This document shows, one piece after another, positions 1 to 32,597 of a stretch of DNA of 32,597 bases (position 1 is its first letter; the number at the start of each line of letters is the position of its first letter). The DNA comes from Candidatus Nomurabacteria bacterium (lineage in GTDB: Bacteria; Patescibacteriota; Minisyncoccia; Phycocordibacterales; CAIZLB01): assembly GCA_943356525.1 (NCBI GenBank), contig CALRFG010000001.1:141919-174515 (forward strand), written 5' to 3'. Position numbers and translations under genes: made by a program. The notes below the pieces were generated by a model, which saw only the letters and a list, made by a program, of their open reading frames with translations, was not told the origin of the DNA and made no database searches.

Positions 1-1
1 A

Positions 2-124
2 AAGATAAACATTATAAACTCACCAGCTAAATCAGTTATGAGAAAAGGTAGACCTGGAACAATATCAGGGTTTAAGAAAGCTATTGTTACATTAAAAAAA
101 GGCGATAAAATAGACGTTATTTAA
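2..124 (+). CDS. rplW: 50S ribosomal protein uL23, 3' fragment (truncated by window edge)
   Basis: Frame 2 reads KINIINSPAKSVMRKGRPGTISGFKKAIVTLKKGDKIDVI*; KKAIVTL is the uL23 C-terminal motif and it lies directly upstream of rplB. Not in the ORF track. Confidence 0.93.
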   Translation, partial: KINIINSPAKSVMRKGRPGTISGFKKAIVTLKKGDKIDVI

Positions 125-167
125 TAAGATAATATAATATAAATAATAAAATTTTAATAATAAAAAT

Positions 168-1007
168 ATGAAAAGATTTAAACCAACAACAGATTCAAGA
201 AGACACATGGTCAATGTAACATACAAGGGTGTGTTAACTACAAATGAACCACATAAAGCACTGACTAGAGGTGTTAAGAGATCTGTTGGTAGAAATAACA
301 CAGGTCGTATAACAACAAGACATAAAGGAGGAGGTGCTAAAAGATTATATAGAGATATTGATTTCAAGTATGATAAGAAAAATATCCCTGCTAAAATAGT
401 TTCAGTAGAATATGATCCAAACAGAACAGCTTTTATCTCCCTTGCTCAATATGTTGACGGAGCAAAAACATATATAGTTACTCCAAAAGGTATAAAAGTA
501 GGTGATGAGTTTATTGTTTCTGAAAAAACAGAAGTAAAACTTGCAAACAGAATGATATTGAAAAATATACCAGTAGGAACAGCTATATACAACATAGAGC
601 TAAAACCACAAGGTGGAGGTAAAATAGCTCGTTCAGCAGGTAACTATGCCCAAGTAGTAGCACATGACGCTGGATATGCACTTATCAAGATGCCTTCAAG
701 TGAAGTACGTCGTATTATAGACACAGCTTGGGCCTCAATTGGCGAAGTATCAAACGATGAAAACCATTTACAAAACTTCGGTAAAGCAGGTAAAAGTAGA
801 TGGTTAGGTATCAGACCTACTGTACGAGGTACAGCCATGAACCCTGTAGATCACCCACATGGAGGTGGAGAAGGTAAACAAGGTCGTGGTAGAAGAAGAG
901 CTATATCTATATACGGTAAACCAACAGGTAAAGGTCAGAAATCAAGAACACCTAAGAAATACTCAAATAAGTTTATTGTATCACGCCGTAAGGTAGGTAA
1001 GAGATAA
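168..1007 (+). CDS. rplB: 50S ribosomal protein uL2
   Basis: GRNNTGRIT, EYDPNRTA and MNPVDHPHGGGEG motifs; S10 operon order. Confidence 0.99.
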   Translation: MKRFKPTTDSRRHMVNVTYKGVLTTNEPHKALTRGVKRSVGRNNTGRITTRHKGGGAKRLYRDIDFKYDKKNIPAKIVSVEYDPNRTAFISLAQYVDGAKTYIVTPKGIKVGDEFIVSEKTEVKLANRMILKNIPVGTAIYNIELKPQGGGKIARSAGNYAQVVAHDAGYALIKMPSSEVRRIIDTAWASIGEVSNDENHLQNFGKAGKSRWLGIRPTVRGTAMNPVDHPHGGGEGKQGRGRRRAISIYGKPTGKGQKSRTPKKYSNKFIVSRRKVGKR

Positions 1008-1063
1008 TCAAAACACATTACAAACATTGACTAATTACTAATTATTTGTTAAATTTATAACCC

Positions 1064-1408
1064 ATGACACGTTCAATATCAAAAGGCCCATACATAGAAG
1101 AAAGGCTACTTAAAAAAATAGCCGACAAAACTCCAGAGCAAGTGGGGGTTGTTAAAACTTGGTATAGAGACTGTGTTATTGCACCAGAGATGGTTGGATA
1201 TACTTTCGGAGTTCACAACGGTAAAAATCATATAGAAGTATTTGCTACAGAAGATATGGTTGGACACAAGCTTGGAGAATTTTCACCAACACGTAAATTT
1301 ACTCGTCACGGAGGTAAGATGCAGAAAGAGCAAGATGCAGCTAAGAAACAAGCTGAGATTACTGCTGCAAAAGCTGCAAAAGCTTCTCCAGCTGCTAAGA
1401 AAAAATAA
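1064..1408 (+). CDS. rpsS: 30S ribosomal protein uS19 with Ala/Lys-rich C-terminal tail
   Basis: RSISKGP and MVGHKLGEFSPTR motifs. Confidence 0.99.
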   Translation: MTRSISKGPYIEERLLKKIADKTPEQVGVVKTWYRDCVIAPEMVGYTFGVHNGKNHIEVFATEDMVGHKLGEFSPTRKFTRHGGKMQKEQDAAKKQAEITAAKAAKASPAAKKK

Positions 1409-1432
1409 TTAATTTAATATAAACATAACAAC

Positions 1433-1801
1433 ATGAAAGCCATATTAAAAAATTATAGACAATCACCAAGAAAAGTAAGACTAGTTACAGATCTTATTAA
1501 AGGTAAAAAAGTTTCAAATGCATTAGATACATTAAACTTTACAACTAAGAGAGCTGTTCCTGTTGTCAAAAAACTTCTAGAATCTGCTATAGCAAACGCT
1601 GTACATGCTGGTTTAGTTGCCGATACTTTGAAAATAAAAAATATAACTGTTGATGAAGGTGTTGTTCTAAAACGTATGATGCCTAGAGCTAGAGGTGTAG
1701 GTGCTCGTATTAACAAAAGAACATCTCATATTCATGTAACATTGAGTATTATAGAAGAAGATAAAAAAGCCAATAAATCAACAGTAAAAAAAACTAAATA
1801 A
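1433..1801 (+). CDS. rplV: 50S ribosomal protein uL22
   Basis: [19 protein letters not shown] and KRTSHI motifs. Confidence 0.99.
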
Positions 1802-1807
1802 TAATAT

Positions 1808-2470
1808 ATGACAAAAATAGTTCACCCATACGCACATAGACTAGGAATAATAAAGGATTGGAAATCTCGTTGGTTTTCTATTAATGCTGATTTTAGATTG
1901 AATCTTAAAGGTGACATGTTGATGCGTGATTGGATTACAAAAAATCTTAAAAATCAATACATAGGTCTAGTTGAGATCGAAAGAAATTCTAAGGCTATAA
2001 AAGTTATTATAAACACATCAAGACCCGGTGTAGTTATAGGTAAAAGTGGTGAAGGTGTTATTAAGATCAAAAAATCATTGGAAAAAATCTTGTTGAAAAT
2101 TGGTGAAAAAAATCCAAATCTACAGATAGAAGTTGTTGAAATTAAAAACCCAGAAGGAAATGCATCTATAGTTTCTCAAATGATTGCTGAAGGTATAGAA
2201 AAACGTCTTCCTTACAGAAGAGTTCTTAAGCAAACTGTAGAGAAAGTGATGGCTGTTAAAGATATAAAAGGTATAAGAATATATCTAGGTGGACGTCTTG
2301 CAGGGGCTGATATGGCACGAAGTGAAGAGATAAAAAGAGGTAGAATTCCACTTCAAACAATAAGAGCTGATATAGATTATGCTCGTCATAAAGCACATAT
2401 GCCTTATGGAGACTTAGGTATAAAAGTTTGGATTTATAAAGGCGATATTTTTAATAAAGCACAAAAATAA
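1808..2470 (+). CDS. rpsC: 30S ribosomal protein uS3
   Basis: HPYAHRLG, RPGVVIG, GRLAGADMAR, PLQTIRADIDY and GIKVWI motifs. Confidence 0.99.
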   Translation: MTKIVHPYAHRLGIIKDWKSRWFSINADFRLNLKGDMLMRDWITKNLKNQYIGLVEIERNSKAIKVIINTSRPGVVIGKSGEGVIKIKKSLEKILLKIGEKNPNLQIEVVEIKNPEGNASIVSQMIAEGIEKRLPYRRVLKQTVEKVMAVKDIKGIRIYLGGRLAGADMARSEEIKRGRIPLQTIRADIDYARHKAHMPYGDLGIKVWIYKGDIFNKAQK

Positions 2471-2487
2471 TAAATAAATAGAAATAT

Positions 2488-2910
2488 ATGTTATTCCCAA
2501 AAAAAGTAAAACATCGAAAATGGCAAGTTACTCGACGCAACGCTAAAGTACTTGTTAAAAAAACAGAAACTAGAGGTATTACGTTATCTAACGGAGCATT
2601 TGGTATTGTTGCAGCATCACAAGCTCGTATTACTTCAAATCAGATTGAATCAGCAAGAAAGGTTATATCAAGAACACTTGGTAAAACAGGAAGAATCTGG
2701 ATCAGAATTTTTCCTGACAGACCTTTCACTAAGAAAGCTGCTGAAGTACCCATGGGTTCTGGAAAAGGAGAGCCAGAAGGTTTTTGTTTTGAAACATATG
2801 CAGGTCGTGTACTGTTTGAGGTAGACGGAACAACAGAAGTCTTGGCTAAGGAAGCATTCAGAAAAGCAAACTCTAAATTACCTGTTAAAACTAGAATGAT
2901 AACTAGATAA
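2488..2910 (+). CDS. rplP: 50S ribosomal protein uL16
   Basis: MLFPKKVKHRK, WIRIFPD and MGSGKG motifs. Confidence 0.99.
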   Translation: MLFPKKVKHRKWQVTRRNAKVLVKKTETRGITLSNGAFGIVAASQARITSNQIESARKVISRTLGKTGRIWIRIFPDRPFTKKAAEVPMGSGKGEPEGFCFETYAGRVLFEVDGTTEVLAKEAFRKANSKLPVKTRMITR

Positions 2911-2932
2911 ATTTTAAAATAATAAAAAATAT

Positions 2933-3184
2933 ATGACAAAAGATATAACAATTAAAAGTAAAAAAAGAGTCTTAACAGGGGTGGTAACATCAGACAAGAT
3001 GACTGATACTATTACTGTAAAAGTAGATAGATATGTAAAACTACCTAAATATAATAAATATGTAACTATCTCAAAGAAGTTTAAGGCACATGATGCTGGA
3101 AACACTGCAAAGATAGGTGATAAAGTATCTATTATAGAATCAGCACCAATATCAAAAGATAAACATTTTACATTAGTTAAATAA
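2933..3184 (+). CDS. rpsQ: 30S ribosomal protein uS17
   Basis: GVVTSDKM, KFKAHD and GDKVSIIESAPISK motifs. Confidence 0.99.
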   Translation: MTKDITIKSKKRVLTGVVTSDKMTDTITVKVDRYVKLPKYNKYVTISKKFKAHDAGNTAKIGDKVSIIESAPISKDKHFTLVK

Positions 3185-3199
3185 AATAAATATAAATAT

Positions 3200-3571
3200 A
3201 TGATACAACCAGGATCAATAGTAGCAATAGCAGATAACTCAGGAGGTAAAATAGGCCGAGTTTTCAAAGTATTAGGGCATGCAGCAAAAAGATATGCATA
3301 CTTGGGTGATACTGTTATTTTGTCTATACAAAAAGCGGAACCTAGAAAACAAACAAAAAAGAAAGATGTACATAAGGCTGTGGTTGTTCGTGCCAGACAA
3401 GCTTTTAGAAGAAAAGATGGATCTTATGTAAGATTTGATGAGAATGCGGTCGTACTTATTGATAAAGTAAAAGGTGAACCATTGGGAGGACGTATATTCG
3501 GTCCGATACCAAGAGAGATACAAGAAAGAGGTTATCAAACAATAGTATCAAAAGCCCCAGAAATAGTATAG
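3200..3571 (+). CDS. rplN: 50S ribosomal protein uL14
   Basis: MIQ...ADNSG, RFDENAVV, RIFGP and terminal APEIV. Confidence 0.99.
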   Translation: MIQPGSIVAIADNSGGKIGRVFKVLGHAAKRYAYLGDTVILSIQKAEPRKQTKKKDVHKAVVVRARQAFRRKDGSYVRFDENAVVLIDKVKGEPLGGRIFGPIPREIQERGYQTIVSKAPEIV

Positions 3572-3594
3572 ATAAAACACATAATAAAAAATAT

Positions 3595-3810
3595 ATGATA
3601 AAAAAAGGACAAAAAGTAAAAATTTTAATAGGAAGTGATAAAAATAAAACAGGTAATGTTTTAAAAGTTCTTGTTAAAGATCAAAAAGTGTTAGTTGAAG
3701 GTATTAATATGAAGAAAAAACATATTAAAGCCAAATCAGCTGATAAGAAAGGTGAAGTTGTATCAGTTGCAACTCCTATTCATATATCAAACGTAGTAGA
3801 AGTTAAATAA
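3595..3810 (+). CDS. rplX: 50S ribosomal protein uL24 (short, 71 aa)
   Basis: KOW motif IKKGQKVKILIGSDK, VEGIN and PIHISNV; position between rplN and rplE. Confidence 0.97.
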   Translation: MIKKGQKVKILIGSDKNKTGNVLKVLVKDQKVLVEGINMKKKHIKAKSADKKGEVVSVATPIHISNVVEVK

Positions 3811-3828
3811 TATAATAATCATAAAAAT

Positions 3829-4368
3829 ATGGCTCATAAAACAGTAAAAGAAAAAGTAAAAACAACATTTGACACTTTAAAGGGTGATTTCAAATACAAA
3901 AATAAATTACAAGCTCCTCGTATAACAAGGGTGGTTGTTACTACAACTATTGGTTCTATAAAAGATCCAAAAAAGAAAGAGTTGATGTTGGATAGACTTA
4001 CTAAAATAACAGGACAAAAACCTGTTACAACTCTAGCTAAAAAATCAGTAGCTGGATTTAAACTACGTGCTGGAGACTCATCAGGGTATAAAATAACATT
4101 AAGAGGTGATAGAATGTGGTCATTTCTAGACAAAGTTGTAAACATAGCGCTTCCTCGTACAAAAGACTTTAGAGGTATTTCTGTAACAGGTATAGACTCT
4201 ATGGGAAATTTTTCTTTCGGAATAAAAGAGCATACTGTTTTTCCAGAAACCACAGATGAAAATATACAAGATGTGTTTAGTTTTGGTGCAACAATTGTTA
4301 CAACAAGTAAAACAAAAGAGGAAACAAAAGCATTGCTTGATTCAATAGGTTTCTTATTTAAAAAATAA
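3829..4368 (+). CDS. rplE: 50S ribosomal protein uL5
   Basis: ITGQKP, AKKSVAGFKLR, LPRTKDFRG and EHTVFPE motifs. Confidence 0.99.
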   Translation: MAHKTVKEKVKTTFDTLKGDFKYKNKLQAPRITRVVVTTTIGSIKDPKKKELMLDRLTKITGQKPVTTLAKKSVAGFKLRAGDSSGYKITLRGDRMWSFLDKVVNIALPRTKDFRGISVTGIDSMGNFSFGIKEHTVFPETTDENIQDVFSFGATIVTTSKTKEETKALLDSIGFLFKK

Positions 4369-4398
4369 TTTTAAAATATATAAAGATAAAATAATAAT

Positions 4399-4584
4399 AT
4401 GGCAAAAAAATCAGTAATACAAAGAGCATTAAAGACACCAAAGTTTAAAAGTAGAGTAGTTAGACGATGTTTTATGTGTGGAAGAAAGAGAGGTTATATG
4501 AGAGATTTCGATATGTGCCGTATCTGTTTTAGAGAGGCTGCGAACGAAGGACTTATTCCAGGTATTAAAAAATCATCATGGTAA
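4399..4584 (+). CDS. rpsN: 30S ribosomal protein uS14, zinc-binding (type Z) form
   Basis: 61 aa; CxxC (CFMC) and CxxC (CRIC); terminal PGIKKSSW. Confidence 0.98.
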
Positions 4585-4619
4585 AAGGAAAAATAATAAC
4601 AAGTAAATAATATAAATAT

Positions 4620-5012
4620 ATGAATCACGGAATATCACAAATAATAAATAACTTAAAGACTGCGAACATTGCGGGTAAAGATAAAACAACTTTAGGTTTC
4701 TCAAAATTTAGAAAATCAATATTGGATAAGCTATCTGATCTAGGTTTTATAGGTGTTATCAAAGTTACAGGTACAGCACCAATACAGTATATAGAAGTTG
4801 GTTTATTATATGACGCTGAAAACAAACCTAAGATAGCTGGAGTACAACAACTCTCAAAATATTCTAGAAGAGTTTACGGTTCATACCGAGAAGCTCATCA
4901 AGTTAAAAATGGATACGGAGCATTGCTAGTATCAACTCCAAAAGGTGTACTTACTGATAGAGAAGTAAGAGCTCAAAAGATAGGTGGAGAGTTTTTATTC
5001 AAGATCTGGTAA
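4620..5012 (+). CDS. rpsH: 30S ribosomal protein uS8 (divergent N-terminus)
   Basis: SKYSRRVY, GALLVSTPKGVLTD and GGE..W; operon position. Confidence 0.97.
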   Translation: MNHGISQIINNLKTANIAGKDKTTLGFSKFRKSILDKLSDLGFIGVIKVTGTAPIQYIEVGLLYDAENKPKIAGVQQLSKYSRRVYGSYREAHQVKNGYGALLVSTPKGVLTDREVRAQKIGGEFLFKIW

Positions 5013-5136
5013 TCAGTCAAAAAACATCAAAATTTAATTTCAAAATTTGGGTAAGGGACACCCTGCGTAAGCTAAAGATCTTCCACTTTATAAGTTATAA
5101 ACTGCAAAAGTAGTTAAAGCAAAAAAATAAAAATAT

Positions 5137-5670
5137 ATGTCAAGAATCGGAAAACAAATAACAACAATACCAACAGGAACAACTGTCACATTTACAGACG
5201 GTGTTTTGAAAGTTGTAGGACCTAAAGGTGAATTAACAAAGAAATTTCTACCAGTTGTAGAAGTTACTGTTGAAGGTTCTGAAATATCATTCAAACCAAA
5301 ACAAAACGATGCTTTCGGAAGATCATTGTGGGGAACATATTCATCACATGCTAAAAATATGATAGCTGGTGTAAATACTCCATATGTAAAAAAATTGATA
5401 CTAGAAGGAGTTGGGTATAAAGGAGAGGTGCAGGGAACTACTTTAAAATTAGCTCTAGGATTTTCTCATCCTGTTAACGTTGAGATACCTTCAGATGTAA
5501 CTGTGCTTATAGAAAAAGGAACATTTACTTTCACAAGTATAGATAAAGAGTCAGTAGGTAGTTTTTCAGCCAAAGTTAGATCACTTAAAAAACCAGAACC
5601 ATATAAAGGTAAAGGATTTAGATATGATGATGAAATTATTAAGAGAAAACAAGGTAAAAAAGCCGCTTAG
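5137..5670 (+). CDS. rplF: 50S ribosomal protein uL6
   Basis: MSRIGK, GPKGEL, LGFSHP and PEPYKGKG motifs. Confidence 0.99.
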   Translation: MSRIGKQITTIPTGTTVTFTDGVLKVVGPKGELTKKFLPVVEVTVEGSEISFKPKQNDAFGRSLWGTYSSHAKNMIAGVNTPYVKKLILEGVGYKGEVQGTTLKLALGFSHPVNVEIPSDVTVLIEKGTFTFTSIDKESVGSFSAKVRSLKKPEPYKGKGFRYDDEIIKRKQGKKAA

Positions 5671-5698
5671 TTAAATAAATAAAAGTAATAATAAATAT

Positions 5699-6040
5699 AT
5701 GAAAAGAATAATTTTATCAAACAGAGACAGAATAAAAAATAGAATCAGAGCTAAAGTGATTGGTTCACAAGAGCGACCTAGATTAACGGTGTTTAAATCT
5801 AATAAATTTACTTATGCTCAAATCATAGATGATAATCAAGGTAAAACATTAGTTGAGGCAAATAGTTCTGAAATGAAAGCTAAAAAAATGGATGCTGCTA
5901 TGGAAGTTGGTAAGGCAGTAGCCACAAAAGCTAAAACTGCAGGTATAACAAAAGTAGTTTTTGATAGAAATGGTTACAAATACACAGGTCGAATATTAGC
6001 ATTAGCCGAAGCTGCTCGTAAAGCCGGATTAGAATTTTAA
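5699..6040 (+). CDS. rplR: 50S ribosomal protein uL18
   Basis: RPRLTVFKSN, AQIIDD, VVFDRNGYKYTGR and terminal GLEF. Confidence 0.99.
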   Translation: MKRIILSNRDRIKNRIRAKVIGSQERPRLTVFKSNKFTYAQIIDDNQGKTLVEANSSEMKAKKMDAAMEVGKAVATKAKTAGITKVVFDRNGYKYTGRILALAEAARKAGLEF

Positions 6041-6064
6041 TCAATATAAATATATAATAAAATT

Positions 6065-6838
6065 ATGACAGACGATAACAATACAAACGATATAATAAAT
6101 ACAACAGACGAATCTACTGAAGATACTACTACTCCAGCAACAGACACCTTAGTGGTTGCTGATGCTATAGCTCAGGAGATAGAGGCCGCTGTTGAATCAG
6201 CTCCAGAACCTGAAGTAGACCCAACACCAGTTGTTGATGAAGCAAATATCGCTCCTGCTCCAACAGTTTCATCTACTGCTAACGCTCCTGCTTCAAGAAC
6301 TTTTACTAAAAATGAAAGACCTCCCCGAGGTGGTCCAAGACGTGGAGGTGATAATAGAGGTCCAAAAAGAGAAGCTAAGCCAAAGCCAGAATTTGATCAA
6401 AAGATAGTGTCAATCAGAAGAGTAACCCGTGTTACTTCAGGAGGAAGAAAATTTTCTTTCGCGGTTGCAGTTATCGCAGGTGATAGAAAAGGTAGAATTG
6501 GTTTTGGAACTGGAAAAGGTTTAGATACTGCCATGGCAGTTGATAAAGCTTATAAAAAAGCTAAAGCAAATATGATAAGACTTCCTCTTACAAAAACTGG
6601 AACTATTCCTCATGACGTATCAGCTAAGTATTCTTCATCTCAAGTTGAGCTTAGACCTGCACCGGGTAAGGGTATAGTTGCAGGATCATCAGTTCGTGAT
6701 GTTATAGAGATAGCGGGTATACGTGATGTTATAGGTAAATTGAGATCTGGTACAAAGAACCCTATGAACAATGCGAAAGTAGTTATAAAAGCATTGTCAA
6801 CATTGTCTGCAAGTAAAAAAGTTAAACACACAAAATAA
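6065..6838 (+). CDS. rpsE: 30S ribosomal protein uS5 with ~105-aa low-complexity N-terminal extension
   Basis: Core RVTRVTSGGRKFSF, GRIGFGTGK and PAPGKGIVAG motifs; acidic/Pro/Thr-rich then RGG-rich leader. Confidence 0.98.
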   Translation: MTDDNNTNDIINTTDESTEDTTTPATDTLVVADAIAQEIEAAVESAPEPEVDPTPVVDEANIAPAPTVSSTANAPASRTFTKNERPPRGGPRRGGDNRGPKREAKPKPEFDQKIVSIRRVTRVTSGGRKFSFAVAVIAGDRKGRIGFGTGKGLDTAMAVDKAYKKAKANMIRLPLTKTGTIPHDVSAKYSSSQVELRPAPGKGIVAGSSVRDVIEIAGIRDVIGKLRSGTKNPMNNAKVVIKALSTLSASKKVKHTK

Positions 6839-6870
6839 TCAAATAATTTTGGTATAATAAAAATAAATAT

Positions 6871-7314
6871 ATGCAATTACATACATTAAAAAGAAAAACA
6901 CAAAGACAGACTAAACAACAAGTTGGTCGTGGAAGCAAAAGAGGTAAAACATCAGGACGTGGACAAAAAGGTCAAACATCACGTGCTGGTCGTAAACTAC
7001 GTCCAGAGATTAGAGAGATCATTAAAAAGATCCCAAAACTAAGAGGTCGTGGTAAAAATATCAATAAATCTTTCGAAATAAAACCTGTGGCATTAAACGT
7101 TTCAGTTTTTGCAGAGATAGAAAATGGTACTGTTTTGACACCACAAAAACTTGTAGATTTAAAATTGGTTAAATTGTTGAAAGGTAAAGTTCCTAAAGTT
7201 AAAATTTTAGCTAATGGTGAAATTACAAATGCATTAACATTTAAAAAATTCACAATCTCAAAAGCTGCAATCGAGAAAATCGAGAAAGCTGGAGGCAAAG
7301 TATATGTTAAATAA
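6871..7314 (+). CDS. rplO: 50S ribosomal protein uL15
   Basis: GRG...GKTSGRGQKGQTSRAG, KIPKLRG and KIEKAGG motifs. Confidence 0.99.
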   Translation: MQLHTLKRKTQRQTKQQVGRGSKRGKTSGRGQKGQTSRAGRKLRPEIREIIKKIPKLRGRGKNINKSFEIKPVALNVSVFAEIENGTVLTPQKLVDLKLVKLLKGKVPKVKILANGEITNALTFKKFTISKAAIEKIEKAGGKVYVK

Positions 7315-8581
7315 AATAAAATCAATATTTTCAGATAAATTAATTAGAAATAGAATATTATTCGTTCTAGCAATTTTGGTTATTTTTAGGGCTTTATCAA
7401 CGATTCCAGTTCCTGGAGTAAATGTAGATGCTATAAAAGCTCTAGTTGACGGCAATAGTTTTTTCCAAGTTCTTAACCTGTTTTCAGGTGGAGGACTTTC
7501 TGCTTTGTCTATACTTATGTTGGGTGTTGGTCCATACATCACAGCATCTATCGTTATACAGCTTTTGACTATGGTTTTTCCTCGTATGAAAGAGTTGCAG
7601 CAAGAAGAAGGTGCGGAAGGTAGAAAAAAACTTTCTCAATATTCAAGACTTTTAAGTGTGCCTATAGCTTTCATGCAAACTTTTGGAATTGTAGCTTTGA
7701 TCACAAGACAGTCACCTGAAGTTTTTGGTGGATTGACAACTTTCGGTTTTGCTCAAATAGCTATCATTGTGGTTGCTTCGTCTATATTCCTTATGTGGAT
7801 TGGGGAGAGACTTACTGAGTTTGGTATAGGAAATGGTATATCTATTATCATTACTGTGGGTATAATAGCAGCACTACCTCAAACTGTTTCAAGGATATAC
7901 TCAACTTATGATTCAACCCAATTACCGCTATTTGTCGGTATGGGTTTACTCCTGATCTCTATCATAGCCCTTATTATATGTATTACGGAAGCTGAAAGAC
8001 CTATAGAGGTTAACTATGCCAGACAAGCTAGATCTCTTGCGACACAAGGTGCCTCAGGTTCTCATAAAACATATTTACCTATAAAACTTAATCAAGCTGG
8101 TGTTATGCCTATAATATTTGCTATAACTATTTTGATGTTTCCGTCATTTTTGGGTAATATAATGATATTATCTTCAAACGATATAATACAAAACATAGGA
8201 CGTTTTATAAGTATATGGTCACAAAATCCATGGGCCTATGGAATAGTTTATTTCCTACTAGTATTCCTGTTTACTTACTTCTATACAGCTGTAACTTTTG
8301 ACCCAAAGCAGATGTCAGAAAATCTACAAAAGCAAGGAGCATTCGTTTCAGGTATCAGGCCGGGAGATTCAACAATGGACTACTTGTCTCGTATAGTTAC
8401 AAGAACAACTTTTATTGGAGCAACTTTTTTGGCATGTATAGCAGTCTTGCCAAACGTTGTTCAAGGATTCACTGGTATAGCTTCTATCAGTATCGGTGGT
8501 ACTGGTATACTTATTGTTATCTCAACTCTTATAGATGTTATAAAGAAAATAAATGCTCAGTTAAGTATGAGAGAATATTAA
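7304..8581 (+). CDS. secY: Preprotein translocase subunit SecY
   Basis: IPVPG, LGVGPYITASIVIQLL, GIGNGIS, AGVMPIIFA and GIRPG motifs; overlaps rplO by 11 nt. Confidence 0.99.
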   Translation: MLNKIKSIFSDKLIRNRILFVLAILVIFRALSTIPVPGVNVDAIKALVDGNSFFQVLNLFSGGGLSALSILMLGVGPYITASIVIQLLTMVFPRMKELQQEEGAEGRKKLSQYSRLLSVPIAFMQTFGIVALITRQSPEVFGGLTTFGFAQIAIIVVASSIFLMWIGERLTEFGIGNGISIIITVGIIAALPQTVSRIYSTYDSTQLPLFVGMGLLLISIIALIICITEAERPIEVNYARQARSLATQGASGSHKTYLPIKLNQAGVMPIIFAITILMFPSFLGNIMILSSNDIIQNIGRFISIWSQNPWAYGIVYFLLVFLFTYFYTAVTFDPKQMSENLQKQGAFVSGIRPGDSTMDYLSRIVTRTTFIGATFLACIAVLPNVVQGFTGIASISIGGTGILIVISTLIDVIKKINAQLSMREY

Positions 8582-8605
8582 TCAGCAATACTGTATAATA
8601 TTTGT

Positions 8606-9190
8606 ATGAATCAAACATCCGTTATATTTATAGGAAGATCAGGTTGTGGTAAAGGTACTCAATCTGGTCTTTTAATTGATTATTTTAAAACTGAAAATAA
8701 AGAAACGTTATATCTAAGTACTGGAAATGAGTTCAGGAAATTGATTGCGGAAGATAATAATTTTACATCAAAAAAAGTTGATACAATATATAAAGAAGGA
8801 GGGCGAAATCCAGATTTTCTATGTATTACTATTACTGGAAATTATTTTAAAAATAATTTCGATCCAGCAAAAAATTTAATAATGGATGGAGGAATTAGAT
8901 CATTAAATGAAGCAGAAACAGTATCAGACATCCTTAATTTTTATGAGATAAATAATACTCATGTTTTTTACCTAGGTGTAAGTCATGAATGGTCAGTTGA
9001 TAAAATGAAAAACCGTCATCGAACAGATGACAGTACAGATATATTTGAAGTAAAGAAAAAATGGTTTGAAGAAGAGGTTATTCCAGCTATAAACTATCTT
9101 GAAACAAATACTCAATTCAAATTCCATAAAATAAATGGAGAACAAACTATAGAAAAAATTCATTCGGATATAATTTCATGTCTAAAATAA
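8606..9190 (+). CDS. adk: Adenylate kinase family NMP kinase (short form, no long LID)
   Basis: P-loop GRSGCGKGTQ, LSTG..FR, DGGIR and R.DD; canonical secY-adk-map position. Confidence 0.88.
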   Translation: MNQTSVIFIGRSGCGKGTQSGLLIDYFKTENKETLYLSTGNEFRKLIAEDNNFTSKKVDTIYKEGGRNPDFLCITITGNYFKNNFDPAKNLIMDGGIRSLNEAETVSDILNFYEINNTHVFYLGVSHEWSVDKMKNRHRTDDSTDIFEVKKKWFEEEVIPAINYLETNTQFKFHKINGEQTIEKIHSDIISCLK

Positions 9191-9969
9191 ATATATATTC
9201 AGAAAAAGAAATAGAAATACTACGTGAGGGTGGTAAGATATTACATACTATTCTAAAAACACTTGAAAAAGAGACTTTAGAAAATGTTTCAACAAAAGAC
9301 CTTGATATTAGGGCTAAAGAATTGTGTATCGAAAATAATGCTATACCAGCTTTTTTAAACTATACTCCAGGAGGTGCAAAGCGTCCTTTTCCAGGGGCGA
9401 TATGTATATCTGTAAATCATGAAGTTGTTCATGGTATACCAAACGAAAAACCAAAGATCTTAAAAAAAGGTGATGTTGTAACACTTGATATGGGTTTAAA
9501 ATACATGGGCATGTTTACTGATTCTGCTGTTACTTTGGTTGTAGGTGGTGGTGAATACAACAAAGTTGGTCAGGAAATGATAGATGTAGCAGCTCGTGCG
9601 CTCAACAATGCAATAGATATATTAAAGCCAGGTTTAAGAACTGGAGATATAGGTCAGGCTATAGAAGATACAGTTAAGAAAAATAAAGGTAAGATATACA
9701 AAATACCAACAATACTCGGAGGTCATGGTATAGGTTATGGAATACATGAAGATCCATTCGTACCAAACTTTGGAAAGGCTGGCGAAGGTGTCGTTTTAAA
9801 AGAGGGAAATGTTATAGCTATAGAGCCAATATTGACTGAAAATAGTACCGCTATGAATACTTTGTCTGATGGATACACTTTTGTAACGCAGGATAAAGGT
9901 TTGGCGGTTCATGTTGAGCACACTGTGGTTATTACAAAAGATGGGTGTGAGGTTATAACTATGGGATAA
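9178..9969 (+). CDS. map: Methionine aminopeptidase type I
   Basis: CISVNHEVVHGIP, GHGIG..IHEDP, AIEP and HVEHTV; overlaps adk by 13 nt. Confidence 0.98.
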   Translation: MSKINIYSEKEIEILREGGKILHTILKTLEKETLENVSTKDLDIRAKELCIENNAIPAFLNYTPGGAKRPFPGAICISVNHEVVHGIPNEKPKILKKGDVVTLDMGLKYMGMFTDSAVTLVVGGGEYNKVGQEMIDVAARALNNAIDILKPGLRTGDIGQAIEDTVKKNKGKIYKIPTILGGHGIGYGIHEDPFVPNFGKAGEGVVLKEGNVIAIEPILTENSTAMNTLSDGYTFVTQDKGLAVHVEHTVVITKDGCEVITMG

Positions 9970-9979
9970 ATTTTTATAT

Positions 9980-10024
9980 AAAACTGACCCCCACTGCTGC
10001 TAGCAAGGGAGTCTTTAGTTTTTA
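9980..10024. terminator. Probable intrinsic terminator between convergent map and small ORF
   Basis: Imperfect GC-rich hairpin GAC-CCC..TGCT/AGCA..GGG-GTC, preceded by an A-run and followed by TTTAGTTTTT. Confidence 0.55.
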
Positions 10025-10185
10025 TTTTTGGTAACAGTAGTTTCTTTGAATAGTTCTGGAGTATTTTTATTAATGTATATATCATTTAAGAATACAAAAC
10101 TTAGCCAAAATAAGTACCAGGTAATCATTAAAATAATACTAATTATTGCACCCTTTGTATCTTTAACACAATGTTCATCTTTCAT
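10015..10185 (-). CDS. Small single-pass membrane protein, 56 aa (hypothetical)
   Basis: MKDEHCVKDTKGAIISIILMITWYLFWLSFVFLNDIYINKNTPELFKETTVTKNKN*; one hydrophobic helix; upstream TTGACA(10224-10219)-N18-TAACAT(10200-10195). Below the ORF-track cutoff. Confidence 0.65.
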   Translation of the reverse strand: MKDEHCVKDTKGAIISIILMITWYLFWLSFVFLNDIYINKNTPELFKETTVTKNKN

Positions 10186-10257
10186 ACAAACTTAATGTTA
10201 CTCCTATCTATGATAAGGTGTCAAATTACTCATTTTATCTGATATAATAAAAACATA

Positions 10258-13131
10258 ATGTTACAAAATAATTTTGAGCAATCAAAAAATAAAAACCATG
10301 AAATAGGTGTTTTAAACTTTGCTGAACCTGATAAAAAAACTTTTGCCTCTATAGAAGATGAATTAAAATATCTTCGTGGTGAAGTAAAAAAGAATCAAGA
10401 TAAAAATGATGAACAGTTTGAACAAGATCAAATAATATCTCAAGAAATAAAAATATATCATGAGACTACAGGGAGAGATTTATTGCATGAATCATATATT
10501 CAACCTGAAAAAAAAGGTCAAGAGATAGTTTTAAACCTTGCCCCTGAATCCCATGATGAAAATATGGAAGAGTATTGGGCTTTGATGAATAAAAATGGTA
10601 TTTATAACACTTTGAATATTATAAAAAATAATAATAATCCGCACCTTGAAGATGATTTCCATAGGTTTTTAGTTGAATATATAAAGTCAGGTGTACAGAT
10701 AAAAAACCTAAAAGAAAATGATACGGTAGATAAAAGTATAAAACAGACACTATACCAAGTATCTTTACCTGATTTTCAACAAAAAGATAGTACACAAAAA
10801 CCAATAAAAGAGCTAATCTCTGTCATGGAACAGTTCTATGCAGGTATGACATCTATCGCAGAAGCGGGTAAGAAATTTGCTGATAGTAAAAATAATATGA
10901 CTATCGAGCTTTCTATAGCTCAAAGTTCTGAAGAATTTATTTTTTATGTATCTATTCCAAATAACAAAACAGATCTTTTTGAAAAACATATACTTTCTGT
11001 TTTTCCAGAAGCAAAGATAGAGGTGGAACACAATGATTATAATATCTTTGATGAAGATGGTGTGTCTCTTGGTTCCGTTGCCTCATTTACAAAGCAAGGT
11101 ATATATCCAATAAAGACATATGAACAGTTTGATGCTGACCCTATAAACGTTATTCTCAATTCTTTATCTAAAATACAAAGAGACGGAGAAGGTGCATCTA
11201 TACAAATAGTATTCAATAATGTCGGAGATTATTATCAAAAACTTTATAGAGATGCACTGGATAATATTCTAAAAGGTGAAAGTCTAAAAAAGAGTACAGA
11301 TATAAGACATACTATATGGGGTCAGTTTGCCAAAGTAGCAGGAGAAATAGGAAAAGAAGTTACTGATAGTGCATTTTCTGTTGATCAAAAAAAAGATGAA
11401 AAGGATGAAAAATATATAGATCAGATTGCAGTTGAGCAAATAAAAAATAAAATAGCTACACCTATAATAGAAACAAATATACGTTTGATTGCTTCAGCAA
11501 AAACTCGTATACGTACTGAAAATATATTATCTGATCTTGAGTCATCGTTCAATCAGTTTACAAATTCTCTTGGAAATAGTTTTAAATGGAACAGGATCAA
11601 AGATAATAATCTGAAAGAATTATTTTATCAGTATTCCTTTAGAATTTTTGATAGAGATCAGGTTTTACCTGTATCAATAAGAGAGATAGCTACTGTTATG
11701 CATTTTCCTATGACAACTCAGTCAAATTTTTCACCACAGCTGAAACAGTCAACAGCGGCAACTGCTTCAGCACCACTCGATATACCTAGGTCTGGTGAAG
11801 GTGTTTTGATTGGTAAAAATATACATAGAAATATAGAGCAGGATATATATATGACACCAGAGGATAGGCTTAGGCATATGTATGTAATCGGTCAGACCGG
11901 TGTAGGTAAGTCTAGTATTTTAAAAAATCTTATCATACAAGATATTAAAAATGGTGATGGTGTATGTTTTATAGACCCTCATGGAAATGATGTTCAGGAT
12001 ATATTGTCGCATATACCAAAAGAAAGATATGATGATGTAATTTATTTTGATCCTGGCTACACTGATAGACCTATGTCTTTGAACATGCTCGAATATGATC
12101 ATTCAAATCCAGAGCAAAAAACTTTCGTTGTAAACGAGCTGTTTAGTATTTTCCAGAAACTATATGGTGCAAACCCTGAATCTATGGGACCTATGTTTGA
12201 GCAATATTTTAGAAATGCAACTATGCTCGTTATGGATGATCCGGACTCAGGCTGTACCATGCTCGATATATCTCGAGTTATGGCTGTAAAAAGTTTCCGT
12301 GATATGAAAATAGCACAGTGCAAAAACCCAATAGTAAAACAATTTTGGACTGAGATTGCTGAGAAAACTTCAGGCGAGTCAGGTCTTGTAAATATGATAC
12401 CTTACATAACATCAAAGTTTGACGTATTTTCAGCTAATGAAATCATGCGACCTATCATCGCTCAAGAACAATCCTCGTTTAATTTTCGTGAGATAATGGA
12501 TACCAAAAAAATTCTTCTTGTAAATCTTGCAAAAGGCCGACTAGGGGATATAAACTCAAACCTTATAGGTCTTATTGTTGTTGGGAAAATATTGATGGCT
12601 GCATTATCGAGAGTTGATTCTTTTGGAAAAGATATGAATCCATTTTACTTGTATATAGATGAGTTTCAAAATATAACAACGCCTTCTATATCAACTATAT
12701 TATCAGAAGCTAGAAAGTATAAACTATCATTGACCATTGCCCATCAGTTTATAGATCAGCTTGATGATAAGATAAAATCTTCAGTTTTTGGAAATGTTGG
12801 AAATATGGTTGTTTATAGAACTGGTGCTGCTGATGCTGAGATTTTACAAAAGCAGTTTGAGCCAGTTTTTAAAGCATCAGATATTATGAATATAGATAAC
12901 TTCAACGCTTATATTAAAATGCTTTCTCATGGTAAACCTACAAAACCTTTTAATGTTCGTATTATGCCACAAGCAAAAGGGAATACAGATATAGTGGATT
13001 CATTGAAGGAGTTGTCTTATCTAAAATACGGAAAAGATAAAGACTTGATACGTGAGCAAATAAACACAAAATTTGCGAGTGATAAAGCAAAACCAAAGCC
13101 TACTCCGGATTTGAGTGCTTTTGGTTTGTAG
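10258..13131 (+). CDS. VirB4/VirD4(TraD)/HerA-like P-loop ATPase of the type common in CPR genomes
   Basis: DRLRHMYVIGQTGVGKS (Walker A), CFIDPHG, YLYIDEFQ (Walker B), SEARKY and AHQFIDQL; long soluble N-terminal region. Confidence 0.88.
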   Translation: MLQNNFEQSKNKNHEIGVLNFAEPDKKTFASIEDELKYLRGEVKKNQDKNDEQFEQDQIISQEIKIYHETTGRDLLHESYIQPEKKGQEIVLNLAPESHDENMEEYWALMNKNGIYNTLNIIKNNNNPHLEDDFHRFLVEYIKSGVQIKNLKENDTVDKSIKQTLYQVSLPDFQQKDSTQKPIKELISVMEQFYAGMTSIAEAGKKFADSKNNMTIELSIAQSSEEFIFYVSIPNNKTDLFEKHILSVFPEAKIEVEHNDYNIFDEDGVSLGSVASFTKQGIYPIKTYEQFDADPINVILNSLSKIQRDGEGASIQIVFNNVGDYYQKLYRDALDNILKGESLKKSTDIRHTIWGQFAKVAGEIGKEVTDSAFSVDQKKDEKDEKYIDQIAVEQIKNKIATPIIETNIRLIASAKTRIRTENILSDLESSFNQFTNSLGNSFKWNRIKDNNLKELFYQYSFRIFDRDQVLPVSIREIATVMHFPMTTQSNFSPQLKQSTAATASAPLDIPRSGEGVLIGKNIHRNIEQDIYMTPEDRLRHMYVIGQTGVGKSSILKNLIIQDIKNGDGVCFIDPHGNDVQDILSHIPKERYDDVIYFDPGYTDRPMSLNMLEYDHSNPEQKTFVVNELFSIFQKLYGANPESMGPMFEQYFRNATMLVMDDPDSGCTMLDISRVMAVKSFRDMKIAQCKNPIVKQFWTEIAEKTSGESGLVNMIPYITSKFDVFSANEIMRPIIAQEQSSFNFREIMDTKKILLVNLAKGRLGDINSNLIGLIVVGKILMAALSRVDSFGKDMNPFYLYIDEFQNITTPSISTILSEARKYKLSLTIAHQFIDQLDDKIKSSVFGNVGNMVVYRTGAADAEILQKQFEPVFKASDIMNIDNFNAYIKMLSHGKPTKPFNVRIMPQAKGNTDIVDSLKELSYLKYGKDKDLIREQINTKFASDKAKPKPTPDLSAFGL

Positions 13132-13160
13132 TTGCTATAGTTATTTTATAAAGCTATAAT
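13132..13160 (+). promoter_or_regulatory. Sigma70-type promoter, probably leaderless transcript
   Basis: TTGCTA-N17-TATAAT, ending 7 nt before the ATG at 13168. Confidence 0.6.
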
Positions 13161-13167
13161 TAAAAAT

Positions 13168-14730
13168 ATGAAAAAAAATTTAATTGTTAGTTTTTTATTA
13201 CTGACTATAATATCAACTTCAGTTTTTGCTCAAGTTAACTCACCTAGTAAAGAAGTCGCTCCCTTGTTGGAGGTGCCTACAACTTTTCCAAATATAGATA
13301 GGACTTTGTATGATGAAGACGGTATATCTTTAATACAACCAAATTTTCCCAAAGATTTTCCTCTACCAGATAAAACTTCTACAAGTTCATTTGAAATGGA
13401 TAATATTGCAAACGATTTGCCGTCTTTAGCACTTGACCCAAAAGATGTAAAACAGGGTGAATTAGCAGCTTGTTTTGATTATTATAATTTTGGGTCGGTG
13501 AACATAAGTTTGGCAACTGACCGTACAACATATGAATCAGGTGGATTACCTGCAATCATAACAGGTGAGGTAAAAAATAATAATAAATATCCACTTGTGG
13601 GTTTAGATATAAAAGCTAGATTGGTTAAAAATATACCCTCACCAGACTATATTCGTGCAGAGATTATGACACTTGATGAATTTGATATTGCAAAAAATAT
13701 CACCATAAAAGCTAATGGTATCTACACTATACCGTCATATGGTTTGAATCTGCCACTAAACACACCTGCTGGCGATTATCAAATACTTTTTTATGCAGTT
13801 GAACAAAATAGGTTCAATATGTCAGGATTATCATTTACAAATGATATCATAGCGTCAAAAGTTGATTTTACCATAACAGGAAAAAATCCTGAACACATTT
13901 ATCTTGATCAGACAAAAATAACAGTAGGTGGTAAACCTCATAATATAATGGCATTTGTAACTCAACATATACCAGATATAGAGATTCCTGTAATTATTCC
14001 TTTAAAAAATCCAAGTAATATTGATAAAAAAATGACGGTTACCTACGATTTGTATTCTTGGGATGCTTTACAGCAAGAAAATAAGATAAGTACAAAATCT
14101 GAAACTATTATGGTTCCAGCAAAATCATCTAAAAATCTAAAATACATTTTAGATAAAGGTGTGCTACCTGTGTATTATCTTACAATAACAGCTCAACCAG
14201 AAAGTCAAATAAAAGACAAATCTGTATTTAAGGAAAAAACTATGTCGAATATAAGATTTGTTATTATTGATTCATCAAAACCAAGAATAAACTTTACAGG
14301 TATAAACTCATTTCCTTTGAAGAAAGGGTCTGAAGCTACTCTTTTTACATGTTTTCATAATACAAATAATGGTATTGATTTAAATAATGTAAAAATAGAA
14401 ACAGTTCTATATGATCAAGACAATAAAGAAATTTCCAGATTGGAATATAATGGTAAGACAACATCAGAGATCAGTGGGTTGATTAAAAAGTTTACAACAA
14501 AAAAAGATATTTTTAACTTTACTATCATAACAAAAATGTTTAATAGTAAAGGTGAGCAACTTGATTCTATTGAAAAAAAATATAGTTGTAATGATATTGA
14601 CCCTAGTACTTGTCCAAAAAAATTAGATTTGATTTTAATCTCAAGTATTGCCGGGATAGCTGTTATATTGATATTGTTAATAGTTTTTATCTATAAAAAA
14701 ATTAGAAATAATATATTAAAAAATAAATAA
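13168..14730 (+). CDS. Hypothetical surface protein: signal peptide, beta-rich (Ig-like) ectodomain, C-terminal membrane anchor
   Basis: MKKNLIVSFLLLTIISTSVFA|Q signal; C-terminal hydrophobic helix followed by YKKIR. Confidence 0.8.
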   Translation: MKKNLIVSFLLLTIISTSVFAQVNSPSKEVAPLLEVPTTFPNIDRTLYDEDGISLIQPNFPKDFPLPDKTSTSSFEMDNIANDLPSLALDPKDVKQGELAACFDYYNFGSVNISLATDRTTYESGGLPAIITGEVKNNNKYPLVGLDIKARLVKNIPSPDYIRAEIMTLDEFDIAKNITIKANGIYTIPSYGLNLPLNTPAGDYQILFYAVEQNRFNMSGLSFTNDIIASKVDFTITGKNPEHIYLDQTKITVGGKPHNIMAFVTQHIPDIEIPVIIPLKNPSNIDKKMTVTYDLYSWDALQQENKISTKSETIMVPAKSSKNLKYILDKGVLPVYYLTITAQPESQIKDKSVFKEKTMSNIRFVIIDSSKPRINFTGINSFPLKKGSEATLFTCFHNTNNGIDLNNVKIETVLYDQDNKEISRLEYNGKTTSEISGLIKKFTTKKDIFNFTIITKMFNSKGEQLDSIEKKYSCNDIDPSTCPKKLDLILISSIAGIAVILILLIVFIYKKIRNNILKNK

Positions 14731-14739
14731 ATAAAATAT

Positions 14740-16605
14740 ATGAAAAAATACTTTTGCCTAGTCTTGATATTGTTAAATCTTTATTTGCCTATACTTATGG
14801 TTTCAAAAATAGAAGCTGCTTCGGTTAGTACGTCTTTATATACAAATATTCATTCCAGACCGTATCAACCGGAAACGGGATTAATTGCATTAAGGGCTTT
14901 AGATGGGAGTAGTATAACAACAACTGTAAATAAAATTATAAACTTTGTGCTACCTAATGGTGGAACTGCTTCCACATATTCAAATCTAAACATAGGTGAG
15001 TCAATTAAATTAAGTCAAAATGATACTTCTGCATCATGGTTTCAGGCAGGTGGATGGAGTGATTCACCTAACTCTGATGGCATATGGTATAGAACAACAT
15101 TTGGAAACGGTGGTGTGGCATATTTTAGTGAATCAAGACCAGTCGATTTTTCCAAAGTTAGTATAACAAGTGACAATCCGTCTGTTTTAGAATGTAGTCC
15201 TACTTGGGGTTGTACGGCAAAGAACCCTGGTTATGCTACTATGATTGTTAGTTTTCCTCAAGCTAATCGTAATAGTACTAATAGATTCTTAAGTGGGAAT
15301 TTTGGCTTTGGTGTGATTAATATTGGTGCGACGACTGCTGGTACAGGAGGAAATCTTACTGACATAATATCTGCTACATATTCATTTGATCCTATATATT
15401 ATGGAGTGACTGTAGCACCTAGACCAAATCAAAATGCTGTAGTAAGTTGTCTTACACCTACAAATATGTCTACAAGTGGAGGAACTTTCAATTGGAAATA
15501 CACTGATGCTGAGGGTGATGCTCAGTCAAACTATCACTTTCAATTAGCAACAGATCCTGGTTTTGCTAATATAATATATAAAACTGTTCAAGGTTGGGGA
15601 AATGGTGGCATGACAACAACAGGTGGAAGCGTTGTTATACCAAATGGTACACTCTTTCCGGGTGTAACTTATTACACAAGAATTCAATCTTATAATGGTG
15701 TAAATGGATGGGGTAATGGTTTTCAAAATTGTGCTGGAAATTTTACTACATTGACTATACCACAACCAACAGGATTTAGTGCCACTTGCGCAGATAATGG
15801 TGATAAATCGACTGTAAAATGGGTTAATCCAGTTGGATATGATAGTATATATTTTCGAGCTACAGATGTAACTGTACATCCAGATGTTACATTATCCGAT
15901 GCTTTAAAGGGAATTTGGGACAAGATTGGACTGTATCAAGAACTTTTTAAAGAAGAAGTTCAAGGTAATTCGTATACTTTTGATACAATACCTGGACATG
16001 AATATCTTTTGTGGATACACACAAAAGACAAAAATATAACTCCTCCTAATTGGAGTCCAATTCTGGTACTTCCAACACTTCTTACATGTTCCATACAAGC
16101 TGGTGTATGTGCAACTGACTTTCAAGGAAAACAGATTAAAGATACATGTGCTACAAAAGGACCTGCTACAAATATGCAAAAAACTGATACACAATACACT
16201 TGGAAATGTCCTTCAAATGACCCTATAGCTCCTGCAACCTCTTGTGCTAGAGACATAACAGATGTACCACCCCCACCTACTACACCTACTACACCACCAA
16301 CTACTACACCTACACCAGTTATATCTATCAAGAAAACTCCTTTAGTTGTTTTAGATAAAAATGGTTCATGTACCTTAGATTGGACAATAACAAGTCTACC
16401 GAATGGTGCAAGTTGTTCACTTAGTGGTTGGGGTGTTAACGGTACGGGTATTACTAGTAAAAGTATACCACTAAAAGATAAAGCTACAATATATAATCTG
16501 CAATCAAGTCAAAGGTATACAATAACTTGTTCAGGTTCACCACTTACAGCACCAATATCAGCTTCAGTTTTATGTCGAGTAAATACTGATATTAATGAAA
16601 TTTAG
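14740..16605 (+). CDS. Secreted Cys-rich multi-domain protein (Ig/FN3-like modules, Pro/Thr linker), putative adhesin
   Basis: Signal peptide; SDNPSV..C..AKNPG (Ig-like group 2 flavour); WKYTD.EGD.Q..Y..Q.ATD..F...L.PG.TYY.R (FN3-like); PPPPTTPTTPPTTTPTP linker. Confidence 0.75.
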   Translation: MKKYFCLVLILLNLYLPILMVSKIEAASVSTSLYTNIHSRPYQPETGLIALRALDGSSITTTVNKIINFVLPNGGTASTYSNLNIGESIKLSQNDTSASWFQAGGWSDSPNSDGIWYRTTFGNGGVAYFSESRPVDFSKVSITSDNPSVLECSPTWGCTAKNPGYATMIVSFPQANRNSTNRFLSGNFGFGVINIGATTAGTGGNLTDIISATYSFDPIYYGVTVAPRPNQNAVVSCLTPTNMSTSGGTFNWKYTDAEGDAQSNYHFQLATDPGFANIIYKTVQGWGNGGMTTTGGSVVIPNGTLFPGVTYYTRIQSYNGVNGWGNGFQNCAGNFTTLTIPQPTGFSATCADNGDKSTVKWVNPVGYDSIYFRATDVTVHPDVTLSDALKGIWDKIGLYQELFKEEVQGNSYTFDTIPGHEYLLWIHTKDKNITPPNWSPILVLPTLLTCSIQAGVCATDFQGKQIKDTCATKGPATNMQKTDTQYTWKCPSNDPIAPATSCARDITDVPPPPTTPTTPPTTTPTPVISIKKTPLVVLDKNGSCTLDWTITSLPNGASCSLSGWGVNGTGITSKSIPLKDKATIYNLQSSQRYTITCSGSPLTAPISASVLCRVNTDINEI

Positions 16606-16624
16606 TTAAGAGATTAATTTAAAT

Positions 16625-16657
16625 AAAAACCGTAATATTGATAATTACGGTTTTTTT
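16625..16657. terminator. Bidirectional intrinsic terminator
   Basis: AAAAACCGTAAT-N7-ATTACGGTTTTT between convergent genes. Confidence 0.85.
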
Positions 16658-17234
16658 ATTTTATATTTTCAAACAGCTCATCAATACCAATTTTTTCTCG
16701 AGCTGAATATTTGATAACCTTATTACCTTCAAATGTTTTTTCTATAACATCTAGAGCCTTAAAAACTTCATTTTGTTTTAACTTGTCAAATTTGTTTGCG
16801 ATTATAACTATGTCTTTTTTATGTTCTTTTAGAAAATTATAAAAATTGATATCATCGACAGTTGGACCAACTTTTGCATCTATTATTAAAACAACTTTTC
16901 TTGGGTTTGTGTTTTCACTAATAAAATACCATTCTATGATACGGGCTATCTTATCTCTTTGTGTATGAGATCCTCGAGCAAATCCATAACCAGGTAAGTC
17001 GACCAAGTAGAACTCTTCATTTATAAGATAAAAATTGGCCTCAGCAGTAAATCCTGGAGTGGAGGACGATCGAGCAAGTTTATTTCTCCCAACCAATGTG
17101 TTTATAACAGAAGATTTACCTACGTTTGATCTACCTATAAAAGCCACTTGAGGCAATACCTCTAGAGGTAGTCCTGTATCATGTACTGCTCCTTTTAGAA
17201 ATATCGCTGATTTTATAATTTGAGGGTTTGTCAT
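16656..17234 (-). CDS. engB: Ribosome biogenesis GTPase EngB/YihA/YsxC
   Basis: GRSNVGKSS, SSTPG.T, DLPGYG and NKFDK motifs. Start moved to ATG 17234 (MTNPQIIKSA) because the ORF-track start lies inside tRNA-Leu. Confidence 0.96.
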   Translation of the reverse strand: MTNPQIIKSAIFLKGAVHDTGLPLEVLPQVAFIGRSNVGKSSVINTLVGRNKLARSSSTPGFTAEANFYLINEEFYLVDLPGYGFARGSHTQRDKIARIIEWYFISENTNPRKVVLIIDAKVGPTVDDINFYNFLKEHKKDIVIIANKFDKLKQNEVFKALDVIEKTFEGNKVIKYSAREKIGIDELFENIK

Positions 17235-17238
17235 GTTG

Positions 17239-17321
17239 TGCCTCAGGCGGGACTCGAACCCGCACGACATTGCTGTCAAAAGATTTTAAGTCTTTCGTGT
17301 CTACCATTCCACCACCAAGGC
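17239..17321 (-). tRNA. tRNA-Leu(UAA), CCA not encoded
   Basis: GCCTTGG..GGAATGGTAGAC..AAAGA-CT-TAA-AA-TCTTT, long variable arm GACAGCAATGTC, GGTTCGAGTCC..CTGAGGC-A. Confidence 0.96.
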
Positions 17322-17348
17322 ATACATCGCTTTATTTCCAACAGCGTG

Positions 17349-17422
17349 AGGCGTAGGCCGGATTTGAACCGGCGAATATCAGTTTTGCAAACTGCCGCGT
17401 TAAACCACTTCGCCACTACGCC
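17349..17422 (-). tRNA. tRNA-Cys(GCA), CCA not encoded
   Basis: GGCGTAG acceptor, CAG-TT-GCA-AA-ACTG anticodon region, GGTTCAAATCC, U73 discriminator. Confidence 0.96.
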
Positions 17423-17492
17423 TTGTCTATATTTATAACATATTTACTTATGTATTTCCACTGAGACTTTCTTTCGTTTTTATTTAGTAAAA

Positions 17493-17501
17493 TGATATAA
17501 T
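17493..17501 (+). promoter_or_regulatory. Extended -10 promoter (leaderless candidate)
   Basis: TGATATAAT ending 6 nt before the ATG at 17508. Confidence 0.6.
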
Positions 17502-17507
17502 ACTCAC

Positions 17508-17792
17508 ATGTCAACAGAAAACAACATAACCTTCGAATCCGATAAATTCAAATACAAATCAAGGGTTATACTAGGACAAACTCAAGTACCAGGTATGACA
17601 AAGTTTTTATTGGGTAAGGGTATAGTTAAGAATGAGAGGCAGGCAATGAATATTTTATTAATAACAACGGTACTATTTCTAGGATTAAGTATATTTATTA
17701 TATATACTAATTTTTTTAAACAACCTGATATACCACAAATGTCTGATGAAGAGCGACAATTATTTTTTCCAGGATTAAAACAAACTCAATAA
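17508..17792 (+). CDS. Hypothetical single-pass membrane protein
   Basis: 94-aa ORF with one hydrophobic helix (ILLITTVLFLGLSIFIIY); its stop is 1 nt before the pilin start. Confidence 0.8.
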   Translation: MSTENNITFESDKFKYKSRVILGQTQVPGMTKFLLGKGIVKNERQAMNILLITTVLFLGLSIFIIYTNFFKQPDIPQMSDEERQLFFPGLKQTQ

Positions 17793-17793
17793 T

Positions 17794-18354
17794 ATGAGAA
17801 TTCAAAATAACAAAGGATTTACTCTTATAGAGCTAATGGTAGTTATATCAATAATAGGATTACTTTCAAGTATTGTTTTAGCCTCACTTAAAGACGCGAG
17901 AGATAAGGCGAATGTTACAAAATTTAAAGCTGAGATAAAACAAATGATTAATGCTTTAGAATTATATCGAGGGGATAATGGAAAGTATCCATATGAAGGT
18001 GAGTCTTACAGTTATGCAATAAGCAATGCCAATAGTATTGAACAACTAACCTATAATGATGATTTATTTTCAAATTATTTATCAAAATATATGAAAACTT
18101 GGCCTAAAGTTCCTGCAAATTCCTATGCTCAAGCTTCAGTTGCTTGGCGGTATATTTCTAACGGAACTAATTCTAGTGTTGCAAATTTATATAGATGTAA
18201 AGGTGATTCAGCATTACCTAAATATATGATATGGATATATGCTAATAACCCATTATTATTTAATGCTTTTCCTGAGCTAAATACAATAGAACAAATTAGA
18301 GATGGATTCTTAGCTTTTCCTCCGTCACAATACAAATGCTTCTCCCTTAAATAG
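17794..18354 (+). CDS. Type IV pilin / pseudopilin (class III signal peptide)
   Basis: NKG|FTLIELMVVISIIGLLSSIVLASL..ARDKA prepilin motif with Glu5; GspG-like ALELY..DNG.YP; two C-terminal Cys. Confidence 0.93.
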   Translation: MRIQNNKGFTLIELMVVISIIGLLSSIVLASLKDARDKANVTKFKAEIKQMINALELYRGDNGKYPYEGESYSYAISNANSIEQLTYNDDLFSNYLSKYMKTWPKVPANSYAQASVAWRYISNGTNSSVANLYRCKGDSALPKYMIWIYANNPLLFNAFPELNTIEQIRDGFLAFPPSQYKCFSLK

Positions 18355-18376
18355 TCTGAGTTTAATATTGAAAAAC

Positions 18377-18410
18377 AAAAAAGAAGATTATAACAAAAAT
18401 CTTCTTTTTT
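18377..18410. terminator. Bidirectional intrinsic terminator
   Basis: AAAAAAGAAGATT-N8-AATCTTCTTTTTT between convergent pilin and rbfA. Confidence 0.75.
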
Positions 18411-18430
18411 AATTTTACAATAATTTAACC

Positions 18431-18769
18431 TTAAATAACCCTAAAAATCTCCTGTCTATGTTTCTCACCTCTATCTATTTCAAAAGACAGGAAAGGTAAC
18501 ATGCCTACTCTTGTCTTCTTTTTTATATCATTACGTATATCTGTCACATTTCTTGTTAAAAAGTCTATAACGGCGTTTTCTTGACTCTCAGGCAATACAG
18601 AAACACGTATCACAGTGTTATTGCTATGATCCGCTTGGACTATGGAAGTGATAGTTATAAGTGACTGTCCACCAGAATTTTTGGATATATATTCATCTAT
18701 AACTTTTCTTATCACTGATTCTGACCTACCTCGACTTACTTGTTTATCTCTTGGGTTATTGTTTTTCAT
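18431..18769 (-). CDS. rbfA: Ribosome-binding factor A (divergent)
   Basis: 112 aa directly downstream of infB; LITITS..., ...P.LSFEID pattern of RbfA. Confidence 0.85.
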   Translation of the reverse strand: MKNNNPRDKQVSRGRSESVIRKVIDEYISKNSGGQSLITITSIVQADHSNNTVIRVSVLPESQENAVIDFLTRNVTDIRNDIKKKTRVGMLPFLSFEIDRGEKHRQEIFRVI

Positions 18770-18784
18770 ATTTGTATTATTTTA

Positions 18785-21031
18785 TTATTTTTCTACTACA
18801 GAGAAAGCTTGTATGATGTCTCCCATAACTATCTCTATTTTAGCTTCGACCATAAGACCACACTCTGTATCTACCTCTACTGATTTTACTTGTGAACGAG
18901 CATGTTGAAGTTCAACTATCTCACCACGACCGATTTCATTTTCACGTCTCATGATCTTAACTTTGTCACCTAAGTTTATACGACCTGAAACAACCAAACC
19001 TCCAAGAACTTGTTTTGTTTTATTTGCATTGAAAATTTTAAGAACTTTAAGACTACCATGACTTTCTTCTTCAAGTATCTTTGGCGCTTTTGATCTAGCC
19101 TCATTCTCTAACCATTCTGAAAGTTTGTATATTATATCAAATGTCTCTATTTTTAGATTTAGTTGATTGGCTAAGTTTTTGGCAACATTGTCAACTTTAG
19201 TATTGTATCCAACTATTACAGAATCTTTAGACCCTTGTGCTAGTTTTACATCGTTCTCGTTTATATCTCCTGTCTCAGCTCTAACTATACGTAGCTCTAT
19301 GTTATCGAACTTTATCTTAGCTATCTCTTGCTTAACAGCATCAAGTGTTCCAACGGTATCAGTTTTTAGAACAATAGGTAATGTCCAATTATTATCAACC
19401 TCAAGACCATATAGTGCTCTGATATTTGCAGGTATTTTTGTTATAACTTTTTCTTTATTTTCAGCCTCTTTTATCTCATTTTCCAACGCTATCATTTTCT
19501 TTTGTTCTGTAGCCAATAGCTCAGCGGTATCTTTATCTTCACACATAATACATATGTCTCCAACTCGTGGTGTTTCTACCCAGCCTACAAGTCTCACAGG
19601 TTGTCCTGGTTCAAAGCTCTTTTGAGGTTTACCTTCAAAATTTTCTATAATGCGCACTGGGGATATAGCTCCACCTGAAACTATAAACGATCCTACTTTA
19701 AGTGTTCCGTTTTTAACTATCATTGTTGCATGTATTCCTCTTATCTTATCTCTACCGGACTCGATAACTATACATTCAGCAGGAACATCATAAGCTGCTT
19801 TTATATCAGCAACATCAGACATAAGTATTATCATATCAAGAAGATCATTTACACCATCACCAGTTTTTCCTGAGAAGGGTATAAAAGAAATGTCACCTCC
19901 ATAACCCTCTACAAAGATACCGTTTTCCGCCAATGATTGTTTTGTCTTTTCTATATCAGCACCTACTTTGTCCATCTTTGATACTCCTATGAAAAAGGGT
20001 ACATTGGCGTCAGTTATTGATTTTAAAGCATCAAGAGTTTGAGGTTTAACACCGTCTTCCGCTGAGACAATAAGTATAGCTATGTCAGCTGATCTAGCAC
20101 CTCTGTCTCGCATAGTAGTGAATGACTCATGTCCCGGTGTATCTAGAAATGTTATTTTTCCATCATTGTGATTTATCTCATAAGCTGACATCTTTTGTGT
20201 TATACCACCAACTTCGCGCTCAGCTGTATTTGCTTTTCTTATATAGTCCAAAAGAGTTGACTTACCATGATCAACATGACCCATGATTATAACTACAGGA
20301 TTTTTTTGTCTTATATCTAAACCATCGAGTATTTGTATAGTTTTAACAAGGTTACTTGATTTTCCACTTATACGTGTTTTAAGTGTCGGAGCTTGTTTAA
20401 CTTTTTTAACTCTAGGTCTTTTATAATACGGAACATATTCTGTTCTAGGTGCTTCTCTTGATGAATCTTTTTTTACAAATCTATTGTTTACCGCAGGTCT
20501 TGCTGTTGAGGTTGTATCTTTGCTTTTATTTATAAAAGTTTTTGCAAAAGCTATACCTCTTTCCTCTATCTTTTTCTTTTCATCTTCTTTCTTTTGTATC
20601 TCAGCTTTTTCTTCTTTTGTTATTACTTTGGATTTAAACATTGTAGGTGAATGTTTAACCTGATGTTTTTCAACTACTTCATTTTTTGTATCAGTGCTAG
20701 TATCTTCAACTTTTTTATCTTCAGTTTTTATACTTACTATCTTATTTTTATTCTCATAAAATTTAGAAGCATTTTCAAACCAACTATTTTGATCTTCGAC
20801 TTTAACATTTTTCTTATCCTCAGTTTCTTTACTCACAGCAAAGGTTCTAGAACTTGCTCTAGGTACTATAGTCACAGCTTCTTTTGTGACAGTTTTTTTA
20901 GCTCTACTTTTAGTTGTTTTTTCCTCCTCTTTCTTGTCCTCTAGTTTGTCATCACTGAAAATACTTCCGAAAGCGTTACCGAAAGCTCCTCCAAATGCGC
21001 TATCGTCGTTTTGATTTTTATCACTTATCAT
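18785..21031 (-). CDS. infB: Translation initiation factor IF-2
   Basis: [31 protein letters not shown] and ECG motifs; charged low-complexity N-terminus. Confidence 0.99.
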
Positions 21032-21078
21032 AGTATATTAAATATACACTTTTTTAAGAAAAATACAATATTATCAAT

Positions 21079-22314
21079 ATGTTTTCACGTTTTATCAAAT
21101 TTACAAAAAAACAGCACCAATCAAAGGGTCATATGAAAAAATACTTCGATTATGCGTCTCAGACCCCAACTGACAGCAGGGTTTTGAAAGTGGTACAAAA
21201 TGCCTCAAGTAAACTATTTTACAATCCCGGAGCTTTGTATTCAAATGGAGTTATTTCGAGTAAAATCTTGAAAGATTCAAGAAATAAGATAGCAAGTGTA
21301 TTATCTGATAAGTCTTTAAATTCAGTTCATCCCAATGAGATTATTTTTACTAGTGGCGGGACAGAATCAAATAATATTGCCATACAAGGTGTGGTTGATA
21401 AATGGTATGAAAATAAAAATTACGAGTATTCAGAAAAACCACATATCATTATTTCTGAGATAGAACATCCTGCAATATACAATGTTGTTGAAAGTTTAAA
21501 AAAGCAAAACAAAATAACATTTTCAAAAATAAAAATAAATAATGACGGTTTGATTGACTTACAAAATTTAAAAGACCAACTATTGGAAAATAAAAATACC
21601 ATACTTGTATCTATTATATTGGTTAATAATGAGATAGGATCTATACAACCGATACGAGATATTGCTTCAATTGTGAGAAAAGCTCGTGGAAGCGGGTTAT
21701 ATCCATTATTGCAAAGCGATGCTTGTCAGGCTGTAAACTACCTAGCTATGCCTTTTGATAGAATGGGAGTGGACTTAGTTTCTTATGATGCCTCAAAGTT
21801 CTATGGTCCTAAAGCTATTGGTTTTTTGTATATAAAAAGAAACACTCCAATAAATCCAGTTTATTTTGGTGGGGATCAAGAGTACGGCATGAGACCTGGA
21901 ACAGAAAACTTACCTGCTATAGTTGGGATGGTAAAGGCTTTAGAAATAATTTTTCAAGAAAAAGAAAAAGAAATAAAAAGATTATATAAATTACAACAAT
22001 ATATATTTTCAAAAATAGAAAAAATGAAAAATGTCACAATAAACGGTTCGACACTTCAAGAAAAAAGAATAGTAAATAATATAAATATTTGTTTTCCAGG
22101 AAATGATTCGGAGTTTTTACTTTTCAAAATGGATAAACTCGGATATGAGGTTTCTACAGGTACGACGTGCCAAAATAAAAAAGAAGATAGCAGATCTATA
22201 TCTGTTCAAGCTTTGGGGGGAGATTGTGCAGGATCGAGTCTGAGGATAAGTTTTGGAAGATTTACAACTATGGGTCAGGTAAGGGGGCTGGTCAGTGCTA
22301 TTTCAAAGATATAG
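21079..22314 (+). CDS. iscS: Cysteine desulfurase (NifS/IscS group I)
   Basis: YFDYASQTP, IIFTSGGTESNN, IEHP, NNEIG, KFYGPK (PLP Lys), RPGTEN and STGTTC (catalytic Cys). An alternative start at 21133 is possible. Confidence 0.93.
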   Translation: MFSRFIKFTKKQHQSKGHMKKYFDYASQTPTDSRVLKVVQNASSKLFYNPGALYSNGVISSKILKDSRNKIASVLSDKSLNSVHPNEIIFTSGGTESNNIAIQGVVDKWYENKNYEYSEKPHIIISEIEHPAIYNVVESLKKQNKITFSKIKINNDGLIDLQNLKDQLLENKNTILVSIILVNNEIGSIQPIRDIASIVRKARGSGLYPLLQSDACQAVNYLAMPFDRMGVDLVSYDASKFYGPKAIGFLYIKRNTPINPVYFGGDQEYGMRPGTENLPAIVGMVKALEIIFQEKEKEIKRLYKLQQYIFSKIEKMKNVTINGSTLQEKRIVNNINICFPGNDSEFLLFKMDKLGYEVSTGTTCQNKKEDSRSISVQALGGDCAGSSLRISFGRFTTMGQVRGLVSAISKI

Positions 22315-22330
22315 ACAGATGTGCTAAACT
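22302..22330 (+). promoter_or_regulatory. Promoter for thrS (leaderless candidate)
   Basis: TTCAAA-N17-TAAACT with extended TG (TGCTAAACT), 7 nt before the ATG at 22338. Confidence 0.55.
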
Positions 22331-22337
22331 TCACTTT

Positions 22338-24113
22338 ATGCAAACATCATTAGAAAATAAAAGACATTCCTTGGCCCATGTATTAGCCGGAGCCATACTT
22401 AAGCTTTTTCCCGATGCTTTAATGACGATTGGTCCTGCGGTTGAAAATGGTTTTTATTATGATATTGATTTTCCTTCAAATTCTCCTAAAGAAGAGGACT
22501 TTACAAAAATCCAAGATGAGATGAATAATGTTTTGAAAGCCTGGGCAGAACAAGAAAAAAGTTTTATTCAACAAAAAGTTTCAGAATCTGAGGCGAAAGA
22601 ATTTTTCAAAAATAATCCATATAAACTAGAACTTATACAAGGTGTAGTGGAGAGAGGTGAAGAGATAACTTTGTATGTGTCAGGAAAAGGAACTAAATAT
22701 GAGTTTACTGATCTTTGTCGTGGAGGTCATGTTGAAAATACTTCAGAGATAGATGAAGGGTCTTTTATGCTAGATAAGATTGCCGGGGCGTACTGGAGAG
22801 GAGATGAGAAAAATAAAATGCTTGTGCGTATATATGGTTTGGCTTTTGAGACAGGAGAAGAGTTGGATTTATTTATTCACAATCGTGAGGAGGCTAAGAA
22901 AAGGGATCATAGAAAGTTGGGAAAAGAATTGAAACTTTTTACTATCTCAGATCTAGTTGGTTCAGGTCTACCTTTATTTCAACCAAAAGGTGCAGTGCTA
23001 AGATATGAATTGGAAAAATATTTGTGGTCTCTTCATAAAGATAAAGGTTATCAAAGAGTTTGGACACCTCATCTTGCTAAAGCAGAACTTTATCATACCT
23101 CAGGTCATGGGCAACATTATCTTGATGATATGTTTTCGGTACATGGCGGAACTTCAAAGGAAGATTTTTATTTAAAACCCATGAATTGTCCTCATCACAT
23201 GCAACTGTTTGCTGACAATCAATTTTCATATCGTGATATGCCTGTAAAATATTTCGAACCAGGTACTGTGTATCGTGATGAAAAAACAGGGCAACTTTCA
23301 GGATTAACTCGTGTTCGTGCTCTTACCCAAGATGATGGACATTTATTTTGTCGTACAACTCAGATCAAGGAAGAGGTAAATATTATTGTAAATATAATAA
23401 AAGAATTTTATACAACAATGGGTATGATGGATGGATATTGGGTTAGACTTTCTCTTCGTGGTGATGATAAATCAAACTACCTTGGATCTGATGAAGTATG
23501 GGAGACTGCTGAGAAAGCTTTAACAGATATTTGCAATGAAAACAGTTTAAATTATAAACCTGAAAAAGGTGAGGCTGCTTTTTACGGTCCAAAGTTAGAC
23601 TTTATGTTTAAGGATGCAATAGGTCGTGAGTGGCAGTTAGCAACTGTTCAACTCGATTTTAACCTACCAGAACGGTTCAATCTTTCATATGTCAATGAAA
23701 AAGGTGAGGACGAAAGACCTGTTGTTATACATCGCGCCATCTCTGGTTCTATAGAGAGATTTTTAGGTGTTGCCATAGAACATTTTGCTGGAGCGTTTCC
23801 ACTTTGGCTTTCACCAATTCAATTGAAGATTGTTCCAATAGGTGAGAGACAATTAGATTTTGCACATGATTTATTTAAGAAAATAATCAAGACTGATATA
23901 CGAGTTGAGATTGACCAAAGCAACGAGGGGCTTGGTAAAAAAGTTCGTGCTGCAAAAGTTGATAAGATACCATACTTGGTTGTTGTAGGAGATAAAGAGA
24001 TAGAGTCAAATACTTTTTCATTAGAAGGGAGAGGAGATGAGAAAGTAACAGGTTTGAGTTTTGAGGAGATGATAAAGTTTTTGCAAGATAAAATACAGAG
24101 TAAAAGTTTGTAA
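22338..24113 (+). CDS. thrS: Threonyl-tRNA synthetase (no N-terminal TGS domain)
   Basis: RHSLAH, DLCRGGH, GAYWRGD, RDHRKLG, LKPMNCP, FYGPKLD and IHRA motifs. Start moved to ATG 22338 to avoid a 91-nt overlap with iscS. Confidence 0.98.
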   Translation: MQTSLENKRHSLAHVLAGAILKLFPDALMTIGPAVENGFYYDIDFPSNSPKEEDFTKIQDEMNNVLKAWAEQEKSFIQQKVSESEAKEFFKNNPYKLELIQGVVERGEEITLYVSGKGTKYEFTDLCRGGHVENTSEIDEGSFMLDKIAGAYWRGDEKNKMLVRIYGLAFETGEELDLFIHNREEAKKRDHRKLGKELKLFTISDLVGSGLPLFQPKGAVLRYELEKYLWSLHKDKGYQRVWTPHLAKAELYHTSGHGQHYLDDMFSVHGGTSKEDFYLKPMNCPHHMQLFADNQFSYRDMPVKYFEPGTVYRDEKTGQLSGLTRVRALTQDDGHLFCRTTQIKEEVNIIVNIIKEFYTTMGMMDGYWVRLSLRGDDKSNYLGSDEVWETAEKALTDICNENSLNYKPEKGEAAFYGPKLDFMFKDAIGREWQLATVQLDFNLPERFNLSYVNEKGEDERPVVIHRAISGSIERFLGVAIEHFAGAFPLWLSPIQLKIVPIGERQLDFAHDLFKKIIKTDIRVEIDQSNEGLGKKVRAAKVDKIPYLVVVGDKEIESNTFSLEGRGDEKVTGLSFEEMIKFLQDKIQSKSL

Positions 24114-24115
24114 TA

Positions 24116-24790
24116 ATGAAAACCTATTCTATAATCGGTAATAATTCAGAAGAAATAGATAAAATTTTTCAAGAAAAAGAGTATCTCAGAGATGATGTAA
24201 ATCCAGAATTTGTCATCTCATATGGAGGTGATGGTACACTTTTGAAAAGTGAACATAAATATCCCAGTATACCAAAACTATTTTTAAGAAATAGTCTCAT
24301 TGGCAATCTTGGTTTTCGTGATTCAAATGAAATTATTTTAGAAAAATTTTTTGCAAATTTATTAATAATAAAAAAATATTTTAAAATTGAAGCTGAAATA
24401 AAAGGTAGAAAAATAATCGCAGTGAATGAATTTTCTCTAAAAAATAAAAACCCAAGACACAGTATACGTTTTGATGTTTACATAAATGATAAGAAAATTT
24501 TGAATCACATTATCGGGGATGGGCTTATGGCTTCAACTCCGATCGGTTCGACAGGGTATTATCGATCGATAACAAGGTCAACTTTTGAGTTAGGAATAGG
24601 TATAGCTTTTAACAATACAACAGAGCAATATAATCACATGGTCTTGAAAGAGGATTCTATCATCAAGGTTGTTATTTTACGTGGTCCAGCTTTTTGTTAT
24701 GTTGATAATCATGAAGAAGAGATTGTTATAGAGGAAGGTGATGAGATTTGTATTAAAAAGTCTGAGGATTTTTTACATATGTTTGCATAA
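24116..24790 (+). CDS. nadK: NAD kinase
   Basis: GGDGT, GNLGF, NE and GDGLMASTPIGSTGY motifs. Confidence 0.92.
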   Translation: MKTYSIIGNNSEEIDKIFQEKEYLRDDVNPEFVISYGGDGTLLKSEHKYPSIPKLFLRNSLIGNLGFRDSNEIILEKFFANLLIIKKYFKIEAEIKGRKIIAVNEFSLKNKNPRHSIRFDVYINDKKILNHIIGDGLMASTPIGSTGYYRSITRSTFELGIGIAFNNTTEQYNHMVLKEDSIIKVVILRGPAFCYVDNHEEEIVIEEGDEICIKKSEDFLHMFA

Positions 24791-24820
24791 GATAAGTCAA
24801 TAAACCCCGCTTGACATATA

Positions 24821-24829
24821 TGCTATACT
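24821..24829 (+). promoter_or_regulatory. Extended -10 promoter for clpB (leaderless candidate)
   Basis: TGCTATACT ending 7 nt before the ATG at 24837. Confidence 0.6.
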
Positions 24830-24836
24830 CTTTCAT

Positions 24837-27572
24837 ATGCCACCATTAAACAACTTTACTACACGTGCCAAAGAGGCTATACGCCGTGCACATGAACTTG
24901 CTATCGAAAGGGGGCAAACCAACGTTTCGCCTATGCATTTACTCGTTTCTTTACTAACTCAGGAAGATTCTGTGGTTATTTCATTACTTGAAAAGATGGA
25001 TGTTGACTATATATTAATGACTGATAACGCTTTTGAAGCCATAGATGGAGATTCAACTATTTCAAATACTTTGTCACCTGCTTATCAGCTTTTTCTTACT
25101 CCAGAGCTTATAGCTCTTATGGAAAATTCTGGAAAAGTCGCAACCGAGATAAAAGACAACTTCGTATCAGTTGAACATCTTTTTACTGCACTTTTTGATA
25201 GTATGACTCCTGCTCGTGAGCTTATAGAAAAGTTTAAGATAGATAAAGAAAAATGTATATCAACTTTAGAATTTTTAAGATCACAAAAAGATGCAAAAGG
25301 TGTAGAGGGAAATACTGATGCAAAAAAATCTAAAGCACTTGCCAAATTTACTCGCAATTTAACAGCACTTGCTCGAGATAATAAACTAGATCCTGTTATA
25401 GGACGTGACTCTGAGATCGCTCGTGTCATACAGATACTTTCTCGTCGTACAAAAAATAATCCAATACTTCTAGGTGAAGCTGGGGTTGGAAAGACTGCTA
25501 TAGTTGAAGGCCTTGCAAACCGCATCGCTATGGGTGATGTCCCAGAGTCACTGAAAAACAAAGAATTACTTTCACTTGATATGGGATCGCTGGTCGCTGG
25601 TACAAAATATCGAGGTGAATTTGAAGATAGATTAAAAAATATATTGAAAGAGATAGAAAAATCAGACGGAAAAGTTATTTTATTTATGGACGAAACGCAT
25701 ACTATAGTTGGAGCAGGAGGTGCTGAAGGATCACTAGATGCATCAAACATGTTAAAGCCTGCCCTTGCTCGCGGAGAGTTAAAGGCTATAGGTGCAACAA
25801 CACTTCGTGAATATCAAAAGCATATTGAAAAAGATCCAGCTTTGCAAAGACGTTTTCAACCTGTATACGTTGAAGAGCCTTCTATTGAAGATGCCACCGC
25901 AATACTTCGCGGTCTTAAAGAAAAATATGAACTATTTCACGGTGTTCGTATACTTGATGAAGCTATAGTTGCTGCGGTCTCTCTATCATCTCGATATATA
26001 CCAGATAGACAATTGCCAGATAAAGCGGTTGACCTTATAGACGAGGCTGCCTCTACTCTAAAGATTTCTTTGGAAAATAAACCACAAGTTATAGAAGATG
26101 CACACAGAAAGATACTTCGTCTTGAGATTGAGAAACAAGCCCTTTCAAAAGATCCGGAAAATAAAGATATAAAAACTCGTATTAAAGGTATAGAAAATAA
26201 TATAAAAGAAATTAAAGATTCTGTATCAGATGTTGAAGGAAAGTGGAATATTGAAAAAGAGTTGATAACAGCTATTAAGGATTTAAAGAAAAATATAGAA
26301 ACATTAACTCAAGAGTCTAACAAAGCAGAAGCAAAAGCCGATCTTATAAAAGCCGCTGAGATTCGTTATGGAAAATTACCTATCATGCATTCTGATCTTG
26401 AAAATAAAATCAAGAAACTTCGAAAACTAGATACAACAAAAAGAGTGCTTAAAGAAGAGATAAACGAAGCTGACATTGCCTCTGTTGTTTCTTCATGGAC
26501 TGGCATACCTGTGTCACGCATGTTGGAAGAAGAGATCAAAAAACTTTCCAAGTTGGAAGAAGTTCTTAAGGCAGAAGTTATAGGACAAGACGATGCTGTT
26601 AAGAAGATATCAGATACTATAAAAAGATCTCGTATGGGTATACATGATCCGTCCCGTCCACTAGGTTCATTCATATTCTTGGGTCCAACAGGTGTTGGTA
26701 AAACAGAGCTTACAAAATCTCTTGCCAAGTTTATGTTCAATGATGATAAGGCTTTGATACGCGTAGATATGTCAGAATTTGCTGAGCGTCATACAGTTTC
26801 AAAACTTATCGGTGCACCTCCAGGTTATGTAGGACATGAAGACTCAGGTACACTTATAGATAAAGTTAAACACAGACCTTATTCAGTTATACTTTTTGAT
26901 GAGATAGAAAAAGCTCATCCGGAAATATTTAACATACTACTTCAAGTGCTAGACAACGGTCGTTTAACTGATTCAAAAGGAAAAACTGTAAACTTCAAAA
27001 ATACTATTATTATCATGACATCAAATATTGGTGCTCAATTTATCGATAAGATGCAAAGTATTGGTTTTTCTTCAGCTGATAATGATGCCGATGTGTATGC
27101 AGGTGTTAAAGATAAAGTAATGTCATCTTTGAAAGATTATTTTAAACCTGAGTTTTTGAACAGACTTGATGAGATTATATTATTCGATGTATTGTCACAT
27201 AATTCTATTAGAAAAATTGTCGACATAGAAGTTAAAAAAGTTCAAACAAGACTTTTGGAAAAAGGTATACATCTAGTTTTCAAAGATGCGGTTTATGAGT
27301 TGTTGGCTAAGGAAGGGTATAACCCACAATACGGTGCACGTCCTTTGAGACGACTTATTCAAAGTAAAGTTTTGACACCACTTGCATCTATGATGATAGA
27401 TAAAGGTTTGATTGCTAATAGACAAGTTATTATTGATGTTGATAAACAAGGAGAGTTGAGTTTTGAGGATAAGGCTTTGGTTAGTGTTCGTGAGGTTAAG
27501 GATGTAAAAGATGCGAAGGTTGAGAAAATCAAGAAAGTAGGAAAGAAAAAGAGTTTGGTGAATAAGAGATAG
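24837..27572 (+). CDS. clpB: Hsp100 AAA+ chaperone, ClpB-type middle domain plus ClpC/ClpA-type IGF loop
   Basis: N domain, NBD1 GEAGVGKT, long coiled coil ending [13 protein letters not shown]2 [24 protein letters not shown] and GARPLRR. Confidence 0.93.
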
Positions 27573-27582
27573 GTGGTGTGGC

Positions 27583-27612
27583 TTTAATTGTGGTGAATTC
27601 GCTGTAATTAAA
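27583..27612. repeat. Palindromic unit A (variant of the KilA-N internal palindrome)
   Basis: TTTAATTGTGGTGAATTCGCTGTAATTAAA; 11 Watson-Crick plus 4 G.T positions; would encode FNCGEFAVIK. Confidence 0.85.
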
Positions 27613-27628
27613 AATAGAGTGGTGTGGT

Positions 27629-27658
27629 TCTAATGTTATTGAATTCAATAACATTAGA
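27629..27658. repeat. Palindromic unit B
   Basis: TCTAATGTTATTGAATTCAATAACATTAGA, perfect 30-bp palindrome; would encode SNVIEFNNIR. Confidence 0.9.
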
Positions 27659-27704
27659 TATGTATTAAGTTTGTTATATATAATTATTAAAAAAATTTAA
27701 AACT

Positions 27705-27857
27705 ATGAAAAAAATAAATACAAAAACAAAAATGTTATTTAAGTTACCTGCTATAAATAATCAACATTTTTACAGAAAAATTAAAAACAAAATAGACCCA
27801 ACTCATAAAGATTATGATCCAAGGTTGCATTATTTAGTGGAAAAGCATTTAAATTAA
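27705..27857 (+). CDS. Small basic hypothetical protein, 50 aa
   Basis: MKKINTKTKMLFKLPAINNQHFYRKIKNKIDPTHKDYDPRLHYLVEKHLN*; A-rich start context; TATAAT at 27679-27684. Confidence 0.5.
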   Translation: MKKINTKTKMLFKLPAINNQHFYRKIKNKIDPTHKDYDPRLHYLVEKHLN

Positions 27858-27961
27858 GGTGTTTCTGGTTTTTGAATATATATCTTTACTTTACTAAGTC
27901 TTGTGCGTTTCTTTATCATTTCTTTATGAGAACTTTAACCTGATTTTGTTAAGGTTTAAGG

Positions 27962-28768
27962 ATGAAAAACATTAAAGTAAAAAATATAGATATATCAATA
28001 ATTTCAAAAGATAAAAATGAGTATATATCATTAACGGATATTATTAAAGCTAAAGATGGAGATTTCTTTATTTCTGATTGGCTTAGAAATAGGAATACTA
28101 TTGAATTCTTAGGTATCTGGGAACAATTAAATAACACAGATTTTAACTATGGCGAATTCGCCATAGTTAAAAGTTATGCCGGATTAAATAATTACAAATT
28201 AAGTGTTAAAGAATGGATCAAAAAGACCAATTCTATAGGATTACAAGCAGTCTCAGGTCGTTATAAGGGTGGAACATTTGCACATAAAGATATTGCCTTT
28301 GAATTTGCTATGTGGATTAGTCCTGAGTTCAAACTTTGTCTTATAAAAGAGTTTCAAAGATTAAAAGATGAAGAATCTTCAGATAGAAGATTAGAATGGA
28401 ATGTAAATAGATATTTAACCAAAATTAATTACAAAATCCACACAAACTCAGTAAAACAAAATATAATCATTCCAAATAAAATAAAAAACTCAAGCATTAT
28501 ATACGCCAACGAAGCAGATATTTTAAATATGGCATTATTTGGTATAACTGCAAAAGATTGGAAGTTGAATAATAAAGATTTAGAAGGGAATATGAGAGAC
28601 TATGCAGATGTTATTCAGTTAATATGTTTATCAAATCTAGAGGTCTTGAATAGTGAGTTTATAAAATCAGGACTCGGTCAAAAAGAAAGATTGATAAAGT
28701 TAAATGAAATAGCTATATCTCAGATTACTTTGTTGGTAAACAATAATACTATCAAGAAACTTATCTGA
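27962..28768 (+). CDS. KilA-N domain DNA-binding protein
   Basis: YISLTDI, WLRNRNTIEFLGIWE, GRYKGGTFAHKDIAFEFAMWISPEFKL.LIKEFQRLK and YANEADILN.ALFG.TAKDW, typical of the ~270-aa bacterial KilA-N family. Confidence 0.92.
   Translation: MKNIKVKNIDISIISKDKNEYISLTDIIKAKDGDFFISDWLRNRNTIEFLGIWEQLNNTDFNYGEFAIVKSYAGLNNYKLSVKEWIKKTNSIGLQAVSGRYKGGTFAHKDIAFEFAMWISPEFKLCLIKEFQRLKDEESSDRRLEWNVNRYLTKINYKIHTNSVKQNIIIPNKIKNSSIIYANEADILNMALFGITAKDWKLNNKDLEGNMRDYADVIQLICLSNLEVLNSEFIKSGLGQKERLIKLNEIAISQITLLVNNNTIKKLI
28141..28172. repeat. Palindromic unit C (in frame inside KilA-N, residues F61-K70)
   Basis: TTTTAACTATGGCGAATTCGCCATAGTTAAAA, perfect 32-bp palindrome encoding FNYGEFAIVK. Confidence 0.92.
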
Positions 28769-28769
28769 G

Positions 28770-28799
28770 TTTAAAGGCATCGAAATCGATGCCTTTAAC
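28770..28799. repeat. Palindromic unit D
   Basis: TTTAAAGGCATCGAAATCGATGCCTTTAAC; 13-bp perfect arms; would encode FKGIEIDAFN. Confidence 0.88.
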
Positions 28800-28809
28800 A
28801 ACTTGTTTA

Positions 28810-28839
28810 TCCAACCTGGTTGAATTCGACCAGGTTAAT
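28810..28839. repeat. Palindromic unit E
   Basis: TCCAACCTGGTTGAATTCGACCAGGTTAAT; 24-bp core with one T.G position; would encode SNLVEFDQVN. Confidence 0.85.
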
Positions 28840-28848
28840 AACCTCAAT

Positions 28849-28877
28849 TTGCCTTTTACCTCAAAAAAAGATATATT
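28849..28877 (+). promoter_or_regulatory. Promoter for tRNA-Tyr/rpmG
   Basis: TTGCCT-N17-TATATT, ending 8 nt before the tRNA 5' end. Confidence 0.55.
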
Positions 28878-28885
28878 GTAGCTAC

Positions 28886-28971
28886 GCGCAGATGGCGGAG
28901 TGGTCAATCGCATCTGACTGTAAATCAGACGTCTTCGGGCTACGTAGGTTCAAATCCTACTCTGCGCACCA
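28886..28971 (+). tRNA. tRNA-Tyr(GUA), CCA encoded
   Basis: GCGCAGA/TCTGCGC acceptor, TCTGA-CT-GTA-AA-TCAGA, long variable arm with TTCG loop, GGTTCAAATCC, ACCA. Confidence 0.97.
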
Positions 28972-29015
28972 ATATAATAGACACATTATATTTATAAAAT
29001 AAATTTTAAAAAAAT

Positions 29016-29180
29016 ATGCCACAAAAGAAAATAGTTAAATTAAGACATAAAAAATCAGGACAAGTTATAATCATGAGAAAATCTGGTAAACCAGGTTCTT
29101 CAACTATGCCAAAATTGAAACTGAAAAAATATAATAAAGTTACAAGAAAGAGAGAAGTTTTTGAAGAAGCGAAGAGATAA
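29016..29180 (+). CDS. rpmG: 50S ribosomal protein bL33 (divergent, Cys-free)
   Basis: MPQKKIVKLRHKKSGQVIIMRKSGKPGSSTMPKLKLKKYNKVTRKREVFEEAKR*; KL.LKKY...RK...F.E motif; conserved position before tRNA-Trp. Below the ORF-track cutoff. Confidence 0.9.
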   Translation: MPQKKIVKLRHKKSGQVIIMRKSGKPGSSTMPKLKLKKYNKVTRKREVFEEAKR

Positions 29181-29195
29181 TCCTCTTAATAAAAT

Positions 29196-29216
29196 GGTCC
29201 CGAAAGGGTCTTTTTT
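29196..29216 (+). terminator. Weak intrinsic terminator after rpmG
   Basis: GGTCCC-GAAA-GGGTC followed by T6; one mismatch in the stem. Confidence 0.5.
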
Positions 29217-29249
29217 AATTTACAAGATCCATGCTAGTATATGTCACAA

Positions 29250-29324
29250 GGGTCCATAGTTTCAATGGTAAAACATCGCACTCCAAACGCGAGGTTCTAG
29301 GTTCGAGTCCTAGTGGGCCCGCCA
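29250..29324 (+). tRNA. tRNA-Trp(CCA), CCA end encoded
   Basis: GGGTCCA/TGGGCCC acceptor, G73, TCGCA-CT-CCA-AA-CGCGA, GGTTCGAGTCC. Confidence 0.96.
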
Positions 29325-29392
29325 AAATAACGAGCATAGCGATTATATTTTTCCAGGGTGCCGAACGAATGTTCGGCCGAGCAAAACATTTG

Positions 29393-29401
29393 TGTTATAA
29401 T
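29393..29401 (+). promoter_or_regulatory. Extended -10 promoter for pilD (leaderless candidate)
   Basis: TGTTATAAT ending 7 nt before the ATG at 29409. Confidence 0.6.
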
Positions 29402-29408
29402 ACACCCC

Positions 29409-30350
29409 ATGACATCACTTACACTCATCATATCATTTATCTTCGGGACCATTATCGGTAGTTTTCTTAACGTAATCATTTACCGTATAAACACAAACTT
29501 AAGCATCAGTCGTGGACGGTCAAAATGTTTTTCTTGTAACCGAGGATTAGAACCCAAAGACCTTGTCCCGGTATTTTCATACCTATTTTTCAAAGGACGT
29601 TGTCGAACATGTAAATCTAAGATCTCTATGCAATACCCTCTAGTTGAGGTATTAACGGGTGTAATGTTCACCCTAATAACATATTTTTATTTCTTTGACG
29701 GAGCTGTTTTTATAGGAAATAATATATTTAATGGTGGTTTAGTTTTACAAGGATTAACTCAAACTCCTTTTATAAAATACCTTTTCTACGCTTTTGACTT
29801 GACTACGTTATCTATACTTATAGCAATATTTGTCTATGATTTTAAACATAAAATTATTCCTGACAAACTAGTATATACAGGTGCTTTGATAATGTTTGTT
29901 AAAGCTGTTATAGGTATATTTATTTTTAAATTAACTGACCTAGAAGCTGCATTAATCTTGTTAGCTGGACCATTAGTTGCATTACCGTTTGCTTTATTTT
30001 GGTTAGTATCAGGTGGACGATGGATGGGGTTAGGAGATGCTAAACTTGCACTTATCGTTGGTTGGGGATTGGGTATATCTTATGGATTTACAGCGCTGAT
30101 GTATTCTTTTTGGATTGGAACTATTGTTATTATTGGATTGAGTTTAGTCAGGGAAATGTTGCAAGCTTTTTCTACACGTAACAATGCATTGGGTTTAAGG
30201 ATAAAATTTTTACAAAACCAGAAAATGAAATACTTTACTAGTAAAATACCGTCTTATAAACTTAGATCTGAGATACCTTTTGGACCGTTTATTATAGTCG
30301 CATTTTACATGATATATTTTGTAGGTAGAAATCTTTTGTGGTGGTTATAG
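29409..30350 (+). CDS. pilD: Prepilin peptidase (A24A family)
   Basis: GSFLNVIIYR, RSKCFSC, GRCRTC, YPLVE, VYDFK, MGLGDAKL and IPFGPF motifs; start refined from the GTG at 29358 to ATG 29409. Confidence 0.96.
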   Translation: MTSLTLIISFIFGTIIGSFLNVIIYRINTNLSISRGRSKCFSCNRGLEPKDLVPVFSYLFFKGRCRTCKSKISMQYPLVEVLTGVMFTLITYFYFFDGAVFIGNNIFNGGLVLQGLTQTPFIKYLFYAFDLTTLSILIAIFVYDFKHKIIPDKLVYTGALIMFVKAVIGIFIFKLTDLEAALILLAGPLVALPFALFWLVSGGRWMGLGDAKLALIVGWGLGISYGFTALMYSFWIGTIVIIGLSLVREMLQAFSTRNNALGLRIKFLQNQKMKYFTSKIPSYKLRSEIPFGPFIIVAFYMIYFVGRNLLWWL

Positions 30351-30424
30351 CCGATCATTTTACTCGTATTTTTATTGACTTTTTCAGAATTATCAACATA
30401 TTGTAATAGCCTTTGATGTAAAGC

Positions 30425-30452
30425 TTGACTTTGTTTTCGTTTCGAGTATAAT
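30425..30452 (+). promoter_or_regulatory. rRNA operon promoter
   Basis: TTGACT-N16-TATAAT; a second TTGACT at 30375-30380 may mark a tandem upstream promoter. Confidence 0.8.
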
Positions 30453-30614
30453 AGACACCCATACGGTATAGAAATAATACTCTTAAAAGCTAGAAGCATT
30501 TAAGAAAAATTTCTAAGACAAATACCTTGAAAATTAAATAGAATACATACATCATAATATGCATCATAGATTTTATATGATGCAAGAACATTGTACTGAT
30601 TTTGTACAATGAGC

Positions 30615-30675
30615 AAGAATTTATATTATTAATTTAATTTAAATCAAATCCTTTCTTTTGTTCTGTTTGAGTTTT

Positions 30676-30676
<1 letters not shown>
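30615..30676 (+). other. 5' arm of the 16S precursor processing stem
   Basis: AATCAAATCCTTTCTTTTGTTCTGTTTGAGTTTTT and upstream AT-rich bases are complementary to 32357-32414. Confidence 0.85.
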
Positions 30677-32205
<1,529 letters not shown>

Positions 32206-32356
32206 GAAAACTGTCTATGTCACCTGATTTATCAGGTTGCATCAGATTTATAACGGTCGTTACTGATTTTTTAAGCAATTAAAACTTCAACAGTTCTTAT
32301 ATGCTGTCGTTCATATAAGCGAAGAAATTCGTAAAATTTTGACACTTTGGAAAGAC

Positions 32357-32414
32357 AGAGACTTAAACAGAACAAAAGAAATTGTTTGATTAAGTTAAGT
32401 TAATAATAATTCTT
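32357..32414 (+). other. 3' arm of the 16S precursor processing stem
   Basis: AGAGACTTAAACAGAACAAAAGAAATTGTTTGATTAAGTTAAGTTAATAATAATTCTT pairs with 30615-30676 (G.U allowed). Confidence 0.85.
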
Positions 32415-32523
32415 CTAATATTATGATGTCGTGATTTGTTAAATAAACTAAAATATGTATAATAGTTATACGTAGTATTTTTTCTTATGGGAAAATAACT
32501 ACACATAGTGTGTTATAACACAT

Positions 32524-32597
32524 GCGCGCGTAGCTCAGTTGGTAGAGCGCTCGACTGATACTCGAAAGGTCCTTGGTTCAAATCCAAGCGCGCGCAC
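32524..32597 (+). tRNA. tRNA-Ile(GAU) in the rRNA spacer (3' end at window edge)
   Basis: GCGCGCG/CGCGCGC acceptor, TAGCTCAGTTGGTAGAGC, TCGA-CT-GAT-AC-TCGA, GGTTCAAATCC, A73. Confidence 0.94.

Follow-up and report, generated by a model that had tools for sequence, protein, structure and literature searches.

A palindromic DNA element conserved within the coding sequence of KilA-N (PDC-S22) genes: a candidate binding site of the encoded protein, with variant copies beside the gene

The gene described here is a clean and rare case of a coding sequence constrained both by its protein and by a symmetric nucleic-acid element. It encodes a KilA-N protein of 268 aa (positions 27962..28768, + strand) in a stretch of 32,597 nucleotides from a Candidatus Nomurabacteria bacterium (contig CALRFG010000001.1, positions 141,919 to 174,515; hereafter the window), whose genome assembly is 626 kb long and 92% complete. 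Codons 61-70, together with one base on each side, form a perfect palindrome of 32 bp (unit C, 28141..28172), which is kept in homologous genes of Bacteria and Archaea, and four variant palindromes (A, B, D and E) flank the gene. The explanation that we favour, with a probability of roughly 0.45, is that each palindrome is the cognate double-stranded DNA site of its own protein, by analogy with the BstA/aba pair, and that the flanking units are sites of foreign type.

The five units had been listed in the initial annotation with starts at 27583, 27629, 28142, 28770 and 28810 and with the common frame TYYAA-N7-GAAWTC-N7-TTA. The coordinates were confirmed, and eight matches to the frame were found in the window, against 0.01 expected (100 shuffles, largest count 1): six from A, B and C, which match on both strands, and two from D and E, which match on one. 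The peptide readings of the units, their periods of 46 and 40 nt, the GTGGTGTGG that precedes A and B, and the description of C as a perfect palindrome in frame in the KilA-N ORF also proved correct. Units A (27583..27612) and B (27629..27658) come right after the stop codon of clpB, and units D (28770..28799) and E (28810..28839) right after that of the KilA-N gene. A has the same arm type as C and is decayed, with 11 of 15 Watson-Crick pairs and four mismatches. The other three have arms of foreign types: B is a perfect palindrome of 30 bp, D comprises 13+13 bp around a mutated centre, GAAATC, and E, the last element before the right edge of the inserted island, has one mismatch and is made perfect by the variant T28821C of a strain in run X6. 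The five mismatches in A and E are without exception G.T on the + strand, for which the probability is about 1 in 32 on the assumption that G.T and A.C are equally likely outcomes of transitions; this is a weak hint of single-strand folding, suggestive only. Folding as single-stranded DNA gave -10.0, -13.7, -11.7 and -7.4 kcal/mol for B, C, D and E, respectively (z from -3.7 to -9.9), and was weak for A (-1.7 kcal/mol, z -1.6). Scattering of the units across the genome in the manner of REP elements, which had been named as an observation that would speak against a special role, was not found: among the 74 GAATTC sites of the 626-kb genome only those of B and C are flanked by at least 12 perfectly paired bases, the other 72 having at most two, and long palindromes centred on GAATTC occur at this locus only. 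Intrinsic terminators were considered and rejected, because no unit is followed by a run of T (they end in TTAAA, TTAGA or TTAAC) and the usual hairpins of this genome consist of an A-run, a stem and a T-run.

Counterparts of the extragenic units exist in other genomes. At the position of A, genomes G003 and G011 carry a unit that matches the stretch of C at 97% over 31 nt, while the arm type of B is found both inside the KilA-N match of G010 (contig C27) and at the same position of the island in G003. The KilA-N gene of another genome of the genus (G013:C12) contains the arms of D around a GAATTC centre; this is the coding DNA of FKGIEFDAFK, a peptide that the initial annotation had named, and other variants of this kind, such as FKLVEFDQFK and FKPLEFEGFK, were also identified among the homologs. 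No unit similar to D follows the KilA-N stop codon in G011, G016, G010 or G013. As a scan of the whole genome with PF04383 found this single KilA-N gene, units B, D and E are without a cognate protein there.

Comparison of occupied and empty sites shows that the flanking units, to judge from the positions of the junctions, arrived with a small island inserted between clpB and tRNA-Tyr, which is absent from eight same-genus genomes. The comparison took in 14 same-genus genomes with both flanks on one stretch (G001, G007 and G012 were left out). On the left, the island is bordered by clpB (24837..27572, + strand; Pfam AAA_2, ClpB_D2-small and Clp_N), the 3' end of which runs directly into the tRNA-Tyr promoter in the eight genomes; on the right, it is bordered by this promoter region and the tRNA-Tyr gene (28845..28971, + strand, with the tRNA at 28886-28971 according to ARAGORN and Rfam). 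The stretch AATTTGCC... of the right flank is common to empty and occupied sites in the genus, and the sequence in common with the empty sites starts about 5 nt past unit E. Within the island, an ORF of 50 codons (27705..27857, + strand) was considered as a partner gene of KilA-N and rejected: it has no Pfam or PHROG match, and 33 of its residues align locally with the C-terminus of an intact 103-aa antitoxin encoded at the same site in G003, where the ORFs are Phd_YefM and PIN (Pfam), which identifies it as what is left of the 3' end of an antitoxin gene of the Phd/YefM type. The leader ahead of the KilA-N start codon (27908..27961, + strand) is a putative promoter, repeated upstream of other accessory genes of the same genome (G000; C1:85036, C3:47763, C3:38895 and C6:7261). 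In agreement with the initial annotation, neither a recombinase nor a reverse transcriptase was detected in the window with PF00589, PF01797 and PF00078. The only Phage_integrase match of the genome is at C1:55435, about 115 kb away and outside the window, whose first base is C1:141919; a single RVT_1 match is located on contig C5, and the Y1 transposase profile (PF01797) has no match in the genome.

The palindrome within the gene bears the marks of selection at the level of nucleotides. Over an alignment of 77 genes from many phyla (the first regular expression yielded no segment for 3 of the 80 genome loci), the entropy of synonymous codons is near 0 only at codons 60-71, compared with about 1.8 bits at 4-fold codons elsewhere, and codons are frozen as GGC in 63 of 63 genes, GCC in 62 of 62, ATA in 45 of 45, ATT in 72 of 72 and GAA in 77 of 77. 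The arms covary (arm covariation was among the checks that the initial annotation had proposed): in 50 distinct in-gene 30-mers 94.3% of the cells pair, against 83.6 ± 0.7% in shuffles and 31-51% with the partner columns slid, and 63 cells are changed on both sides, against 14.8 ± 3.1 in shuffles, none of 500 reaching 63. The imperfect pairs of these 50 sequences comprise 36 wobble cells and 43 non-standard cells; G.T and A.C are found alike, and the lack of any strand bias among them means that duplex DNA bound by a two-fold symmetric protein fits better than an mRNA hairpin. Paired amino-acid changes are seen across the palindrome (K with F, N with V or I, P with G, L with E or Q, V with D). 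All types share the outer TTTAA and the central CGAATTCG; a type is defined by the 6-7 bases in between. Homologous genes are palindromic at this segment across Bacteria and Archaea, with an element of 30-32 bp, and a scan of the phylum found 33 sites in 29 of 401 genomes, about 24 of them near-palindromic by eye, with the reversed pattern as a control matching 5 genomes, once each. Codon usage and covariation together show selection that acts on DNA, symmetrically on both strands, and not on the protein only.

The encoded protein matches the KilA-N profile (PF04383) with 78.4 bits, against a cut-off of 23.8 (E = 4.5e-22), over residues 9-135, i.e. 127 residues on 101 profile positions. It also matches PHROG 2657 and, with residues 2-267 on positions 5-273 of 281, the PADLOC model PDC-S22, a candidate single-gene defence system (E = 2.6e-117); no other PADLOC model matched at E up to 1. 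PDC-S22 is also matched by three homologs with other arm types. The C-terminal domain belongs to no known family, and the protein atlas assigns it to unnamed clusters only. The family spans Bacteria and DPANN Archaea, and the protein search scored at least 8000 candidates, all with E <= 0.001. Restriction-modification genes are the commonest neighbours of the homologs (of 123 ORFs in a scan of 67 of the 80 loci, N6_Mtase 6, Methylase_S 6, ResIII 6 and HsdM_N 5). In Staphylococcus phage EW and the Streptococcus satellite Javan279 the gene is located between the repressor module and the integrase, and the palindrome is present in both copies. This context fits the putative defence role of the PDC-S22 candidate family.

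The AlphaFold2 model of the monomer is poor (mean pLDDT 60, pTM 0.40), so that DNA-facing residues cannot be named from it. Foldseek found no match in the PDB at E <= 0.001, the best being weak matches to DdrC, and a profile search of PDB sequences returned one match at chance level. The prediction of a homodimer passes, with a score of 0.64 against 0.00 for the best of three controls; of the proteins used for calibration, 20 of 30 with a structure of two copies of one chain reached this mark, as did 1 of 23 with a single-chain structure, counts that hold only roughly for the custom alignment used as input. The runs agree in at least 87% of the contacts, with a partner pLDDT of at least 76, and the predicted interface is symmetric, with residues 61-70 outside it.

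The two halves of the protein have separate evolutionary histories. Compared with proteins of other arm types, the window protein is 0.79-0.88 identical over residues 140-268 and 0.48-0.52 over residues 1-100, while with proteins of the same type from other phyla the identity is higher N-terminally (0.69-0.70) than C-terminally (0.55-0.60). These values show the arm type to go, as far as the sampled proteins indicate, with the N-terminal DNA-binding module and not with the C-terminal half. One arm type is shared by 119 of the 161 typed in-gene units across phyla, and orthogonal types are therefore not general in the family. Units of the family type also occur outside of genes. They are tied to KilA-N genes: in the host genome they are found at this locus only, and among 160 homolog loci (4 of which gave no in-gene unit) they are found at 14, within 340 nt upstream at 11 and within 231 nt downstream at 3. 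They form arrays of up to 7-8 units of different types, and several of the extragenic types are the in-gene types of other alleles. Genes with an ORF6N domain also contain an in-gene palindrome of their own kind and have extragenic copies.

The precedent for a protein with its own DNA tag is BstA. It is described as a prophage abortive-infection protein with a KilA-N-like N-terminal domain and a second domain, whose cognate element, aba, is the DNA of self-immunity; aba comprises 63 bp, of which 29 precede the gene and 34 are its first bases, it works at the level of DNA and is matched to one BstA variant, its own, and a single chromosomal copy gave no immunity (Owen et al. 2021, PMC8585504). 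According to the same source, bstA is found downstream of cI (PMC8585504). Cognate BstA/aba pairs were proposed to prevent a counter-move by foreign sites, and the pairs are known from proteobacterial prophages. The likeness, with BstA compared by description only, extends to the two-domain architecture with an N-terminal domain of the KilA-N type and a separate C-terminal domain, to an N-terminal part that is variable while the rest is more interchangeable, and to a short DNA element that overlaps its own coding sequence, which is variant-specific in BstA and in our case has a type that tracks the N-terminal module of a protein that may recognize it. Likewise, the phage copies of the KilA-N family (EW and the Streptococcus satellites) reside in the lysogeny module beside the repressor. 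On the other hand, aba is not a palindrome and has terminal direct repeats, in contrast to the perfect palindrome of 30-32 bp, which occupies the middle of the region that codes for the domain; homology to BstA is supported for a domain of the KilA-N type only, the PADLOC scan at E up to 1 having returned PDC-S22 alone; arrays of foreign-type elements are not mentioned for aba in the available parts of the source; and the window gene is chromosomal, in a 626-kb genome, and belongs to a family whose role in defence is a computational candidate only.

Unit C is this gene's copy of a two-fold symmetric element situated in the KilA-N-coding part, and each arm type is associated with its own lineage of the N-terminal domain. 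If the protein does bind its own palindrome, the element would be a self-site of the dimeric gene product that recombination could not separate from the gene. The site could serve as an intragenic operator, holding expression down wherever the mobile gene lands, as a self tag that neutralizes the protein, as aba does for BstA, or as both. Units A, B, D and E are short copies of such elements, A of the resident type and the others of types that belong to other alleles; most likely the four would be extra or foreign-type binding sites (decoys, cross-regulation) or by-products of site copying. We infer the binding itself, the geometry of a dimer on the palindrome, the defence function and the role of the flanking units. 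Of the three readings offered by the initial annotation, namely silent donor cassettes, sites bound by a protein that recognizes its own coding palindrome, and recombination sites or scars, the second is the best fit, owing to the DNA-level selection on two strands, the inheritance of the type with the DNA-binding module, the predicted symmetric homodimer and the precedent of BstA. The first was not upheld, and of the third it can be said that the units may be recombination sites or scars, as they are gained and lost between close relatives and lie at the edges of inserted genes. Several points are counted against binding to the own site, among them that a protein that reads only the centre and the ends would not force a variable middle to be symmetric, which a hairpin or cruciform would fit equally, that aba is at the 5' end of its gene and is not a palindrome, whereas the element in the window is inside the domain-coding part, that a lone chromosomal aba conferred no immunity, that B, D and E have no cognate protein in the genome, that one arm type dominates the family, and that the mismatches of A and E are all G.T. 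An extended version, which we consider improbable, is that of a self-referential specificity module, in which the ten residues encoded by the palindrome (predicted helix 63-72) would be in the reading head of the protein whose site the palindrome is, the arrays would be a library of decoys against foreign KilA-N proteins, and the same principle would hold for genes with the ORF6N domain. Were it true, a change of the arm would alter the site and its reader in one step, and mobile elements would collect the sites of rival alleles into arrays that disarm foreign KilA-N proteins.

Among the alternatives, a DNA element defined by structure only is unlikely, though the least so: the units would be hairpins or cruciforms, with a constant loop and base and a stem that is free in sequence as long as it pairs, recognized by a process of recombination, replication or copying that relocates or multiplies them, and would mark the borders of cassettes, the in-gene copy being coding incidentally. 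The variable middle stays complementary, as a stem needs, and the mismatches in A and E are of the G.T kind only, on one strand. The units are located at the edges of cassettes, not only after the stop codons of clpB and KilA-N but also on both sides of a Bro-N gene (G013:C74) and ahead of the Phd/PIN pair in G003; arrays have a period of 24 nt with a common TTTAAA joint, homologous arrays differ by whole units, and close relatives have gained and lost units. Moreover, one homolog (L072) has an insertion directly beside the palindrome, and the ORF6N gene of the same genome carries three in-frame copies of the palindromic unit. However, no enzyme for such a process was found nearby with the three profiles used, the integrase being some 115 kb off, the reverse transcriptase on another contig and the Y1 transposase missing, and the units are not dispersed in the genome. 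In most of the family the sequence does not vary even at places where a stem would survive compensated or wobble changes, and the invariance of GGC and GCC (63 and 62 genes) points to sequence-specific recognition; besides, the arm type tracks the DNA-binding module of the protein, a link that a model of pure structure does not predict. Less probable again is an RNA element, with hairpins in the KilA-N-coding part of the mRNA and in its untranslated flanks that control processing, stability, termination or translation and perhaps bind the protein itself. Intercistronic hairpins tune expression in operons, and many homologs lie within operons, in the same direction as their neighbours. Most extragenic units are found in the 5' leader, the nearest upstream ones 9-75 nt from the start codon, or right after stop codons, and as RNA units B-E fold with -14.6 to -19 kcal/mol and unit A on the + strand only (-7.8 vs -0.4 kcal/mol on the - strand). 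Against this, A.C is as frequent as G.U among the in-gene mismatches, the commonest in-gene variant has an A.C pair halfway along the stem, the main clade lacks wobble-neutral synonymous changes, a T run is missing after the units, and the Rfam scan gave two tRNAs only, with the palindrome's best match, a miRNA model, at chance level (E = 0.075).

It is also quite improbable that the palindrome has no function of its own and is a by-product of the need for a palindromic peptide, F61, E65, F66 and K70 being (nearly) invariant and reverse-complement partners of each other, combined with hairpin-templated mutation, the flanking units being debris of decayed genes. Quasi-palindromes are known to be perfected by template switching during mutation, unit A is visibly in decay, and the degraded genes L104 and L105 still have perfect palindromes. 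A constraint on the protein, however, cannot account for third codon positions that are frozen among phyla differing widely in composition, one would not find debris trimmed to units of 24-30 nt with common joints in arrays, and perfect units persist without an adjacent gene (G003, G010:C19). The least credible alternative is cassette diversification, in which the extragenic units would be silent donors copied into the gene to change the segment of 10 residues. In known antigenic-variation loci silent cassettes adjoin the expression gene, as the extragenic units do here, often as upstream arrays. None of the 44 extragenic units has a stop codon in the register of the gene, which has p of about 0.0006 against a null of pooled composition but p = 0.40 against a column-preserving null; the open register is thus explained by position-specific base composition and was dropped as evidence. 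Among 152 distinct genes no pair with flank identity above 0.82 differs in 3 or more of the 14 arm bases (the highest flank identity of pairs with at least 3 arm differences is 0.81), and in the 73 pairs with flank identity of at least 0.85 the arms differ by 0.17-0.22 bases, less than the flank divergence. Switches of arm type are confined to genes with a deeply diverged N-terminal domain around the segment, the type is tied to about 100 residues and not to 10, and loci with upstream arrays keep in-gene arms of the common type (TTATGGC or TTATGTC). A search for forms in which A, B, D or E replaces C found no replaced or joined form in the contigs of four other runs, Logan contigs being blind to rare alleles.

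Several other known arrangements resemble parts of what we propose as a protein with its own DNA site. The parS site inside the parB/spo0J gene is a nucleotide-conserved palindromic site for a dimeric DNA-binding protein; it is thus also a palindrome in the gene of its own DNA-binding protein, of the unrelated parB family, but we know of no diversification of parS into arm types that track a protein domain, nor of arrays of differing types beside the gene. The attC sites are likewise imperfect palindromes with conserved ends and a variable self-complementary middle, differing at each cassette border. They are 57-141 bp long, have R/L boxes as well as extrahelical bases and depend on an IntI integrase encoded next to them, whereas the units described here have 30 bp, are often perfect, have no adjacent integrase, and include one copy that is coding. 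REP elements with their RAYT transposase, and the Rickettsia palindromic elements inserted in frame in genes, are similar in that short palindromic units flank the gene of the protein thought to act on them and in that palindromic DNA is read as protein, respectively. The differences from REP are the missing Y1 transposase, the lack of genome-wide dispersal and the fact that the units beside one gene all differ in type, and the difference from the Rickettsia type is that the in-gene unit occupies a fixed, conserved place in every homolog and is not a sporadic insertion.

The literature search revealed no report that pairs KilA-N with a palindrome. Among the matches listed, PDC-S22 was represented by a genome survey only, no title or beginning of an abstract on ORF6N, KilA-N or Bro-N with a palindromic or binding site concerned such an element, papers on inverted repeats were general ones, and the follow-up on BstA included no mechanistic paper on binding to aba. 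The results point to a system of a protein and its own DNA tag that has not been described before for this family. PDC-S22 is a very large family, listed as a defence candidate only, and the element provides it with a concrete and inexpensive experimental handle in the form of a single protein, a single duplex and a matrix of types. If the analogy with BstA is correct, self-immunity by cognate tags would be far more widespread than proteobacterial prophages, and the foreign-type tag arrays would amount to an anti-defence device of a new kind; if the hairpins are what is recognized, they would represent a new class of cassette-border element.

The palindrome also affects assembly. Logan contigs end and begin at 28143-28170, which we read as an effect of the assembler at a perfect palindrome; unitigs with k=31 break there, and KilA-N genes of this family can for this reason be expected to be often split in short-read assemblies. 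One contig of run X6 (side 23) shows a skip of 135 nt, to which we attach no meaning, as that run contains many other KilA-N genes.

Five palindromic units of the frame TYYAA-N7-GAAWTC-N7-TTA are found between clpB (24837-27572) and tRNA-Tyr (promoter followed by gene, 28886-28971): units A (27583) and B (27629), unit C (28142) within the KilA-N gene (27962-28768), and units D (28770) and E (28810). Eight matches to the pattern occur in the window, where 0.01 would be expected; they represent the five units, of which three match on both strands. Unit C is a perfect palindrome of 32 bp and unit B one of 30 bp, unit D has perfect arms about a GAAATC centre, and the mismatches, one in unit E and four in unit A, are all G.T on the + strand. 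As single-stranded DNA, units B-E fold with -7.4 to -13.7 kcal/mol, and unit A folds weakly. The five palindromes reported in the initial annotation were thus borne out in every detail. Nor are they dispersed over the genome in the manner of terminators or REP elements: among the 74 GAATTC sites of this 626-kb genome long perfect arms are found at B and C only, and its common hairpins are terminators composed of an A-run, a stem and a T-run, which look unlike the units.

The KilA-N protein belongs to a very large family, with at least 8000 scored candidates, all of them matching, distributed among Patescibacteria, Bacillota, Bacteroidota, Spirochaetes, Proteobacteria and DPANN archaea. The best 120 of these matches are 63-100% identical to the window protein; the ten-residue segment encoded by the palindrome is FNYGEFAIIK in 60 of them, others have FKLLEFEQFK, FKPLEFEGFK, FNVTEFGNIK, FNRVEFDTVK or FKLVEFDQFK, and in every variant the paired residues have reverse-complement codons. 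A unit is present at the same in-gene place in 156 of 160 homologous loci; 57 of the 156 are perfect 30-mers, and 47 share one identical 30-mer, the family consensus, in organisms whose base compositions differ widely. When 77 genes are aligned by codon, synonymous variation is close to zero at codons 60-71 and near saturation elsewhere. Across 50 distinct in-gene 30-mers the 15 pairs are formed in 94.3% of cases (31-51% in slid controls), and the arm covariation that the initial annotation had proposed to look for is evident, with changes on both sides of seven pairs in 63 cells, compared with 14.8 +/- 3.1 in shuffles (0 of 500 reach 63). Selection therefore acts on the nucleotide sequence of the in-gene element and on its two-fold symmetry; the palindrome feature is real, strongly non-random and family-wide. 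No such family-wide in-gene palindrome was found in the literature searched.

One homolog (L072, 3139-3260) is interrupted immediately 3' of the palindrome by roughly 60 inserted nt that form a hairpin themselves. Two degraded KilA-N genes (L104 and L105) retain perfect palindromes, and in L105 no 60-codon ORF runs across the units. A truncated homolog of 76 codons in Mannheimia phage vB_MhS_3927AP1 (L199, 2438-2668) stops six codons past its palindrome, which is centred on GAATTA; the record annotates a terminator in this short ORF, on the opposite strand and upstream of the palindrome. In Logan, unitigs of several runs stop or start exactly at the perfect palindrome (window 28143-28170) with a 28-nt overlap, and KilA-N genes of other organisms add depth that piles up on these 60 bases at unit C. 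KilA-N genes will tend to break at the palindrome in short-read assemblies.

The arm type, i.e. the variable 6-7 bases between the outer TTTAA and the centre, goes together with the N-terminal part of the protein. Compared with proteins of five other arm types, the window protein is 79-88% identical over residues 140-268 and 48-52% identical over residues 1-100, while same-type proteins of other phyla exhibit the opposite pattern, the N-terminal part being closer than the C-terminal one. The palindrome is thus inherited together with the N-terminal KilA-N module that contains it, as a block that is reshuffled relative to the C-terminal half.

For the clpB/tRNA-Tyr junction, the 14 genomes of the same genus that have both flanks on one retrieved stretch were compared. 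The junction is empty in eight, with 96-242 nt between the two BLAST hits and no such unit, and occupied in six, by KilA-N genes of other arm types (G016, G011, G010 and G013), a Phd/PIN pair (G003 and G010) or other genes (G010, G013 and G008). The spacer is a hot spot whose cargo differs among genomes of the genus; in the window a 50-codon ORF (27705-27857) is the 3'-end remnant of a Phd/YefM antitoxin gene, an intact copy of which, together with its PIN toxin, occupies this site in G003 and G010. In G011, G016, G010 and G013 the KilA-N stop codon directly adjoins the tRNA promoter; units D and E were therefore added in the lineage of the window. At the position of unit A, G003 and G011 have a unit matching the in-gene C stretch of the window (97% over 31 nt), despite the fact that the G011 gene is of another type and that G003 has no KilA-N gene there. 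The arm types of units B and D are found within KilA-N genes of G010 (contig C27) and G013 (C12), respectively. In the 18 genus genomes, a pattern that imposes no symmetry identified 19 sites, spread over 11 of the genomes (none with the reversed control), all near-palindromic, of about 14 arm types, and co-resident copies are unlike each other.

In other organisms, family-type extragenic units have been identified at 14 of 160 loci, upstream in 11 (the nearest unit being 9-75 nt from the start codon) and downstream in three. At two related loci the units form arrays, one of 5 and one of 7-8 different members, in the same order and spaced partly with a 24-nt period and a common TTTAAA joint; the arrays differ by whole units. 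At two loci hsdM precedes the units, and the KilA-N gene and then hsdS follow them. The extragenic units are thus short copies of the elements within genes, and asymmetries are copied along with them, e.g. in the L168 array, where one unit has an A.C-mismatched sequence that ranks with the most frequent variants inside the gene. They are dynamic, and their linkage to these genes is tight. Two palindromes of another kind (AATTGCG.../AATTGTGAACGC...) also occur within upstream arrays (L168:1290-1350 and L133:185-235), conserved between both loci. In G013 a Bro-N-domain gene of 281 aa (L107) lies between two GAATTC-type units of different arm types (C74:452-481 and 1394-1423), one about 65 nt ahead of its start and the other 2 nt past its stop.

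KilA-N is the only Pfam match to the window gene, whose product has no match in NCBIfam, falls into PHROG 2657 (labelled 'transcriptional regulator') and matches over its full length PDC-S22, a candidate single-gene defence system of PADLOC. Restriction-modification genes are enriched next to the homologs. Phage records seldom include the family (17 of 50,697). In the genomes of Staphylococcus phage EW and of Streptococcus satellites the gene is located between the repressor module and the integrase, with the palindrome present. A homodimer is predicted with a score of 0.64 (best of three controls, 0.00), passing a mark reached by 20 of 30 proteins solved as same-chain pairs and 1 of 23 solved as single chains, counts that are only a rough calibration because our own alignment was used. 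At least 87% of contacts recur between runs, pLDDT is at least 76, and the predicted interface is symmetric, with residues 61-70 outside it.

Of the systems already studied, BstA comes closest. This abortive-infection protein of prophages has a KilA-N-like domain at its N-terminus and is inactivated by aba, a 63-bp element that acts as DNA, overlaps the 5' end of bstA and is effective with its own BstA variant only (PMC8585504). The function of the palindrome system, as we infer it, would be most like that of BstA/aba, although membership in the BstA family is not established. The logic would be the same and the form different: aba overlaps the gene start, whereas the present site is symmetric and typed, lies midway in the sequence that codes for the domain and is inherited along with the DNA-binding module; its flanking arrays have no counterpart in the part of the BstA description consulted (PMC8585504). 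On the strength of this likeness we rank first, with a probability of roughly 0.45, the reading that the palindrome is a putative cognate duplex DNA site of its own dimeric protein, which would serve autoregulation and/or self-recognition. It does not explain well the symmetry of the variable middle, if the middle is not read, or one type being common to most of the family, or the presence of foreign-type units alongside the genome's one KilA-N gene.

A hairpin or cruciform used by a copying or recombination process would account for the symmetry, the positions at cassette edges and the turnover of units, but it leaves the frozen sequence and the link to the domain unexplained and lacks an enzyme near the units: the genome has one Phage_integrase match, about 115 kb away, no Y1 transposase match, and one RVT_1 match, on another contig. 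We consider it unlikely. Still more doubtful is a hairpin of the mRNA, since A.C mismatches are as frequent as G.T among in-gene units and there is thus no sign of a constraint on the mRNA strand only. A palindrome devoid of function has a yet smaller chance, next to the evidence of selection on the nucleotides. Least probable of all is cassette diversification, one of the initial annotation's proposals, in which silent donors are swapped into the gene: among 152 distinct genes the arm bases are less variable than their flanks and no near-identical pair differs in its arms, which argues against an exchange of 30-bp cassettes. The genome's sole reverse-transcriptase match is located outside the window (C5:14149-14691, RVT_1, 7.3e-21, in a 305-codon frame).

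Palindromes of a different sequence are associated with another domain. An ORF6N-domain gene of the same genome (C2:60955-61632, outside the window; L195:1429-2106), whose Pfam match covers 125 residues against 86 profile positions, contains three in-frame palindromes with the core TCACAATTTGTGA, their arms different and each self-complementary, encoding three LRSQ[FI].T repeats. By a filter-based count, a 27-nt odd palindrome occupies the in-gene place in 5 of 9 ORF6N loci of this class, with compensated arm variants in two of the five, and one ORF6N locus has an additional upstream unit. The same layout is thus present in two unrelated families of phage-type DNA-binding domains, KilA-N and ORF6N. 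Two palindromes of the TCACAATTTGTGA kind, unlike in their arms, also bracket a DUF3800 gene (Pfam, 2.1e-16) outside the window (L202; C1:84937-84971 and 85870-85902); the first begins a few bases past the stop of the upstream gene, a bracketing layout as at the KilA-N locus. The leader of the window's KilA-N gene (27908-28000, CTTTATCATTTCTTTATGAGAACTT...) recurs ahead of other accessory ORFs (C1:85036, C3:47763, C3:38895 and C6:7261), several of which start like DUF3800 proteins, and may serve mobile accessory genes as a common promoter.
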